Source: a virus
Reading direction: 5' to 3' (one strand)
Virus record (IMG/VR): IMGVR_UViG_3300042317_000390
Location: 104,654 to 168,653 of that record
Length of the DNA: 64,000 nt
Both the position numbers and the translations under genes were made by a program. Shown here one piece after another: positions 1 through 64,000 of this stretch (within the stretch, counting starts at the first letter, position 1; each line of letters begins with the position of its first letter). The notes under the pieces were generated by a model that was not told the DNA's origin, searched no databases, and was given only the letters and a program-made list of their open reading frames with translations.

Positions 1-2
1 TT

Positions 3-140
3 GTATCATTGGCGCCAATTCCTGTTGGTGGTTCTTTGGAAATTAATAAAATTGCCCTTCAAACCGGTCACTCAATATATGTTGTTTCAAACACTGCGAG
101 TAGTGTTGATGCAGTGATGAGTGTGATGGAGCTCACATGA
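3..140 (+). CDS. 3' end of a small hypothetical (probably virion) protein, truncated by the window
   Basis: Open frame VSLAPIPVGGSLEINK...VMELT*; its TGA overlaps the ATG of the next gene (ATGA). Confidence 0.6.
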   Translation, partial: VSLAPIPVGGSLEINKIALQTGHSIYVVSNTASSVDAVMSVMELT

Positions 141-1366
141 GCGGATATATCGGTCCAAAAACAGCAGACGTTCCAGTAGGAACAATTAGCACTAAAGGAA
201 CTATTAGCGGTAACAACATTGTTATTGGTGGTGCTACTGTTAACTCCACTGTGTTTACGGGTACTGCTAATAATTCAACTTACGCTTTTGGTAAAACAGA
301 AGGTAATTTAAACGTAAACTCTGCTGTTTACGCTAATGGATCATATACTAATACGTTCACGGTTGGTAATTCAAATTATTTTGTTGCTAATGGTAATGTT
401 GGACTTAGTACAGCTACCCCTAATTTTAAATTAGACTTAAGAAATGGCAGAGCACAGTTTGCTTGTGCTAACGAAGCATTCTCTATAGGTTTAAGATATA
501 ACGAAAACACTAATGGTGTTTGGTTAGGTTCTCCATCGGCCAACGCATTTCAAATTTCTAATGCTGGTGGTGGTGCTTTATTTAATATTACTGGTAATGG
601 TAATGTTCTTATTCCTGCAGGTAATTTAGGAGTTGGAGTTTCTTCGCCAAATCATAGTATTGCTACTACTGTTTCGATGGCTATTACTGCTTCTGGTGGT
701 GCTCAATATTTGCTCATGGGTAATCAAGATTCTGGTGGAGTTAATAAACCAGGTATAATAAGAAGTTTTAATGGTGGGCAGTTTGAAATCGGTTTTGGTG
801 ATTCTTGGACAAATTCTACTGGTGGTAATTTTACTAATGTATTTGCTGTATATAGTCCCGCCGGAACAGTATGTTTAAAAGGTGGAAATACTTCTGCTGG
901 TGGTACTGGTATTACTTTTCCTACTACACAATCTGCAAGTTCTGACGCCAATACTCTTGATGATTATGAAGAAGGTTCATGGACACCAGTATTTACTGCC
1001 GACACACCACCAACCGGTGTTACATACAGTTCTAGAATTGGTACATATACTAAGATAGGCGATCTAGTCTATGTCAGATGTACCATTCTACTTTCAAGTA
1101 AAGGTACAGGTGGTTCAGGAACAGTCTTTATAACCGGATTACCATTCTCCGCTGCTGGTTTAGCCAACGGATATGCCTATCAAACTTTAGGTGGTTATTG
1201 TTATCCATCTTCGGGTGACACATTTACAGCCATGTATGGATGTGTTTATGATAGTGGCTCAGCTATTATAACGTCATCGGCACCAGGCGCACTTTCTACA
1301 ATAGCTTGGTCATCTTATGGCAACATTTCAAAAATTAGTTTTTCAGGCACTTATAAGATAAGTTAA
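137..1366 (+). CDS. tail fibre / receptor-binding protein
   Basis: Gly/Asn/Thr-rich, ANGNVG repeats, NTLDDYEEGSWTP motif before a C-terminal beta-rich head. Confidence 0.75.
   Translation: MSGYIGPKTADVPVGTISTKGTISGNNIVIGGATVNSTVFTGTANNSTYAFGKTEGNLNVNSAVYANGSYTNTFTVGNSNYFVANGNVGLSTATPNFKLDLRNGRAQFACANEAFSIGLRYNENTNGVWLGSPSANAFQISNAGGGALFNITGNGNVLIPAGNLGVGVSSPNHSIATTVSMAITASGGAQYLLMGNQDSGGVNKPGIIRSFNGGQFEIGFGDSWTNSTGGNFTNVFAVYSPAGTVCLKGGNTSAGGTGITFPTTQSASSDANTLDDYEEGSWTPVFTADTPPTGVTYSSRIGTYTKIGDLVYVRCTILLSSKGTGGSGTVFITGLPFSAAGLANGYAYQTLGGYCYPSSGDTFTAMYGCVYDSGSAIITSSAPGALSTIAWSSYGNISKISFSGTYKIS
935..988 (+). repeat. 54-bp module shared with 2676-2729 (DANTLDDYEEGxWTP)
   Basis: 46/54 nt identical by manual alignment. 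Confidence 0.85.
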
Positions 1367-1418
1367 CCCTAATTAACTACGCCGGATTAGCGTAGTCGGA
1401 CACAGAAAGGTAAATAAA

Positions 1419-1685
1419 ATGGCACTAACAGAAACTAAAGTAATCGATCAAATCACAGTCACAGAGAACGGCACCCTTCTTGTAAGAGAAGCAACAAGAG
1501 TCCTTCGTGACGGCGAACAAATCGCACAGACCTATCACCGTTGGTCTTTTGCTCCCGGTTCAGACATTTCAGAGATGCCTCAGAATGTTCAGGATATTGC
1601 TGATGTAACATGGACTCCAGAAGTCATTGCTGCTTATGAAGCACAGATAGCAGCCAGCGTTGCAACCCCACCAGTAGCAGAGTAA
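1419..1685 (+). CDS. small tail-fibre-associated protein (possible chaperone)
   Basis: GAAAGG SD; lies between fibre genes; acidic, WTPEV motif. Confidence 0.55.
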   Translation: MALTETKVIDQITVTENGTLLVREATRVLRDGEQIAQTYHRWSFAPGSDISEMPQNVQDIADVTWTPEVIAAYEAQIAASVATPPVAE

Positions 1686-1688
1686 TCG

Positions 1689-3110
1689 ATGCCAATATCA
1701 AAGTCATTAACAACAGCACTAATTGATGGTACTGGAGCTATAACTCCAGCCAACGTCACTGTGTCAACCAATACTATGACTGTTGGCACAGCAATGTATG
1801 TTGTTGCTAATGGCAATGTTGGTATTGGAACTAATGCCCCTGTTGGTTATCCAAATTATACGACATTAGAAGTAAGAAATACTGGTGGTGGATTGTTACG
1901 ACTAGGTAATAGCGCCACCAGCGCTGGTTATATTTACAATGACGGTAATAATATGGGTATGTATAATCTAACATCTACTGGTTTGTTAGATTTTGGCGCC
2001 AATGGTCAATTACAAATGAGAATAACTCCCAGCGGCAACGTTGGTATTGGTCTTACTAATCCATCATACAAACTTGATGTCACAGGAACATTTAGAGCAA
2101 CAGGCTATACCCATGCCGGTGGTCTTGTTGCAGGTGCAAATCTTGTAGCTAACGACTTAACATCAACAGCAGCACTTCGAATTGGTAATAGTGGCGGCGA
2201 CAGTCTTTTTATCGGGCAGTTTGCAAACTCTCATATATGGATGCAGGGAGCTTATTTTAATTCTACTCTTGCTACATATGCTCTGATATTACAACCATTA
2301 GGTAATGGTGTTACTATTGGTTCTAATAATGTACCCCAGAATTCCAGACTTATGGTTATGGGTATTGGTCAAACTTCTAATAATATTTCTGATTCTGGAT
2401 ATCATGATGCTTCTATAATGATAGCTGCCAAAGATGGTTATTATGGCGGCGGCGGGGCTTTGTATTTTTCTACCAAAAATGATAATGGAACATATCTGCC
2501 TGTTTGGGCTATGAAGTTGTTTTATACAAACGGCATTGCCAATGGTGTTGGTGATTTGGTATTTTCAGGCAGAGCAAGTGGCTTGGCCACAGGCACCACA
2601 GAACGTATGAGATTGAATTCTGACGGTGTATTAGGTTTGACTGGTGGTAGAATACAGTTTCCTGCCACACAAGTTGCAAGCACTGACGCCAACACCCTTG
2701 ATGATTATGAGGAAGGAACTTGGACACCAACACTAGAATGTTCAACAACAAACCCAACTTTAACTTATAGCTTACAGGCAGGAAGATATACAAAAATTGG
2801 TAATGTGGTATTTCTCAATTTTGATTTAAGATGGTCTTCTTTAACAAATATTGGTTCTGGTAACCTATGGATAGGAGGATTACCATTTGGTTCACAATCT
2901 CAATACGAAGCTGGTGTAGTAAGCGAAAAGTTTGGAGTTTCAAATCCTGCTGGTAGTTATGGAGTTAATGTGGAAACATTCGCGGGAACATCCAGATTAT
3001 ATTTAACAGGTAATAGAACAGACAATGGTGGTTCTCCTGCATTTGGCGCAGGAACATTAGCAACAGGCCAATCAGGTTATCTAATAGGCGCTATAACATA
3101 TAAAATTTAA
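1689..3110 (+). CDS. tail fibre / receptor-binding protein
   Basis: GNVGIG repeats, ERMRL motif, NTLDDYEEGTWTP module. Confidence 0.75.
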   Translation: MPISKSLTTALIDGTGAITPANVTVSTNTMTVGTAMYVVANGNVGIGTNAPVGYPNYTTLEVRNTGGGLLRLGNSATSAGYIYNDGNNMGMYNLTSTGLLDFGANGQLQMRITPSGNVGIGLTNPSYKLDVTGTFRATGYTHAGGLVAGANLVANDLTSTAALRIGNSGGDSLFIGQFANSHIWMQGAYFNSTLATYALILQPLGNGVTIGSNNVPQNSRLMVMGIGQTSNNISDSGYHDASIMIAAKDGYYGGGGALYFSTKNDNGTYLPVWAMKLFYTNGIANGVGDLVFSGRASGLATGTTERMRLNSDGVLGLTGGRIQFPATQVASTDANTLDDYEEGTWTPTLECSTTNPTLTYSLQAGRYTKIGNVVFLNFDLRWSSLTNIGSGNLWIGGLPFGSQSQYEAGVVSEKFGVSNPAGSYGVNVETFAGTSRLYLTGNRTDNGGSPAFGAGTLATGQSGYLIGAITYKI

Positions 3111-3120
3111 GGAACAATAA

Positions 3121-5418
3121 ATGGCAGGATATATCGGTCAGACTCCGGGTCAAGGTCAGATTCAATACTTTACGTTCACATCAACGAATGGTCAGACCAC
3201 ATTTACTGGCGTTGACGATAACAAATATGTATTAAACTATTCTGTTGGCTTCTGCGATGTGTTCCTCAACGGTCGCCGTCTAACTCCAACATCTGACTAT
3301 ACTGCCATCGATGGTTCAACTATCGTTCTACAATCAGCAGCATCCCTTAATGACGTTCTATTTGTTGCTTCTGCTTCTACTTTTGATACAGCAGACTGGG
3401 TTACTAATGCTGTAAACTATGTTTATACTGCATCATCAGGCCAAACAACCTTTACTGGTGTTGATGATAATTCTAATACTCTTTCTTATGTTAATGGAAC
3501 TATTCTGGTATCTGTTAATGGTATCAACATTCCACAATCAGACTATACAGCAACTAACGGAACGTCAGTTGTATTGGATATTGGTGTTAATGCTGGTGAT
3601 ATTGTTCAGATTTTCTCTTTAAGAACTATGGCTGTTGTGAACTTCTTACCGCTAACTGGTGGGACAATTTCAGGTAATGTTACTGTTGGTAATAGCACTG
3701 TTAACACTCAGATTTCTGCTGGTAATATCGCTCTGAATGGTTCGTCATTAATTATTGGAAATTCCACTGTTAATGTTGTTGTTACAGAAACTAGCTTGAA
3801 GATTTCTAATAGTTCTTCTAATGTTACTTTTGGTTCTGGGCCAGCAACTATCAATGCTATTGCTTCTAATACGTTTACTATTGGAACAGCCGCCTATGTT
3901 GTTGCTAACGGTAATGTTGGTATTGGTACAGCAACACCAGACTATAAGCTAACCGTTCCCGGTGTAATCGCAACAAACAGTTCTTTAAGAGTTTTTGGTG
4001 GGTCCAACCCATTCGTATCACTGGCAGATAACAGCGGTATTGGTACAGCTTATCTACAGGTTGCTTCAAGTATCTTGAATCTATATTATGTTAATTCTGT
4101 TTCTGTTTCTGCTGGTGGTTCTACTAGGGCCATCTTTGCTGCTAATGGTAATTTTGGAATTGGTAACACAAATCCAGTCACAAAGTTACACATTACTAGC
4201 AACGATCAAGGCGGCGATCTGATAAGACTCACATCAAGTAACAATAATGGAACTTCTATGAGTTTCATAAGTTCTTCTACAAACGGAAGAACCTATAGAA
4301 TTGGATCTAATTATTCTTCCGGTGCTGGTGAGTTTTCTATATACGATTCTACTGCTTCATCTACAAGACTTTTGATATCAAATACAGGTCTTATACAGAC
4401 TTATGCTAATAATATAATTCGTACTGGATTAACAACTGGTGCTTTACAAGTATTAGGCACAACTTACGATCAAAGATTAGCGAGTTATGATATTGCTATT
4501 TTTCAAAATGATGATGCTGCTGCTATTAGAATTGTTGAAGCTAATTCTTCTGCTTCTATATCAGAATTAAGTTTGTGTTCTGGTGATGGGCCATCTTCTA
4601 ATGTTTCAGTCATAGGATCAACTGGATCAATAGCTTTTGCCACTGCTAGATCAGCAGGAACTCCTGGTTACGTGCTAACAAATGAGCGTATGCGTATTGA
4701 AACAACAGGAAATATTGGTATTGGTACCAACGCTCCAACTGCTTCTAGAAGAGTCCATATTGTTGATGGTTCTCTTAGAGTAAAGATGGAAGCAACTACT
4801 AACAATGGTTATTGTTCTTTAGACATGACCAGTAAAGATGGTTCTGGCGTTTCTACAAATATATATGCTGGTATGGGTATATCTAGCGCCTCTTCTTGGG
4901 AAATTTTTGATCAAACAAATAATCATTTAGCCCACAGATATATGACTGGAGCATCTGGTTTTCATGACTTCAGAACTCAAGGTCTACAAAGATTATTAAT
5001 AGACGCTAACGGTCAGGTAAGAAAACCATACCAACATGCATGGTTTTATTCTGGCGGTACTACCCTTGCAACAACAACATGGGTGGTTTCCAAACCATCA
5101 TCAGCAGTTATTTCTAATGCTAATTATAATACTTCTACTGGATTGTTCACTGCCCCTGTTGCTGGAAAATATATGATAGGATGTTATGGATTATTTTATC
5201 CTCATACAGGAGTATTTACATCTTCTATTTGGAAAAATGGTGCATCTTATGGTCAACAAGTCCAATCTGGTTATGATTCTTCTCAACACACATTAGTTAA
5301 TATTACAGTAATAGTAGATATGGCAGTAAATGACACTATCGGTTTTGCTTTTTATAGAACCGATAGCGCTAACCTCTATGGTGGTCAGTGGAACCAGTGG
5401 GGTTATTTCTTAGGATAA
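3121..5418 (+). CDS. tail fibre protein with duplicated N-terminal domain and C1q-like C-terminal head
   Basis: Two GQTTFTGVDDN repeats, GNVGIG repeats, C-terminal YNTSTGLFTAPVAGKY motif (C1q-like). Confidence 0.75.
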   Translation: MAGYIGQTPGQGQIQYFTFTSTNGQTTFTGVDDNKYVLNYSVGFCDVFLNGRRLTPTSDYTAIDGSTIVLQSAASLNDVLFVASASTFDTADWVTNAVNYVYTASSGQTTFTGVDDNSNTLSYVNGTILVSVNGINIPQSDYTATNGTSVVLDIGVNAGDIVQIFSLRTMAVVNFLPLTGGTISGNVTVGNSTVNTQISAGNIALNGSSLIIGNSTVNVVVTETSLKISNSSSNVTFGSGPATINAIASNTFTIGTAAYVVANGNVGIGTATPDYKLTVPGVIATNSSLRVFGGSNPFVSLADNSGIGTAYLQVASSILNLYYVNSVSVSAGGSTRAIFAANGNFGIGNTNPVTKLHITSNDQGGDLIRLTSSNNNGTSMSFISSSTNGRTYRIGSNYSSGAGEFSIYDSTASSTRLLISNTGLIQTYANNIIRTGLTTGALQVLGTTYDQRLASYDIAIFQNDDAAAIRIVEANSSASISELSLCSGDGPSSNVSVIGSTGSIAFATARSAGTPGYVLTNERMRIETTGNIGIGTNAPTASRRVHIVDGSLRVKMEATTNNGYCSLDMTSKDGSGVSTNIYAGMGISSASSWEIFDQTNNHLAHRYMTGASGFHDFRTQGLQRLLIDANGQVRKPYQHAWFYSGGTTLATTTWVVSKPSSAVISNANYNTSTGLFTAPVAGKYMIGCYGLFYPHTGVFTSSIWKNGASYGQQVQSGYDSSQHTLVNITVIVDMAVNDTIGFAFYRTDSANLYGGQWNQWGYFLG

Positions 5419-5443
5419 TAAATAATATCAAAAAGGCAGTTAA

Positions 5444-7066
5444 ATGACAAGTAAATTACTAAGTCAAGCAATAGGTCTAAGCGGAACCACAGGAAATAGT
5501 ACTAACATTACTCTTTCCTCGAACGGTTCATTGCAACTTGCTGCCAATGGTGGAACTGATATTTTCATTTCAGCCAACGATAATATTGGTTTTGGTAATA
5601 CTGCTCCTGTCCATAAAGTTTCTATAAATGGCACTACATTTATCAGCAATAATGCTATAATCAATGCCAATTTATATTTCGGTACAACTACATCAAATAC
5701 ATCCAGATTGTTTCTGTCTACTCCTTCTGGAGACGGAACAGTAACGCTTTCTGGCGACGGGACTAATTTTGGTGTTTATAGAGCTGTTGGTGGTAGCTAT
5801 TTTCAGCTTGGTACTACGACTGCAGTTCCTTTATATATTATTTCAAACAATTCAAACAGAGTGATGATAGCAGCGAATGGTAATATTGGTATTGGAAATA
5901 GTAATCCAGCATATCCACTATATGTAGCTGCAGCAGCCGACGGAGCTATTGTTGGGTTTGAATCAACTTCTTCAAACGGTTTCTATTCTACATATTTCAA
6001 TGGATCTTCGATAACAGGCTATATTGGGACTGCTAATCGTGTTGCTTCCGGTAGTAATACAGATTTTGGTATTGGCACTCCAGGCGCTGCTGGCGTATTT
6101 TTATCAACAAACAATTCAGTTAAATTTTATGTTTCTGCAAACGGCAACGTTGGTATAGGGACCACGCCTAGTTCTAAACTGCACGTATATGGAGATGCTA
6201 ATTCTTCTGTAATAAAAATAACCGACGCTACTTTAGGATCCACTTATGGGTCTTATGTCAAAGGTTATGGCGTTGGTGGTGTTGGGGGTTTTACTGAAAT
6301 TGGAGTTGTTGATTCTGATAATTATTCAAAAGGAATAACAATATCGCAACAAGCTAATTATGTAGCTTTCAACACTGGTTATGCTGGTTCTAATTCAAAC
6401 GTAGAACGTATGAGAATTGCCGCTAATGGCAACATCGGTATTGGGACTGCATCCCCAACTCAAAAACTGCATGTCGTAGGTCTTATCAATTCTAGTGATG
6501 GTAGTTCAGATAGATCATATATTGGATGGAAAGCTGGTTCAACATACGGATATAGCGGTCTTCATCTAATTAATATAGATAATTCATCTCTTGTTCTGGG
6601 AACTAACAATACTGCCAGAACAATTATTGATGTGAACGGTAATGTTATTAGTCCGAATCAACCTTATTGTAGAGCAGTTTCCAGCGCTGGTAATGTCACT
6701 GTAGTTAATGGAAACCAAGTAATTCCATATAATAGTGCACTATCTAATATTGGCAGCCATTTTAATACTTCAACATACAGATTCACGATGCCAGTGGCAG
6801 GTAAATATCTGGTAACAGCTTCTATTCAGTTAAATGGAGGTTCGGCTCAATATTATAATTTGTATATTAGAGTAAATGGTTCAGGGCAATTTGGCACCTT
6901 CCAAACAGGTTCTGGTCTAGCATATCAACAATTCAGTACAACTGGCGTCGTCAATGGAAGCGCCACAGATTATATAGACGTCGCTCTTTTTGCAGTTTCT
7001 GGTAGTGGAACTTTAGAATGTTCAGGCGATACTAGATGCTCGCTATCAATCACTTTATTAAGTTAA
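5444..7066 (+). CDS. tail fibre protein with C1q-like C-terminal head
   Basis: ANGNIGIG repeats; FNTSTYRFTMPVAGKY motif. Confidence 0.75.
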   Translation: MTSKLLSQAIGLSGTTGNSTNITLSSNGSLQLAANGGTDIFISANDNIGFGNTAPVHKVSINGTTFISNNAIINANLYFGTTTSNTSRLFLSTPSGDGTVTLSGDGTNFGVYRAVGGSYFQLGTTTAVPLYIISNNSNRVMIAANGNIGIGNSNPAYPLYVAAAADGAIVGFESTSSNGFYSTYFNGSSITGYIGTANRVASGSNTDFGIGTPGAAGVFLSTNNSVKFYVSANGNVGIGTTPSSKLHVYGDANSSVIKITDATLGSTYGSYVKGYGVGGVGGFTEIGVVDSDNYSKGITISQQANYVAFNTGYAGSNSNVERMRIAANGNIGIGTASPTQKLHVVGLINSSDGSSDRSYIGWKAGSTYGYSGLHLINIDNSSLVLGTNNTARTIIDVNGNVISPNQPYCRAVSSAGNVTVVNGNQVIPYNSALSNIGSHFNTSTYRFTMPVAGKYLVTASIQLNGGSAQYYNLYIRVNGSGQFGTFQTGSGLAYQQFSTTGVVNGSATDYIDVALFAVSGSGTLECSGDTRCSLSITLLS

Positions 7067-7089
7067 TTATGTCAATCAAGGAGTAAACA

Positions 7090-7371
7090 ATGGCAAATTA
7101 TACAATTACTTACACAGCAACTGAAGATCTAGCTATGCAGTATGCCGCAGCTTCTGTTGATGATTGGATTCAGAACGCAGCACACGAAAGAGCAAGAATT
7201 GCTATTGATGAAATCGTAGCAGTTGCTGTTCAAAAGTTTCTAGAAGCTGGTCAATCAATTCCCGGTTCTAAGGATGAAATCGTAGCAGCAGCTTTTGATA
7301 ATGGTTGGGTAAAAACAGCCGCTCAGAGAAATGAAGAGGCACTAGCCACTATTCCAGTAGCAAATACCTAA
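7090..7371 (+). CDS. small fibre-associated hypothetical protein
   Basis: AGGAG SD, follows a fibre gene. Confidence 0.55.
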   Translation: MANYTITYTATEDLAMQYAAASVDDWIQNAAHERARIAIDEIVAVAVQKFLEAGQSIPGSKDEIVAAAFDNGWVKTAAQRNEEALATIPVANT

Positions 7372-7392
7372 ATACCAATAAAAAGGTAAAAC

Positions 7393-10300
7393 ATGTCAGT
7401 AACCAATGACTTATCCAGACTAGCTAATAACGCAAATGTTATCATTAATTCAATCACAGTAAACTCTACTGCGATCACTTCTGTTAACGTTGCGGGTATT
7501 ACTATTAACTCTTCTGGATATACTGGTGATGCTAATAATGCTGCTTATCTAGGTGGGTCTAGTTTATCGACTATTCAAGGACAAATTACCTCTAACGCAT
7601 CTTCTGCGTATAGTAATTCAGTAACATACACTGATACAAAGATAGGAACTGCGAACAGTGCTATTATAGCTAATGCTAGTGCTGCCTATAGTAATGCTAC
7701 TTCATATACAGATACTAAAATTGGTACAGCTAATAGCGCTATTGTGGCCAATGCTTCAGCGGCTTATAGTAATTCTGTTTCTTATGTTGATACCAAGATT
7801 GGTACAGCTAATTCTGCAATTACTGGAAACGCTGCTACTGCATATACTAATGCTGTCAGCTACACAGATACGAAAATAGGAACTGCTAACTCGGCAATAG
7901 TCGCTAATGCATCTGCTGCATATACTAACGCTACAGTATTCGCTTCCAATGCTACAAACGTTAATACTGGTACACTAGCAGAAGCTAGATTACCATACCG
8001 TATGAATCAGAATGTTCGTAATACAGATACGGTAGAATTTGGCGGAATGACTCTTACTGGAAATCTAGTAGTTTCTGGTAACGTCAATATTATCGGCGCT
8101 AATAACTTATCAGTGTCTGATAATATGATTTATCTTAATTCTAATAATGACGTTAGTAATCCAGATATTGGTATTGCTGGTAATTATAACGATGGTACTT
8201 ATGCTCATACTGGTATCTTTAGAGATGCAACCGATGGTATATGGAAAGTATTTGACAACTATGGTCCAGAACCAGATGCTAGTCCATACATTGATACAAG
8301 TAACACTAGTTTTCGTTTAGCTAACTTCCAAGCAAATAACTTTTATGGTGGTAATACTACTGCTAATTGGTTTGTTGCTAATACTTCTGGCGCATATACT
8401 ACGTTATTAAGCGGTAATGTATCTTCATCTTCATATGTATCTGTAGGTAATTCTACTGTTAATGTTGTAGCTAACTCATCATCTATAACGTTTAATTCTT
8501 CTGTTGCGGCTTATGCTAGTTTTTATAAACCTTCAGCTAATGGTTCTGCTTATGTTGCGGTTGTAGGTTCTAATAACGCATCTAATCCTTATTGGAATGG
8601 TTGGCAATTTGTTGCGCCGGGGGTGTTCGCAAACTCATCTGCTGGTAATGCGTTTCCTAGAACTTCTCATTTTTATTCTTTTACTAGCACCTCAAATCCA
8701 TCAGATTTGTATTATAATATTCAAGCCGGTAATGATAGTGGAATTGGTACTGGTATAAAAATTTATGCAGTTAGTACAACTAATTCAAGAACTGGTATTG
8801 ATATTTCAGCTAATGGTAATGTTGGTATTGGAACTACATCACCATCAAGCAAATTAAACATTAACAGTAGCACTAATGATGGTTTAAAAGTCACAGATGG
8901 TACAGTAACGTCTATTCTTTATAACACCTCTAGTTCTTCTGGTTCTATTGGCACCGTATCTAATCATACATTTAATATTTACTCAAACAATACAATTCGT
9001 GCATCTTTTACAAATAACGGTGATCTTCAAGTTGGAAATCAATCTGCTGCAGCTAATACTTTAAGATATTTTGATCTGCAAAATACGGATACTGGTGTAA
9101 GTGCTGGTGCTATTATGCGTTTTATTACTGCTAATAGTTCTGGTGGTGCTGCTACTACTGTTGATATGGTTAAGTATAAAAATGGTTCATTCTATATTAA
9201 CAATAATGACGGTTCTGGTTCTACAAGTTTTGGAACTGCCGGGACACAACGTTTATATATTGGGGCGAATGGTAACGTTGGTGTTTCTACAACATCGCCA
9301 GCATATGCATTAGATGTTAATGGAATAATAAATTCACAAGATCAATTCAGAGCTTACGGCGGCGGTGGTGATGTTCGTCTAAACGGTAATTATGCTGGAA
9401 ATACAGCAGTTGTTGGTACTGTAGGTTCAACCGGTTTTGGTATCATGACCAGTAACGATCCTTCTCGTTTATGGATTGCTTCTGGAGGTAATGTTGGTAT
9501 TAATACTAAATCACCACTAGGTAAATTTACAGTCAGACCATCGACCGACAATACAGCTATTACATTAAGCGATGGTGATCCATCAACAGGAGCTTGGATT
9601 CGTAATGATGGCTCTAATATGGTCATTTCAACCAATGTTGGTGAAATGTATTATGGATATAGCGGTTCGTCTAAAAATCTATATTTTATGCCTGGCGGCG
9701 GATCTTCTGGACTTACAATAGGAACAGATAGAGTTGTTTACGCACCAGTTCAATTTAGATCGCCTGTAATATATGATTACGATGATACAACTTATTATAT
9801 TGATCCTAATTCATCATCAAAAATATCAGGTCTTATAACCTTTAATACAGCTTATGGATCTTCTGTTTTACAAGATGGCCAAGGATTTGTTATTAATGGT
9901 AACTATACTAATGGTTATTATAGTCACAGATTTAGAAAATGGGACGATGGAAATGGCGTTCCATTATATGTTCAATATACAACAGGAACTATCGGAAGCT
10001 GGTCAAATATAGCAAAATTCGGACCAGGTGGAAATGGTGAAACTGCACAGTTTTCTGTATTTGGTTATGGGTATGCATCTGGTTCTTGGAGAGCGCCAGT
10101 ATTTTATGATTCTGACGATACTGGCTACTACATAGATCCAAACTCTACATCAGACCAAGCACTAAGAATTAGAGGTGGTGCTTATTTTGGTCCAAATGCG
10201 TCTTGGAATAGATATCTATGGGTAGGTACAAACGGTCGTCCGTCTGATGAAGCGTCTGTTTGTGCGACCGATGGTAATTTGCATATTGATTGCAAATCAG

Positions 10301-11235
10301 GAAATATGATCTATTTAAATTATTATAGTAATGCAAATGTGTATCAAGGTGGTTCTGGTTTCTTCTATTCAGGAACTTCAATTAGAGCACCTATATTTTA
10401 TGATACTGACGATACAGCCTATTATGCCAATCTTGCTGGTGCTTCTAGACTTTCTGGCATTCAAAGCACAGGACGTTCTGGTAACTGGGATTCAGATTTC
10501 CAAAACACACCCGCCGACTCTTTCCGTTATGGTGGTGACTTAAACTCTGGTACAAACTGTCCTACTGGCGGTGGTTGGTGGGTTCAACAAAACTTCAGAC
10601 ACTCTAATTCTTCTAACTATTGGGGTGTTCAAGTTGCATGGGGTTGGGAAGATAAAGCACATGAACTATATACCAGAAACATCACTGGTAATAGTTTCAG
10701 TAGCTGGATTAGATATTCTAACTCTAATAACGGCGGTTCAATTCTTATTGCTGATCTTTCAGCATCTGGTGCATCTACTATTGAATCGACAACATGCTTT
10801 AATGATAGCACATATAAAGCATATGAAATTCAATTCCAAGTTGTTCCCGGTTCAATGAGTGCTGGTATCTATATGCAGTTCTATGTTGGTGGCGCATGGA
10901 GAACGGCGGCTGGTGACTATAGAACATACTCTGCCATCTGGAATGCTGGTGGTTCACAAGGTTATGGACCAAACAGCTATATTGATATAGGTTGTGGTGG
11001 TCGTATTCGTAACTATGCCGGTATTACAGGTATTGCTTCTATTGTATATCCATCAAGAACAGATACTATGCCAATTATGACTGGTATTGCTGGTGCATGG
11101 GATTCTACGATTGATGGTGGTAACAAGATAAACTTTACTGGTTTGCTATCATTTAACTCTGCGATTTCTGGTTTCAGAATTTATGCCTCTTCTGGCACAA
11201 TATCTGGTTACGTTAAGGTATATGGAAGAAAATAA
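7393..11235 (+). CDS. long tail fibre protein
   Basis: 1280 aa; N-terminal 26-aa repeats, GNVGIG repeats, three YDxDDTxYY repeats. Confidence 0.75.
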   Translation: MSVTNDLSRLANNANVIINSITVNSTAITSVNVAGITINSSGYTGDANNAAYLGGSSLSTIQGQITSNASSAYSNSVTYTDTKIGTANSAIIANASAAYSNATSYTDTKIGTANSAIVANASAAYSNSVSYVDTKIGTANSAITGNAATAYTNAVSYTDTKIGTANSAIVANASAAYTNATVFASNATNVNTGTLAEARLPYRMNQNVRNTDTVEFGGMTLTGNLVVSGNVNIIGANNLSVSDNMIYLNSNNDVSNPDIGIAGNYNDGTYAHTGIFRDATDGIWKVFDNYGPEPDASPYIDTSNTSFRLANFQANNFYGGNTTANWFVANTSGAYTTLLSGNVSSSSYVSVGNSTVNVVANSSSITFNSSVAAYASFYKPSANGSAYVAVVGSNNASNPYWNGWQFVAPGVFANSSAGNAFPRTSHFYSFTSTSNPSDLYYNIQAGNDSGIGTGIKIYAVSTTNSRTGIDISANGNVGIGTTSPSSKLNINSSTNDGLKVTDGTVTSILYNTSSSSGSIGTVSNHTFNIYSNNTIRASFTNNGDLQVGNQSAAANTLRYFDLQNTDTGVSAGAIMRFITANSSGGAATTVDMVKYKNGSFYINNNDGSGSTSFGTAGTQRLYIGANGNVGVSTTSPAYALDVNGIINSQDQFRAYGGGGDVRLNGNYAGNTAVVGTVGSTGFGIMTSNDPSRLWIASGGNVGINTKSPLGKFTVRPSTDNTAITLSDGDPSTGAWIRNDGSNMVISTNVGEMYYGYSGSSKNLYFMPGGGSSGLTIGTDRVVYAPVQFRSPVIYDYDDTTYYIDPNSSSKISGLITFNTAYGSSVLQDGQGFVINGNYTNGYYSHRFRKWDDGNGVPLYVQYTTGTIGSWSNIAKFGPGGNGETAQFSVFGYGYASGSWRAPVFYDSDDTGYYIDPNSTSDQALRIRGGAYFGPNASWNRYLWVGTNGRPSDEASVCATDGNLHIDCKSGNMIYLNYYSNANVYQGGSGFFYSGTSIRAPIFYDTDDTAYYANLAGASRLSGIQSTGRSGNWDSDFQNTPADSFRYGGDLNSGTNCPTGGGWWVQQNFRHSNSSNYWGVQVAWGWEDKAHELYTRNITGNSFSSWIRYSNSNNGGSILIADLSASGASTIESTTCFNDSTYKAYEIQFQVVPGSMSAGIYMQFYVGGAWRTAAGDYRTYSAIWNAGGSQGYGPNSYIDIGCGGRIRNYAGITGIASIVYPSRTDTMPIMTGIAGAWDSTIDGGNKINFTGLLSFNSAISGFRIYASSGTISGYVKVYGRK
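7597..7932 (+). repeat. about 4.3 tandem 78-bp (26-aa) coding repeats
   Basis: A(S/A)xAY(S/T)Nxx(T/S)Y(T/V)DTKIGTANSAIxxN four times plus a partial copy. Confidence 0.85.
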
Positions 11236-11687
11236 TGAAGCTATATAAGAAAAGACATAAAGATGATACTGAAACATTCTGGCGCACTTCTGATTGGGAA
11301 ATCATCGGTCAGGATAAGACAGAAGCATGGGCTGAATTTCAGCTTTGGTTGGCGCAAGGTAATACACCAGACCCTGCCGATGACGAAGATGATACTCGTA
11401 TCATTACTTTTATATCTGACCGTCAGTTCTTTCAACAGGCGGCTATTCAGGGTTTCATTTCACAAGAGGATGCTCTACAGGCAGTTAAGACAGGTTTTAT
11501 TCCTGCTCCACTACAGGCTATTGTTGATACAATCACAGACCCCACAGACAAGTTCAATGCAGAAATGCTTTTGTCTGGAGCAACAGAGTTTCAAAGAAAC
11601 CATCCACTAACAAGTGTGATTGGCACAGCATTTGGGATGACAGAAGAAGATATAAATACTTTTTTTAGATCAGCATCAAATTTATAA
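11235..11687 (+). CDS. tail-fibre assembly-like hypothetical protein
   Basis: WLAQGNTPDPAD motif and ISDRQFFQ...FQRNHPL; directly follows the long fibre gene. Confidence 0.55.
   Translation: MKLYKKRHKDDTETFWRTSDWEIIGQDKTEAWAEFQLWLAQGNTPDPADDEDDTRIITFISDRQFFQQAAIQGFISQEDALQAVKTGFIPAPLQAIVDTITDPTDKFNAEMLLSGATEFQRNHPLTSVIGTAFGMTEEDINTFFRSASNL
11651..11658 (+). promoter_or_regulatory. T4-type late promoter
   Basis: TATAAATA about 40 nt upstream of the ATG at 11701. Confidence 0.65.
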
Positions 11688-11700
11688 GAGGCAAACTAAA

Positions 11701-12063
11701 ATGGCAGTAACATATACATGGGAAGTCACCGGTCTAAAGACTACAACAGTCGGTTCTGCTGACGATGTTGTAGTTCAGACATATTGGAAAAAGATTGGCA
11801 ACGATGGTAATGGAAACGAAGGAACTTTCTCTGGAGCCACTCCATTTACTGCCAATACGATGCCAGCAAATACATCCTTTATTCCATTTAATCAGCTAAC
11901 AGAAGCTGATGTTCTTACATGGATTAAGGCAGTAGTTGTTGGTTCATACGAAGAACACGTCAATACACAGATTCAGAAGCAAATTGACGATAAAAAGAAT
12001 CCTGTAGTAGAAGCAAATCTACCATGGGCACCAGCGCCAAATACGGCAACTAGCAATACATAA
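11701..12063 (+). CDS. conserved phage hypothetical protein (tail-associated)
   Basis: FIPFNQLTEADVLTW motif and LPW near the C-terminus. Confidence 0.55.
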   Translation: MAVTYTWEVTGLKTTTVGSADDVVVQTYWKKIGNDGNGNEGTFSGATPFTANTMPANTSFIPFNQLTEADVLTWIKAVVVGSYEEHVNTQIQKQIDDKKNPVVEANLPWAPAPNTATSNT

Positions 12064-12080
12064 TTAGGAGATAGTAAATT

Positions 12081-12260
12081 ATGGATAAGACTGTAAAACT
12101 TGAGTTGACGATTGAACAGCTAAACGTTGTTATGGGTGGCCTTGTTAAGCTACCAATCGAAACAGCAATGGGAACTTTTAATGCCGTTCAGATGCAGGCT
12201 GACGCTCAGCTGAGATCGCCACCACCTGAAGGGCCATTATCGGACAAGGTTATCAACTAA
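12081..12260 (+). CDS. 59-aa hypothetical protein (absent from ORF track)
   Basis: AGGAG SD, MDKTVKLELTIEQLNVVMGGL...KVIN*, followed by a terminator. Confidence 0.65.
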   Translation: MDKTVKLELTIEQLNVVMGGLVKLPIETAMGTFNAVQMQADAQLRSPPPEGPLSDKVIN

Positions 12261-12264
12261 AATT

Positions 12265-12290
12265 AAAGGGACCATTTCGGTCCCTTTTTT
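12265..12290 (+). terminator. rho-independent terminator
   Basis: GGGACC-ATTTC-GGTCCC followed by a T-tract. Confidence 0.8.
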
Positions 12291-12294
12291 ATTA

Positions 12295-12302
12295 TATAAA
12301 TA
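12295..12302 (+). promoter_or_regulatory. T4-type late promoter
   Basis: TATAAATA just after the terminator. Confidence 0.8.
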
Positions 12303-12337
12303 AAGATAAAAACACTAACCAGAGGGGAAAGTGAACC

Positions 12338-13612
12338 ATGGCAGATAAAGATTTTATCGTTAAGAACGGTATAGTAGCCGGGGCAAATAATCTAACATTA
12401 GGAACTGCTTCTTATTTCGCTTCTAACGGTAACGTTGGCTTTGGTGACGCAAATCCTTCCTACAAACTTTCAGTCACAGGCACATTCAACGCATCAGGTA
12501 ATATCACACAGGGTGGAACAAGAGCTGTTCTTAACGATAGTGGTACATGGTCTATTAGCGTTACTGGTAATGCTGGAACCTCTACAAAAGCATCTACTTT
12601 AGCACAGAGCGGTGGTTCTGGTGCAGCTATGACATTTAACTGGTCTGGTCAGTCAGGTCAGCCATCATGGCTTTGGGGTTCAAATGATGGTACAAATATT
12701 TACGTTTATAATCCATCAAACTTTAATGTAAATTCTGCTTCATATTCAACATCGTCCGGCAGTGCTAGTAGTGCTACAAATGCTACAAACCTAACTGGTG
12801 GAACTCTTACCGCATCTTCTGGAACAATTAACGGAAATCTAACTGTAGCAGCTGGTGATTTATATTGCTATCGTTCTGGTGGAGCTTCCGGTGTATTGTT
12901 TTTAAATAGTGCCGGTAATAGATATGTTTATTATGATGGTACTAGTTATTATATGCCAGGAGCTGAACTATATGTTAATGGAACACAAGTTGTTAAAAAC
13001 AGTGGTACGTGGTCTATTAGCGTTACTGGTACATCAGGTGGCGTAGCTTGGACTAATGTATCTGGAAGACCAACAAACCTTTCCTCTTTCACTAACGATC
13101 TTGGTAACTACGGTAGCTGGATTACAGCTTCTGGTACATTAACTGGTCCAGTTAGTAGCGGTTCTTTCTGTTATACGACTCAGGGTCTTGGTGTTGGTAC
13201 TTCTTATAACCAAGGTGCAGGTTATATTAACGCTACACAGAATATTACCGCTTTCTATTCTGACGAAAGATTGAAAGAAAATATTACAGTAATTAAAGAC
13301 GCACTAGCTAAGATTAAACAAATTTCAGGTGTTTTATACAACAGTAACGATCTTGCCGCATCTTTTGGTTACACAGATAAAAGCGAACAGGTTGGTGTTC
13401 TTGCCGGACAAATCAAGAAAGTTCTTCCACAAGTCGTTAAGCCAGCACCATTTGACTTAGCAAACGATAAAGATGGTAATACTATTTCTAAGACCGGTGA
13501 ACATTATATGACAGTTCAATACGAGAAAATCGTTCCTCTGTTAATTGAAGGTATCAAAGAATTAACAGCTAAAGTTGAAGAATTAGAATCTAAACTAACA
13601 GAGGGCAAGTAA
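12338..13612 (+). CDS. tail fibre protein with C-terminal intramolecular chaperone (peptidase S74)
   Basis: YSDERLKENI cleavage motif, GVLAGQI, YEKIVPLLIEGIKEL coiled coil; 31-nt internal repeat 12539-12569/13001-13031 (30/31 identical). Confidence 0.85.
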   Translation: MADKDFIVKNGIVAGANNLTLGTASYFASNGNVGFGDANPSYKLSVTGTFNASGNITQGGTRAVLNDSGTWSISVTGNAGTSTKASTLAQSGGSGAAMTFNWSGQSGQPSWLWGSNDGTNIYVYNPSNFNVNSASYSTSSGSASSATNATNLTGGTLTASSGTINGNLTVAAGDLYCYRSGGASGVLFLNSAGNRYVYYDGTSYYMPGAELYVNGTQVVKNSGTWSISVTGTSGGVAWTNVSGRPTNLSSFTNDLGNYGSWITASGTLTGPVSSGSFCYTTQGLGVGTSYNQGAGYINATQNITAFYSDERLKENITVIKDALAKIKQISGVLYNSNDLAASFGYTDKSEQVGVLAGQIKKVLPQVVKPAPFDLANDKDGNTISKTGEHYMTVQYEKIVPLLIEGIKELTAKVEELESKLTEGK

Positions 13613-13613
13613 T

Positions 13614-14354
13614 ATGTCAGTGCCAACTTCTAGATCTGAATTCGCAGAGTATTGCCTAAGAAAATTAGGTAAACCAGTTATTGAAATTAACGTAGACGAT
13701 GATCAGGTTTCTGATCGTATTGATGAAGCATTACGTTACTACTGGGATTATCACTTTGATGGTTCAGAGAAAACCTATTATAAAAAGATAGTTGACTCCA
13801 CCGATATATCAAACAGATATATCACTATGCCAGATAATATTATTGGCGTTGTTAATATATTCGATCTAGGATCAGCTTTAGGTCTTAATAACCTATTCAA
13901 TATTCGTTATCAGATCGCATTAAACGATCTTTATACCCTAACATCAGTCTCTATGGTTCCATATTATATGGCTATGAGTCATGTTCAATTCCTTGAGCAG
14001 ATGTTAATTGGCAAGCAACCACTAAGATATAACCGTCATATGAATAAGCTTTATATTGATATGTCATGGGATCAGATTTCTCCCGGTAACTATATTATAG
14101 TAGAAGCATATCAAGTTGTTGATCCAGACGTTTATACGAAGGCTTGGGGAGATCGTTGGTTACAGCGTTATGCTTCTTGCCTAATTAAACAACAGTGGGG
14201 TCAAAATCTTAAAAAGTTCGAAGGTATGAAAATGCCAGGTGGACTAACCTTTAACGGTCAAAAGATTTATGACGAAGCTACCACCGAAAGAGCTGATCTT
14301 GAGAGAGAAATGATTTACACATACAGCTTGCCTGCAACCGATATGATAGGTTAG
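13614..14354 (+). CDS. g13: neck protein gp13
   Basis: YCLRKLGKPVIEINVDDDQ, KQQWGQNLKKF..LPGG-like motifs; gene order. Confidence 0.9.
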   Translation: MSVPTSRSEFAEYCLRKLGKPVIEINVDDDQVSDRIDEALRYYWDYHFDGSEKTYYKKIVDSTDISNRYITMPDNIIGVVNIFDLGSALGLNNLFNIRYQIALNDLYTLTSVSMVPYYMAMSHVQFLEQMLIGKQPLRYNRHMNKLYIDMSWDQISPGNYIIVEAYQVVDPDVYTKAWGDRWLQRYASCLIKQQWGQNLKKFEGMKMPGGLTFNGQKIYDEATTERADLEREMIYTYSLPATDMIG

Positions 14355-14364
14355 GACGGACTCG

Positions 14365-14952
14365 ATGGAAGCTTTCGTTTATTGTTGGACGGATAAAAAA
14401 ACAAATATGTTATATGTTGGTTCTCATAAAGGATCAACTGATGATGGATATATTTGTTCCAGCAAGTATATGATGGAAGAGTATAACAAACGTCCTAAAG
14501 ATTTTAGTAGACAGATTATCGCTGAAGGTGATTTGTCTGATATGAGAAAGTTTGAAACTAAAATACTTCAAGCTGTGAACGCCAGACTTGATGAACAGTT
14601 TTATAACATGCACAATAACAATGGTTGTTATATTTTAAAACGTCACACAGAGTCAACAAAAAGAAAAATCAGCGAAAGCGAAAAGGGTAAAGTTGTATCC
14701 CAAAAATCAAGACTTAAAATGAAAAATAGTAAAATTGGTTTCAAAAACAATAGATGGGGAACACCCCATAACGAAGAAACTAAAAGAAAAATGTCGTTAT
14801 CGGCGCAAGGAAGAAAGTTCAAAGAAGAACATAAATATAAACTATCGCAAGCTAAATTAGGGAAAAGTTGGTTCCATAATCCTAACAATAACTCAAGCGG
14901 TTTATATTTTCCAGGAACGGAACCAGAAGGCTGGATTAAAGGAAGAAAATAA
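14365..14952 (+). mobile_element. free-standing GIY-YIG homing endonuclease with NUMOD3 repeats (Seg-like)
   Basis: FVYCWT...LYVGSH, FYN, and HTESTKRKISE / HNEETKRKMS motifs; inserted between g13 and g14. Confidence 0.85.
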
Positions 14953-15680
14953 TGTCAGGCAGTACCAATTTTTTCTTTAATAATTTCCAAGCCAGCCAAG
15001 AACAGTTTCTTTTAGAAAATTTGATTATAGAGTCAATTTCTATTTACGGCCATGACGTTCAATATATACCCAGAAAACTGAACAATTATGACGATGTATA
15101 CGGAGCAGATGACCAATCTTCGTATGATGTTGCATATCCTATAGCAATGTATATTGAGTCCGTAGATGGGTTTACCGGAGATGGTGATTTTTTATCTAAG
15201 TTCGGCGTTGAGATTAGAAATCAAGTTACTTTTTCTGTTGCTCAGAGAATATTTGCTGAAGAGGTAGGAAATAACACAACACAAGTAAGACCCAACGAAG
15301 GAGATTTAATTTATTTTCCTCTTAATGGTAAATGCTTTCAGATCAAATATGTTGAAAAATTCCAGATGTTTTATCCTCTGGGTAAATTGTATACTTGGAA
15401 AATGGTTTGTGAACTATTCGAGTATTCAGGCGAAAGAATGAATACTGGTATACCTGAAATAGATAGTCTTGAGAAGAAACTAAGCACTAATATTCTAGAT
15501 TGGTTAATTGAAACCGAAACGTCTGATGGTATCTTAACAGAAGACGATGAATATCTAGTTCTTGAAAATTCATCTATGTCAGATCTAGTTCCAGCAGCTG
15601 ATAACGATGAGATTCAAAGGGAGTCTGATTTATTCGTTGATTTCTCTTCAATAGATCCATTTAGCGAAGGGAACATTTAA
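14952..15680 (+). CDS. g14: neck protein gp14
   Basis: ESISIYGHDVQYIPR, RPNEGDLIYFP, CELFEYSGE. Confidence 0.9.
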   Translation: MSGSTNFFFNNFQASQEQFLLENLIIESISIYGHDVQYIPRKLNNYDDVYGADDQSSYDVAYPIAMYIESVDGFTGDGDFLSKFGVEIRNQVTFSVAQRIFAEEVGNNTTQVRPNEGDLIYFPLNGKCFQIKYVEKFQMFYPLGKLYTWKMVCELFEYSGERMNTGIPEIDSLEKKLSTNILDWLIETETSDGILTEDDEYLVLENSSMSDLVPAADNDEIQRESDLFVDFSSIDPFSEGNI

Positions 15681-16540
15681 TGTTTAATCAAACATTCTAT
15701 TTCAGTCTTATTCGTAAATATGTTATTCTTATGGGAACGCTACTGAATAATATCCGTATCACTAGAACGGATAAAGATGGCAATGTTACATCGTTATTAA
15801 GAGTTCCTGTAACGTATGCGGCTAAAGATAAGATGCTTGCTCGTGTTATGCAAGATCCTGGAATTGATAGACCATCAGCGACAACACCACTTCCTATGAT
15901 CTCATTCGAAATGGGAAAGATGTCATATGATGGTTCTAGAAAGTTAAACACAGTCGGTAAAAGTTCATATAGAAGCGATACCGATGCTAGTAAATTTAAA
16001 TACCAATATAATCCAGTCCCATATAATATAAATTTCAAGGCGTTCGTTTACGCTAAGAATGTTGAGGATGGAACTAAGATCATAGAACAAATTCTACCTT
16101 ATTTCACTCCAGACTGGACTACAACCGTAAATCTAATTCCAGAAGTTGAAGTTAAGATTGACATCCCAATCGTTCTAAATAATATTGGTTATAGTGATAA
16201 CTATGACGGTGAATTTAAGGATAGAAGGGCTATTATTTGGGAATTAGATTTCACACTGAAAGGATACATCTATGGTCCAGTTAAGTCTTCTGGTATTATT
16301 AAGTTTGTTAAAACTAACTTCTACATTCCAGCAACAAACACAGCCGTTGAAGGTAGAGGTATCACGCCGATTGCAGAGAGAGTCACGGTACAACCAGGAT
16401 TAGACGCTAACGGTAATCCAATAAATTACTATGGCGCTCCTAATACGAGTATAGATACTTTACCATATGTAGAAATAGACGCTGAAGATGATTATGGCTT
16501 TATTACTATGATATATGAAGAAGATGAGGTAAATGACTGA
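15680..16540 (+). CDS. g15: tail terminator / sheath stabiliser gp15
   Basis: VPVTYAAKDK, PVPYNI, EQILPYFTP. Confidence 0.9.
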   Translation: MFNQTFYFSLIRKYVILMGTLLNNIRITRTDKDGNVTSLLRVPVTYAAKDKMLARVMQDPGIDRPSATTPLPMISFEMGKMSYDGSRKLNTVGKSSYRSDTDASKFKYQYNPVPYNINFKAFVYAKNVEDGTKIIEQILPYFTPDWTTTVNLIPEVEVKIDIPIVLNNIGYSDNYDGEFKDRRAIIWELDFTLKGYIYGPVKSSGIIKFVKTNFYIPATNTAVEGRGITPIAERVTVQPGLDANGNPINYYGAPNTSIDTLPYVEIDAEDDYGFITMIYEEDEVND

Positions 16541-16952
16541 AAAAGATAATGACCCTATGGGTAAAGCTCTAGGGCTACCTGCTCTAGAGTTTGAAAAAAC
16601 TATAGATAACATGTTAGCGAAAGCTCATGACGATAGTGCTAGAAACGATTTCGAGGCAGCTAGATCCAATTTGTATGAAGTAATACAAAGTGGTAAAGAG
16701 GCCATGGATAAGTTAGGTCAAATAGCTGCATCTTCCCAACATCCACGAGCGTTTGAAGTTCTATCTAAAATGATGGAAACTATGATTCAAGCTAACAAAG
16801 ATCTGTTGGAACTTCAAACTAAAATAAGAGAAATAGATGTAGCTGATGCACCAACCAATGAAAAGGCTAAGACTATTAACAATAATCTTTTCGTTGGCTC
16901 AACTGCTGAATTACAAAAAATGATCAAGGATATGAATACTAAGAATGACTAA
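16533..16952 (+). CDS. g16: terminase small subunit gp16
   Basis: HPRAFEV and NNNLFVGSTAELQK motifs. Confidence 0.9.
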   Translation: MTEKDNDPMGKALGLPALEFEKTIDNMLAKAHDDSARNDFEAARSNLYEVIQSGKEAMDKLGQIAASSQHPRAFEVLSKMMETMIQANKDLLELQTKIREIDVADAPTNEKAKTINNNLFVGSTAELQKMIKDMNTKND

Positions 16953-18591
16953 TAGCGATGCTGGTTATAAGGGTAATGTTAATCTAAAGAGATCAAATCA
17001 AAATATAGAATGGACTCCTGATCTCGTTCAAGAATACGTCAAGTGTTCTCAAGACCCCGTATACTTCACAGAAACCTATATGAAAATCATCAACGTCGAT
17101 GAAGGTCTAACGAGCTTCAAGTTGTATGATTACCAGAAGAATATGGTTAAATCCTTCAAGGACAATCGTTATAGTATTGTAACTACCGCTCGACAGGCTG
17201 GTAAATCTACCACGACTTGTGCTTTTATTCTTTGGTATATTATTTTCAATCCAGATAAAGTTGTTGCTCTACTAGCCAACAAGGGTGATACGGCCAGAGA
17301 AATTCTAGGTCGTGTTCAGCTTGCATATCAGCATCTGCCTAAATGGTTACAACAGGGCGTTGTTGAATGGAACAAAGGATCGTTCGTTCTCGAAAATAAC
17401 AGCCGTGTTATCGCTGCTGCTACTTCTGCCAGCGCCATCCGTGGTTTCTCTATTAACCTACTATTCATCGATGAGGCAGCGTTTATTGAAAACTGGGATG
17501 AATTCTTTACATCAGTTTATCCTACAATTTCATCAGGCACAGAATCAAAGATTATTCTAGTTTCTACCCCGAATGGGTTGAATCACTTCTATGCCACTTG
17601 GATTAACGCTATTGAAAATAAGAATGGTTACAGCCCTATTCTAGTTAACTGGAAAGAGGTTCCAGGCAGAGACGAAGAATGGAGGAAAAGTACCATTGCA
17701 GGTATGAACTTCGATGTTGAGAAGTTCGATCAGGAATATAACTGTGAGTTTCTAGGATCTTCTGGTACACTGATTGCTGGTTGGAAACTCAAAGAATTAG
17801 TTCACCAAGCACCAATGGTCGAACGTGATGGCATGATTCAATATATTAAGCCAGAAGAAGGTCATGTGTATATTATGGTATGTGACGTTTCTCGTGGTAA
17901 GGGTCTGGACTATTCGGCATTTCAGTTATTAGATGTGACCAAGATGCCATACAATCAAGTTTGTGTATTCAGAAATAATGCTGTTGCACCGGTAGATTAT
18001 GCTGATATTATTCACAGAACAGCTAAAGCATATAACAATGCATCAGTTCTTGTTGAAGTGAATGATATTGGTGAGCAGGTAGCTCACACTCTACAATATG
18101 ATTTTTCTTATGAAAACGTTCTATTCACAGAGAACGCAGGTAGATCAGGTAAAAGAATTACAGGTGGTTTTGCATCAGGCGGTAAGATCGACAAGGGTAT
18201 TAGAACCACAAAGATTGTGAAGTCTGTTGGTTGTTCAATTTTGAAACTTCTTGTTGAACAGAACCAACTAGTGTTAAACGACTTCCACACAATAAATGAG
18301 CTTTCGACGTTTTCTAAGAAGGGAACTTCTTATGAGGCTGAACCAGGCAAGCACGACGATATGGTAATGTGTCTCGTTTTGTTTGCTTGGCTTTCAGACC
18401 AGCAATACTTCAAAGACTACACTGACATTAATACTTTGATGTCTCTAAGGGAAAAAACAGAGGAAGATATGGAGCAGGACATGGCTCCTTTCGGATTCGT
18501 GGATAATGGAAGAGACGATGAATTTGTAGAAGAAGACTATGAAAAGTATGTAGCTGACAGCTGGATTTGGAGCAATCCTCAAGATTTCTAA
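16945..18591 (+). CDS. g17: terminase large subunit gp17
   Basis: ARQAGKST Walker A, LLFIDEAAF Walker B, STPNG, DVSRG, HDDMVM. Confidence 0.95.
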   Translation: MTNSDAGYKGNVNLKRSNQNIEWTPDLVQEYVKCSQDPVYFTETYMKIINVDEGLTSFKLYDYQKNMVKSFKDNRYSIVTTARQAGKSTTTCAFILWYIIFNPDKVVALLANKGDTAREILGRVQLAYQHLPKWLQQGVVEWNKGSFVLENNSRVIAAATSASAIRGFSINLLFIDEAAFIENWDEFFTSVYPTISSGTESKIILVSTPNGLNHFYATWINAIENKNGYSPILVNWKEVPGRDEEWRKSTIAGMNFDVEKFDQEYNCEFLGSSGTLIAGWKLKELVHQAPMVERDGMIQYIKPEEGHVYIMVCDVSRGKGLDYSAFQLLDVTKMPYNQVCVFRNNAVAPVDYADIIHRTAKAYNNASVLVEVNDIGEQVAHTLQYDFSYENVLFTENAGRSGKRITGGFASGGKIDKGIRTTKIVKSVGCSILKLLVEQNQLVLNDFHTINELSTFSKKGTSYEAEPGKHDDMVMCLVLFAWLSDQQYFKDYTDINTLMSLREKTEEDMEQDMAPFGFVDNGRDDEFVEEDYEKYVADSWIWSNPQDF

Positions 18592-18603
18592 GAAAGCCTA
18601 TTT

Positions 18604-18611
18604 TATAAATA
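18604..18611 (+). promoter_or_regulatory. late promoter for g18
   Basis: TATAAATA. Confidence 0.85.
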
Positions 18612-18659
18612 TAAAAAATGTTTAAAACATAAGTTCTCGCATAAAGGGAGATAATAAAA

Positions 18660-21197
18660 ATGGCTTTTCAACTATCACCAGGGGTTAATGTATCAGAAAT
18701 CGATCTAACAACGGTCGTTCCTGCTGTAGCCACTTCAGACGGTGCCTTTGCTGGCGTATTCCGTTGGGGTCCAGTAGGAGAGAGAGTTCTCGTTGATTCT
18801 GAGAATACTCTAGTTTCAAGATTTGCTAAACCTTCAAATTTTAATGCTGAAACGTTCTTCACGGCAGCTAACTTCTTATCATATTCAAACCGTCTATATA
18901 TTTCACGTGCTGCTGACACAACTGGTGCAACTCCAGTAGCTTCAGGCAACACTTCTGGCGCCAACAGCATCATCCAGATTGGTGATACTTCAGCCATTTC
19001 TGTTGGCATGTATCTAGTTACAGTTAGCAACACTGCAGCTATGAATCTTGTTTCAACGGTTTCTGTTCTAACAAAGAATTCAACTCACGTTACTCTTTCA
19101 CAGAACACCACTGCTACATCAGCAAACGTAAGCTATTATTTTGCTCGTCCAGAAACAGCATATACCGCAGTTGGCTTCGATCCATCAAGCGCCTCCGCTT
19201 ATGTTGCAAATCTAGTTAATCAGATCGTAAAGAACGAAAACGACTATACTGCAAAGGATGGTAATTTCGATTCTGACCTCATGTATGTTGCAAAGTATCC
19301 AGGTGATCTTGGTAACTCACTAAGAATCGGTGTTTGCGATACAGCTAATAGCTATTCTTCAAACCTAGCAGCCACTGGCACAAAGGTTGAATTTAGAGTT
19401 GGTGCTAATTCTGCAACAGTTAAGTTCGTAGGTACAACCAACGCTGCAGCCGCTACTCTTGCTTCAGGTATTACTGTAGGCGATCAGATCCTAGCTGGTA
19501 ACAGCACGATTGGTCTTCAGTATCTACAGGTAATAAGCGTAGAAGTTGGTTCAAATAGCTCATTCGTTAACACAGCCAGTCTAACGTTCGATGGTAATAC
19601 AGCCATTAACAGCAACCTAAACTTCATCACACTTACAGGTAATCCATATACCAACGGTGACGTTATCGTTTATGCCAATACAACAGCACCAGCCGTTTCT
19701 GGTCTAGTTGGTGGTACAAACTATCACGTAGTTCAGGCTAACTCAATTGGCTTCAAACTAGCCACTACTGCATTCGGTGACGAACTAGATATTGCTGCAA
19801 CCCCAGGTTCACTTGGTTCTTTCGCAGCTAATACTAACGTCCTAAGAATTAACTTTGAAGATCCATTCAGACTTCGTACCAATTATACATCAGATACAGT
19901 TGATCGTAATTGGGAGTTCTTCAACGTTGTTGATTCTGCTCCAGGTCAGTCTGATTACGTTCTCTATAACGGTAATACAGCTGCTCAGGACGAAGTACAC
20001 GTAGTAGTCGTTGATAACGATGGTGGTTTCAGTGGTACACCAGGCACCATTCTTGAAGTCTATAAGGGTCTTTCAAGAGCTACAGACGCTAAGAACAACG
20101 ATGGTACAGGCAATTACTATAAAGACGTTATCAATCAGTCATCAAAGTATGTCTGGTGGGCTAACGACCGTAGCGTTGCTCCATCTGCAACTGCTCTAAA
20201 TGTTGCTTCTTCAACCGCTACAGCACCAGCTGATATCAATCTAGTATATGGTACAGACGGTCTAAGCGAAAACGATGCAACTCTAGCAGTTCTAGGTTCT
20301 GCTTACGATCTATTCACATCAGCAGAAGATATTGATATTTCTCTAGTTCTACAGGGTAAGCCAATCGGTGGAACCACAGTAGTTAACGGAACAACAGTAT
20401 CTAACTTCATGCTAGCAAACTATATCATTGATAATATCTGCGAAACAAGAAGAGATTGTATTGCTCTACTATCACCAGATAAGTCAACTGTTATCAATAA
20501 CTCTGGTGCAGAAGCTCTAACCGTTAAGGCTTGGAGAGGCGCTGTCCATAGTTCATCCTATGCAGTTCTTGACTCTGGTTATAAGTATCAGTATGATAAG
20601 TATAACGATCTTTACCGTTGGGTTCCACTAAACGGCGATATTGCCGGTCTATGTGTTAGAACAGATAGCACAAACGACGCTTGGTGGTCACCAGCTGGTT
20701 TCAACCGTGGTCAGATCAAGAATCTCGTTAAGCTTGCTTGGAATCCACGCAAGTCTGAAAGAGACGTTCTATTCAGCAACGGTATTAACCCAGTTGTAAC
20801 ATTCCCAGGTCAGGGAACGGTTCTTTATGGCGATAAGACTCTACAGGCAAAACCATCTGCATTCGATCATATCAATGTTCGCAGATTGTTCATTGTCCTA
20901 GAGAAAGCTATCTCCACAGCTGCTAAGTATCAGTTATTCGACTTCAACGATGCTTTCACAAGAGCACAGTTCAGAAATCTAGTAACTCCATATCTACGCA
21001 CGATCAAGGGTCGTCGTGGTATCACAGACTTCTATGTTGTCTGCGATGATACTAATAATACACCTGCGATTGTTGATAGCAATCAGTTCGTCGGTGATAT
21101 CTATATTAAACCTTCGAGAAGTATTAACTTCATCCAGCTAAACTTCATTGCTGTACCCACCGGTGTACAATTCTCTGAAGTAGTTGGTAAGTTCTAA
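18660..21197 (+). CDS. g18: tail sheath protein gp18
   Basis: LSPGVNVSEIDLT, WWSPAGFNRG, INVRRLF, IYIKPSRSINFIQLNF. Confidence 0.95.
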   Translation: MAFQLSPGVNVSEIDLTTVVPAVATSDGAFAGVFRWGPVGERVLVDSENTLVSRFAKPSNFNAETFFTAANFLSYSNRLYISRAADTTGATPVASGNTSGANSIIQIGDTSAISVGMYLVTVSNTAAMNLVSTVSVLTKNSTHVTLSQNTTATSANVSYYFARPETAYTAVGFDPSSASAYVANLVNQIVKNENDYTAKDGNFDSDLMYVAKYPGDLGNSLRIGVCDTANSYSSNLAATGTKVEFRVGANSATVKFVGTTNAAAATLASGITVGDQILAGNSTIGLQYLQVISVEVGSNSSFVNTASLTFDGNTAINSNLNFITLTGNPYTNGDVIVYANTTAPAVSGLVGGTNYHVVQANSIGFKLATTAFGDELDIAATPGSLGSFAANTNVLRINFEDPFRLRTNYTSDTVDRNWEFFNVVDSAPGQSDYVLYNGNTAAQDEVHVVVVDNDGGFSGTPGTILEVYKGLSRATDAKNNDGTGNYYKDVINQSSKYVWWANDRSVAPSATALNVASSTATAPADINLVYGTDGLSENDATLAVLGSAYDLFTSAEDIDISLVLQGKPIGGTTVVNGTTVSNFMLANYIIDNICETRRDCIALLSPDKSTVINNSGAEALTVKAWRGAVHSSSYAVLDSGYKYQYDKYNDLYRWVPLNGDIAGLCVRTDSTNDAWWSPAGFNRGQIKNLVKLAWNPRKSERDVLFSNGINPVVTFPGQGTVLYGDKTLQAKPSAFDHINVRRLFIVLEKAISTAAKYQLFDFNDAFTRAQFRNLVTPYLRTIKGRRGITDFYVVCDDTNNTPAIVDSNQFVGDIYIKPSRSINFIQLNFIAVPTGVQFSEVVGKF

Positions 21198-21232
21198 TAA
21201 ATAAGAATAAAAACTCAAAAGGAGTAATATAG

Positions 21233-21844
21233 ATGCCCTTTAATATTAATAGTTTCAAAGCAAATGGTCTGACATATGGAGGTGCCAGACCATCCCTATT
21301 CCAAGTAGTCGTAACTCCTCCACCAGCGATTCCTGTTAACCCAATCGCTCTTAGCAAGTTTGTATTTACTTGTAAGGCAGCTGAGTTACCAGAATCAACG
21401 ATTTCTAATATCGAAGTTCCATATTTCGGTAGAAAGATCAAGGTTGCTGGTGAAAGAAGCTACGCTGATTGGTCAATCACAGTAATGAACGATGAGGACT
21501 TCTCAGTTCGTTCAATGTTCGAAGCTTGGATGAACGGTATTAACACTGTTCAGTCAAACATTCGTCTACCAGAAGCATCAGCTGAAGGCTATAAGGCTCT
21601 CGCAGTTGACGTTACGCAGTTTGGTAAAGACGGTGCTATTCTTCGTACATGTCAGTTAGTTGGTGCATTCCCAACTCAGGTTAGCGGTATTTCACTAGGT
21701 TGGGATACAGCTAATGCAGTTGAAGAGTTCACAGTTAACTTCTCATACGATTATTGGCTACCAATCATTGAAGACGCTTCACTCCAGACAGCTGGTAAGG
21801 TTACACCATACCTTGGCGAAACTGAAGTTGGCCCAGTATTCTAA
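21233..21844 (+). CDS. g19: tail tube protein gp19
   Basis: GGARPSLF, VPYFGRKIKVAGER, EEFTVNFSYDYW. Confidence 0.95.
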   Translation: MPFNINSFKANGLTYGGARPSLFQVVVTPPPAIPVNPIALSKFVFTCKAAELPESTISNIEVPYFGRKIKVAGERSYADWSITVMNDEDFSVRSMFEAWMNGINTVQSNIRLPEASAEGYKALAVDVTQFGKDGAILRTCQLVGAFPTQVSGISLGWDTANAVEEFTVNFSYDYWLPIIEDASLQTAGKVTPYLGETEVGPVF

Positions 21845-21905
21845 TACTAAGTATTATATAATTGTGGGGGGAGAGTTTTTCTCCCTCCAATATTTGGAGA
21901 TTTAA

Positions 21906-23705
21906 ATGGCAGAGTTTTTCGGTTTCGAATTCAGAAAAAAGAAGCAGGACGTAGAGTTACCATCATTTGCTCCACCAAAGGACTCAGATGATGGGGCTGT
22001 TGTCGTTTCTGCTGGTGGTGCTTTTGGTACATACGTAGACTTAGATGGCACAGTAAGATCTGAAGCAGAATTAGTTACAAAGTATAGAGAAATGTCTCTT
22101 CAGCCTGAGTGTGACTCAGCAGTTGATGAGATTGTAAACGAATCAATCGCTATCGATGAAGATAAAGTCGTAGAAATTAATCTTGAAGATGTTAAGATTA
22201 ACGATAACATTAAGAAGATTATTCGTGAAGAGTTTGATAATTGTTTAAAGATTCTAGAATTTAATCGTTTTGCTTATGAGATTTATCGTCGTTGGTATAT
22301 TGATGGTCGTTTATACTATCATGTAGTAATTGACGAGAGAGCGCCACAAGAAGGCATCAAAGAACTTAGATATATCGATCCTCGCAAGATACGTAAGGTC
22401 AGAGAAGTTCAGAAGAAAAAAGTTCAAGCTAATAACCCAGGCGATGCAGTAGTAACAAAAACTGTTAACGAATATTTTATTTTTAATGATAAGGGATTTA
22501 ATTTTGGCAATAAGGCAGTTGGACCATCAACCACCGGTCTAAAGATTGCTAAGGACTCTATTCTTCATGTTGTTTCTGGTCTAACGGACAACCAAGGAAC
22601 GATGGTTCTTTCATATCTTCATAAAGCGATAAAACCACTAAACCAGTTGCGCACACTGGAAGATGCCTTGGTAATTTATCGTCTTGCTCGTGCGCCCGAA
22701 CGCCGTATTTGGTACATTGACGTTGGTAATCTACCTAAGATGAAGGCAGAACAATACGTCCGTGACATTATGGTTAAGCATAAGAACAGATTAATATATG
22801 ACGCCCAGACAGGCGACATTAGAGACGACCGTAAATTCATGACGATGCTTGAAGACTATTGGCTTCCTCGTCGTGAAGGTGGTAGAGGTACGGAGGTTAC
22901 TACCCTACCAGGCGGTCAGACACTAGGACAGATGGATGACGTTCTTTACTTCCAGAAGAAGTTTTTGAACGCTCTAAACGTCCCAGTGTCACGACTTAAT
23001 TCAGATGCTCTATTCTCACTAGGTAGAGCAACAGAAATTACCAGAGACGAATTGAAGTTCGTTAGATTCATTACAAGACTAAGAAATAGATTTTCTCAGT
23101 TATTCTTAAAGATGCTAGAGAAGCAACTAGTTCTAAAGGGTGTCACGACTCTTGATGACTGGAAAATATTCTCTAATGACATCAAGTTCGATTACGAAAA
23201 AGATAATTACTTCACCGAACTTAAAGATGCAGAAATTGCTCAGGGTCGTATTCAGCTTGCCGATGCGTTCCAGAATATTGCGGGTAAGTATTATTCACAC
23301 ACTTGGATTCGTAAGAATATCCTACATCAATCAGATGAAGATATTGAAGTACAAGATGCTCTAATTAATTCAGAGAATCAGTCTCAAGATCCAAGATGGA
23401 TTAACCCAGTTATTGAACAGAATCTCCAGATGGTTCAGCAGATAGATGCTATGAATCAACAACAAGATTTAATGCCAGGAACTGAAGGCTCTATGGGTAG
23501 AGACGAAGAATTAGTTAAAAAGATGGAGCAGGTTCGTAACGCTCAGATCATCGTTAAGCAGATGAAGCAGCTTGGTAAACCTAATAGAACTCCAAAGGAT
23601 GAAGAAAAGTACAAGGCAGCAATTCAGGTATTAGCTAAGAATAAAGACCTAGCTACCAGAGTTACAGGAACAGCCGGTACACAACCAGAACAACAGCAAG
23701 GATAA
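21906..23705 (+). CDS. g20: portal protein gp20
   Basis: WYIDGRLYYH, IYRLARAPERR, EDYWLPRREGGRGTEVTTLPGG. Confidence 0.95.
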   Translation: MAEFFGFEFRKKKQDVELPSFAPPKDSDDGAVVVSAGGAFGTYVDLDGTVRSEAELVTKYREMSLQPECDSAVDEIVNESIAIDEDKVVEINLEDVKINDNIKKIIREEFDNCLKILEFNRFAYEIYRRWYIDGRLYYHVVIDERAPQEGIKELRYIDPRKIRKVREVQKKKVQANNPGDAVVTKTVNEYFIFNDKGFNFGNKAVGPSTTGLKIAKDSILHVVSGLTDNQGTMVLSYLHKAIKPLNQLRTLEDALVIYRLARAPERRIWYIDVGNLPKMKAEQYVRDIMVKHKNRLIYDAQTGDIRDDRKFMTMLEDYWLPRREGGRGTEVTTLPGGQTLGQMDDVLYFQKKFLNALNVPVSRLNSDALFSLGRATEITRDELKFVRFITRLRNRFSQLFLKMLEKQLVLKGVTTLDDWKIFSNDIKFDYEKDNYFTELKDAEIAQGRIQLADAFQNIAGKYYSHTWIRKNILHQSDEDIEVQDALINSENQSQDPRWINPVIEQNLQMVQQIDAMNQQQDLMPGTEGSMGRDEELVKKMEQVRNAQIIVKQMKQLGKPNRTPKDEEKYKAAIQVLAKNKDLATRVTGTAGTQPEQQQG

Positions 23706-23711
23706 TATATC

Positions 23712-23945
23712 ATGACTGATAAATATACTTTAGATGATTTACTTATTTCAGCCGCTGAGCAGAAACCAGTTGAGTTTGAAGCAGCTTTTAATGATCTCGT
23801 AGTTGATAGAATTAGAGATAGAGTTGAAGCTCGTAAAGTTGAAATCGCTCAACAGTTATACAATTATGAGCCAGAACAAGAGCCAGAAGCTGAGCAAGAA
23901 CCAGAATACGAAGAAGATTCTTTAGAAACATCAGAGGAAGAATAG
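23712..23945 (+). CDS. small acidic prohead core protein (gp67-like)
   Basis: Position after the portal gene, Glu-rich tail. Confidence 0.55.
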   Translation: MTDKYTLDDLLISAAEQKPVEFEAAFNDLVVDRIRDRVEARKVEIAQQLYNYEPEQEPEAEQEPEYEEDSLETSEEE

Positions 23946-23946
23946 A

Positions 23947-24942
23947 ATGGCAAAGAAGCCTTTAAAAGACGTTTTAGCTGGTGTTAAATCCAGCAAGGTC
24001 GTTAAGCTAAACCATAAGGATATGTACCAATGGAACTCTCCTGATGGTCTAAAGTTTATTGACGATAAGCATCCAGTAGAGAAGCACGAAGATCGTGTTG
24101 GTAATGGCGACGATGTTTATACTGGTTCAACGAAGCCAGCTAAGTATCCACGTCAGGAAGCAAGCGTTTACGAAGAGACAGACTCAAATATAACCAACCA
24201 GAAGCTAGGTGCTGGTGAAAAAAAGACTGCAATTATGTCATTCTCTGAATCCTGTGGTTGTAACAATACTAAAGAAGGTATGCAGTGTGAAGTTCATGGT
24301 ATGGACGAATGCCCAGGTTACACCGACAAAAAAGATCGCAAGTTACTTGTCGATAAAAAGACCAACGAAGGAATCGAGATTGGCAAGGCTCTAAGAGTCG
24401 GTAATCAGTTTACAGATTCTCATCTTATGAAAAATAAGAAGGATTCAAGAAGTTTAGGCAAACCAGCTGGTCTTCTTGATAGAACAAACAAGACAATCGG
24501 TAAGTTAAAAGGATCAACTTTCTTAGTAAAGAAGATGACTGAAGATGAACAACTAGATGAATTGTCTGGAAGAATTTTAGCTGCATATGTTAAAAAGGCA
24601 GCTAGTGAAGTTCAGAAACTAAAGAATATCAAAGATCCAATGAATAGAAAAGCTTCTGATATGGTTAATATAGATAAGAGAGAAGCTGGTATTGAAAAAG
24701 CAAAAAACAAGTTAGACGAAGTTGCTCCTTCAGATCCAAAGATTGAAGATTGGATCAAGTCAAATAAAGAGCGTTTCGTTAAGGAATATGGTAAAGAAAA
24801 AGGCATGAAAATTCTTTACGCCAAAGCTTGGAAGATGCACGGACGTTCTGAGTCTGGTAATTCTCCAGCTACTCTTACAGATTACACTGGACCGGGAGCA
24901 GCCGGTTGGTCAACGGGCAGACTTGATACAGGGACACTCTAA
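23947..24942 (+). CDS. probable prohead core / internal head protein
   Basis: Highly charged, LDE motifs, located between g20 and g21. Confidence 0.45.
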   Translation: MAKKPLKDVLAGVKSSKVVKLNHKDMYQWNSPDGLKFIDDKHPVEKHEDRVGNGDDVYTGSTKPAKYPRQEASVYEETDSNITNQKLGAGEKKTAIMSFSESCGCNNTKEGMQCEVHGMDECPGYTDKKDRKLLVDKKTNEGIEIGKALRVGNQFTDSHLMKNKKDSRSLGKPAGLLDRTNKTIGKLKGSTFLVKKMTEDEQLDELSGRILAAYVKKAASEVQKLKNIKDPMNRKASDMVNIDKREAGIEKAKNKLDEVAPSDPKIEDWIKSNKERFVKEYGKEKGMKILYAKAWKMHGRSESGNSPATLTDYTGPGAAGWSTGRLDTGTL

Positions 24943-25190
24943 TGATATTCAAATTACTAGGAAACGAAATCGATATTAATAGCACAGCAAACGATGTTTA
25001 CACAAGCGTTCTTGTTCGTGTTGTTAATAGAGGAACTGCTAATACAATTCTAATTCAAAAATATTCTAACGGTGTTCAATTCGCATCAACTACCGTATTG
25101 GGTAATAGTGAGATTGTTATTCAAAAAAGCGGTTCTGATATTATCATAGGCGCTAATATGGTAGCAACTCCTATAGCTTACAAGTATTAA
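24942..25190 (+). CDS. hypothetical protein
   Basis: Translationally coupled ORF in the head operon. Confidence 0.5.
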   Translation: MIFKLLGNEIDINSTANDVYTSVLVRVVNRGTANTILIQKYSNGVQFASTTVLGNSEIVIQKSGSDIIIGANMVATPIAYKY

Positions 25191-25199
25191 GGGAAAGAA

Positions 25200-25877
25200 A
25201 TGAAACTCATTACCGAATTATTTGAAGATGTAGAATATCTTTCAGAAGCAAAAGAAAGCGGAGAGAAAGAGCATTATATTCACGGCATCTTCTTACAGAG
25301 TAATATCAAGAATCGTAACGGTAGAATTTATCCAGAGCAAGTCATGGATAAAGAAGTTGCTCGTTACATCAAGGAAGTTGTTGATGCAAAGCGTGCCTAT
25401 GGTGAGCTAGGACATCCAGCTGGTCCACAGATCAATCTTGATAGAGTTTCACATATCATCACTGAATTAAAGAAAGATGGACCAAATTATATCGGTAAGG
25501 CAAAGCTAACTGATACTCCAATGGGTAACATCGCTAAAGGTCTATTAAAGTCTGGTGCTAAGCTAGGCGTTTCTTCTCGTGGTATGGGTTCATTAAAGCC
25601 CATGAAAGAAGGCGTTATGGAAGTTCAGCCAGATTACAAGATTGCAACGGCAGCTGATATCGTTGCAGATCCTTCCGCTCCAAGTGCGTTCGTTGAAGGT
25701 ATTATGGAAGGAGTAGAGTGGATCTATGATCCAGTTAAAGGAACTTGGCAAGAAGAGCAGCTTCATATTATTAAGCAAGAAGTTCATCAGATGTCAAAAG
25801 CTGAATTAGAAGAACAGAAGTTAGCTATTTTCGAGAATTATCTAACTTCATTAGCACTAAAATCCAAGTTATTATAA
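25200..25877 (+). CDS. g21: prohead protease gp21
   Basis: NRNGRIYP, GELGHP, GVSSRGMGS, DIVADPSAPSA. Confidence 0.95.
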   Translation: MKLITELFEDVEYLSEAKESGEKEHYIHGIFLQSNIKNRNGRIYPEQVMDKEVARYIKEVVDAKRAYGELGHPAGPQINLDRVSHIITELKKDGPNYIGKAKLTDTPMGNIAKGLLKSGAKLGVSSRGMGSLKPMKEGVMEVQPDYKIATAADIVADPSAPSAFVEGIMEGVEWIYDPVKGTWQEEQLHIIKQEVHQMSKAELEEQKLAIFENYLTSLALKSKLL

Positions 25878-25880
25878 ATA
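25873..25880 (+). promoter_or_regulatory. late promoter for g22
   Basis: TATAAATA. Confidence 0.85.
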
Positions 25881-25910
25881 AATTAAAATTCACAATAGGA
25901 GACTATTTCA

Positions 25911-27101
25911 ATGGCTAATAACGAACACGACCTTGAAGACGTTGCTAACCTAGACGAAGCCAAGAAAAAGGCTTGGGAAGGTAAGCACGAGGAAGAGGAA
26001 GAAGAAAAGGAAGATGAAGATTCTTCCAAGAAGTCTGTAAAAGGCAAGAAGAAAAAGGAAGAGGAAGAAGAAGAGTGTGGAAAGAAGATGGACGAGGAAA
26101 CTCTCGCTGCTTCTTCACTACATCCAGCTGCTCGTTCCGTTGCCGACGACAAGGCTCTAGCCGCATCAAAGATTGGTATGATGCAGCATATGATGGGCGT
26201 TATGGGCGCAATGAGCAAGCAGGATCTAACACATTGGTTCAATGCTACTATGGCTCAGTTTGGTCCAGGTAAGGATTGGGGCGTTGGTGATAACTCCGCT
26301 CATAATCAAGCTACAATCGACTCCAAGCTCGGCGCTGGCCCAAAGACCGCTTATCCAATGCCACATCTAAGCGTCAAGGAAGACGTTGAGGCAATGTTTG
26401 ATGGTCAGGATCTTTCAGAAGAGACAAAGGAAAAGGTTTCAACTCTATTTGAAGCCGCCGTCGCCGCAAGAATCATTGCTGAGCAGACACGTCTTGAAGA
26501 AGAGTTTGAAGCTAAGTTAGCAGAGGAAGTTGCTACTATCGGTGAAGAGCTAACGTCAAAGCTCAACACATATCTCGACTACGTTGTTGAAAATTGGATG
26601 ACAGAGAACGAAGTAGCTATCGAATCAACCCTACGCAATGAACTCGCTGAAGAGTTTATTGAAGGATTGAAGAACCTATTCGCTGAGCATTATATCAATG
26701 TTCCAGAGGATAAGGTTGATGTTCTCGAAGCAATGGCTGATAAGGTCGCTGCTCTTGAGACAAAACTTGACGAATCAATTTCTGAAAACGCAGAGTTAAA
26801 AGGTTTCATTCTAGAAGCTAAAGCAAATGAGATTTTTGAAGAAGTATCTTCTGATCTTGCACTAACTCAGAAAGATAAGTTTTCTGCTCTAGCAGAAGGA
26901 ATTGAGTTCGACGGTGATCTTGACACATATACTAAGAAGCTAATGATTGTTAAAGAGAACTATTTTAAGAATGAAACAACTTCATATTCTTCAAACATTG
27001 AAGAAGAAACATTTGAAGGTGAAGTCGCATCAACAGTTGGCGTTGACCCAGTCGTTAACCGCTACGTTGCTGCACTTTCCAGAACAGTTAAGAATACCTA
27101 A
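25911..27101 (+). CDS. g22: prohead scaffold gp22
   Basis: TLFEAAV, YLDYVVENWMTENEVAIE, LKNLFAEHYINVPE. Confidence 0.9.
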   Translation: MANNEHDLEDVANLDEAKKKAWEGKHEEEEEEKEDEDSSKKSVKGKKKKEEEEEECGKKMDEETLAASSLHPAARSVADDKALAASKIGMMQHMMGVMGAMSKQDLTHWFNATMAQFGPGKDWGVGDNSAHNQATIDSKLGAGPKTAYPMPHLSVKEDVEAMFDGQDLSEETKEKVSTLFEAAVAARIIAEQTRLEEEFEAKLAEEVATIGEELTSKLNTYLDYVVENWMTENEVAIESTLRNELAEEFIEGLKNLFAEHYINVPEDKVDVLEAMADKVAALETKLDESISENAELKGFILEAKANEIFEEVSSDLALTQKDKFSALAEGIEFDGDLDTYTKKLMIVKENYFKNETTSYSSNIEEETFEGEVASTVGVDPVVNRYVAALSRTVKNT

Positions 27102-27103
27102 TA

Positions 27104-27111
27104 TATAAATA
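27104..27111 (+). promoter_or_regulatory. late promoter for g23
   Basis: TATAAATA. Confidence 0.85.
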
Positions 27112-27145
27112 AAAATAAGCTTATTTTCTAAGAAAGGAAAAATAA

Positions 27146-28534
27146 ATGTATCTAGCTGAGGAAATTCAAAACAAGTGGGCACCAGTCCTCGACCACGACG
27201 CTCTTGGTAAGATTAAGGACCAGCATCGTCGTTCAGTCACAGCAGTTATGCTTGAGAACACAGAGAAGGCTCTCCGTGAAGCAGCTGCTCATGGTGACTT
27301 CCAGACACTAACAGAGACATCTTCTCTAGTTCCTGCTAACCTAATGGGTGGTTCTTCATCCACACAGGGTACAGGTGGTATCGATACATTCGATCCAGTT
27401 CTAATTTCTCTAGTTCGTCGCGCAATGCCAAACCTCATTGCTTACGACATCTGCGGCGTTCAGCCAATGACAGGTCCAACAGGACTTATCTTTGCTATGC
27501 GCTCACGTTATACAAATACCTCAACCTACAACTGGTCAAACTCCAGCGGTGGTCCAGAGACATTCTATAACGAAGTCAACACTGCATTCTCAACAGTTCC
27601 AAATGCTGACGCCAACGTTGCATTCGGTGGTTTCAAGGGTACAATCCCAGGTGCCACAAATACAACACCACTAACAGCTACAAATACCTATAACACTGCT
27701 ACAGGTATGTCAACAGCTCAGGCTGAAGCTCTTGGTACAGACTCAAATACTGCATTCCCACAGATGGCTTTCTCAATCGAGAAGGTTACTGTTACTGCAG
27801 TATCACGCGCCCTCAAGGCAGAGTACACCATGGAACTCGCTCAGGATCTCAAGGCTATTCACGGTCTTGACGCTGAGACAGAGCTATCCAACATTCTCTC
27901 CGCTGAGATCCTAGCCGAAATCAACCGTGAAGTTGTACGTACAGTCAACATCACAGCTGAGCCAGGCGCTCAGGAGAATGTCACGACAGCTGGCGTCTTC
28001 GATCTTGACACCGACTCAAACGGTCGTTGGTCAGTTGAGAAGTTCAAGGGACTAATGTTCCAGCTAGAGCGTGAAGCCAACCAGATCGCCAAGCAGACTC
28101 GTAGAGGCAAGGGTAACATCGTTATCTGTTCTTCAGACGTTGCTTCTGCTCTACAGATGGCCGGTGTTCTAGATTACGCTCCAGCCCTTAACTCAAACAA
28201 CCTACAGGTTGACGATACAGGCAACACCTTCGCTGGTGTTCTAAATGGTCGCCTAAAGGTTTATATCGATCCATACGCTCTAGGTGGTAACTATCTAACA
28301 GTAGGTTATAAGGGTTCAAGCGCATTCGATGCTGGCCTCTTCTACTGCCCATACGTTCCACTACAGATGGTTCGCGCAGTCGATCAGTCAAGCTTCCAGC
28401 CAAAGATCGGCTTCAAGACTCGTTATGGCATTGTTGCTAACCCATTCGCTCAGGGTCTAACCCAGGGTCTTGGTGGTCGCACAATCAGCACTAACAAGTA
28501 TTATCGCCGCATCATCGTTAACAACCTTATGTAA
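27146..28534 (+). CDS. g23: major capsid protein gp23
   Basis: KWAPVLD, GVQPMTGPTGLIFAMR, ELAQDLKAIHGLDAETEL, FQPKIGFKTRYG. Confidence 0.97.
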   Translation: MYLAEEIQNKWAPVLDHDALGKIKDQHRRSVTAVMLENTEKALREAAAHGDFQTLTETSSLVPANLMGGSSSTQGTGGIDTFDPVLISLVRRAMPNLIAYDICGVQPMTGPTGLIFAMRSRYTNTSTYNWSNSSGGPETFYNEVNTAFSTVPNADANVAFGGFKGTIPGATNTTPLTATNTYNTATGMSTAQAEALGTDSNTAFPQMAFSIEKVTVTAVSRALKAEYTMELAQDLKAIHGLDAETELSNILSAEILAEINREVVRTVNITAEPGAQENVTTAGVFDLDTDSNGRWSVEKFKGLMFQLEREANQIAKQTRRGKGNIVICSSDVASALQMAGVLDYAPALNSNNLQVDDTGNTFAGVLNGRLKVYIDPYALGGNYLTVGYKGSSAFDAGLFYCPYVPLQMVRAVDQSSFQPKIGFKTRYGIVANPFAQGLTQGLGGRTISTNKYYRRIIVNNLM

Positions 28535-28575
28535 GAGTTGCTAAGTAGACCCCGTAAACAAGGGGGCGAGAAACT

Positions 28576-28600
28576 GGGGGGCGTTTGCCCCCCTTTTTTT
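28576..28600 (+). terminator. rho-independent terminator after g23
   Basis: GGGGGGC-GTTT-GCCCCCC followed by T7. Confidence 0.85.
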
Positions 28601-28910
28601 ATCTATGATTCAATGGAACAAAATCTCTTTTTAATCTAGTTTTTAATCTATGGCAATTAGCGCATAGAGTTTTCAAATTTTCTATATTATTATTCTTTTT
28701 ATCACCATCCATATGATCAACGTCTAATTGACATGGGTGTATAGGTACAAATCCACATTCCTCACAAACCATCTTTTTATGAATGGTGTATGGTTTCCTT
28801 TTATTTTTTTCTCTGTAATTTTGTTTGCATCTCCTAGAACAAAATTTCTTATCCAATCGTCCAGATATTTCTACCTGACAATGCAAACATTTTCTGGGAT
28901 AAATACTCAT
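28599..28910 (-). mobile_element. HNH endonuclease with N-terminal Zn finger
   Basis: CxxC...FCSRRC, CEECG, DVDHMDG..NN...NL..LCANCH; AGGAGG SD. Confidence 0.85.
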
Positions 28911-28968
28911 GCTGAACCTCCTAACAGGTTTAGAATCCGTGGGAGTTGGCGCTCCGTGACGGATATAT

Positions 28969-28990
28969 TCTAATATTTATAAATATTAGA
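28969..28990. promoter_or_regulatory. palindromic divergent late promoters
   Basis: Perfect palindrome TCTAATATTTATAAATATTAGA with TATAAATA on + (28978-85) and on - (28974-81). Confidence 0.75.
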
Positions 28991-29009
28991 TGTTTAATTA
29001 GGAGTTAAT

Positions 29010-29531
29010 ATGACAGCCATAGATAACACACCATCTAATAAGAACTTTCTTAGTCCACTTAACTTTAAGTTCACGATTAAGAAAGCGCCTCATGTTAATT
29101 TCTTCATCCAAAAAGTTAATATTCCTATGATATCGTTAAGACAAGTGGATATTCCTAGCCCACTAGTCAGAATGCCTATTCCCGGTGATCACATTGATTA
29201 CACTAATCTCAATGTATCCTTTAAGGTAGATGAAGACCTACAGAACTATCTTGAGATTCATAATTGGATTAAGTCTCTTGGTAAACCAGAAGACTCAGAT
29301 CAATACTATCAAATACAACAAAAAGATAGCTGGACTGGTGAAGGTATCTATTCAGATATTTCAGTTATGGTTCTTTCCAGCACTAAGATGGCTAATTATG
29401 AAATAGTATACACAGACGCCCACCCCGTATCATTATCTGGATTAAACTTCACTACAACAGATACTGATGTCAATTACGTAGAAGCTACAGCTACATTTAA
29501 ATATACACTTTACAATATCAATAAAGTATAG
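29010..29531 (+). CDS. g3: tail tube terminator / completion protein gp3
   Basis: NFLSPLNFKF, F.VDEDLQNYLEIHNWI, ATFKY. Confidence 0.85.
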   Translation: MTAIDNTPSNKNFLSPLNFKFTIKKAPHVNFFIQKVNIPMISLRQVDIPSPLVRMPIPGDHIDYTNLNVSFKVDEDLQNYLEIHNWIKSLGKPEDSDQYYQIQQKDSWTGEGIYSDISVMVLSSTKMANYEIVYTDAHPVSLSGLNFTTTDTDVNYVEATATFKYTLYNINKV

Positions 29532-29537
29532 TATAAT
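29509..29537 (+). promoter_or_regulatory. sigma70-type (early) promoter for uvsY
   Basis: TTTACA-17 nt-TATAAT. Confidence 0.7.
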
Positions 29538-29565
29538 ACTACATTATTCATTAATGAGGTGACAT

Positions 29566-30003
29566 ATGAAACTAGAAGAAATTCTAGAACTGTGGGAAGC
29601 AGATTCCAAAGTTGATAAAACTGAATTAGGCGATGAAGCTTTAGTAATTCCAAAACTACACCACAAATACTATAGAATATATACACAAGAGCGTCTTCTT
29701 CTCCGTAAACAAGAATCGGAAATGAAGCAGCTTAAGCTTGATAAATATGAGTTCCTAACACAAGGACCAAATGAAGAAACCAAAGATAAGGGTTGGAGAT
29801 TACCACCAAAGGGTATGGTATTAAAGAGTGATATTCCCATGTATCTAGAAGCTGATGTAGATATTGTGAACTTATCTTTAAAGATCGGAATACAGCAAGA
29901 AAAGATCGACTTACTGGACTCAATCATTAAAAGCATCATGAATAGAGGGTATCTAATCAAGTCCGCTATTGATTGGCAGAAGTTTATCATGGGATCTTCT
30001 TAA
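29566..30003 (+). CDS. uvsY: recombination mediator UvsY
   Basis: W..DSKVD, IPKLHHKY, RGYLIKSAIDWQKF. Confidence 0.9.
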   Translation: MKLEEILELWEADSKVDKTELGDEALVIPKLHHKYYRIYTQERLLLRKQESEMKQLKLDKYEFLTQGPNEETKDKGWRLPPKGMVLKSDIPMYLEADVDIVNLSLKIGIQQEKIDLLDSIIKSIMNRGYLIKSAIDWQKFIMGSS

Positions 30004-31454
30004 TGGATCTAGTACAAGTAGAGAAATTCAACGAAGTATATGTAAAGGTTAAGTCTGAACCTGGCATCATGATGGAGCTAAGTGAGCATTTCACTTTTGA
30101 AGTTCCAGATGCTAAATTTATGCCTTCATACCGAAACAAATATTGGGATGGCAAGATCAGACTCCTTAACCCTATGACTGGTCTTATCTACGCTGGACTA
30201 GTAAGATATATTGAAGATTTCTGTAAGTCAAGATCCTACAAACTAGAATATCAATCAGATTTTTCCTGTGAAGAGTTTTCCTTTAAAGAAGCTAAAGAGT
30301 TCATTCTAAATATTAAACCTACAATGCAACCAAGAGATTATCAAATGGATGCATTCGTTCATGCTGTTAGGGAGAGAAGATCACTACTTCTTTCTCCCAC
30401 AGCCTCTGGTAAGTCTTTTATAATTTATTTGCTCGTGAGGTATTATGCTCGTAAAACTCTTATCGTTGTACCAACTACTTCTTTGGTCAGTCAGTTGTCC
30501 TCTGATTTTGCTGACTACGGGTTTAATTCATCTAAGCTCGTTCATTGCATTTCTGGTGGTAAAGATAAACAATCAGACAAACCTATTACAATTTCCACCT
30601 GGCAGTCTATATTCAAACTTCCAAAATCTTATTTCGAACAATTTGAGGTAGTAATTGGCGATGAAGCTCACTTATTTCAAGCAAAATCACTCACTTCTAT
30701 ACTGGACAAGCTTACTGACTGTAAGTATCGGTTTGGTTTCACTGGAACTCTTGATGGTTCAAATACCCATAAACTGGTTCTTGAAGGCTTGTTTGGTCCT
30801 GTCAGGAAAGTAATTACAACATCAGAACTAATTGAAAAGAAGCACCTAGCAGACTTTCAGATTAAAGCTATCGTCTTAACATATCCTGATGAAGTTAGAC
30901 AAATGATAGCCCGTTTAGATTACCAAGCTGAGATGGATTTCCTAGTAAGATTAGAGGCAAGGAATAAATTCATTAAAAATTTGGCTTTATCTTTGGAAGG
31001 TAATACGCTATTATTATTCCAGTTTGTGGATAAACATGGTAAAGTATTACAAGATATGGTTTCTAAAGAAGCAGGAAATAGGAAGGTATTCTTTGTTCAC
31101 GGAAAAGTTGATGGTAATGATAGAGAAGAGATTAGAAGAATTGTTGAGAAGGAAACCAATGCTATCATTGTTGCTAGTTTTGGTACTTTTTCTACCGGTG
31201 TTAATATTAAGAATCTTCATAATGTTATTTTCGCTAGTCCTTCTAAGTCTAGGATTAGAAATCTCCAATCAATAGGTCGTGGATTGCGTAAATCAGATAC
31301 TAAGACTTCTTCAACTCTATATGACATCTCTGATGACATGACATGGAAATCAAAGAAGAACTATACCTTGTTGCACTTTATCGAACGTATCAAGATTTAC
31401 AATGAAGAGAAGTTCAAGTATAAATTGTATAAAGTTCACTTAGACATTAAGTAG
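30003..31454 (+). CDS. uvsW: DNA helicase UvsW (start probably ATG 30003)
   Basis: WDGKIRL, SPTASGKS, GDEAH, QSIGRGLR. Confidence 0.93.
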   Translation: MDLVQVEKFNEVYVKVKSEPGIMMELSEHFTFEVPDAKFMPSYRNKYWDGKIRLLNPMTGLIYAGLVRYIEDFCKSRSYKLEYQSDFSCEEFSFKEAKEFILNIKPTMQPRDYQMDAFVHAVRERRSLLLSPTASGKSFIIYLLVRYYARKTLIVVPTTSLVSQLSSDFADYGFNSSKLVHCISGGKDKQSDKPITISTWQSIFKLPKSYFEQFEVVIGDEAHLFQAKSLTSILDKLTDCKYRFGFTGTLDGSNTHKLVLEGLFGPVRKVITTSELIEKKHLADFQIKAIVLTYPDEVRQMIARLDYQAEMDFLVRLEARNKFIKNLALSLEGNTLLLFQFVDKHGKVLQDMVSKEAGNRKVFFVHGKVDGNDREEIRRIVEKETNAIIVASFGTFSTGVNIKNLHNVIFASPSKSRIRNLQSIGRGLRKSDTKTSSTLYDISDDMTWKSKKNYTLLHFIERIKIYNEEKFKYKLYKVHLDIK

Positions 31455-31476
31455 TTATTTCATTCACCACATAGTG

Positions 31477-31505
31477 ATTATACCGTAAGTTGAAATTTTA
31501 GTAAA
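31477..31505 (-). promoter_or_regulatory. antisense sigma70-type promoter pointing into uvsW
   Basis: Minus strand TTTACT-17 nt-TATAAT. Confidence 0.6.
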
Positions 31506-31515
31506 GGAAAATATT

Positions 31516-32082
31516 ATGGATACGGAAGAAAAAAAGAAGCCAAAGAGAAAGACAAATTATATCAATAATAAAACTCTCTATGGAGCTATGATTCATTACA
31601 AGAATGATCTGAAACAGTCTATTGAGCTTGATGCTGACAAGCCTATTGTCCCAAAGTATATTGGTGAGTCTATTCTTTTGATTTGTAATAATCTTGCGAA
31701 GAAACCAAACTTCTCAGGGTATACATATAAGCAAGATATGATTAGTGATGGTATCATGGATTGTATCTCAGCAGTTGATAACTTTGATCCAGACAAGACG
31801 AATAATCCATTCGCATATTTTACTCAGATTGCATGGAACGCTTTTCTCAGAAGAATTCAGAAAGAGAAGAAGCAGACCTATATAAAGCATAAGAACTATG
31901 AGAATAGTTTCTTACTCATGGATGTATTCGATGAGGCTAATAAGTCAGTGCATCTTAAGACTAACGAATATTCCGTTGAAATCGTGAAATCTTTCGAAGA
32001 CAAGTTGACTAAAACCAAAAAAGCAGCTAAGCTAACTGGAATTGAAAAGTTTTCTATTAAGGAAGAAGAAAATGAAGAATGA
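31516..32082 (+). CDS. g55: late-transcription sigma factor gp55
   Basis: YINNK, PNFSGYTYKQDMISDG, NPFAYFTQIAWNAFLRRIQKEKKQ. Confidence 0.95.
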   Translation: MDTEEKKKPKRKTNYINNKTLYGAMIHYKNDLKQSIELDADKPIVPKYIGESILLICNNLAKKPNFSGYTYKQDMISDGIMDCISAVDNFDPDKTNNPFAYFTQIAWNAFLRRIQKEKKQTYIKHKNYENSFLLMDVFDEANKSVHLKTNEYSVEIVKSFEDKLTKTKKAAKLTGIEKFSIKEEENEE

Positions 32083-32260
32083 TCATTTAATCCCTGTTAA
32101 TGTAAAGGATATTATCAGCAGATTGGGCGATAATGGATTAACGCCTAACGAGAGACTGGTTCTTATCCAGAGACTTGAGGCCATTCAGCAGTATTGCTCT
32201 GATGCACTCAAGAAGTATAACTATGTTGATCTTGGACAGGTTTATACGGGTAGAAAATGA
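32072..32260 (+). CDS. hypothetical protein
   Basis: Short ORF overlapping the g55 and g47 ends; candidate promoter TTGACT-17-TAAGCT at 32005-32033. Confidence 0.5.
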   Translation: MKNDHLIPVNVKDIISRLGDNGLTPNERLVLIQRLEAIQQYCSDALKKYNYVDLGQVYTGRK

Positions 32261-33312
32261 AGATAGCTTTAATTACCGATACTCACGCTGGTGTTCGTAA
32301 CGATAGTTTAGCTTTCCATGACTACAGTAAGAAGTTTTATGATAACGTGTTTTTCTCCTATCTGGATAAACACGAAATCAAAACTGTTGTTCACTGTGGT
32401 GATATTGTAGATCGTCGTAAGTATATCAACATTAACTCAGCGTATCGGTTGAGAAAAGACCTCATTGAGCCTATCGTAGATCGGGGTATTGATTACCATC
32501 AGATCATAGGCAACCATGATACTTACCATAAAAATACTAATGAAGTTAGTTCTTTTATTGAACTTTTCAATCGTTATCCTATAAATATATATGATAAGGC
32601 TACTGAAGTAGTTTTTGATGATCTTAAAATATTGTTCCTACCTTGGATTTGCGATGATAATAAGGATCATGCGTATGATCTAATGAGGAATACGGATGCA
32701 CAAATTTGTTTCGGACATCTTGAAATTCAAGGATTCGAAATGTATAAAGGATCTATTATCTCTTATGGTATGGATCCAAAACTTTTTACTAGATTTGATC
32801 TCGTTGCTAGTGGTCATTATCATCATAGGTCAAGCAGCGGCAATATTCATTATCTGGGGAGTCACGCAGAGTTTACTTGGTCTGATTATAATGATCCACG
32901 AGGCTTTCATGTTTTTGACACGGAAACGAGACATCTAGAGTTTATACAGAATCCTTATAGTATGTTTAAGAAGATTACATATAACGATCAATACCACAAG
33001 TTGATCGATCAAATGAACTTAAGCCCATATAAGGAATGCATTGTTAAGGTTATTATTCAGCAGAACAATAACCAGTATTGGTTTGAGAAGTTCATAGAAC
33101 GTCTAGAAAAAGAAAATCCCATAGAGATTCAGATAGTAGAAGATCACCTCAATTTAGGTCTTGAGGACGATCACGATATTATTGATGAAGCGGAATCTAC
33201 TATTGACATCTTTAAAAAATACATTAGGAATTTAGATATAAAAGACGTAGAACGTAATAGACTAGAAGACAAAATAGCAGAACTATATCATGAAGCCTTA
33301 ACTTTGGAGTAA
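32257..33312 (+). CDS. g47: recombination endonuclease subunit gp47 (Mre11/SbcD-like)
   Basis: DTH, GD..DRRK, GNHD, GHLE, SGHYH metallophosphoesterase motifs. Confidence 0.93.
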   Translation: MKIALITDTHAGVRNDSLAFHDYSKKFYDNVFFSYLDKHEIKTVVHCGDIVDRRKYININSAYRLRKDLIEPIVDRGIDYHQIIGNHDTYHKNTNEVSSFIELFNRYPINIYDKATEVVFDDLKILFLPWICDDNKDHAYDLMRNTDAQICFGHLEIQGFEMYKGSIISYGMDPKLFTRFDLVASGHYHHRSSSGNIHYLGSHAEFTWSDYNDPRGFHVFDTETRHLEFIQNPYSMFKKITYNDQYHKLIDQMNLSPYKECIVKVIIQQNNNQYWFEKFIERLEKENPIEIQIVEDHLNLGLEDDHDIIDEAESTIDIFKKYIRNLDIKDVERNRLEDKIAELYHEALTLE

Positions 33313-33315
33313 ATT

Positions 33316-33609
33316 ATGAACAGACGTGATTTATTTGGGTTCTTACCATTAGCACCAGTTTTGGTAGCTGCCGCCGTTATTTCCGAATCACAAGCAGAAG
33401 AGAAGCCAGCAGATAACAATGCTAACACATTACGTCTTATGGGTATGAAGAAGAACAAAGAACCTTATTATAATGATAAGGCGATTATGTATCTTGGTAA
33501 TAATTATGTCCCAGATGATACAACTCACGTAACTATGGCAGTTGGTCGTGATGGTAATCTTTGGCTTAAATCTGCTGATGGTGATTGGAAGAGAGTGGTT
33601 ACGGAATAA
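33316..33609 (+). CDS. hypothetical protein with twin-arginine (Tat) signal
   Basis: MNRRDLFGFLPLAPVLVAAA...SQA. Confidence 0.55.
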   Translation: MNRRDLFGFLPLAPVLVAAAVISESQAEEKPADNNANTLRLMGMKKNKEPYYNDKAIMYLGNNYVPDDTTHVTMAVGRDGNLWLKSADGDWKRVVTE

Positions 33610-33842
33610 TGTCTAGAATTAAAATCACATATTTACGCAGTTGGCGTGAATGCGATTGTTGTGGTTCATATGAAGACGTTGATGTTGTGGTCACTAAGGA
33701 TTATAATATAATTTACGAGGGTTGGAAGGGAGGACATTTTGGTGACGGTATTGACGTTGAAGAACCAAAGGTCATTCTCCCAAAAATCCTAGAAGCTCTT
33801 GGTCATGAAGTGATAATGGAAGATTACTATGAAGAACAATAA
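33609..33842 (+). CDS. hypothetical protein (Cys motif)
   Basis: ECDCCG motif; coupled ORF. Confidence 0.5.
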   Translation: MSRIKITYLRSWRECDCCGSYEDVDVVVTKDYNIIYEGWKGGHFGDGIDVEEPKVILPKILEALGHEVIMEDYYEEQ

Positions 33843-34260
33843 TATCGTTAACAACGTTGTTGAACGGCTAAAGCAACAACCTATTGGCGACCTAATTACA
33901 GAAGAAGATCTGTATGATATTGTCAATCAGGCTATTCCAAAGGTATTCTTTGAGAAGCGGCAAGAAACAGAAGGCTCTGGTTATCATACCAGAACAGTTG
34001 AGAAAGAGCCTTTGATCTTTGAGATCATGCGTCAGGTTCTTAAATCTCACGTTGAACAATTGGTGAAGGATTGGGCTGTTGAAAATGCAGACAAGATTCT
34101 TGAACACTGGAAAATGGTGACTGACCAAAACATTGTCAATTACGTTGAAAAGATCCAGAATGAAAAGGTCAATAGCCAAGTTAGGGATATGTTATCCAAA
34201 TTCTTGGACCAAATGAATCTGGAACGTGCTAAAATGGGACTACCGCATATATACCTATGA
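33829..34260 (+). CDS. hypothetical protein
   Basis: ORF coupled to g46 (ATGA). Confidence 0.55.
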   Translation: MKNNNIVNNVVERLKQQPIGDLITEEDLYDIVNQAIPKVFFEKRQETEGSGYHTRTVEKEPLIFEIMRQVLKSHVEQLVKDWAVENADKILEHWKMVTDQNIVNYVEKIQNEKVNSQVRDMLSKFLDQMNLERAKMGLPHIYL

Positions 34261-35963
34261 TTTACTTTAAAAAACTCCGATGGAAAAACCTCCTATCGAC
34301 CGGCAACGTATTCACAGAGATAGACCTAGCGAACAATCCAACTACGCTTATAGTTGGAATAAATGGGGCTGGGAAATCCACGATTCTGGATGCTCTGAGT
34401 TTTGGTCTTTTTGGAAAACCCTTTCGAAAGATCAACAAGCCACAGCTTCTAAACACAATTACTCAAAAGAACCTAGTAGTAGAGATTGAATTCTCTATTG
34501 GAACTATTGAGTATAAAATCATTAGAGGCATCAAACCTAATGTATTCGAGGTACATCAAAACGGTAAACTATTAAATCAATCTGCTGAGTCTAAGGACTA
34601 TCAAGAGATTCTTGAGAAGCAGATTATTAAGGTTAACCACAAGTCGTTCTCACAAGTGGTCGTTCTTGGATCGGCTACTTTCCAACCTTTTATGCAATTA
34701 TCCGCTCAGCAGAAAAGAGAAATCATAGAGGATCTGCTAGACCTACAGATCTTTACGACTATGAATTCTTTATTAAAAGATAAGAACAGCGAGAACGACT
34801 CAAAGATTACAAAGAACAATACCGAAAGAAAAGTTATTGAGTCTAAGATTGAACTCACCGAACAGCATATGTTTGAGATGCAGAATAACACCGGTGAGAT
34901 CATTGCTGAAAAGAAGAAGCAGATTTCTAAGCTAGAAGATGAAGGTCTTGCTATATATAATGAGTTAAAGGATTATGAGGACAAGATCGCTAAGATGGAA
35001 GGTGATCTTGAAGACATTCAATCTATTAACGAAAGAATAAACAAACTTTCTAAACTCAAGCATAGAATTGAAGCTAGAGTTAATGTTATTAATGAGGAAG
35101 TTAAATTCTTCACAGAGAATACAACTTGCCCTACTTGTAAACAGGATATAGCTGAAGAATTCAGAGATAAGACTGTTAACATTAAGAAGCAGGAAATCTC
35201 TGATAACGAAGCTGGACTAGAGACTCTAGCTGAGCAATATGATAAAGAGAAACAGCAGCTATCTGTTAGCATGAATAAAGCGGCTGATGTTCATTCGTTG
35301 AAGCTAGAACGTATTAGGTGTATGGAGAGCGTTAAGGCTATCAAGAATAATATCATTCAGTTAAATAAAGACGTTGAAAAGCTCAAAGAAGTTAAGTCCA
35401 TAGAAAAGGACGAACGGCTTAATGGGTTTAAACAGGATCTTGAAAAGATCGCAGAGGACTATAATCTTCTAATTGAAGAGAAGAATGTATTAAGTTCTGC
35501 TGCTGTGTTGTTGAAGGATAACGGTATCAAGGCTAAGATTATTAAGCAGTATATTCCAATCATAAATAAACTGATTAATAAATATCTATCAGCTATGGAC
35601 TTCTTTGTATCCTTTGAGTTAGATGAGAATTTTAAAGAGTCAATCAAGTCTAGACACAGAGACGATTTCTCTTATGATTCTTTCTCAGAGGGCGAGAAAC
35701 AAAAGATAGATTTAGCATTATTGTTCACGTGGAGAGCCATCGCAAAGATGCGCAATTCTATTAACACCAATCTACTAATTATGGATGAGGTATTTGACTC
35801 TTCTCTTGATTTAAATTCAACAGAATATCTGATTAATATCATCAGAGATATAGCCAAGGATAATAATATCGTTATCATATCTCACAAAGAACACATGAAT
35901 GAGAAATTCACCAACGTAATTAAATTTGTTAAAATCAAAAACTTTTCACAGATTCAGAGGTAA
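34257..35963 (+). CDS. g46: recombination ATPase subunit gp46 (Rad50/SbcC-like)
   Basis: GINGAGKST, CPTC zinc hook, FSEGE, MDEVFD, ISH. Confidence 0.95.
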   Translation: MIYFKKLRWKNLLSTGNVFTEIDLANNPTTLIVGINGAGKSTILDALSFGLFGKPFRKINKPQLLNTITQKNLVVEIEFSIGTIEYKIIRGIKPNVFEVHQNGKLLNQSAESKDYQEILEKQIIKVNHKSFSQVVVLGSATFQPFMQLSAQQKREIIEDLLDLQIFTTMNSLLKDKNSENDSKITKNNTERKVIESKIELTEQHMFEMQNNTGEIIAEKKKQISKLEDEGLAIYNELKDYEDKIAKMEGDLEDIQSINERINKLSKLKHRIEARVNVINEEVKFFTENTTCPTCKQDIAEEFRDKTVNIKKQEISDNEAGLETLAEQYDKEKQQLSVSMNKAADVHSLKLERIRCMESVKAIKNNIIQLNKDVEKLKEVKSIEKDERLNGFKQDLEKIAEDYNLLIEEKNVLSSAAVLLKDNGIKAKIIKQYIPIINKLINKYLSAMDFFVSFELDENFKESIKSRHRDDFSYDSFSEGEKQKIDLALLFTWRAIAKMRNSINTNLLIMDEVFDSSLDLNSTEYLINIIRDIAKDNNIVIISHKEHMNEKFTNVIKFVKIKNFSQIQR

Positions 35964-35966
35964 GAT

Positions 35967-36677
35967 ATGGCTAAGACCAGTAAGTTAGTTAAAGAATTAC
36001 AACAGCTATTAAAGAACAAAGGCTACGATCCTGGTCCAATTGATGGTGATCTTGGACCTAAGACGATTGATGCTATTAAGAAAATAGTATCTAATGTTTC
36101 CAAGCCAGTAGTTAGTAAGGCGGCTGAAGTTAAACCAGCTGTCGTGGAAAAGGCAAAAGAAGTAACACAGAAGGTTGTAGAGGTAATTAAACCAACTCCA
36201 GTTCCAGAGTTTGATGCTAATACCCTAAAGGGCAGAGAGCGTCCAGTATTTGCTAAAAAAGTCTTCATGGATCTTGGTTGGAAAGATTACCAAGCAGCTT
36301 CTATGGTTGGTCAGTTCATGCAAGAATCATATGCTGATCTTCGCACTAATATTTGGGGCGATAACCATACAGCTTATGGTATTGGTCAGTGGCGTGATTA
36401 TAACAACCAGCCAGGTAGACTAACTGATCTATTCAAGTTTGCTCAGGAACGTGGTAAGCCAATCCACGATCTAGAAACACAGATTCGTTTTGCTGATTGG
36501 GAACTAACTAAAGGTTCTGAGAAGAGTCTTGGTAAGAGACTAAAGGAATCTAAAAATATTGATGAGGCGCTAGAAATAGCTATTGGTTATGAGCGCCCAA
36601 GAGGTTATACTAAGGATAATCCACGTGCTGGCCACGGCTGGGCTAACAGAGAGAAATTTGCTAAGAGCTTACTATGA
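35967..36677 (+). CDS. endolysin-like: peptidoglycan-binding domain plus phage lysozyme domain
   Basis: LQQLL...GYDPGPIDGDLGPKT; QES, YGIGQW, YERP. Confidence 0.8.
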   Translation: MAKTSKLVKELQQLLKNKGYDPGPIDGDLGPKTIDAIKKIVSNVSKPVVSKAAEVKPAVVEKAKEVTQKVVEVIKPTPVPEFDANTLKGRERPVFAKKVFMDLGWKDYQAASMVGQFMQESYADLRTNIWGDNHTAYGIGQWRDYNNQPGRLTDLFKFAQERGKPIHDLETQIRFADWELTKGSEKSLGKRLKESKNIDEALEIAIGYERPRGYTKDNPRAGHGWANREKFAKSLL

Positions 36678-37141
36678 AAATTGATGATCGATATTTGTTA
36701 GAGAAATGTGAAGATTTTGATTTCAAAGATCCACCTTTCGATCCGATTGAGTTCGCACAGAACTTAGTTAAGTTTATGTATGATGAAAATGGACTAGGGG
36801 TAGCAGCAAATCAGGTTGGTGTTCCATATCGTATTTTCGCCATGAGAGGTTCACCAGAGAACTTTGTTTGTTTTAATCCCAAGATTGTTCAATATGGAGA
36901 AATGGAAGTTGTCCTAGAAGAAGGTTGTCTTTCATATCCAGGTCTTGTTGTTAAAGTAAAAAGACCACAGCATATCCGTGTTCGTTTTAATACCCCTAAT
37001 GGTGAAGTCCTAACTAAACAGTTTACAGGTATGACCGCTAGAGTATTTCAACATGAGTATGATCATCTAGATGGTATTCGTTTTTACGATAAAGCTAATA
37101 AATTTCATAGAGATAAAGCAATGAAGGAATGGAAGAAATGA
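36674..37141 (+). CDS. def: peptide deformylase
   Basis: GLGVAANQ, EGCLS, QHEYDHLDG. Confidence 0.95.
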   Translation: MKIDDRYLLEKCEDFDFKDPPFDPIEFAQNLVKFMYDENGLGVAANQVGVPYRIFAMRGSPENFVCFNPKIVQYGEMEVVLEEGCLSYPGLVVKVKRPQHIRVRFNTPNGEVLTKQFTGMTARVFQHEYDHLDGIRFYDKANKFHRDKAMKEWKK

Positions 37142-37263
37142 ATTATTTCCCATTTAAGGAATTACAACAAAGAGTCGATGACGCAAACGAACTTGTCCTC
37201 TTTACTATCGTAGTATTTTTAGTATATATTTGGGTAAAGTTATTCTTATATTGGGACAAATAA
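37138..37263 (+). CDS. 41-aa membrane peptide (absent from ORF track)
   Basis: ATGA overlap with def; LVLFTIVVFLVYIWVKLFLYW hydrophobic span; stop abuts the next ATG. Confidence 0.5.
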   Translation: MNYFPFKELQQRVDDANELVLFTIVVFLVYIWVKLFLYWDK

Positions 37264-37827
37264 ATGAATATCTTCTATCTAAGCGAAGACCCTGTTCAAG
37301 CTGCTCAGTGGATGGTAGATCGTCACGTAGTTAAGATGATCTTAGAATCTGCTCAGCTTCTATCTACAGCACATCGTTTGATGGATGGAAACGAAATCCT
37401 ACTAGAAGTTGATATACTTCAGGAGGATGGTACACTTAAAACTAAGAAAAAGAAATGGTGGTTACTCGATGACTCTCGTGAAGAACTTATATACTCAGCT
37501 ACGCACATTAATCATCCGTCTGCTATATGGACTCGCACAAGCGTCGAGAATTATAATTGGCTAGTCGATCATCTATTCGCCTTAATGGACGAATACACTT
37601 ACCGTTACGAAAAGAAGCATAAGTGTTCTGGTGATCTTAGCTATATGCTACAATCACCTCCCAAGAATCTTAAAGATTGGGATATGACACCTATGCCTTC
37701 TTGTATGGCAGAAGAATATATTATTTCCGATAATCCAGTTGACAATTATCGAAACTATTATATAAAGGGTAAGGCACATCTACATAAATGGAAAAAACGT
37801 GAGGTTCCCCCTTGGTTTCAGAGTTAA
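37264..37827 (+). CDS. pyrimidine-dimer DNA glycosylase / DenV-related protein
   Basis: MNIFYL...DRHVVKMILESAQLLSTAH, THINHPS, EYTYRY, YRNYY. Confidence 0.75.
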   Translation: MNIFYLSEDPVQAAQWMVDRHVVKMILESAQLLSTAHRLMDGNEILLEVDILQEDGTLKTKKKKWWLLDDSREELIYSATHINHPSAIWTRTSVENYNWLVDHLFALMDEYTYRYEKKHKCSGDLSYMLQSPPKNLKDWDMTPMPSCMAEEYIISDNPVDNYRNYYIKGKAHLHKWKKREVPPWFQS

Positions 37828-38393
37828 AAGAAACTATAGTTTATGATGATATTATCCCCGTAGAGTTACAAGACGAATTTGAAAATACTCTGATGAATTA
37901 TCCTAATTGGAGATTCATCAGAGATATGTCATATTCTAACAACGAAGCTTTTCCTTCGTATGGTTTTAATATGATGTTCAAACACCCTAGCTTTGGGGTT
38001 ACGTCTCCACTGTATGAGAAAATATCAGTTCCGATAGCTAATGCTATTCTGGAAAAGAAACTTATTGAATTTGAAGATATTCATTTCAATAGATCTTTTC
38101 TACAACTCCCGTTAGCTGATAAGTTTATCAAACCACATAATGGTATACATTTAGATCTTCCACAAGATCATTATGCTTGCGTATATTATGTGAATGATTC
38201 TGACGGAGACACTATACTTTACGAGCAAACTAGGTATAATACGTTGCCTAGTTCTCAGAATGTTCCCACAGTAGAACATAAAAGAGTTACCCCTAAAAAG
38301 GGTAGAGTGGTTATATTTGATGGTGCTAGATACCATTGCTCTAGCCAACCAAGAGATAGACACCGCTGTATTATCAATTTCGACTTTGTGTGA
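37812..38393 (+). CDS. 2OG-Fe(II) oxygenase
   Basis: HLD (HxD), YYVNDSDGDT, FDGARYH, distal R. Confidence 0.8.
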   Translation: MVSELKETIVYDDIIPVELQDEFENTLMNYPNWRFIRDMSYSNNEAFPSYGFNMMFKHPSFGVTSPLYEKISVPIANAILEKKLIEFEDIHFNRSFLQLPLADKFIKPHNGIHLDLPQDHYACVYYVNDSDGDTILYEQTRYNTLPSSQNVPTVEHKRVTPKKGRVVIFDGARYHCSSQPRDRHRCIINFDFV

Positions 38394-38403
38394 GGTATAT
38401 ATA

Positions 38404-38778
38404 ATGGTAGATATGTTTAATTCCGTAAAAGAATTTCAGACCGCAGTTGGTCAGCACGTAGGCACTAAGCCAGAGTTTCCTGATGATAAAGAACGTATTC
38501 TACGTATGAGATTATTGGAAGAAGAGTTTGATGAATACTTACAAGGCGAACAAAATCACGATCTTGAAAATATTGCAAAAGAGTTGGCAGATATTATATA
38601 CATCGTTTGTGGGACTGCTGCTTCTTATGGCATTCCGTTAAACGAAGTATTCGCTGAAGTCCATCGTTCTAATATGGATAAGTTAGTTGATGGTAAGCCA
38701 GTTCGCCGTGAAGATGGTAAGATTTTAAAACCAGAAGGTTGGACTGCTCCAGATATCAAAAGCATCTTAGGGATTTAA
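38404..38778 (+). CDS. MazG/PRA-PH-like nucleotide pyrophosphohydrolase
   Basis: LLEEEFDE, KELADIIY, EVHRSNMDK, DGKILKPEG; GAGG SD before ATG 38404. Confidence 0.85.
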   Translation: MVDMFNSVKEFQTAVGQHVGTKPEFPDDKERILRMRLLEEEFDEYLQGEQNHDLENIAKELADIIYIVCGTAASYGIPLNEVFAEVHRSNMDKLVDGKPVRREDGKILKPEGWTAPDIKSILGI

Positions 38779-38780
38779 TA

Positions 38781-40145
38781 ATGGTCAATGTGATTGTTGC
38801 TAGAGACAGATTAGATTGTTCTAAACTAGAAGGTCAATTTGTAGACGAAAGTCATTTTGACGTTTTAGTAGAAGAAGATACTGACTGTTATATGCCACCG
38901 CTTTGTGATATGCTCACTAAAGCTAACTGTGGTATGAAAGATTGCGAATCTTGCGAAGCAGGATCTGATGAGAAAAGAATCGCTTTCAAGTTTCGTAAGA
39001 ACTACTTCACCAAGGAAGAGTGCGACGAAGCCTATATCGGTCTTCATGGTGCAGCAACTCAGAGCTTTAATAGAGGTCTAGCTGCTGGTCCTCGTGGATT
39101 AGAAGGCGATGATTCTAGAGAATGGGTAACTCCTTACCAGACAGCGGTATTGAGTTATTTCATCGAAGGTGGATCTAGTCTTAACTCATTCATTGGCGAA
39201 GGTGAAGTAAACGTCAAGTCTATCAGAGAGCGTTATGCTACTCTTAAGCATAATGAAGAGACTAGAGGTAGCGTTTGGCTTCCAAGTGAGATTTCTAAAC
39301 ATTATCCAGATACCGAAAATTGGTTCGATAGATGGGCTGATGGTTTAGATAACTATTCTCTGGAAGAAAAGAGAACGGAAGCACTACGTGTTTCTAAGGA
39401 ATGGATCTCAACTACTAATTATGCTAAGCCAGTATTCTCTGGTGTTGCCGGTTGGTATGATCGTTATCCTCGTATTCCTTATGGAAGACCTACTGCTTAT
39501 ACCGAGCATCACCCAGAACTATTCGAAAGGGCATATCCTTTCCTACAGTCTTTGAATAAAGGTTTCAAGGAACTATTACCTTGGCGTTGGTCTAATCAGA
39601 GATCAGTAGCTGATAAGATTGATTCAAAGTTCTTAGTTCCAGATACTGTATTCACTACGATTACAGTTAACAAGACCTTTAGAACAGCCGCTCATTACGA
39701 TGCTGGTGATTACCAAGACGGTCTTAGTAATCTTCTTGTTCTAGGAAGTGGAGAGTATACTGGTGGTTATCTAGTATTTCCAGAGTATCGGATAGCAGTT
39801 AATGTTCGTCCCGGTGATCTACTTCTGGTTAATAATCACGAGGTTCTTCACGGCAATACACCTATTGTTCTTGACCATCCAAAGGCAGAACGTATTTCGG
39901 TTGTGTGTTACTTCCGAGAGAACATGCTAAAGCTTAAGTCCTATAAGTATGAAAATCTACGTAGGCAGTTTGTCGAGGAACGCAAGAATAATCAGAATCA
40001 TCCTAGTTGGCATCGTTTATGGAATGGTATCTCTCCAGATATGTGGAAGTCAACTGAGTGGAGAGATTTCTTAGATAAGCATAATGCTGTTGATGAAGAC
40101 GGCGTAGTTAACGTAGGCTTCAAAGGGTTTGAAAGCTTCGCTTAA
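38781..40145 (+). CDS. TET/JBP-family 2OG-Fe(II) dioxygenase (5-methylpyrimidine oxidase-like)
   Basis: FTTITVN..FRTAAHYDAGD (HxD), GGYLVFPEY, HGNTP, RISVVCYFRE. Confidence 0.8.
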   Translation: MVNVIVARDRLDCSKLEGQFVDESHFDVLVEEDTDCYMPPLCDMLTKANCGMKDCESCEAGSDEKRIAFKFRKNYFTKEECDEAYIGLHGAATQSFNRGLAAGPRGLEGDDSREWVTPYQTAVLSYFIEGGSSLNSFIGEGEVNVKSIRERYATLKHNEETRGSVWLPSEISKHYPDTENWFDRWADGLDNYSLEEKRTEALRVSKEWISTTNYAKPVFSGVAGWYDRYPRIPYGRPTAYTEHHPELFERAYPFLQSLNKGFKELLPWRWSNQRSVADKIDSKFLVPDTVFTTITVNKTFRTAAHYDAGDYQDGLSNLLVLGSGEYTGGYLVFPEYRIAVNVRPGDLLLVNNHEVLHGNTPIVLDHPKAERISVVCYFRENMLKLKSYKYENLRRQFVEERKNNQNHPSWHRLWNGISPDMWKSTEWRDFLDKHNAVDEDGVVNVGFKGFESFA

Positions 40146-41269
40146 TGAATACAATATTCGATACGTTATCAATAGACAGGAATGAGATTAAATGGGAAGA
40201 TTATCTTTTCGATCTCACTCCTGTTGAAGAAGTAAATGGTATATTCTTCAAACGTGAAGATAAGTTTGCTCCTTTAGGTTATGGTGGTATTAACGGTTCA
40301 AAGTTACGCCAGTGTATTTGGTTAACTGAACAATACGTTAAGACTGCTAAGAATCCTATTGGTGTTATATCTGGTACGAGCGTAAAGTCACCACAGCTAC
40401 CTATGGGATCTGCAGTAGCAGAACACTTCGGTCTTAAGAGTATTCACGTTATCGGTTCAACCAAAGCTGATATAGCTCATAAGCATGAGAATGTTAATAC
40501 AGCTACTTGGTTTGGTGCCGAGTTCTACATCAATAAGCATATAGCTTATAATCCAGTATTACAGAGAAGAGTTCAAGATATTCTTTCTAAGGATGAAAGA
40601 GTTAAGGATTACTTTTATCTGGAATATGGTATCACAGTAGATCACAAAGTAAACTCACCAGAAAGAGTAGAGAGATTTCACTATGTTGGATCTGAGCAAA
40701 TTAAAAACATACCAGAACATATTACCACTTTGGTTATACCAGCTGGTTCTTGTAATAGCTGCACTTCTATTCTTTACGGTCTTGCTAGATTTCGCCCTAA
40801 GAATCTCAGAGACGTATATCTTATTGGGATTGGACCAAACAAGATAGACTTCATTGAAGAGCGTTTGGATATTATTGAGAACGTATCTGGTGTTTATACT
40901 AAGCCGTTTACTAGAATCTATCATGATACTCCTAACAAACAGCAACAGTATGAGTCGGGTCTAACTTCTTTCTTTACAGATAATACATCAGATTATAATT
41001 TTAATCTGCATCATTATGATCTTCATACAACTAATTATGTTGACTACCAAGAAGAAATGCCTTATAGTTACGGTGGAATCGAATTTCATCCTACCTATGA
41101 AGGCAAGATGATGACTTACGTTAATGAGCGTATGCCTAATATTCTTGGTGAGAATACGATGGTATGGATTGTTGGTAGTAAGCCACGTAAAGAAAAGATG
41201 TATGATATGCTAAGAGGTAGATTGGGAGAGTTCCCAACTCATATTAAGGAATTTACCTATGCAGAGTGA
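40145..41269 (+). CDS. fold-type II PLP-dependent enzyme (ACC deaminase / D-Cys desulfhydrase-like)
   Basis: TPVE..FKRED...GGINGSKLRQ (PLP lysine), PAGSCNS, PTYEGK. Confidence 0.8.
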   Translation: MNTIFDTLSIDRNEIKWEDYLFDLTPVEEVNGIFFKREDKFAPLGYGGINGSKLRQCIWLTEQYVKTAKNPIGVISGTSVKSPQLPMGSAVAEHFGLKSIHVIGSTKADIAHKHENVNTATWFGAEFYINKHIAYNPVLQRRVQDILSKDERVKDYFYLEYGITVDHKVNSPERVERFHYVGSEQIKNIPEHITTLVIPAGSCNSCTSILYGLARFRPKNLRDVYLIGIGPNKIDFIEERLDIIENVSGVYTKPFTRIYHDTPNKQQQYESGLTSFFTDNTSDYNFNLHHYDLHTTNYVDYQEEMPYSYGGIEFHPTYEGKMMTYVNERMPNILGENTMVWIVGSKPRKEKMYDMLRGRLGEFPTHIKEFTYAE

Positions 41270-42431
41270 GCAGCAGCTAGGTAGATGGTCTGAATTAACT
41301 AACCAACCAGAAATAAAAGATCTTCAATATGGTATGGACTTTCGTGAGCCACGGTATCGCCGTGAAGTCTTTCTAAGATTTTATGAGTTTCATCTTAAAC
41401 ATAGAAGCCATCCCGGTGGTGTATACTTTGCTTTTCCATGGTTAACGAAATACTATGGGATGGACATGGAAGATAAGTTGTGGATAGCGTTCATTAACGG
41501 ATGCTCTCAGAATATTGTTACATCTTCTATGATCTACGAGAGATTCCCCAAGTTTAAAGATGTCAACGTTGATGAATTATCTGACTGGTGGGATACAGTT
41601 CATCCCAAATTTAAAGCAGGCAGTGGGTGGGATTCAGATAGAAAATACTGTAAAGTTGGAAAAACAGGATTCCCTTCTTGCGTAAAATCGTATAAAGATA
41701 ACGTAGACAAATACGGAACCCAAGAGAATATGTTTGGTTGTCTAACTACTAATGACAACCAATTCTATAATTTTGGTAAGGTATGGGATCATGTAAGAAA
41801 TAATTTTCTATCTTTTGGAAGATTATCAACTTTTTCATATCTTGAGTATTTACGAATCCAAGGAATTAATATAGACTGTAATAGTCTTTTCTTGGACGAT
41901 ATCAGCGGATCAAAGTCTCATCGTAACGGTCTGTGTAAAGTATTAGGTCGTGATGATTTAGATTGGTGGGATGCAGAGGCTTCTCAGAATAAAGGTTTTG
42001 AGGGCTATAAAAAAGAAACCATTGAATGGTTAGTTAAAGAAGGTGATACTCTTCTGTTGGAAGCTAAAGAACGGATTAAGCATCCAGACGTTAGTTTCTT
42101 CACGATGGAATCAACCTTCTGTTGTTATAAGTCTTGGCATCGTCCTAATCGTCGTTATCCAAACGTCTATATGGATATGATGTATAATAGAATCAAATAC
42201 GCAGAGGAAGAGTGGGGAGATAAGTTTCAACATTTCTGGAAGATGCGTAGAGATTCTTTACCAGAACATCTTAGATTAGAAGACAATCCTGCTGATCCGG
42301 GTTTATGTAAAGAGAAGCAAAATCATTACCTAAATACAGGTCAAGTTATTATGATGGATGAAGAGTGGGATTGCTTTAAGAACGACTTTAACGATAACAC
42401 TAAGAATACCCTTGAAAGGTTCTTTGGATGA
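41259..42431 (+). CDS. amino acid:DNA transferase-like protein (aGPT-PPlase clade 2)
   Basis: HhH-like FGRLSTFSYLEYL, D..GSKSHRNGL, ESTFCCYK; operonic with PLP enzyme and kinase. Confidence 0.7.
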   Translation: MQSEQQLGRWSELTNQPEIKDLQYGMDFREPRYRREVFLRFYEFHLKHRSHPGGVYFAFPWLTKYYGMDMEDKLWIAFINGCSQNIVTSSMIYERFPKFKDVNVDELSDWWDTVHPKFKAGSGWDSDRKYCKVGKTGFPSCVKSYKDNVDKYGTQENMFGCLTTNDNQFYNFGKVWDHVRNNFLSFGRLSTFSYLEYLRIQGINIDCNSLFLDDISGSKSHRNGLCKVLGRDDLDWWDAEASQNKGFEGYKKETIEWLVKEGDTLLLEAKERIKHPDVSFFTMESTFCCYKSWHRPNRRYPNVYMDMMYNRIKYAEEEWGDKFQHFWKMRRDSLPEHLRLEDNPADPGLCKEKQNHYLNTGQVIMMDEEWDCFKNDFNDNTKNTLERFFG

Positions 42432-42964
42432 AAATCTTTGCTATCGGTGGTGAGCCAGGTTCTGGTAAGTCCACTCTAATGAAAGAAATACTTAGAAAGA
42501 ATGTTTTTTCTTCTATGTTTGATCAAGTAAAGTTAGTTCCATATCATCAATCAGGATTTGTATATATTCTTGGCAAGTATGAAGAAGGTCAAGTCTTCTC
42601 TGGCACAGATCGTATGTCTATGGCGGTTCAACCAGAGGCAGTGAAGTTTCTAGCCTCCCTTCCTGACAATTCTATTGTCCTTTTTGAAGGTGACCGGCTC
42701 TTCACTGCCTCTTTTCTAGAGCATTGCGTAGAGAAGTATGATACAGAAATCATCTATCTAGAGACTGATAAAACTATCAGAGAAGAAAGATATAAGGAAA
42801 GAGGCAGCGATCAGAACGAAACTTGGTTACAGGGTCGTCAAACTAAGATTGCTAATATCCTTTCCAATATGGTTTTGATGTTTAATACGGTTAAGTTTAA
42901 AAACAATAACAAAGAAGATCAGAAAGTTATTGTTGATCATATTATGAAGACTTTGGAGGCATAA
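42428..42964 (+). CDS. P-loop nucleotide/DNA kinase
   Basis: GGEPGSGKST, GTDRMS, FEGDRL, ERGSDQ. Confidence 0.75.
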   Translation: MKIFAIGGEPGSGKSTLMKEILRKNVFSSMFDQVKLVPYHQSGFVYILGKYEEGQVFSGTDRMSMAVQPEAVKFLASLPDNSIVLFEGDRLFTASFLEHCVEKYDTEIIYLETDKTIREERYKERGSDQNETWLQGRQTKIANILSNMVLMFNTVKFKNNNKEDQKVIVDHIMKTLEA

Positions 42965-43413
42965 TGACACTAAAACCTAATATAGATACCATGTATCCAT
43001 TCGCATCATCACCAACAGGTTCTGTTAGCTCTGCTGAAGAGTATAAGTTTGAAAACGGTCACACTTGGTCAGTAGGTGGAGAAGAGAGAATTAGAGTTAA
43101 CGAAAGCGGCGCTCATTTTACTGCATCAACATGGCCACCTAAATATAAATATAAGGAAGACCAGATTATTGCTGACTTCCATGCCTATATAGATAAGACG
43201 TATGGGCAGCACTATATGACTGAAGAGCAGAATATAGAATGTTTCGATGTTTGGTTGGCTCTTGGTGATTCTTTACCAACTTTCCGAAACACAGCTATTA
43301 AGTATCTTTGGCGTTACGGCAAGAAGAAGGGCAGTAATAAGGATGACCTTATGAAGGTTCTTCATTATACGTTAATGATGCTTTATAACGATCATTATAA
43401 AGGTAATAAATGA
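42964..43413 (+). CDS. DUF3310-like protein
   Basis: YIDKTYGQHY, KYLWRYGKK, DLMKVLHY. Confidence 0.7.
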   Translation: MTLKPNIDTMYPFASSPTGSVSSAEEYKFENGHTWSVGGEERIRVNESGAHFTASTWPPKYKYKEDQIIADFHAYIDKTYGQHYMTEEQNIECFDVWLALGDSLPTFRNTAIKYLWRYGKKKGSNKDDLMKVLHYTLMMLYNDHYKGNK

Positions 43414-43598
43414 GAACACTAGAACAATACGAGGCAGATAAGAAAAAGCTAAAAGAAGAGTTCGGTACAGGTATACAGTGTCCAGCTTGTGGTGATGAAT
43501 TAGTTATTTCTGATCCGGGTGTTATTTTACTATCAAACCCTCCTAGAAAAAAAGTTCATTGTCCAACTTGCAAATATAAAAATACTATTACAGCATAG
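43410..43598 (+). CDS. small Zn-ribbon protein
   Basis: CPACG...CPTCKY. Confidence 0.6.
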   Translation: MRTLEQYEADKKKLKEEFGTGIQCPACGDELVISDPGVILLSNPPRKKVHCPTCKYKNTITA

Positions 43599-43609
43599 AA
43601 AGGTATATT

Positions 43610-44467
43610 ATGGAAATTAAGATCCCAGTTGAAAAGTTGAGAGATAGGAAGCTATTCGTAGCCACTCCTATGTATGGTGGTGTTTGTGCAGGTATGTTTG
43701 CTAAGTCATGCGCTGACCTATCTGCTATTTGTACGCAGTATGGTATTCCACTTCAGTTTTATTATCTATTCAACGAGTCTCTAATTACACGTGCACGTAA
43801 TTATTGCTGCGATGAATTTATGCGTTCCGACGCTCAGCATATGATGTTTATCGATTCTGATATCGGCTTCAATCCTCAAGACGTTATTGCTCTTATGGCA
43901 CTACAGGCTAATGAGGAAGAGAAGTATGATATCATTGGTGGTCCATATCCTAAGAAGTGTATCTCTTGGGAGAAGATTAAGCACGCAGTAGATAAGGGCG
44001 TTGCCGATGAAGATCCAAACGTTCTTGAGAAGTTCGTTGGTGATTACGTGTTTAATCCGAAGGGAGATCAGACTAGTATTCCTCTAAGTGATCCGGTAGA
44101 AGTATTAGAAATCGGAACGGGCTTTATGATGGTCACCAAGAAGGCCATGCAGAAGTTCTACGATTCCTATAAGGATCAGTATTCTTATAAGCCAGATCAT
44201 GTTCGTACAGAGCATTTTGACGGCACTCGTGAAATTCTAATGTTCTTCCAGGCAGAAGTAGATCCAAAGTCAAAGCGTTATCTTTCTGAGGATTATTGGT
44301 TCTGTCAGAAGGCTCAAGAGATCGGACTACGTACGTGGTTCTGTCCTTGGATGAAGTTACAGCATGTTGGAACCTATATTTTTGGCGGTTCTCTTGCTGA
44401 CTTGGCTTCAATCGGTGCTTCGGCAACGGCTGATCCGGGTAAACTTGGTGGTAAAAAGAAGAAGTGA
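43610..44467 (+). CDS. GT-A-fold glycosyltransferase-like protein
   Basis: VATPMYGG, SLITRARN, FIDSD (DxD), GTGFM, SEDYWFC, HVG. Confidence 0.7.
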   Translation: MEIKIPVEKLRDRKLFVATPMYGGVCAGMFAKSCADLSAICTQYGIPLQFYYLFNESLITRARNYCCDEFMRSDAQHMMFIDSDIGFNPQDVIALMALQANEEEKYDIIGGPYPKKCISWEKIKHAVDKGVADEDPNVLEKFVGDYVFNPKGDQTSIPLSDPVEVLEIGTGFMMVTKKAMQKFYDSYKDQYSYKPDHVRTEHFDGTREILMFFQAEVDPKSKRYLSEDYWFCQKAQEIGLRTWFCPWMKLQHVGTYIFGGSLADLASIGASATADPGKLGGKKKK

Positions 44468-44484
44468 AATAACGGAGCTAAATT

Positions 44485-45141
44485 ATGAAGATTGATGTAG
44501 ATACGGTAAATGTTCTGAAGAATTTCTCGAAGATTAATTCTTCAATCGTAGTCCAAGAGGGTAATGTTCTAAAGACCATTTCTCCTACTAAGACTATCAT
44601 GGCGAAGGCAAACGTCAAGACTGACTTTCCAAAGCGTTTTGCTATCTATGAGCTAGATCGGTTTCTTGCTACTCTCAGCACGTTCACTGATCCAGAACTG
44701 GATTTCAAGAATCGTCATGTTGACGTTAAGGATAATCGTCGTGTTACGAATTATCTATATGCCGATGAAAGCACCGTCATTAAGGCACCAGAGAACGAAA
44801 TCAGCCTTCCAACGGTTGACGTTAAGTTTACTCTGATAAACGACGACCTGAAGACTATCGAAAAGTCTAGCGGTATTCTCAATCTACCAGATATTGTTAT
44901 TACTGGTGATGGTAAGAATATCTATATCCAGGCAGCTGATACAAAGGTTTCTTCTGGTACAACTGACTCTATTGAGATCGGTCTAACAGACAAGACCTTC
45001 CGTGCTATCTTCAAGGCTGAGAATATCAATAAGATTATTCCCGGCGATTATGATGTTAGTATTTCATCTAAGGGTATCTCACGGTTCGTGGGAAATGGTG
45101 TAGAGTATTATATCGCAGTTGAAGCCACTTCAACTTTCTAA
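44485..45141 (+). CDS. g45: sliding clamp gp45
   Basis: LKNFSKINSSI, FAIYELDRFL, YYIAVE. Confidence 0.9.
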   Translation: MKIDVDTVNVLKNFSKINSSIVVQEGNVLKTISPTKTIMAKANVKTDFPKRFAIYELDRFLATLSTFTDPELDFKNRHVDVKDNRRVTNYLYADESTVIKAPENEISLPTVDVKFTLINDDLKTIEKSSGILNLPDIVITGDGKNIYIQAADTKVSSGTTDSIEIGLTDKTFRAIFKAENINKIIPGDYDVSISSKGISRFVGNGVEYYIAVEATSTF

Positions 45142-45143
45142 TT

Positions 45144-45170
45144 GAAGGGGGTTTATCCCCCTTCTTCTTT
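45144..45170 (+). terminator. probable terminator
   Basis: GAAGGGGG-TTTAT-CCCCCTTC followed by a T-rich tail. Confidence 0.6.
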
Positions 45171-45186
45171 ATTATGGAGCGATGAT

Positions 45187-45405
45187 ATGTCTAGAAGAAT
45201 GCCAGAAGATCAAATAATTCAAACTCTGTTTGGTCCAGAGGTAGTAATGAAAACATGTAATACATGCGATAAAGATCTACCAATATCCAACTTTTATTAT
45301 TCTTCTCATACGTCTAATAATGTTAGAAACCAGTGCATCAACTGTTGGAAAAAGCACAATGGTCGTTCTAACTTCGCTAACGTCGCTATGTTTGAGGTGA
45401 GATAA
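45187..45405 (+). CDS. small Zn-finger protein (resembles an endonuclease N-terminal finger)
   Basis: KTCNTC...FY...NQCINC; GGAG SD. Confidence 0.55.
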   Translation: MSRRMPEDQIIQTLFGPEVVMKTCNTCDKDLPISNFYYSSHTSNNVRNQCINCWKKHNGRSNFANVAMFEVR

Positions 45406-46343
45406 TGAATGAAGAATTTCTTTGGGTAGAAAAGTATCGACCGGCAACAATTCAAGATACTATTTTACCTTGTGAATTAAAGGCTACGTTTCAACAATTC
45501 GTAGACCAGAAGAATATCCCTAACTTAATCCTATCAGGTTCAGCCGGTGTTGGTAAGACAACTGTTGCTCGTGCTATGCTAGAACAGTTGGGTTGTGACT
45601 ATATCGTAATTAACGGATCTATGAATGGCAATATCGATACCTTACGAAATGAAATTCTCAACTTTGCCTCATCCGTCAGTTTGCTTGGCGGGAGAAAATA
45701 TGTCATCCTTGACGAAGCAGATTACCTTAATGCCAACAGCACTCAACCTGCACTTCGCAACTTCATGGAAGAGTTTTCCAGAAATTGCGGATTCATCCTT
45801 ACGTGCAACTTCAAGAACCGTATCATTGAGCCTCTTCATTCTAGATGTTCTGTAATTGATTTTAAGATCAGCAAGAAGGCTATGGCTAAACTTGCTACAC
45901 AGTTCTTCAAGAGAGTAAAATTTATTCTTGATGCTGAGAAGGTAGAATACGATCCAGCAGTTGTAGCAGAAGTTATCAATAAGCATTTCCCAGATTGGCG
46001 TAGAGTTCTTAATGAACTTCAGCGTTATTCTGCTACAGGTAAGATTGATACGGGTATTCTTGTTAACCTACAGGAATCATCCATCAAGGATCTTATCGCT
46101 CTGCTTAAAGATAAGAACTATACAGAAGTATGTAAGTGGGTTAAGAGTAACCTAGATACAGACGTAAATACACTATATAATCAGTTCTATGAAGTATCAA
46201 ACGATGTATTCACTAAGAATGGTGGTGCTCAGATGATTCTTCATATCGCTAGATACCAGTATCAAAATGCGTTTTCTGCTAATCCAGAAATCAACTTTCT
46301 AGCGTTCCTTATTGAAGTTATGAAAGACTGTGAGTTCGCCTGA
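45405..46343 (+). CDS. g44: clamp loader large subunit gp44
   Basis: LWVEKYRP, GSAGVGKTT, DEAD, SRC. Confidence 0.95.
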   Translation: MNEEFLWVEKYRPATIQDTILPCELKATFQQFVDQKNIPNLILSGSAGVGKTTVARAMLEQLGCDYIVINGSMNGNIDTLRNEILNFASSVSLLGGRKYVILDEADYLNANSTQPALRNFMEEFSRNCGFILTCNFKNRIIEPLHSRCSVIDFKISKKAMAKLATQFFKRVKFILDAEKVEYDPAVVAEVINKHFPDWRRVLNELQRYSATGKIDTGILVNLQESSIKDLIALLKDKNYTEVCKWVKSNLDTDVNTLYNQFYEVSNDVFTKNGGAQMILHIARYQYQNAFSANPEINFLAFLIEVMKDCEFA

Positions 46344-46801
46344 TGACTAAGTTTCTAAATGTACTAATGGAGGAAAGAGAATCAGAGAAATCTGTTGAGA
46401 CGAAGAAGAAGGAAGCATATGATTGGCGCTATGAAAATAGCATCATGAATGGACCAAAGGTAGAGATAGATGGTGATTACTCTCAGTGGAGAATCAACAA
46501 TATTCTTTCCAAGCATAAAGATATTGTTCCGTTTATCAACGAAATGAATATCAATTATCAGGTTTCAAACCATATGCACTATAGCTATCTTCATGGTGCA
46601 GTTAGAAAATATCGTCGTCAGTATACAAAAGGTGAAACTAAACAGGAAAAAGCAGCTAGAGAGAAAGAACAAGAACTTATCTCCTTGATTTCTGAGCACT
46701 ATAAATATAATATTGTTCGTGCTAAGGAAGTCCTAAAGATTCTCACAGCGGAGCAAATTAATGAAATAAGAAAAAGAAAAGAAAAAGGTGGAGTAAAATG
46801 A
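46343..46801 (+). CDS. g62: clamp loader small subunit gp62
   Basis: Between g44 and regA; NEMN, HYKYN..RAKEVL.IL. Confidence 0.8.
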   Translation: MTKFLNVLMEERESEKSVETKKKEAYDWRYENSIMNGPKVEIDGDYSQWRINNILSKHKDIVPFINEMNINYQVSNHMHYSYLHGAVRKYRRQYTKGETKQEKAAREKEQELISLISEHYKYNIVRAKEVLKILTAEQINEIRKRKEKGGVK

Positions 46802-47199
46802 ATGAATTTTTGGACTCTTTAGTAGAGGTGAAATTTGCAGAAGAAGAAGATTTTTTAAAGATTAAAGAAACTTTGACACGTATTGGTGTTGCTTCTCGCA
46901 AGGAAAAGAAATTATATCAATCATGTCATATTTTTCATAAACAGGGAAAGTATTACATAGTACATTTCAAAGAAATGTTTTTGATTGATGGAAAGGATTC
47001 TAATTTTTCAGAAGAAGATAGAGGTCGTAGAAACAAGATCGCACATCTTCTTCAGGAATGGGGTCTTTTAAAAGTAGTTGAACCAGAAAGAATTACTGAA
47101 CCATTAGCATCTATGAGTCAGATTAAGATCATCAATCATAAAGAAAAGCATGATTGGACTCTTGAGGCTAAGTATAATATGGGTCGTAAGAAAAAGTAA
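46798..47199 (+). CDS. regA: translational repressor RegA
   Basis: DFLKIKETLTRIGVAS, LYQSCHIFHKQGKYYIVHFKE. Confidence 0.95.
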   Translation: MNEFLDSLVEVKFAEEEDFLKIKETLTRIGVASRKEKKLYQSCHIFHKQGKYYIVHFKEMFLIDGKDSNFSEEDRGRRNKIAHLLQEWGLLKVVEPERITEPLASMSQIKIINHKEKHDWTLEAKYNMGRKKK

Positions 47200-47215
47200 T
47201 TGAAGGAATTATATT

Positions 47216-47566
47216 ATGTGGCCATTTAAAGTTGAAAAGAAACCAAGAACACCAGCAGAAGAACAGATTGAGTTAATCAGAAATATTCTGTTTCCTCCTA
47301 CAAAAGTAGATGAGCAGTATGGAGAAGATGGTGTTTTGCGTAAATGGCAAGTAGATTATTCTGCTGATATGAATCTTTATGCGGCTTTAATAGATCTTCA
47401 AGAAGGCCATAATGATAAGGCAGTCCATAATACCATTAATGATATTCAGGATAGACTTATCAAAGTTAGAGAAATATTAGAAGAACACATGCAGCTAAGT
47501 AAGGAAGCGGATTACATAGTTGTTGAAAACTTGAAGGAAGAGATTGATGTCGATTCAAGAGAATGA
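47216..47566 (+). CDS. hypothetical protein
   Basis: AAGGA SD, ORF. Confidence 0.55.
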   Translation: MWPFKVEKKPRTPAEEQIELIRNILFPPTKVDEQYGEDGVLRKWQVDYSADMNLYAALIDLQEGHNDKAVHNTINDIQDRLIKVREILEEHMQLSKEADYIVVENLKEEIDVDSRE

Positions 47567-47723
47567 CATTAAAGAGATAGTTCAGCTTATCGAAAAGATG
47601 ATTGATAAAAGATATCATTATCTACACGAGCGAGAATATGAAAACTACAATACATGTAGAGCTATTAACGCCGAATATCAAGTTGTCGTAGAAGAATTAA
47701 TAAAAAAAATAAAAGAATTTTGA
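47547..47723 (+). CDS. 58-aa hypothetical protein (absent from ORF track)
   Basis: MSIQENDIKEIVQLIEKMIDKR...KEF*. Confidence 0.45.
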   Translation: MSIQENDIKEIVQLIEKMIDKRYHYLHEREYENYNTCRAINAEYQVVVEELIKKIKEF

Positions 47724-47741
47724 AAAAATCGAAAAAAACCA

Positions 47742-47770
47742 TTTACTTCTAGGTTGAGTTACTATATTAT
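47742..47770 (+). promoter_or_regulatory. early sigma70-type promoter with upstream A-tracts
   Basis: TTTACT-17 nt-TATTAT. Confidence 0.7.
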
Positions 47771-47799
47771 AGATATATTAGAAATAAGGAGTAACGACT

Positions 47800-47973
47800 A
47801 TGGACAACATCAATCTCCAAGTCCAAGACGAGACGGGAAACTGGCGTACATATACCGTTACTCAAAATAATTCCCAGTTAATCATAATGGGGATGCGACA
47901 GCTACAGTGGCAGTTTCCTTCGAGACGCATTCGTGCTGTTGATGATTGTGGTAGAGTAGTTGACATACTTTAA
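47800..47973 (+). CDS. 57-aa hypothetical early protein (absent from ORF track)
   Basis: AAGGAG SD; MDNINLQVQDETGNWRT...RIRAVD..GRVVDIL*. Confidence 0.65.
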   Translation: MDNINLQVQDETGNWRTYTVTQNNSQLIIMGMRQLQWQFPSRRIRAVDDCGRVVDIL

Positions 47974-47993
47974 TTAAATAGGAGAAATATATA

Positions 47994-48200
47994 ATGGTAA
48001 AGACTCAGACAGATCGTGTTATTAATGCTCTCGTGACTAAGGGTCAGGCTCTAACAGCCAAGCAGATTTCAGCACGTTTCGGTGCAGCTAATCCACATGG
48101 TCTAGTTTACAGCCTTCGTAAGAAGGGTCTAAACATCAAGCTAGTTACCACAAAGGATTCTCGTGGTCGTGAGACTTCGAAGTATACATACGTAGGCTAA
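47994..48200 (+). CDS. small winged-helix DNA-binding protein
   Basis: LTAKQISARFGAANP...SLRKKGLNI; AGGAG SD. Confidence 0.65.
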   Translation: MVKTQTDRVINALVTKGQALTAKQISARFGAANPHGLVYSLRKKGLNIKLVTTKDSRGRETSKYTYVG

Positions 48201-48201
48201 A

Positions 48202-48413
48202 TAAAGTTTCGTGGGTCTGGGCGAAAGAACGCAAGACCCTAGTTGGTAAGGGAGATCACCACCCTTGGATACACGCCGTCCGTATGGAGATTTCCGGCGC
48301 AACCGGACGAAAGGCCAGCCCAAGGGGAACCGGGTCATTAAAACACAATGGGGTTTTAATGATTTTCAATCAACGGTTCTTAAACAGACACCAACACCCA
48401 CGGAATAACTTTA
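48202..48413 (+). ncRNA. candidate ~210-nt structured non-coding RNA
   Basis: 5'/3' ends pair (48207-16/48396-405); nested helices CCCUUGG/CCAAGGG, UCCGG/CCGGA, GAACCG/CGGUUC, GUCAUUAAAAC/GUUUUAAUGAU. Confidence 0.6.
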
Positions 48414-48424
48414 CAGGAGTTTAT

Positions 48425-48655
48425 ATGCCTACCTATTACAGGTGTAGAACATGTTCTCGTATAACTAGCTTCTACCCTTGGGGGTGTATGAAACCATTTT
48501 GTGAAGTAAAGAGAAACCTTCTTGGTGATGTTATATGGAATCTCTTTATTTTCATAGCGGTAATAAGTATAATATTCTTAGCGGCGAGTAACTTTGTTGT
48601 TAACGCTAAACTAAGAGATTTGTACGGCGTACAGTATACGGTTATTCCCCGATAG
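48425..48655 (+). CDS. small Cys-motif membrane protein (start probably ATG 48425)
   Basis: AGGAG SD; CRTC...C...C plus a TM helix; stop lies inside tRNA-Asn. Confidence 0.5.
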   Translation: MPTYYRCRTCSRITSFYPWGCMKPFCEVKRNLLGDVIWNLFIFIAVISIIFLAASNFVVNAKLRDLYGVQYTVIPR

Positions 48656-48721
48656 CTCAGCTGGTAGAGCAAGGCACTGTTAATGCCTGGGTCGGAGGTT
48701 CGAGTCCTTCTCGGGGAGCCA
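48646..48721 (+). tRNA. tRNA-Asn(GUU)
   Basis: Cloverleaf, AGGCA-CTGTTAA-TGCCT, GTTCGAG, encoded CCA. Confidence 0.95.
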
Positions 48722-48735
48722 GTTAGGTTGGTCGC

Positions 48736-48743
48736 TATAAATA
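48736..48743 (+). promoter_or_regulatory. late promoter
   Basis: TATAAATA upstream of the Gly/Tyr-rich gene. Confidence 0.65.
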
Positions 48744-48787
48744 GACTCGTGTGGATCTAAGGTTAGTCCACAACTATGGAGATTAAA

Positions 48788-49081
48788 ATGAAAAAGACCC
48801 TTATTGCTTTACTAACCGTGCTAACACTAGCAACGACTGCTGCTCCAGCTAACGCTTGGTGGCGTGGTGGTTACTACGGAGGATATTACGGTGGTTATGG
48901 ATGGGGCGGTTACGGTGCTGCTATGGGTATCGGTGCAGCTATCGGCGTTCTAGGTGGACTAGCAGCTTCTGGCGGTTATGGATATGGTTACGGCTATAAT
49001 CCATATTACGGATATGCTCCACCACGTGGTTATGGTTATCCTTATGGTTATCCTTCTAATGGATATTACTACGGATGGTAA
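48788..49081 (+). CDS. secreted/membrane Gly-Tyr-rich protein
   Basis: Signal peptide MKKTLIALL...APANA; GGYY repeats; glycine-zipper-like segment. Confidence 0.65.
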   Translation: MKKTLIALLTVLTLATTAAPANAWWRGGYYGGYYGGYGWGGYGAAMGIGAAIGVLGGLAASGGYGYGYGYNPYYGYAPPRGYGYPYGYPSNGYYYGW

Positions 49082-49083
49082 TC

Positions 49084-49479
49084 ATGAAAAAGATCATTCT
49101 CGTTTTATCGTTGCTTATAGCATCGAGTGCTTATGCGGGCAACGAGATAGATGTGTGTAACGGTTGTAAGATTTATTATTCAACTCCAAGAAGAGTTGTA
49201 GTAAAGAAAACCGTTACGAGACAAGTTCCTGTTCCAGTAGCAGTCCCTGTTGCTCCGGCACCAATGCCTGTTCCTGTTGCGGTTCCAGTGGCTCCAATAC
49301 AACAGCCTGTAGCTGTTCAGTATTATCCTGCTGGACCTGGACCAATCACTTCAACTATGATGGTTCCAGTAGCAGTTCCTGTAGCACCACCTCCTAGAGT
49401 TTGTGCTTGGTATATTGATCCATACGATCTGTTCGGACAGTTGTTCGGTAATCCAGATCTGGTTCAATCTTGTTGGTAA
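49084..49479 (+). CDS. secreted Pro/Val-rich protein
   Basis: Signal peptide MKKIILVLSLLIASSAYA; PVAVPVAP repeats; four Cys. Confidence 0.6.
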   Translation: MKKIILVLSLLIASSAYAGNEIDVCNGCKIYYSTPRRVVVKKTVTRQVPVPVAVPVAPAPMPVPVAVPVAPIQQPVAVQYYPAGPGPITSTMMVPVAVPVAPPPRVCAWYIDPYDLFGQLFGNPDLVQSCW

Positions 49480-49487
49480 ACTAATAC

Positions 49488-49563
49488 GCCCAAATAGCTC
49501 AGCTGGTAGAGCAACTGATTTGTAATCAGTAGGTCGGGAGTTCGAATCTCTCTTTGGGCACCA
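49488..49563 (+). tRNA. tRNA-Thr(UGU)
   Basis: ACTGA-TTTGTAA-TCAGT, GTTCGAA, CCA. Confidence 0.95.
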
Positions 49564-49568
49564 TAATT

Positions 49569-49644
49569 AGCGGGTGGGAGGTATAGTATCTCATCGGTCT
49601 CATAAACCGATAGAAGTTGGCGCAATTCCAACACTCCGCTTCCA
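49569..49644 (+). tRNA. atypical tRNA with CAU anticodon (Met or Ile2)
   Basis: TCGGT-CTCATAA-ACCGA; T-arm GTTGG-CGCAATT-CCAAC; bulged acceptor stem; CCA. Confidence 0.7.
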
Positions 49645-49656
49645 AAAGGACACGTT

Positions 49657-49758
49657 ATGAAAGTAGATTATAGACTATTAGTCGTTTTCAGAGTTTTATC
49701 TTTCTTTATTATTATGATTGTATTCGGTTTTATTGGTGCAGATCTATTTGGCGGTTAA
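49657..49758 (+). CDS. 33-aa membrane peptide between tRNAs (absent from ORF track)
   Basis: AAGGA SD; MKVDYRLLVVFRVLSFFIIMIVFGFIGADLFGG*. Confidence 0.45.
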   Translation: MKVDYRLLVVFRVLSFFIIMIVFGFIGADLFGG

Positions 49759-49759
49759 T

Positions 49760-49834
49760 GCGGGTATAACTCAGGGGTAGAGTGTCAGCCTTCCAAGCTG
49801 TTCGTCGCAGGTTCGAATCCTGTTGCCCGCTCCA
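49760..49834 (+). tRNA. tRNA-Gly(UCC)
   Basis: CAGC-CTTCCAA-GCTG, GTTCGAA, TCCA end. Confidence 0.93.
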
Positions 49835-49857
49835 AGTTGAGGGTAATATTAGGGCAA

Positions 49858-49926
49858 GGTCAAGCGGGATCTGCGTGGCAGGTTTCGTGAGGTGTCTAGT
49901 TTGTCTAGGTTAGACGGGGCTTGATC
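49858..49926 (+). ncRNA. candidate small three-way-junction RNA
   Basis: Closing stem GGUCAAGC/GCUUGAUC with two internal 9-bp hairpins rich in G-U pairs. Confidence 0.4.
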
Positions 49927-49934
49927 AATATATT

Positions 49935-50363
49935 ATGAATCGTGATCACAAATACATGGCTTTTACTAGACGTATGGCCATAAATAATCATAACGACAAT
50001 AGAGCAAAGTTGGCGGCTAGTCTTGTTATTCGTAACGAGATTATTTCGGTTGGCTACAATTCATACAAGACCCATCCTCTTCAAAAGAGATTTTCAAAGA
50101 ACATAGAGGCTATATTTAAACATGCTGAAGTCGATTGTATTATTAGTGCGTTGCGCCATGTGGAACAGGAAGAAATGGCGAAAGGGACGCTCTACGTCTA
50201 CAGAGTCAAGAAACTAACTAAAGATCACGTAGAGTGGTCTGATGGATACGCAGAGCCTTGTATTGGTTGTCAACAGGCTCTGCGTCATTTTAAGATTAAA
50301 CGAGTTGTGTATTCTACTGACGATGATTATATGTATTGTGAGAAGATACCAACTAAGTGGTAA
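49935..50363 (+). CDS. zinc-dependent cytidine/dCMP-type deaminase
   Basis: ISVGYN, HAE, PCIGC. Confidence 0.85.
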   Translation: MNRDHKYMAFTRRMAINNHNDNRAKLAASLVIRNEIISVGYNSYKTHPLQKRFSKNIEAIFKHAEVDCIISALRHVEQEEMAKGTLYVYRVKKLTKDHVEWSDGYAEPCIGCQQALRHFKIKRVVYSTDDDYMYCEKIPTKW

Positions 50364-51012
50364 ACGTCTCATAAACCTTATCTACAAAATCTACCTTATT
50401 CTTCACAAATATCTGAGCAGGTTCGTTATCAACAGCTATCATGATAACAATCTGTGGAATCTTAATCTTATAGATCCATTCGAACATAATAGCATAACAG
50501 CTTGACTGAATAAAGTAATCTTGGATCCACTCTTCCTTCTTTTTCTTAGCGGAAGTCTTATAATCTATAATCGACGGTATACCCTTATATTCGGCTACTA
50601 GATCGGTTCGACCCGCCGCCCGTAGGAAATTAGAGTAAAGGGCTAACTCGATCCCTAAGACGTTATCTACGTGTTCGTCTAGGTAGGGTTTTATAGTATT
50701 GAACATATCTAGATTAGATGGAATCACTCCATCTTTGTAATCTTTATTTAAGATATAATTCTCTGCCAAGGTATGCATGGCAGTTCCTCTCTTGGAAGCA
50801 CGAGTTGTGGTTTTTTGAGCTTCCTCTTCACCAACTCGTTTCCTCCATTCAATAAGAAAAGATTTGTCTGCCTTTTCGGAAATAACAGTGGTTACTGATC
50901 TGAATCTCTGACCGTTTGGTAAGAAGTAATATCTTTTACCGTTTTCATAGTCCATACCAATATCATCTACTTCTGCGACAAAATTATGTTTGAATATCTT
51001 TCTGTGTGCCAT
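50353..51012 (-). CDS. PD-(D/E)xK exonuclease
   Basis: SVTTVI, RGTAMH, AGRTD...IIDYKTS, YFIQ..CYA. Confidence 0.85.
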   Translation of the reverse strand: MAHRKIFKHNFVAEVDDIGMDYENGKRYYFLPNGQRFRSVTTVISEKADKSFLIEWRKRVGEEEAQKTTTRASKRGTAMHTLAENYILNKDYKDGVIPSNLDMFNTIKPYLDEHVDNVLGIELALYSNFLRAAGRTDLVAEYKGIPSIIDYKTSAKKKKEEWIQDYFIQSSCYAIMFEWIYKIKIPQIVIMIAVDNEPAQIFVKNKVDFVDKVYETFTT

Positions 51013-51634
51013 CAGTCACCGTATATATTGCGTCCATACGAGAAGTTGTAATGAAGTTATTTGGGTTATTCGGATCTGGTGCTATCCAGTTAAGTGCGAT
51101 TGGACCAATACCTTTCGCCATATAATAACGAGCACCAGCTGTCTTCTTACCCCAAGATTGTTGATACACCATAGTGATAATATCGGTGTATCTATCTCCG
51201 TTTGATAAAGTCATTTCTGGAATATGTGATTCCCAAATAACCGTTTGGGTTCCAGACATGAATTGGGGAGGATTAGATCTAATTGGATCCATCTTAGGAA
51301 AATTACGATAGAAGCCTCCAATCTCTCCAAATTCTCCCCAACCTATACCCGGATTCATAACTACTTTTTTGCGATTAGTAAACCAACCACCAGTTGGATA
51401 ATCATCACGCCATTCCATTAACCCTTTGCCCGCCTCATAACGTAGATACCAAGTATCTACCCATTCTCCCTTTTCATTATAATCAACATAAAGTAAGTCT
51501 TTACCATCTAATGATAGAACAAACTTAACGATAAGATCTGGCATAGACTTATCTACTGTTTTGTAATGAAAGTTGTGAATCTTTCCGGGTAGTGGACTAG
51601 GCCAATAATTTGGGACAAAGAATTTATCTGCCAT
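50984..51634 (-). CDS. hypothetical protein
   Basis: Coupled ORF, beta-rich, YMAKGIGP motif. Confidence 0.55.
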   Translation of the reverse strand: MADKFFVPNYWPSPLPGKIHNFHYKTVDKSMPDLIVKFVLSLDGKDLLYVDYNEKGEWVDTWYLRYEAGKGLMEWRDDYPTGGWFTNRKKVVMNPGIGWGEFGEIGGFYRNFPKMDPIRSNPPQFMSGTQTVIWESHIPEMTLSNGDRYTDIITMVYQQSWGKKTAGARYYMAKGIGPIALNWIAPDPNNPNNFITTSRMDAIYTVTDGTQKDIQT

Positions 51635-52395
51635 TATACTTGAATCCTCATCTTATCTTTAAGAATGATATACTCTTTAACGAGAGCAGATCTGACAATA
51701 TCTTCAGCATTGAATTCTATGAGAGAGAATGATCTCATATTTTTAACAACACGCATGAAATCAGTTAAACCGTTCTTCTCGTGTTCTCTGGTGAAGTCAG
51801 ACTGTCTGAAGTCTCCACAGAAGATAACTTTACAATTATGACCTACACGTGTGATAACGGAATCAAGTTCATGTAAAGTAGCGTTCTGCATTTCGTCTAC
51901 GATAACTATGCAATCGTTGAGAGTAATACCACGTATAAAAGATGTAGACATGAACTCAACAATATTCTTATTCTTAAGGTAGTCGTATGCATCGCCTCTA
52001 CCAAATAGTTCGTTACATATTGCATAATATGGTGCTTCGTATACTTTCGTTTTTTCTTTAGAGTTACCTGGAAGAAAGCCCATATCTCTAGTCGGAACAA
52101 CTGTTCTAACGATTACAATTTTCTTATAAACAGATTCTGGATCGTTTAGTATTTGTTTCAACGATAGATACATTGCCATAAAGGATTTACCTGTACCGGC
52201 AATGCCATGGAGCATAAGATTCATATCTTCAGAAAACGCCTTGAAAGCCCATCTTTGGTTTTCAGTCAATGGATCAAAGTGTCTTAAGTTGAAATTTAAT
52301 TTCTCTTGATAATTCTCTTTTTGTGGTTTTCCTTGTTGGCGAAGAAGTCTTTTTTCTCTACGGGTTAATCTTTTTGTTATATGTTCTTCTTCCAT
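51634..52395 (-). CDS. phoH: PhoH-family ATPase
   Basis: GIAGTGKS, MGFLPG, FIRGITL, VDEMQN, GDFRQSD, DIVRS. Confidence 0.93.
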   Translation of the reverse strand: MEEEHITKRLTRREKRLLRQQGKPQKENYQEKLNFNLRHFDPLTENQRWAFKAFSEDMNLMLHGIAGTGKSFMAMYLSLKQILNDPESVYKKIVIVRTVVPTRDMGFLPGNSKEKTKVYEAPYYAICNELFGRGDAYDYLKNKNIVEFMSTSFIRGITLNDCIVIVDEMQNATLHELDSVITRVGHNCKVIFCGDFRQSDFTREHEKNGLTDFMRVVKNMRSFSLIEFNAEDIVRSALVKEYIILKDKMRIQV

Positions 52396-52402
52396 TTTAC
52401 CT

Positions 52403-52645
52403 CTAAAATGTGTTGATGGTACTCCGTGTAATGCCTTTATTATTTCCCTTCTTGATATGTTTTAACAGATCACGGAAACCCTGATCAGGTTTAGCCATAC
52501 CTCTGCCAGAATGGATCATAGGAGCGCCATTTACGAGTTGAGTTACATTTGGATTCTCTTCAAGGTAAACTTCAAGAGCAGAAATACTCATGAAGTCTTC
52601 ATACTCTTCGCCAGTTTCATTATTAAGAAAACGATATGTGGGCAT
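52403..52645 (-). CDS. FmdB-like small protein (Cys-less)
   Basis: MPTYRF.N.ETGE motif. Confidence 0.6.
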   Translation of the reverse strand: MPTYRFLNNETGEEYEDFMSISALEVYLEENPNVTQLVNGAPMIHSGRGMAKPDQGFRDLLKHIKKGNNKGITRSTINTF

Positions 52646-52872
52646 TAATCACCTGTTGAATCGAGATATGGACGCTTTACCGAAGTAGCATCCTTATACT
52701 TAGTCTTCATAGGAGTGTTCTTGCCCATGGTACCAGTGACCATGGGCGCTCCGTTAACTAGAAGTTCAACATGAGGATGATCTGCAATCTTCTCTTCCAT
52801 TTCAGAGATAGACATTAGTTCTTCCCATTCTTCTCCTGATTGAGTATTACGCAGCTTATAGATAGGCATCAA
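52645..52872 (-). CDS. FmdB-like small protein, paralog of its neighbour
   Basis: MPIYKLRNTQSGEEWEELMSISE...LVNGAPM. Confidence 0.6.
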   Translation of the reverse strand: MMPIYKLRNTQSGEEWEELMSISEMEEKIADHPHVELLVNGAPMVTGTMGKNTPMKTKYKDATSVKRPYLDSTGD

Positions 52873-53072
52873 TCGCTATCCTTATTCCATTCGAATTGAT
52901 AATCATCACCAGACTCTTCGTCTTCAACTAATGAAGAAATATCTCTGGTTCTTAATGCACGCTCAACTCTTTTAGAGTTTCGCTTGTTTTCTCTTTCACG
53001 AGGATTATCGCTGTATTCGTCGTGATCTGAATAATCGTTTTTACGAAATTTCTTTAGTGCTGATTTACTCAT
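52869..53072 (-). CDS. hypothetical charged protein
   Basis: Coupled ORF. Confidence 0.5.
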   Translation of the reverse strand: MSKSALKKFRKNDYSDHDEYSDNPRERENKRNSKRVERALRTRDISSLVEDEESGDDYQFEWNKDSD

Positions 53073-53485
53073 TCTACAATTAGCCCTGGTAGCCCTTCTT
53101 TTACGTGATTGATTGTGATACCGTTAAATGGTAACTTCTTATCCTTAATTGCACATAGAAGTTTAGCATCCTCTGGTGCAACTCTTTCTAGTAACTCCAC
53201 AAACATAGACTCTCTTTTTGCCTGTGGTAGGTTATCATAGAAGCCCTTGATGTAATAACGTAGCTTCTCACACTCTCTAATGAGAACGTGTTCTTGGTCA
53301 ACTAGATCGTTTGGCTTATAGGGAGGTTCGCCCTCTGGAAGTAACCATACTACGTTTGGATCAAAAGCACCCTGTAGAATGATTCTTAGTTGAATGCTAT
53401 CGTTAGCTTTTATTGCGTCAATCTTTTCTTGAGTCTTCTTTAATTTAGCAACCTTTGCTAGAAACTCACATAGTCCAATCTGCAT
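53069..53485 (-). CDS. conserved T4-like hypothetical protein
   Basis: LPEGEPPYK, KRESMFVELLE; follows rnh. Confidence 0.6.
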   Translation of the reverse strand: MQIGLCEFLAKVAKLKKTQEKIDAIKANDSIQLRIILQGAFDPNVVWLLPEGEPPYKPNDLVDQEHVLIRECEKLRYYIKGFYDNLPQAKRESMFVELLERVAPEDAKLLCAIKDKKLPFNGITINHVKEGLPGLIVE

Positions 53486-53495
53486 TTAATTCTCC

Positions 53496-54353
53496 TCAGA
53501 ATTCAGAAATATATTCAGTTAAATTTTTAAGTTTATTTGCCATAAAATAGCTTAGCAATTTACTTCTATCACGATTGTTCTGAGAATTATATTCACACAT
53601 AACCTTCTCATGAATTTCGCTAGGAGTATAACTAAGATCAATAAGCTGTGCATTACGATGATAGTTCCTTGATACAGTTGTTTCCATATCATTAGGATTC
53701 ATAGTAATATATTTTTCAATCTTCTTTGCAGTTAATGGTCTCTGTCTTTCTCCGATAACAAAACAGTTATCTGATGAAAGAATATTTGGAACACCATCGC
53801 CTGAGTCGCCCTTCATGATATGCTCTTTTAGGAACCTATCTGGATCGTCGTGAGTGATCCATTTCTTTCTGGTAGGGTCATACTGTTTAACATTAGCATA
53901 CTTGTGCAACTGGATGAAATCCTTGTCTCCTGACAAGATCAAAATCTTTTCTCCAGTATTTAGGCTAGAACCAAATTCTTCGACAAGTGTGCCAATAACA
54001 TCATCAGCTTCTGCAGACTCAATATCAATTACCTTATAAGGAAAATATTCTTTGAGTTCAGATCTAATCTTATTCATACACTCGAAGATATTCTTCCAGT
54101 CTAGTTCTGAGGCTTCTATGTTCTTCTTACGATTGGCTTTATAGTATGGGAAGATCTTTTTGCGCCAATAGTTTGTATTGTCACAAGCGATAACCATTTC
54201 GCCATAGTCTTCTTTGAATTTAACTCTGTAGGATCGAAGAGAGTTGAGAATCATATGGCGAACCATATTCTCTTCGAGTTGTGCGTTAGTGTGGTTTCCC
54301 AACTGCATTAGTAGGTTGGATAGCATCACTTGATTCAGATCAACGATAATCAC
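53496..54353 (-). CDS. rnh: T4-type RNase H (5'-3' exonuclease)
   Basis: YWRK..FPYYKANRK, EADDVIG, SGDKDFIQL, GDSGDGVPN. Confidence 0.93.
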   Translation of the reverse strand: MIIVDLNQVMLSNLLMQLGNHTNAQLEENMVRHMILNSLRSYRVKFKEDYGEMVIACDNTNYWRKKIFPYYKANRKKNIEASELDWKNIFECMNKIRSELKEYFPYKVIDIESAEADDVIGTLVEEFGSSLNTGEKILILSGDKDFIQLHKYANVKQYDPTRKKWITHDDPDRFLKEHIMKGDSGDGVPNILSSDNCFVIGERQRPLTAKKIEKYITMNPNDMETTVSRNYHRNAQLIDLSYTPSEIHEKVMCEYNSQNNRDRSKLLSYFMANKLKNLTEYISEF

Positions 54354-54360
54354 GAAACAC

Positions 54361-54759
54361 CTATTCTTCGGTTTCTTCAGCTTCTTCTGGGTCTTTTAAA
54401 TCTAAACTGATTTCATCTACTATTTTATAAGGAGAGTTCTCGTCAGTTGGTTCTTCGAATATGTTATCAGCTATAACTTGAAACGGATGAAAGATCTCAT
54501 ATTGTTTACATAGCAACGATCTAATTGCTTCAATTAGAAAAGCCCCATCTTTGATATCCTCATCAACATCATCAGCTAAACCAAATCCTGCTATATCTAA
54601 ATGATTAAAAATGATAGGAGCAAGATTTAATATAGTTTCTTGGATATGATATTGACGCATCATATCCATATTGTGATGTATATCTTCTAGATTTGGTTCC
54701 TTAGCAGAATTGTTATGCTGCTTAGGAAATGTAATAACGTTATTTGATTTTCCTGACAA
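54361..54759 (-). CDS. hypothetical protein
   Basis: NNVITFP motif; start codon uncertain (TTG). Confidence 0.5.
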   Translation of the reverse strand: MSGKSNNVITFPKQHNNSAKEPNLEDIHHNMDMMRQYHIQETILNLAPIIFNHLDIAGFGLADDVDEDIKDGAFLIEAIRSLLCKQYEIFHPFQVIADNIFEEPTDENSPYKIVDEISLDLKDPEEAEETEE

Positions 54760-54795
54760 GTATATTACCTTATTCTATACTGAACGTAAAGGTAT

Positions 54796-55791
54796 TTATT
54801 CGTGATGATACACTACATTACTACCTGAACCATAAAATTGAAAGTCGTAAATTCTGCAATCTTTATGATTGGTATAGATAGCACCTTCCACAGCTGTTCT
54901 TTTATTTTCTGGAACGTAGAAAAGAAAGAATCCACCGCCGCCTGCGCCTAATAGTTTACCACCAATCGCTCCAGCGTTAATAGCCGTGGTATAGATTTGA
55001 TCGAAATAGTCTTGAGTGATATCTTCACATACTGTTTTCTTTTCAATCCAAGATTCATGAAGTAATTCACCAAACTGATCTAGCTTACCTTTATGAATAA
55101 GATCCATAGCAGTATAAGCTTTTTCCTTTTGACACTTTACTTTATTGAACTTTTCAATATCAATAGTCATAGCCTTTTGCTGCTTCTGAAGAATGTTATT
55201 AGCATTTCTTCCTCTACCAGAATAGACTAGCATAAGGTTCTTTTCAAGCTTGCCAACGTTCGGATTAGTTAAGCGAACTTCTTCAACATCAACTTCGCCG
55301 TTTCTCTTAAACTTTAGAAGATTGAAACCACCGAAAGCAGCTGCGTATTGATCCTGCTTACCGACAGGATAACCGCACTTTTCCATTTCAATCTGACAAG
55401 CAATCTCTGCTACGTATCTACGAGTGCTATTATCATATTTGGTAGTGGATAGTGCCTTCACTAGACCAACAGCAAAGGCAGAAGAACTACCAAGACCAGA
55501 CCCCTTAGTTACAATATCTGAGATTGATGCAACCGTAATCTCTTTATTGATATCATAATACTTTAAAGTCTCACGAGTAATAGCGTGCTGCATCTGCTCA
55601 ATATCGTGATGTTCTTCTACGTCATCATACATACAACGTACGCCCATATGGGGAACTTTGTGAGCAAAGACATAGATAAACTTGTTAATCGTTACGGAAA
55701 GGGCGGCACCGTCATCCCTTTCATAGAATGACGGCATATCGCTACCCCCGCAAAAGAAACAAATACGTAGCGGAGTTCTTGTTAAGATCAT
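54796..55791 (-). CDS. hddA: GHMP kinase, D-glycero-alpha-D-manno-heptose-7-phosphate kinase-like
   Basis: TPLRI.F.GGSD, GSGLGSS, GKQDQYAAAFGG, GGKLLGAGGGGF. Confidence 0.85.
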   Translation of the reverse strand: MILTRTPLRICFFCGGSDMPSFYERDDGAALSVTINKFIYVFAHKVPHMGVRCMYDDVEEHHDIEQMQHAITRETLKYYDINKEITVASISDIVTKGSGLGSSSAFAVGLVKALSTTKYDNSTRRYVAEIACQIEMEKCGYPVGKQDQYAAAFGGFNLLKFKRNGEVDVEEVRLTNPNVGKLEKNLMLVYSGRGRNANNILQKQQKAMTIDIEKFNKVKCQKEKAYTAMDLIHKGKLDQFGELLHESWIEKKTVCEDITQDYFDQIYTTAINAGAIGGKLLGAGGGGFFLFYVPENKRTAVEGAIYTNHKDCRIYDFQFYGSGSNVVYHHE

Positions 55792-55793
55792 GA

Positions 55794-56795
55794 TTATGTC
55801 CTATAAACAAACATCTTTTCTGGGAACTTTCTAGAATCAGCATCTGGATACTGATTGACTAGATCCTTCAGCATATGGTTCCACTTGTTCTTAATAAACT
55901 CAATGTTATAACGGCTATCAACAAAAAGCTTATTAAACTTAACCATATTAGTTTGGTTGTTATCTCTAACAAGCTGAATAGCAGCATTTAGATTACCAGC
56001 AAACATACTAGCGTGAAGGTTCTTATCTTCCATATTGCCGTGGTACATTACGTTTAGCCCACCGGAAGTTTCTGGTAAAGCGCCAAGATTAGGATGAACA
56101 CATACCAGACCAGCGGACATAGCTTCGAGCATGGCTCTGCAGGATGTTTCTGTCCAAATAGAGGGGTAAGCAAAGATATGAGCCGAGTTAAGACTTTCTC
56201 TGAGTTGATCATTGGGAGTAAAACCGTGATAGGTCATCTGTGGATGATTACGGATTCTATCGTATAGAGGTTCAAACTGAGCATCCACTTCATCCCAACC
56301 GTAGATCTTAAACGATGAGAATACGTCAAGATGAATATCTGACTGATCGGTTGCTAGAAGCTCGAAAACAGGGACTAGAATTTCTAATCCTCTTTGCGGG
56401 GTAGACGTATAAACTAGTCTAATCTTATCGCTAGGCTTCTCTAGAACGCTTTCGGGGGCGGGATCGATACCCGATTCTAGGATAATAGATTTATTATCCA
56501 TAGGTAGACCGTGAACCAGACAATAACGCTGATACTGCCAGTTAGAGATAAAGACGAACTTATGGTATCTGTCTCTCCAAGCTGGATCTCTAAACTTAGC
56601 AGACTCTGGATCTTCTGGTAGATCATGACACCAGAAAATTCTAATCTTATCTTCTTCTAGTTCACGCTCACGAGAACAGATAATCTGACAATTATCTAGA
56701 AGATCCTGATCTAGAATGTTTGCTAGTTTACGCTTAGCAAGCTCAGTTCCTCCCTGAGCCTTTTCTGAAATCTCGTTTTCTTCAAACCCCTTCAT
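55794..56795 (-). CDS. GT-B (GT4-like) glycosyltransferase
   Basis: GGTE, YTSTPQRGL, YPS...ETSCRAMLEAMSAG, GALPET. Confidence 0.85.
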   Translation of the reverse strand: MKGFEENEISEKAQGGTELAKRKLANILDQDLLDNCQIICSRERELEEDKIRIFWCHDLPEDPESAKFRDPAWRDRYHKFVFISNWQYQRYCLVHGLPMDNKSIILESGIDPAPESVLEKPSDKIRLVYTSTPQRGLEILVPVFELLATDQSDIHLDVFSSFKIYGWDEVDAQFEPLYDRIRNHPQMTYHGFTPNDQLRESLNSAHIFAYPSIWTETSCRAMLEAMSAGLVCVHPNLGALPETSGGLNVMYHGNMEDKNLHASMFAGNLNAAIQLVRDNNQTNMVKFNKLFVDSRYNIEFIKNKWNHMLKDLVNQYPDADSRKFPEKMFVYRT

Positions 56796-57535
56796 TATAC
56801 TTCAATCCTATATCCTGATGCCTTAGCATCGTTATAAAACATCTGAACAGTTTCCTTAGAGAAATCTGTTAGGTTCTTACCCTGTAGATTTAGCTTCTTA
56901 ATCTGATCATGAAGCATCGTAATAATATGACAACCTGCTTCGTCAGCCATCTGTAGATGATAGATCTCACGACATGAAGCCCAAAGAAACTTGATCTTAT
57001 CAAACTCTGCTGGTTTGTTATTTGCTTCACCAATACACTGCTTAGTCCATGTAACTGGATTACGTAGTGTATCAGCAACACGACCAGAGAAGATAGAAAT
57101 AATAACAGGAACGTCTGGATTATTAATATGCTCTAATATATTATGAGTTTGGTTAGGAGTAAAGACTGCGGTTACGTTAACTTTAACACCTTCTTCGTTA
57201 AGCAAACGAATCAAACCATAGTTTGGTTCGCCTAACGTATTTGTAACTGGAATCTTTACGAATACATCATAGTTATACTGCTTGCCCCATTCAGCGATCT
57301 TCTTAGCCTGTAGATACATATTGTCTGTATCGTCAGCAAATACCTCAAGAGAGATATTTGTGCCAGGGCGAAGGAAAGCCAACTTGTCAATAATAGATCT
57401 GGCAAAGTTCTCGTAGTTAGTAATACCAGCTTGACGCATTAGAGTTGGATTAGTAGTGAATCCTGTGACTCTTGGATTCTCAGCAGCCTTTAGAATACCC
57501 TCAAAGTCTGCACCATCAGCGTAAATCTCAATCAT
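56795..57535 (-). CDS. tal: transaldolase (TalC/FSA family)
   Basis: GFTTNPTL, VFVKIP (Schiff-base Lys), VNVTAVF, SIFSGR, LWASCRE. Confidence 0.9.
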   Translation of the reverse strand: MIEIYADGADFEGILKAAENPRVTGFTTNPTLMRQAGITNYENFARSIIDKLAFLRPGTNISLEVFADDTDNMYLQAKKIAEWGKQYNYDVFVKIPVTNTLGEPNYGLIRLLNEEGVKVNVTAVFTPNQTHNILEHINNPDVPVIISIFSGRVADTLRNPVTWTKQCIGEANNKPAEFDKIKFLWASCREIYHLQMADEAGCHIITMLHDQIKKLNLQGKNLTDFSKETVQMFYNDAKASGYRIEV

Positions 57536-58074
57536 TGTCCACCTACATTCTGTTCTATAATATTAGCAGCTTCAAGGAGATTCTTAGCATAAAAGTCTGG
57601 TTTAATATGCAAGTATTCCGAAGGTGCGTTGTATATTTCACCAAGGTATATAGTCTTTACTCCGGCATTATGTCCGGCAACAACGTCACGCCAAGTATCG
57701 CCAATCATCCAGCTACGTTCTTTTGTAACGTGCCATTCTTTAACGATCTTATCTAGCATACCTGATTTTGGTTTATACTCTTCTGTGCCACGAGTTCTCG
57801 CAGCCTGAATGGTATCAACGTTTAATTTATTCTTAATGAGAAGATGAATAGCATCCATCGTCTCTTCTGTTGTATAACCATCATCAACGTCTGGTTGATT
57901 AGTTACAACATGAAGAGAGAACCCAAGCGAACGCATCTTCTTGACTGCCTCTTCAACTCCATCGATGAAATCGAATTCAGCGTAATACCAAGGACAAACG
58001 TGCTTTGGGTCTTCTCTACCGTGAACTAGTTCGTTAATTGTACCATCACGATCTAAGAATACTGCTTTTACCAT
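57532..58074 (-). CDS. gmhB: heptose-1,7-bisphosphate phosphatase (HAD)
   Basis: AVFLDRDGTIN, VVTNQ, KP..GM, MIGD..RD..AG. Confidence 0.88.
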   Translation of the reverse strand: MVKAVFLDRDGTINELVHGREDPKHVCPWYYAEFDFIDGVEEAVKKMRSLGFSLHVVTNQPDVDDGYTTEETMDAIHLLIKNKLNVDTIQAARTRGTEEYKPKSGMLDKIVKEWHVTKERSWMIGDTWRDVVAGHNAGVKTIYLGEIYNAPSEYLHIKPDFYAKNLLEAANIIEQNVGGQ

Positions 58075-58652
58075 TTTGTGGCCTTTACCTGAAGAACAGG
58101 ATTAGATACTAAGCAATGCCAAACTACTGCTTGGAAAGCTTCTGAGTGAGGTGTAACTCTTTCGGCGTATAGCGGAGGAACAACTACAACATTATCACCC
58201 TGAGTTGCAGCGTAACCGTCTTTTCTACCAACGATACCTAGAACCTTTGCGCCGTATTCTTTTGCTAGATCAATAGCATTGATTAGCGCTAATGATACGT
58301 TCTTCTCTTTATTACCACCACCAACGGATAGAATAAAGATAGCGTCACGGCTACAGAAATGACTTGTCTTTAGATACTCATTGAATATAGTATCAAAGCC
58401 TTCGTCGTTTGTACGAGCAGTTAGTTCTGATACGTTATCGGTTGGACATAGAGCATCAACGCCACATAGCTTACGAAGATCGTTAACCATATGGGATGCA
58501 TTACCAGCAGATCCACCAACGCCTAATACGAAGATGCGACCTGCGTGATCTCTAATATCCTTGATTGTCTTAGCTAGTTCTTCGATCTGATTCTTATCAA
58601 TAGCATCAGAGATTACTGAAACTTCTGTGAAGTAATTATCGGTATGACTCAT
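58068..58652 (-). CDS. gmhA: sedoheptulose-7-phosphate isomerase (SIS)
   Basis: GVGGSAGNASH, LTARTNDEG, SVGGG, E..Q...H. Confidence 0.85.
   Translation of the reverse strand: MSHTDNYFTEVSVISDAIDKNQIEELAKTIKDIRDHAGRIFVLGVGGSAGNASHMVNDLRKLCGVDALCPTDNVSELTARTNDEGFDTIFNEYLKTSHFCSRDAIFILSVGGGNKEKNVSLALINAIDLAKEYGAKVLGIVGRKDGYAATQGDNVVVVPPLYAERVTPHSEAFQAVVWHCLVSNPVLQVKATKW

Positions 58653-64000: not shown

What the first reader, a model, noticed from the sequence alone, without database searches (positions are those of the whole stretch)
38781..42964. TET/JBP dioxygenase in one operon with an amino-acid DNA-hypermodification pathway
Seen: four tightly coupled genes inserted between g46 and g45. 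They encode a TET/JBP-type dioxygenase (HxD...HGNT...RISVVCY), a fold-II PLP enzyme, an aGPT-PPlase2/amino-acid:DNA-transferase-like protein and a P-loop kinase. Known: in characterised thymidine hypermodification (e.g. phages ViI, M6), 5-hmdU is made before replication by a dUMP hydroxymethylase, then phosphorylated on DNA, substituted with an amino acid and trimmed by a PLP enzyme. Characterised phage TET/JBP enzymes mostly act on 5mC alongside methyl- and glycosyltransferases. Inference: here the hydroxymethyl handle is made on DNA after replication (T to hmU, or 5mC to hmC) and fed to kinase, transferase and PLP chemistry. That would give a possibly new base and partial, sequence-specific protection from restriction. 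No hydroxymethylase or C5 methylase is visible in this window.
Basis: partly seen in the sequence, partly recalled or inferred. Interest (0 to 1): 0.9.

Follow-up and report, generated by a model that had tools for sequence, protein, structure and literature searches.

The report
Phage thymine-oxidising DNA hypermodification cassette
A T4-like lake phage carries four packed genes that most likely oxidise thymine in finished DNA and turn it into an amino-acid-derived base; this kind of cassette is already published, but its enzymes end in the same short tail that the phage's DNA polymerase probably uses to bind the sliding clamp.

Summary
Four overlapping + strand genes at 38781-42964 encode:
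- a TET/JBP dioxygenase with an intact catalytic set;
- a PLP enzyme about 50% identical to the ViI gp226-type O-serinyl-thymidine decarboxylase;
- an amino acid:DNA transferase (AADT) with the essential Glu and Cys;
- a P-loop 5-hmdU DNA kinase.

The complete 168.6-kb phage genome has ThyX. It has no ThyA-type hydroxymethylase, no C5 methyltransferase and no ParB.

It is not new. Lee et al. 2021 (PMC8989533) described such hydroxymethylase-less TET clusters. O'Toole et al. 2026 (PMC13229309) showed that phage T-dioxygenases are active. This scan has also noted TET-plus-kinase-plus-transferase cassettes at least 54 times, in at least 45 genomes.

Two points were added here:
- The TET gene is a fixed anchor between gp46 and gp45 in many T4-like phages. 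Downstream payloads are swapped freely; the PLP type is rare (3 of 40 intervals).
- TET, AADT and glycosyltransferases of this island end in an [ST]-L-[DE]-x-F-F tail. It matches the tail of each phage's own DNA polymerase, at the position of the gp45-binding tail of T4 gp43. This suggests clamp tethering in place of ParB.

The product is unknown; 5-NeOmdU is my best guess.

The parts
38781..40145 (+). TET/JBP-type 5-methylpyrimidine dioxygenase (5mYOX), 454 aa; predicted thymine dioxygenase that makes 5hmU in DNA
   Evidence: Pfam Tet_JBP E 6.4e-25. H305, D307, H357 and R371 are invariant in 40 homologues. In the AF2 model (pLDDT 81.6) residues 1 to about 420 align to NgTET1, TET2 and CMD1 at Z about 19, against 12-14 for AlkB and FTO. 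The start at 38781 fits the conserved MV... N-terminus of the homologues.
40125..40142 (+). C-terminal tail of the dioxygenase, GFESFA; a degenerate copy of the family's [ST]LExFF tail
   Evidence: 109 of 120 homologues end in SLESFF-like tails. Residues 446-454 have pLDDT below 50, as expected for a flexible docking peptide.
40145..41269 (+). PLP-dependent enzyme of the ViI gp226 type; predicted decarboxylase of the amino-acid-thymidine adduct on DNA
   Evidence: 49-51% identity to Kuttervirus gp226 orthologues. K53 (INGSKLR) aligns with M6 gp52 K36. The profile hits ACC deaminase and D-Cys desulfhydrase at E about 1e-3. phrog_3650 at 1.4e-122.
41259..42431 (+). Amino acid:DNA transferase (AADT, formerly aGPT-Pplase2), 390 aa; donor unknown
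   Evidence: Pfam ADDT E 5.2e-22. E284 and C288 are invariant in an alignment that includes M6 gp51 and a ViI-like AADT; these are the residues Lee et al. 2021 showed to be essential. Identity is 36-40% to the actinophage AADTs of Montesquieu and Fortunato, and 26% to the ViI-like one.
42408..42428 (+). C-terminal tail of the AADT, TLERFFG; candidate gp45 sliding-clamp-binding peptide
   Evidence: It matches the tail of the phage's own gp43 polymerase (STLESFFT) and resembles T4 gp43 SLDFLFG (PMC6212786).
42428..42964 (+). P-loop 5-hmdU DNA kinase (5-HMUDK), 178 aa
   Evidence: Pfam Ploopntkinase3 E 1.2e-12. Walker A GEPGSGKST. 31% identical to M6 gp54 over its N-terminal half. 64-79% identical copies accompany different AADT types in relatives.
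44485..45141 (+). gp45 sliding clamp; predicted docking platform for the tailed enzymes (inferred)
   Evidence: Pfam gp45-slide_C E 6.4e-14. 31% identical to T4 gp45. It lies on the same strand, with no convincing terminator between it and the cassette; one marginal 6-pair hairpin at 41350 lies inside the AADT gene.
45144..45164 (+). Terminator-like hairpin that closes the gene string running through the cassette to gp45
   Evidence: an 8-pair, GC-rich stem followed by a T run. It is the only strong terminator-like site in 35900-45300.

Best explanation
This is a post-replicative thymidine hypermodification cassette of an uncultured T4-like phage.

Predicted steps:
1. ThyX-derived dTTP is built into DNA as ordinary T.
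2. The TET/JBP dioxygenase (Fe(II), 2-oxoglutarate) hydroxylates the 5-methyl of some thymines in the polymer to 5hmU.
3. The P-loop kinase phosphorylates the hydroxyl.
4. The AADT attacks C6 with Cys288, expels phosphate and adds an amino acid to the exocyclic methylene.
5. The gp226-type PLP enzyme removes the alpha-carboxylate.

No radical-SAM isomerase is present, and PLP chemistry needs a free alpha-amine. The amino acid must therefore be attached through its side chain. O-linked serine giving 5-(2-aminoethoxy)methyl-dU, as in phage ViI, is the most likely outcome.

The genes lie in the replication-gene string ending at gp45, and the AADT carries the polymerase-like tail (the dioxygenase a weaker copy). 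The enzymes probably ride on the gp45 clamp behind the fork.

Shown here: the gene families, the catalytic residues, the absence of alternative hydroxymethyl sources, the synteny and the tails. Inferred: every enzymatic activity, the donor, the extent and sequence context of modification, and clamp binding.
For: - Family assignments and catalytic residues.
- TET fold over the whole chain.
- Own genome: no PF00303, no PF00145; ThyX present; one TET, one AADT, no TAGT.
- Five related large contigs with kinase/AADT payloads also lack PF00303 and PF00145.
- The same TET orthologue (55-84% identity) at the same site is followed by TAGT, GT1, GATase/GNAT/AADT/kinase or PLP/AADT/kinase sets. Payload type is scattered over the TET tree: 17 changes, against a shuffled mean of 17.1. 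This fits one common product, 5hmU.
- Published biochemistry of the homologous steps: the 5-HMUDK kinase step, the AADT Cys/Glu mechanism, and gp226 as O-SerT decarboxylase (PMC8989533).
- Phage T-dioxygenase activity in vivo and in vitro (PMC13229309).
- Tails.
Against: - No activity was measured, and no virion nucleoside data exist for this or any close relative.
- The AADT is only 26% identical to the ViI-like homologue used here to stand for the serine transferase (which of the two ViI paralogues that copy is was not checked). Family members at about 35% identity are known to use different donors (PMC13458397). 5-NeOmdU is therefore a guess.
- Pfam PALP is below threshold for the PLP enzyme.
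- The window's own TET tail (GFESFA) departs from the family consensus.
- Some ParB-less clade C1 phage TETs showed no activity in E. coli (PMC13229309).
Confidence: 0.8

Rival explanations
1. The pathway is as described, but the transferase uses a donor other than serine. Candidates are threonine, cysteine, 2,4-diaminobutyrate, ornithine or lysine, attached through the side chain. Decarboxylation would then give a base not yet described.
For: - The AADT is 26% identical to the ViI-like AADT and 16% to M6 gp51. Its nearest relatives (36-40%) are uncharacterised actinophage enzymes.
- Donor choice changes within one similarity cluster at about 35% identity (PMC13458397).
- The relative L007 adds a methyltransferase-like gene to the same set, which shows further tailoring in this lineage.
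Against: The PLP enzyme is about 50% identical to the gp226 type, which acts on O-serinyl-thymidine. It is far from M6 gp52. The simplest reading is therefore the ViI chemistry.
Confidence: 0.4
2. The dioxygenase acts on 5-methylcytosine laid down by a host methylase, and the kinase, transferase and PLP enzyme build a cytosine hypermodification.
For: - Clade A/B phage TETs oxidise 5mC.
- Burke et al. 2021 suggested kinase action on TET-made 5hmC for some contigs (PMC8256090).
- Purified phage T-dioxygenases also oxidise 5mC (PMC13229309).
Against: - There is no C5 methyltransferase in this complete genome or in five related contigs.
- All characterised AADT, 5-HMUDK and gp226 homologues act on 5hmdU derivatives.
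- Host methylation would give only sparse sites.
Confidence: 0.06
3. The dioxygenase and the three downstream genes are neighbours without a shared pathway. The TET gene would be a lineage core gene with its own role (for example marking DNA), and the kinase/AADT/PLP module would get 5hmU from another source or be inactive here.
For: - TET occurs in this lineage without any payload (DLP6), and with the kinase alone (L039).
- The window's TET lies on a long branch and has a degenerate tail.
Against: - No other hydroxymethyl source exists in the genome.
- Genes overlap at every junction.
- Catalytic residues are intact in all four proteins.
- In the 40 intervals surveyed, every payload lies directly downstream of TET.
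Confidence: 0.06

Closest known systems
Metavirome TET_JBP-initiated thymidine hypermodification clusters (Lee et al. 2021, NAR, PMC8989533, Fig. 2 sequences 22-25)
   Same: There is no dUMP hydroxymethylase. A TET_JBP gene lies next to 5-HMUDK, aGPT-Pplase2/AADT and tailoring genes, and the same inference is drawn: T to 5hmU in situ.
   Different: Those clusters were only drawn from contigs and were not tested. I could not check whether any carries this exact gene set or comes from a T4-like phage. Clamp-type tails and the gp46-gp45 hotspot are not mentioned in the passages I read.
Phage T-dioxygenases, 5mYOX clades C1 (ParB-dependent) and C2 (ParB-independent) (O'Toole et al. 2026, PNAS, PMC13229309)
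   Same: Same superfamily and catalytic residues, no neighbouring C5 methyltransferase, and association with P-loop kinases and AADTs (clade C1) or with glycosyltransferases (clade C2).
   Different: - This protein has 454 aa, against about 290-300.
- It has a roughly 120-residue insert at residues 97-215, which may correspond to their variable insertion; that correspondence is my guess.
- The genome has no ParB.
- One orthologous group pairs with both payload kinds.
- Its clade was not determined.
Salmonella phage ViI 5-NeOmdU pathway (5-HMUDK gp67/gp243, serine:DNA transferase gp247, PLP decarboxylase gp226)
   Same: The same kinase, AADT and PLP decarboxylase logic. The PLP enzyme is about 50% identical to the gp226 type.
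   Different: - ViI makes 5hmdU before replication, with a dUMP hydroxymethylase.
- Its genes are scattered and duplicated.
- Its AADT is only 26% identical to this one.
gp45 clamp-binding peptides of T4 (gp43 C-terminus SLDFLFG, gp55, ligase loop GLDFLFD) and the T4 alpha-glucosyltransferase-gp45 interaction
   Same: A short hydrophobic L-[DE]-x-[FL]-F peptide at a flexible end, and a DNA-modifying enzyme that binds the replicative clamp (PMC6212786; PMC13216743).
   Different: Here the tail sits on a dioxygenase, AADTs and TET-associated glycosyltransferases. Binding is inferred from sequence only. The T4 alpha-GT ends differently; I did not establish how it binds gp45.
Trypanosomatid JBP1/2 and base J
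   Same: Thymine in DNA is hydroxylated by a TET/JBP enzyme and then decorated. Relatives of this phage with TAGT payloads would make a J-like glycosylated base.
   Different: JBP proteins carry J-binding or SNF2 domains. Here the decoration is by phosphate activation and amino-acid transfer, not by a sugar.

Membership tests
TET/JBP (5mYOX) dioxygenases, Pfam PF12851 | Profile match above the curated cut-off | tested here: met
   87.7 bits against a cut-off of 34.9, E 6.4e-25; 90.3 bits in the genome search.
TET/JBP (5mYOX) dioxygenases, Pfam PF12851 | HxD...H iron triad and the 2-oxoglutarate-binding Arg | tested here: met
   H305, D307, H357 and R371 are invariant in 40 homologues.
TET/JBP (5mYOX) dioxygenases, Pfam PF12851 | Double-stranded beta-helix fold closest to TET catalytic domains | tested here: met
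   NgTET1 Z 19.2 (rmsd 3.6, 228 aligned) and TET2 Z 19.1 (rmsd 4.1, 260 aligned), against AlkB and FTO at Z 12-14. Foldseek E 5e-9.
TET/JBP (5mYOX) dioxygenases, Pfam PF12851 | Oxidation of T (rather than 5mC) in DNA | not testable with these tools
   Only context speaks to this: no C5 methyltransferase and no hydroxymethylase in the genome.
ParB-dependent 5mYOX subclass (O'Toole et al. 2026) | A cognate ParB-like activator gene in the neighbourhood | tested here: not met
   No match to PF02195, phrog_723 or phrog_620 anywhere in the complete genome. phrog_723 and phrog_620 do match the ParB-like protein of phage Fortunato.
Amino acid:DNA transferases (AADT, aGPT-Pplase2, PF18724) | Profile match above the cut-off | tested here: met
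   79.1 bits against a cut-off of 26.2.
Amino acid:DNA transferases (AADT, aGPT-Pplase2, PF18724) | Essential active-site Cys with a neighbouring Glu | tested here: met
   E284 and C288 are invariant in an alignment with M6 gp51 and a ViI-like AADT. Their essentiality is from PMC8989533.
Amino acid:DNA transferases (AADT, aGPT-Pplase2, PF18724) | Identity of the donor amino acid or amine | not testable with these tools
   At most 40% identity to any homologue, and none of those nearest homologues is characterised.
5-hmdU DNA kinases (5-HMUDK, Ploopntkinase3 PF18751) | Profile match above the cut-off, with a Walker A motif | tested here: met
   48.2 bits against a cut-off of 27. GEPGSGKST. 31% identical to M6 gp54.
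ViI gp226 / M6 gp52-type PLP decarboxylases acting on DNA | Full-length homology to a characterised member | tested here: met
   49-51% identity over 94% of the length to Kuttervirus gp226 orthologues. I used the SFP10 orthologue, not ViI itself.
ViI gp226 / M6 gp52-type PLP decarboxylases acting on DNA | Schiff-base lysine | tested here: met
   K53 is invariant in 5 homologues and aligns with M6 gp52 K36. Its role was proposed in PMC8989533.
ViI gp226 / M6 gp52-type PLP decarboxylases acting on DNA | Fold-type II PLP enzyme | tested here: inconclusive
   Pfam PALP E 0.078, below the cut-off. The profile hits ACC deaminase and D-Cys desulfhydrase only at E about 1e-3. No structure was predicted.
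Pre-replicative thymidine hypermodification (ViI, M6, SP10, PhiW-14 type) | A phage dUMP hydroxymethylase (ThyA family) supplying 5hmdUTP | tested here: not met
   No PF00303 match in the complete genome, while the control genomes do match.
gp45 clamp-binding proteins of T4-like phages | Terminal L-[DE]-x-[FL]-F peptide like that of the cognate polymerase | tested here: met
   The AADT ends TLERFFG and the phage's own gp43 ends STLESFFT. The window's TET ends GFESFA, only a partial match.
gp45 clamp-binding proteins of T4-like phages | Physical binding to gp45 | not testable with these tools
   No complex prediction or binding assay was available.

The most novel reading that the evidence does not exclude
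In T4-like phages, TET-initiated thymine hypermodification is tied to replication through the gp45 sliding clamp. The dioxygenase, the AADTs and the TET-associated glycosyltransferases each carry a copy of the polymerase's clamp-binding tail. The replicative clamp would then do the job that the ParB-like clamp does for ParB-dependent phage T-dioxygenases. This could also explain why some ParB-less phage TETs were inactive when expressed alone in E. coli.
Probability: 0.5. Interest if true: 0.65.

Novelty: new member of a known kind. Interest (0 to 1): 0.45.

Why it matters
As a cassette it adds one more example, a rare PLP-containing one, to a published class, so it changes little by itself.

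Its value lies in what the lineage offers:
- A single conserved T-dioxygenase sits in front of at least eight alternative tailoring sets at one genomic site. This is a natural combinatorial library for DNA base chemistry.
- It gives a sequence-level, testable idea of how post-replicative modification is coupled to the fork. Clamp-binding tails are found on exactly the enzymes that touch DNA first.

If clamp tethering holds, it would give a practical route to activating 'silent' phage TETs in heterologous hosts, by co-expressing the cognate clamp and loader. It would also parallel DNMT1-PCNA coupling in eukaryotes.

Tried and rejected
- Near-identical DNA in 50,697 phage records: none.
- A separate N-terminal domain in the 454-aa dioxygenase: rejected. 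The model aligns to TET folds from residue 1, and the extra length is an internal insert plus a C-terminal extension.
- A fused or nearby ParB: none found with three profiles.
- A second TET, a second AADT or a TAGT in the genome: none.
- Direct PDB sequence matches for the AADT and the kinase: none. Only a profile that included M6 gp51 hit solved AADT structures.
- Placing the protein in the published 5mYOX clades: not possible. No supplementary sequences are held, and Iyer et al. 2013 is not held.
- Restriction behaviour of DLP6 DNA as indirect evidence: the held text of PMC5349666 does not state the result.
- Clamp-type tails on the kinase, the PLP enzyme, GATase, inositol-phosphate synthase, gp45 and the 285-aa protein: absent.
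- One loose-pattern hit in the genome is a baseplate protein, taken as chance.
- Sigma-70-type promoter matches are no more frequent than in shuffled sequence, so no promoter is claimed.

Full report
**What is there.** The window is bases 104654-168653 of a 168,653-bp IMG/VR virus record that CheckV rates 100% complete. Four + strand genes occupy 38781-42964.

The junctions overlap:
- TAATG between the dioxygenase and PLP genes.
- An 11-nt overlap between the PLP and transferase genes.
- ATGA between the transferase and kinase genes.
- TAATG again between the kinase and the following DUF3310 gene.

The wider gene order is:
- gp46 homologue (34257-35963), lysozyme, peptide deformylase;
- a 187-aa protein matching a PHROG annotated as DNA-binding, a small 2OG oxygenase, a MazG/PRA-PH pyrophosphohydrolase;
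- the four genes;
- DUF3310, a zinc ribbon, a conserved 285-aa protein, then gp45 (44485-45141).

The only strong terminator-like site in 35900-45300 follows gp45, at 45144-45164. Promoter-like matches are no more frequent than in shuffled sequence. I therefore describe the four genes only as part of the replication-gene string.

**The four proteins.**
- *Dioxygenase.* The 454-aa protein matches Pfam Tet_JBP well above its cut-off. H305, D307, H357 and R371 are invariant in 40 homologues. The Pfam match covers only residues 240-380, but an AlphaFold model (pLDDT 81.6) aligns to TET catalytic domains from residue 1 to about 420. Scores are NgTET1 Z 19.2 and TET2 Z 19.1, against 12-14 for AlkB and FTO. 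There is no separate N-terminal domain. The extra length over the usual 290-300 aa of phage enzymes is an insert at about residues 97-215 plus a C-terminal extension.
- *PLP enzyme.* It is weak against Pfam PALP (E 0.078). It is 49-51% identical over 94% of its length to the gp226-type enzyme of ViI-like phages. Lee et al. showed that enzyme to be a PLP-dependent decarboxylase of O-serinyl-thymidine in DNA (PMC8989533). Lys53 aligns with the proposed Schiff-base Lys36 of M6 gp52.
- *Transferase.* It matches Pfam ADDT (E 5e-22). It keeps the Glu/Cys pair (E284, C288) that is essential in M6 gp51 and ViI gp247.
- *Kinase.* It matches Ploopntkinase3 and has a Walker A motif.

**Source of the hydroxymethyl group.** The complete genome has ThyX. 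It has no ThyA-family enzyme, the family that holds dUMP and dCMP hydroxymethylases, and no C5 DNA methyltransferase. It has one TET, one AADT and no TET-associated glycosyltransferase. Five related large contigs, one of them 98% complete, also lack both families. Thymine in the polymer is therefore the only visible substrate.

**The family context.** The dioxygenase has 2,601 relatives at E<=1e-5. The best 120 are all about 455 aa long and 59-84% identical, on contigs of up to 173 kb. In 49 related loci the gene sits at the same place: downstream of gp46, usually after the deformylase and MazG-like genes, and upstream of DUF3310, the 285-aa gene and gp45.

What lies directly downstream varies. 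Counts are for 40 complete intervals, some of them near-duplicates:

| Payload after TET | Intervals |
|---|---|
| TAGT glycosyltransferase | 11 |
| GATase, GNAT, AADT and kinase sets | 16 |
| N6/N4 methylase, AADT, kinase | 3 |
| GT1 glycosyltransferase | 3 |
| Kinase alone | 2 |
| AADT, inositol-1-phosphate synthase, kinase | 1 |
| Nothing (phage DLP6) | 1 |
| PLP, AADT, kinase (window and L043; L007 adds a methyltransferase-like gene) | 3 |

On a TET tree the payload type is as scattered as shuffled labels: 17 changes, against a shuffled mean of 17.1. Nearly identical dioxygenases thus feed sugar or amino-acid chemistry. This is what one expects if all of them make the same intermediate, 5hmU.

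**Comparison with what is known.** Lee et al. 2021 already reported metavirome contigs that lack a dUMP hydroxymethylase and carry a TET_JBP gene beside thymidine-hypermodification genes. They inferred in situ T to 5hmU. O'Toole et al. 2026 showed that phage 5mYOX enzymes of clades C1 and C2 oxidise T in vivo and in vitro. They report that clade C1 enzymes linked to kinases and AADTs usually need a ParB-like activator. This scan has itself noted 54 such cassettes in at least 45 genomes.

This genome has no ParB detectable with three profiles. The paper notes that ParB-less clade C1 members exist and that some were inactive in E. coli.

**Product.** With no radical-SAM isomerase, a PLP decarboxylase needs a free alpha-amine, so the amino acid must be attached through its side chain. 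The gp226-type orthology favours O-serine, giving 5-NeOmdU. But the AADT is only 26% identical to the ViI-like one. Its closest relatives (36-40%) are uncharacterised actinophage enzymes. Donor choice is known to differ at about 35% identity (PMC13458397). I put about 0.4 on a different, possibly new, base.

**Clamp-type tails.** The lead came from an earlier scan note, e1-5730038, and I tested it here.
- T4 gp43 ends SLDFLFG and T4 gp55 ends SLDFLYEAND. The gp43 tail is the known gp45-binding peptide (PMC6212786).
- This phage's gp43 is a family B polymerase, 33% identical to T4 gp43 along its whole length. It ends STLESFFT.
- The window's AADT ends TLERFFG. The window's dioxygenase ends GFESFA, a degenerate copy.
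- 109 of 120 dioxygenase homologues end in SLESFF-like tails.
- Among 455 distinct ORFs of at least 100 aa in the 49 related loci, 39 end in L-[DEG]-x-[FL]-[FLYM]. Of those, 38 are TET, TAGT, GT1, AADT, a GNAT or the methyltransferase-like protein.
- Kinase, PLP enzyme, GATase, inositol-phosphate synthase and gp45 have no such tail.

The tails follow each phage's own polymerase:

| Phage | Polymerase tail | Tail of island enzyme |
|---|---|---|
| DLP6 | ATLDSFFA | TET, ATLGDFFV |
| C48C1 | ATLEDFFG | TET, ISLEEFFV |
| Cr30 | ADLSSLFD | TAGT-like, SDLSKLF |

The T4 alpha-glucosyltransferase is a precedent for a DNA-modifying enzyme that binds gp45 (PMC13216743). Binding here is an inference. 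It is cheap to test, and it would supply a clamp in place of ParB.

**Verdict.** This is a real and very probably functional cassette, and a new member of a published kind. Its interest is moderate. That interest is raised somewhat by the payload-swapping hotspot and by the clamp-tail hypothesis.

Noticed in passing
L004:1-3462 (Mycobacterium phage Fortunato, NC_055714.1): The left end appears to encode a ParB-dependent-type cassette that the record mis-annotates. Gene 1 is ParB-like (phrog_6392, E 5e-153). An unannotated ORF at 557-1759 has a weak Tet_JBP match (E 1.8e-5, below the cut-off). The 3' part of 'gene 2' is an AADT, 38-40% identical to the window's. The 'terminase small subunit' is a Ploopntkinase3 (E 1e-72). 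M6 gp54, the known 5-HMUDK, is likewise labelled terminase small subunit.
   Followed up: partly
L018:1375-4767, L047, and L002:10027-13474 (Caulobacter phage Cr30): A myo-inositol-1-phosphate synthase gene sits inside the TET/AADT/kinase island in some relatives, and next to AADT-like and TAGT-like genes in the cultured phage Cr30. This hints at an inositol-bearing base. Other notes of this scan report the same pairing (e1-5654111, e1-5728965).
   Followed up: partly
L003:8356-10388 (Phage C48C1, OQ984149.1): Here the TET orthologue is followed by an unknown 344-aa protein and a UDP-galactopyranose mutase (GLF, E 6e-52). This may point to a galactofuranose-decorated base.
   Followed up: no
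window 40958-40981: The PLP enzyme has an internal GLTSFFTD (residues 272-279) in a loop that varies between homologues. [quoted passage not shown] It is seen only in this protein, so it may be chance.
   Followed up: no
window 42964-43413: The DUF3310 protein that overlaps the kinase stop is kept in most relatives whatever the payload. In PHROGs its domain also occurs in families annotated as nucleotide kinases. Its role is unknown.
   Followed up: no
window 37812-38393: A second, small 2OG-Fe(II) oxygenase (2OG-FeII_Oxy_3, E 2.4e-5, just below the cut-off; phrog_274) lies two genes upstream of the TET gene. It is present in only a few relatives (L021, L025, L051).
   Followed up: no
L019:9353-10036 and homologues: The GATase proteins of the commonest payload share their own conserved C-terminal ending (...IEDLQ). 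It differs from the clamp-type tail and perhaps docks to another partner.
   Followed up: no
L061:10625-11827 (phage T4): In T4 itself the alpha-glucosyltransferase gene lies between genes 55 and 47. DNA-modification genes near the 47/46/45 replication-recombination block may therefore be an old theme in T4-like genomes.
   Followed up: no

What the first reader, a model, noticed from the sequence alone, without database searches (positions are those of the whole stretch)
48202..48413. Unannotated ~210-nt multi-helix ncRNA at the head of the tRNA cluster
Seen: a GC-richer interval between an ORF stop (with a late-promoter-like CTAAATA) and the next SD. Its ends pair (UUUCGUGGGU 48207-16 with ACCCACGGAA 48396-405, extended by UAAAG/CUUUA). 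GUUGGU 48242-47 pairs with ACCAAC 48390-95 next to the terminal stem. One arm, CCCUUGG/CCAAGGG, holds a UCCGG-CGCAA-CCGGA hairpin flanked by UGGAGA and CGAAAG, which look like T-loops. A second arm, GAACCG/CGGUUC, holds an 11-bp hairpin. An alternative helix GGGUCU/AGACCC competes with the terminal stem. Inference: a stable phage RNA, analogous to the T4 tRNA-region RNAs C and D. The possible twin T-loops and the AAACAGA before the last helix loosely recall RNase P or tRNA-elbow-binding architecture, but the GAGGAAAGUCC core is absent, so it may be a new class or a switch.
Basis: partly seen in the sequence, partly recalled or inferred. Interest (0 to 1): 0.75.

Follow-up and report, generated by a model that had tools for sequence, protein, structure and literature searches.

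The report
New pseudoknotted phage tRNA-cluster RNA
This stretch is a real gene for an intricately folded non-coding RNA of a family absent from Rfam; I found it in 23 uncultured phage or prophage sequences, mostly among their tRNA genes, and its job is still unknown.

Summary
Window 48207-48405 (+) encodes a structured RNA. I found homologues at 23 distinct loci in uncultured phages and one prophage, with RNA G+C from 0.39 to 0.69.

The fold is supported by covariation. 86% of cells pair against 62% in shuffles, and 36 of 43 pairs change on both sides. It joins the loop of a CCCU/AGGG hairpin to the strand between a 3-bp helix P2 (CUG/CAG) and the terminal stem. It takes 15 different sequences and stays complementary.

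Not conserved or not supported:
- the UAAAG/CUUUA extension
- the competing GGGUCU/AGACCC helix
- the 11-bp inner hairpin
- the "T-loops"

No Rfam 15 family matches five diverse members. The model does not hit T4 rnaC/rnaD. It does not hit the T4 vs.8 RNA that this scan reported earlier. No frame is conserved.

Sixteen of 23 loci have same-strand tRNA genes close by, some only 1-12 nt away. Downstream genes differ between groups.

Best reading: a stand-alone stable RNA cut out of tRNA-cluster transcripts, with an aptamer- or ribozyme-like core whose partner is unknown. The scan noted the same family once before, on other DNA (e1-5744228).

The parts
48207..48216 (+). P1, 5' strand (UUUCGUGGGU); pairs with 48396-48405
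   Evidence: All 9 modelled pairs change on both sides; 94% of cells paired. Hand-set strands: 108 of 116 canonical, strand-swap control 0 of 5000.
48217..48219 (+). P2, 5' strand (CUG); pairs with CAG 48385-48387
   Evidence: 3 of 3 pairs change on both sides; 98.6% paired. Pair types at the first pair are GU 12, GC 7, CG 4. The G-U pairs fix the coding strand as +.
48220..48236 (+). Conserved R-GCGAAAG (48220-48227), then a variable A-rich linker ending in AAGA (48233-48236)
   Evidence: GCGAAAG is in all 23 members. This is partly ascertainment, because three of the scan patterns contained it. The GCG/CGC 'P3' hairpin shows no covariation, and CGC is missing in the L249 group and in L256. 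The linker carries an inserted hairpin in L188, L237 and L256.
48237..48252 (+). Pseudoknot hairpin: CCCU 48237-40 / AGGG 48249-52; the loop carries the pseudoknot 5' strand GUUGGU 48242-47
   Evidence: Three C-G pairs never vary. The fourth pair covaries (CG 10, UA 9, GC 3, UG 1). The loop is complementary to 48390-95.
48253..48261 (+). Conserved single strand AGAUCACCA (family consensus AGA-N-M-AC-N-N)
   Evidence: GGGAGA was part of the scan patterns; the following NNAC was not.
48262..48326 (+). Arm P5, closing stem CCCUUGG 48262-68 / CCAAGGG 48320-26. It encloses a three-way junction: P5a GCC 48275-77 / GGC 48313-15; P5b UCC 48279-81 / GGA 48286-88; P5c UCCGG 48293-97 / CCGGA 48303-07 with loop CGCAA; then CGAAAG 48308-13
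   Evidence: P5: 6 of 7 pairs change on both sides. P5a, P5b and P5c: all pairs change on both sides. Single-sequence folds of most members give the same three-way junction. L188/L237 have a plain hairpin instead, and the CGCAA loop is subgroup-specific.
48327..48379 (+). Arm P6 (GAACCG 48327-32 / CGGUUC 48374-79), variable hairpin with a window-specific 11-bp inner hairpin
   Evidence: 6 of 6 pairs change on both sides. Arm length is 15-65 nt across members.
48380..48395 (+). Conserved UUAAA (48380-84), P2 3' strand CAG (48385-87), two-nt spacer AC, pseudoknot 3' strand ACCAAC (48390-95)
   Evidence: Spacing P2'-NN-PK'(6)-(0 or 1 nt)-P1' is the same in all members. Pseudoknot: 78 of 78 canonical cells with all 6 positions covarying in 13 hand-aligned members. 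21 of 23 have at least 6 contiguous pairs; non-cognate mean is 3.3.
48396..48405 (+). P1, 3' strand (ACCCACGGAA)
   Evidence: See P1 5' strand. The covariance-model match is 48207-48404, 158.6 bits.

Best explanation
Window 48207-48405 (+) is a gene for a roughly 200-nt non-coding RNA. It belongs to an uncatalogued family whose members are 150-214 nt long.

The fold, shown by covariation. A long terminal stem P1 leads into a 3-bp helix P2. An invariant GCGAAAG lies on the 5' side of P2 and C-UUAAA on its 3' side. Next comes a small hairpin, CCCN/NGGG. Its loop pairs with the 6 nt that lie between P2' and P1'. This is an H-type pseudoknot whose 3' strand runs straight into P1'. Two arms, P5 and P6, follow a conserved AGA-NN-AC strand.

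Inferred. The GCGAAAG/UUAAA internal loop bends the RNA so that the hairpin can reach back to the P1/P2 joint. The never-varying C-G pairs and A-rich strands then form a compact core of the kind seen in aptamers and small ribozymes.

Inferred from gene order. The RNA is transcribed together with the phage's tRNA genes. It is released by the host's tRNA-processing nucleases: RNase P at the next tRNA, and endo- and exonucleases trimming back to P1. It accumulates as a stable RNA that acts in trans on a partner not yet known, which could be a protein, an RNA such as tRNA, or a small ligand. It is not a leader for one particular gene.
For: Family and fold:
- 23 distinct loci match model R1 at 37-159 bits.
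- None of 120 bacterial loci that matched the same loose three-motif pattern gave a hit at E up to 0.1.
- RNAalifold on a plain MAFFT alignment, made before any model existed, already gave P1, P2, the pseudoknot hairpin and P5c with compensatory changes.
- On the model alignment 86.4% of cells pair against 62.4% in shuffles. 36 of 43 pairs change on both sides. The covariation score is 0.59 against 0.185 in shuffles and about 0.1 for slid partners.
- The pseudoknot takes 15 distinct sequences and stays complementary.

Non-coding: stops occur in every frame across members and indels are not multiples of three.

Strand: G-U pairs in P2 and P1.

tRNA setting:
- 16 of 23 loci have same-strand tRNA genes within about 400 nt.
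- The RNA starts 1-2 nt after the tRNA's CCA in L249, L260, L188 and L237.
- It starts 5 nt after a tRNA in L229.
- It ends 10-12 nt before a tRNA in L249, L260 and L248.
- It sits inside arrays of 12 and 24 tRNAs in L185 and L244.

Not gene-specific:
- Downstream genes are unrelated between groups.
- In L002 a tRNA-like element follows the RNA, not a gene.
- In the high-G+C group the RNA follows lysis genes. In L167 a hairpin with a short U-rich tail follows.
- The winged-helix protein upstream in the window has 49 relatives elsewhere. Only L002 carries the RNA beside it.
Against: - No expression data exist. No cultured phage carries the RNA: blastn of five members against 50,697 phage records found nothing. 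Transcript ends, stability and processing are therefore all inferred.
- Seven loci show no tRNA nearby. Four of these are short or cut loci. Three are high-G+C temperate-type phages, so tRNA linkage is not obligatory.
- Nine or more loci have an ORF with a ribosome-binding site 10-60 nt downstream. A cis role is not excluded.
- GCGAAAG, GGGAGA and CTTAAAC were used as search patterns. Their invariance is partly circular. The helices were not in the patterns.
- The model alignment leans towards the model's structure.
- The partner and the activity are unknown.
Confidence: 0.55

Rival explanations
1. A new class of self-cleaving or self-processing ribozyme. It would cut at or near its own 5' (or 3') end and so help to separate neighbouring tRNAs in the polycistronic transcript, as the HDV-like theta ribozymes of gut phages are proposed to do.
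For: - The core is pseudoknotted, with about 30 near-invariant junction nucleotides, while the peripheral arms vary. This pattern is typical of small ribozymes.
- P1 begins 1-2 nt after the CCA of the upstream tRNA in L249, L260, L188 and L237, and 5 nt after it in L229.
- Precedent: theta ribozymes lie with their cleavage site next to phage tRNAs (PMC10879173).
Against: - The strand order is not that of HDV-like ribozymes. Here P1 encloses P2; in HDV the two helices cross.
- No Rfam ribozyme model matched at E up to 10.
- In the window, L185, L248 and the high-G+C group a protein gene lies upstream, not a tRNA.
- No cleavage site can be named from sequence.
Confidence: 0.18
2. A cis-acting leader: a riboswitch or protein-binding operator that controls translation or transcription of the gene or tRNAs immediately downstream.
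For: - The architecture is aptamer-like. A hairpin loop folds back onto a strand of the closing helix, as in the THF-I riboswitch (PMC6614920).
- An ORF with a Shine-Dalgarno sequence follows within 10-30 nt in the window (AGGAG 48415-19, ATG 48425), and also in L196, L185, L188 and L222.
- In L167 a hairpin with a short U-rich tail follows the RNA.
Against: - Downstream genes are unrelated between groups and mostly of unknown function.
- In L249, L260 and L248 the next feature is a tRNA 10-12 nt away, which leaves no room for an expression platform.
- In L002 a tRNA-like element follows.
- The Shine-Dalgarno sequence lies outside P1, and no conserved alternative pairing sequesters it.
Confidence: 0.1
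3. One reading: a miniature RNase P-like or tRNA-elbow-binding RNA that recognises or cleaves pre-tRNAs in trans.
For: - The strand order P1, P2, variable region, A-rich strand, pseudoknot 5' strand ... A-rich strand, P2', short spacer, pseudoknot 3' strand, P1' is the same as P1-P2-P3-J3/4-P4 ... J18/2-P2'-J2/4-P4'-P1' of RNase P RNA. This comparison is from memory of the E. coli M1 structure and was not tested.
- The RNA lives in tRNA arrays.
Against: - No RNase P model of Rfam, including the minimal archaeal type, matched any of five members at E up to 10.
- The CR-I/CR-V sequences are absent.
- Here the pseudoknot's 5' strand sits inside a closed hairpin loop, which RNase P does not have.
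- The spacer between P2' and the pseudoknot strand is 2 nt and lacks the conserved ACAGAA.
- The arm with the supposed T-loops is dispensable: L188/L237 have a plain hairpin.
- Hosts already have RNase P.
Confidence: 0.04
4. Not an RNA gene: a chance fold, a DNA-level element, or a small protein-coding gene (the 48284 frame).
For: An ATG-started frame, 48284-48655, runs through the 3' two-thirds of the element and into the next gene.
Against: - Compensatory changes occur in 36 of 43 pairs, and G-U pairs work on one strand only.
- That frame holds 1-7 stops in all other members, and no frame is open in all.
- Indels are of 1, 2, 4, 5, 17 and 23 nt.
- Model hits reach E 1e-42, with none in the control DNA.
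Confidence: 0.01

Closest known systems
Phage T4 stable RNAs species 1 and 2 (rnaC, rnaD) of the T4 tRNA cluster
   Same: Small non-coding RNAs encoded among phage tRNA genes on the same strand. They are presumably released from the same transcripts by tRNA-processing enzymes, and their function is unknown (T4 annotation).
   Different: No sequence or structure homology. Model R1 run with filters off gives only noise over rnaC/rnaD, 2.9 bits or less. The T4 sequences lack GCGAAAG, GGGAGA and UUAAAC.
ROOL and GOLLD RNAs (large ornate RNAs of phages and prophages)
   Same: Orphan, intricately folded, pseudoknotted RNAs of phages and prophages, 'often near tRNA islands', with no known function or protein partner (bioRxiv 10.1101/2024.12.08.627333).
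   Different: Those are far larger: many GOLLD members exceed 800 nt, and ROOL is roughly 580 nt from memory. They form multimeric nanocages. This RNA is 150-214 nt. Their Rfam models did not match it. Nothing is known here about multimerisation.
THF-I (tetrahydrofolate) riboswitch aptamer
   Same: Same kind of architecture. A junction lets a terminal loop fold back and base-pair with a receptor strand in the closing helix, giving a long-range pseudoknot (PMC6614920).
   Different: No match to the Rfam THF model. Different conserved nucleotides and about twice the size. It is not placed before folate genes, and there is no expression platform. In several members tRNAs flank the RNA directly.
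HDV-like theta ribozymes of gut phages
   Same: Pseudoknotted RNAs lying directly next to phage tRNA genes. Their proposed role is in tRNA maturation (PMC10879173).
   Different: A different fold: not the nested double pseudoknot in which P1 and P2 cross. This RNA is larger. No HDV-family Rfam match. Self-cleavage is untested here.
Bacterial and archaeal RNase P RNA
   Same: The order of strands around a central pseudoknot helix resembles P1-P2-P3-P4 (from memory). Both are linked to tRNA.
   Different: No conserved-region sequences, no specificity domain and no Rfam match. The pseudoknot strand is enclosed in a hairpin loop.
The uncatalogued 'pseudoknotted phage RNA' of rV5-like, T4-like (before or inside vs.8) and N4-like phages, reported earlier in this scan
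   Same: Another unannotated, pseudoknotted RNA family that usually lies beside phage tRNA genes (earlier notes e1-271795 and e1-202740, unchecked AI notes).
   Different: A separate family. R1 with filters off finds nothing in the T4 vs.8 region; the best hit is 7.9 bits, on the opposite strand. The T4 sequence there has none of this family's motifs.

Membership tests
Any Rfam 15 family | Match to a curated covariance model at or near its gathering score | tested here: not met
   Only tRNAs reach gathering score in the window. At E up to 10 the element and four other members (L185, L171, L188, L249) give either nothing or unrelated snoRNA and lncRNA noise of 8-13 bits.
RNase P RNA | P4 helix formed by the conserved CR-I (GAGGAAAGUCC-like) and CR-V (ACAGAA...GGCUUA-like) sequences | tested here: not met
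   No RNase P model matched. The family consensus has GCGAAAG and UUAAAC instead, and the pseudoknot helix has no conserved sequence.
RNase P RNA | Specificity domain with interleaved T-loops that bind the tRNA elbow | tested here: inconclusive
   The proposed UGGAGA is not conserved. The arm that carries it is replaced by a plain hairpin in L188/L237. T-loop geometry cannot be read from sequence.
T4 rnaC / rnaD | Sequence and structure homology to the T4 RNAs | tested here: not met
   R1 against T4 68000-76000 with filters off gives no hit above noise over 70908-71171.
T4 rnaC / rnaD | Location within a phage tRNA gene cluster, same strand | tested here: met
   This shows analogy of setting only.
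tRNA / tmRNA | Cloverleaf, or a tRNA-like domain with a tag reading frame | tested here: not met
   ARAGORN and the Rfam tRNA and tmRNA models do not call the element.
HDV-like (theta) ribozymes | Nested double pseudoknot in which P1 and P2 cross, with the cleavage site at the 5' end of P1 | tested here: not met
   Here P1 encloses P2. The only crossing helix is the loop-to-J2/1 pseudoknot. No Rfam HDV-family hit.
HDV-like (theta) ribozymes | Self-scission in vitro | not testable with these tools
   Needs transcription and cleavage assays.
THF-I riboswitch | Match to the THF model and placement upstream of folate transport or biosynthesis genes | tested here: not met
   No Rfam hit. Downstream features are tRNAs or unrelated small genes.
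Kink-turn motif (for the GCGAAAG / UUAAA loop) | A three-nt bulge followed by tandem sheared G-A and A-G pairs next to a Watson-Crick stem | tested here: inconclusive
   P2, then R-G-C, then G-A on one strand, facing A-A next to P2' on the other, fits the bulge and the first G-A pair. The second pair would be A-A, not A-G. A UAA/GAN-type loop is an alternative. There is no covariation to test because both strands are invariant.
rV5 / T4 vs.8 pseudoknotted phage RNA (earlier scan reports) | Shared conserved core sequence and fold | tested here: not met
   R1 finds nothing in T4 63500-65500. The motifs are absent.

The most novel reading that the evidence does not exclude
The RNA is a new class of natural catalytic or ligand-binding RNA that works on the phage's tRNA supply. 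It might be a self-processing ribozyme that separates tRNAs in the array. It might instead be a trans-acting aptamer or decoy that binds a tRNA, a tRNA-targeting host defence nuclease or a metabolite.
Probability: 0.25. Interest if true: 0.85.

Novelty: new variant of a known kind. Interest (0 to 1): 0.62.

Why it matters
Phage tRNA arrays are turning out to carry structured RNAs besides tRNAs: T4 rnaC/rnaD, ROOL, GOLLD, theta ribozymes, and several uncatalogued families seen in this scan. For most of them no function is known.

This family adds a compact fold of about 160-200 nt that is defined by covariation. Its conservation pattern, with an invariant junction core and free-varying arms, is the one that has repeatedly marked ribozymes and aptamers.

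The RNA is small enough for direct biochemistry, such as self-cleavage tests, in-line probing, pull-downs, and crystallography or cryo-EM. It could show what phages gain from placing such RNAs in tRNA operons.

For annotation, it explains a G+C-rich 'gap' in T4-like and other phage genomes. Model R1 and alignment A6 are a usable seed for an Rfam family.

Tried and rejected
- Rfam at gathering score and at E up to 10 on five members found nothing.
- blastn of five members against 50,697 cultured-phage records gave no match. No host or expression data can be attached.
The hits were almost all chance.
- The upstream winged-helix protein as a guide to relatives gave 49 loci. Only L002 carries the RNA, so the protein is not a partner.
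- The GCG/CGC 'P3' hairpin shows no covariation and is absent in several subgroups. I dropped it.
- Homology to T4 rnaC/rnaD and to the T4 vs.8 RNA of earlier scan reports: none.
- Flanking proteins of eight loci against PHROGs and Pfam gave unrelated or unknown families: a ferredoxin-like PHROG, Rz-like spanin, and hypotheticals. There is no conserved neighbour.
- The sigma-70 promoter and terminator scan around the element gave counts no higher than in shuffles, and no terminator between 46500 and 50500.
- A loose three-motif pattern in bacterial genome contigs gave 120 loci, all chance by the model. I used them as a negative control.
- Resemblances to an anti-Shine-Dalgarno sequence (GAUCACC), to the Y RNA/Ro site, and to CsrA GGA motifs were considered. 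I dropped them because the segments are not conserved across the family.
- A paper search for an earlier description of this motif turned up nothing that matches.

Full report
**Setting.** The window is the last 64 kb of a 168,653-bp IMG/VR virus record. Its neighbours are T4-type genes. The clamp-loader and translation-repressor region is 68-72% identical in DNA to T4-like cyanophages. A RegA-like ORF lies at 46798-47199.

The element lies between the stop codon of a 68-aa winged-helix protein (47994-48200; Pfam HTH_39, weak) and a 76-aa CxxC/membrane ORF (48425-48655). The Shine-Dalgarno sequence AGGAG of that ORF is at 48415-19. tRNA-Asn, tRNA-Thr and tRNA-Gly follow at 48646, 49488 and 49760 on the same strand. 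The genome holds one copy.

**Checking the observation.**
- The + strand folds to -68.5 kcal/mol, z = -3.4, with no shuffle as good. The minus strand has z = -2.7.
- G+C is 0.50-0.52 against about 0.30-0.45 around it.
- Rfam 15 gives nothing for the element at gathering score, and only noise at E up to 10.

**Finding relatives.** blastn against cultured phages found nothing. The upstream protein led to 49 viral loci. Only one of them, L002, holds the RNA, at about 80% identity and with the same tRNA-Asn/Thr/Gly order downstream.

The two sequences already showed compensatory changes: GAACCG/CGGUUC becomes GAGCC/GGCUC, GUUGGU/ACCAAC becomes AUUGGA/UCCAAU, and UCUG/CAGA becomes UCCG/CGGA.

I then scanned for strings conserved between them. 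I built covariance model R1 from a MAFFT alignment of 12 sequences. Two looser three-motif scans followed.

The outcome is 23 distinct loci scoring 37-159 bits. They comprise:
- a T4-like group (window, L002, L196, L222)
- L168
- L185
- L227/L229
- L219
- a high-G+C group (L167, L170, L171)
- L188/L237
- L238/L240
- L246
- L256
- L244
- a large L249 group (L249, L260, L248, L253)

L171 is identical in the RNA to L230, which lies on a 1.26-Mb contig and so is probably a prophage.

RNA G+C runs from 0.39 to 0.69. Contig sizes run from about 42 kb to 209 kb. Of 120 bacterial genome loci that matched the same loose pattern, none matched the model.

**Structure.** RNAalifold on the plain MAFFT alignment, before any model existed, already predicted P1, P2, the CCCN/NGGG hairpin and the P5c hairpin. 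19 of its 28 pairs showed double-sided changes.

On the 23-sequence model alignment:

| Measure | Observed | Control |
|---|---|---|
| Cells forming standard pairs | 86.4% | 62.4% in shuffles (0 of 500 as high) |
| Pairs that change on both sides | 36 of 43 | 27.8 (shuffle mean) |
| Covariation score | 0.59 | 0.185 shuffled; about 0.1 with partners slid by 1-3 columns |

Per helix:
- P1: 9 of 9 pairs covary.
- P2: 3 of 3.
- P5: 6 of 7.
- P5a, P5b, P5c: all pairs.
- P6: 6 of 6.
- CCCN/NGGG hairpin: three invariant C-G pairs, plus a fourth pair that is CG, UA or GC.

The supposed GCG/CGC hairpin (P3) never covaries, and its CGC is missing in the L249 group and in L256. I do not count it as a helix.

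**The pseudoknot.** Its 5' strand is the loop of the CCCU/AGGG hairpin. Its 3' strand lies between P2' (CAG) and P1'. It therefore crosses both P2 and the hairpin.
- In 13 hand-aligned members all 78 cells are canonical, all six positions covary, and 0 of 5000 strand swaps do as well. For L227/L229 I left out one bulged U.
- Across 23 members, 21 have six or seven contiguous pairs and 15 different helices occur. Non-cognate loop and strand combinations average 3.3 pairs.
- The spacing is fixed: P1(9+)-P2(3)-R-GCGAAAG-linker-CCCN-(N)-PK(6)-(N)-NGGG-AGANNACNN-P5-P6-C-UUAAA-P2'(3)-NN-PK'(6)-(0 or 1 nt)-P1'.

Because PK' runs directly into P1', the hairpin, the pseudoknot and P1 can stack into one long helix (inference).

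The invariant GCGAAAG and UUAAA face each other across P2. They could form a kink-turn-like or UAA/GAN-type loop that turns the chain back (inference). The second sheared pair would be A-A, so a standard kink-turn is not shown.

**Peripheral parts.**
- P5 is a three-way junction in most members, with a GAAAG-like return strand. In L188/L237 it is a plain hairpin.
- The CGCAA loop is confined to some subgroups.
- P6 varies from 15 to 65 nt.
- The window's 11-bp inner hairpin is unique to the window.

This leaves no conserved support for twin T-loops. The competing helix GGGUCU/AGACCC and the UAAAG/CUUUA extension are not conserved either.

**Not coding, and strand.** No reading frame is open in all members. 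The window's 48284 frame has 1-7 stops in the others. Indels are of 1, 2, 4, 5, 17 and 23 nt. G-U pairs, for example 12 of 23 at the first P2 pair, work only on the + strand.

**Context.** Sixteen of the 23 loci have same-strand tRNA genes close by.
- In L249 and L260 the RNA begins 1 nt after tRNA-Asn and ends 10-12 nt before tRNA-Thr or tRNA-Met.
- In L188 and L237 P1 begins 2 nt after the CCA of tRNA-Leu(UAG).
- In L229 it starts 5 nt after tRNA-Asn.
- L185 and L244 hold it inside arrays of 12 and 24 tRNAs.
- In the L249 group P1 is extended by 5 bp, ACCAU/AUGGU. L253 has CCAC/GUGG, a compensatory change. In L249/L260 the ACCA of this extension is the 3' end of the upstream tRNA, while in L248 it follows an ORF stop.
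- The three high-G+C phages have no tRNAs nearby. There the RNA follows Rz-like spanin genes, and in L167 a hairpin with a short U-rich tail follows it.

Flanking proteins are unrelated between groups. Only the T4-like group shares the downstream TYYxCxxC peptide, and in L002 a tRNA-like element sits between the RNA and that peptide.

No terminator-like site lies between 46500 and 50500 in the window. Promoter-like sites are no more frequent than in shuffles. Co-transcription with the neighbouring genes and tRNAs is therefore the simplest reading.

**What it is and how it probably works.**
- Shown: a conserved, single-copy, non-coding RNA gene with a covariation-supported pseudoknotted fold, usually embedded in phage tRNA arrays.
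- Inferred: it is released from the tRNA-cluster transcript by the host's tRNA-processing nucleases, and its long P1 protects the ends. T4's rnaC and rnaD are handled this way, which I state from textbook knowledge and did not test here.
- Inferred: the invariant junction core with free-varying arms, and the fold-back pseudoknot, resemble aptamers and small ribozymes more than protein-binding sRNAs. The THF-I riboswitch uses the same device of a loop docking on a receptor strand of the closing helix (PMC6614920).

I put about 55% on a stand-alone trans-acting stable RNA with an unknown partner, 18% on a self-processing ribozyme, 10% on a cis-regulatory leader and 4% on the RNase P-like idea. 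Theta ribozymes next to phage tRNAs are the precedent for the ribozyme reading (PMC10879173).

**Comparison with known RNAs.**
- It is not a member of any Rfam family (five members tested).
- It is not related to T4 rnaC/rnaD.
- It is not the 'pseudoknotted phage RNA' that earlier reports of this scan found in rV5-like phages and in front of T4 vs.8. I tested this, and R1 finds nothing there.
- In kind it stands beside ROOL and GOLLD, which are orphan ornate RNAs of phages 'often near tRNA islands'. It is several-fold smaller and unrelated in fold.
- One earlier first-reader note (e1-5744228) describes what is clearly an L249-type member in another genome, with the same ACCATAATTGAGAAT closing helix and ACUGUU/AACAGU loop pairing.

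**Caveats.**
- Discovery relied on conserved strings, so the invariance of GCGAAAG, GGGAGA and CTTAAAC is partly circular. The helices were not part of the patterns.
- The model alignment leans towards the modelled structure.
- The pseudoknot counts rest on strands that I set by hand or took from a best-run search.
- There are no expression data and no cultured carrier.

Noticed in passing
window 49569-49644 (+); L002 3479-3555; L196 4098-4174: A conserved tRNA-like element that neither ARAGORN nor the Rfam tRNA model calls. It folds as a cloverleaf: a 7-8-bp acceptor stem followed by UUCCA, a 6-bp anticodon stem with loop (C/U)UCAUA(A/C) giving anticodon CAU, and a 5-6-bp T-like arm with an atypical loop. 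Two pairs show compensatory changes among the three copies. Its position moves: after tRNA-Thr in the window, 8 nt after the RNA in L002, and about 110 nt before the RNA in L196. It may be a non-canonical tRNA(CAU) of Met or Ile2 type.
   Followed up: partly
window 48776-49081 and 49075-49479 (+); L002 about 4040-4366 (3' part of the 3890-4366 frame) and 4236-4718: Between the tRNA genes lie small genes for signal-peptide proteins of very low complexity. One is rich in Gly and Tyr (GGYYGGYG repeats). One is rich in Pro, Val and Ala and ends in a conserved ...FGNPDLVQSC motif. Both are conserved in L002.
   Followed up: no
L249 2252-2445; L260 4992-5185; L248 2216-2410 (-); L253 1170-1362: In the L249 subgroup P1 is lengthened by 5 bp (ACCAU/AUGGU; CCAC/GUGG in L253). 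In L249 and L260 the ACCA of this extension is the 3' end of the upstream tRNA-Asn. The tRNA's CCA tail would therefore be base-paired in the primary transcript.
   Followed up: partly
L253 about 1362-1436 (+): Ten nt after the RNA a sequence begins that looks like the 5' half of a tRNA with a UCC (Gly) anticodon loop. ARAGORN did not call a tRNA there.
   Followed up: no
L167 about 1450-1520 (-), and the equivalent stretches of L170 and L171: In the high-G+C group further hairpins follow the RNA: a small GAAAGA-loop hairpin and, in L167, a G+C-rich hairpin with a short U-rich tail. The 5' arm of that hairpin resembles the P1 5' strand. I did not test whether this is a terminator or an alternative pairing.
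   Followed up: no
L382 10850-10960 (-) = T4 64850-64960, 5' end of vs.8: The T4 stretch that earlier scan reports call a conserved pseudoknotted phage RNA has no similarity to the present family. It seems to be a second, separate uncatalogued RNA family of phage tRNA regions.
   Followed up: partly
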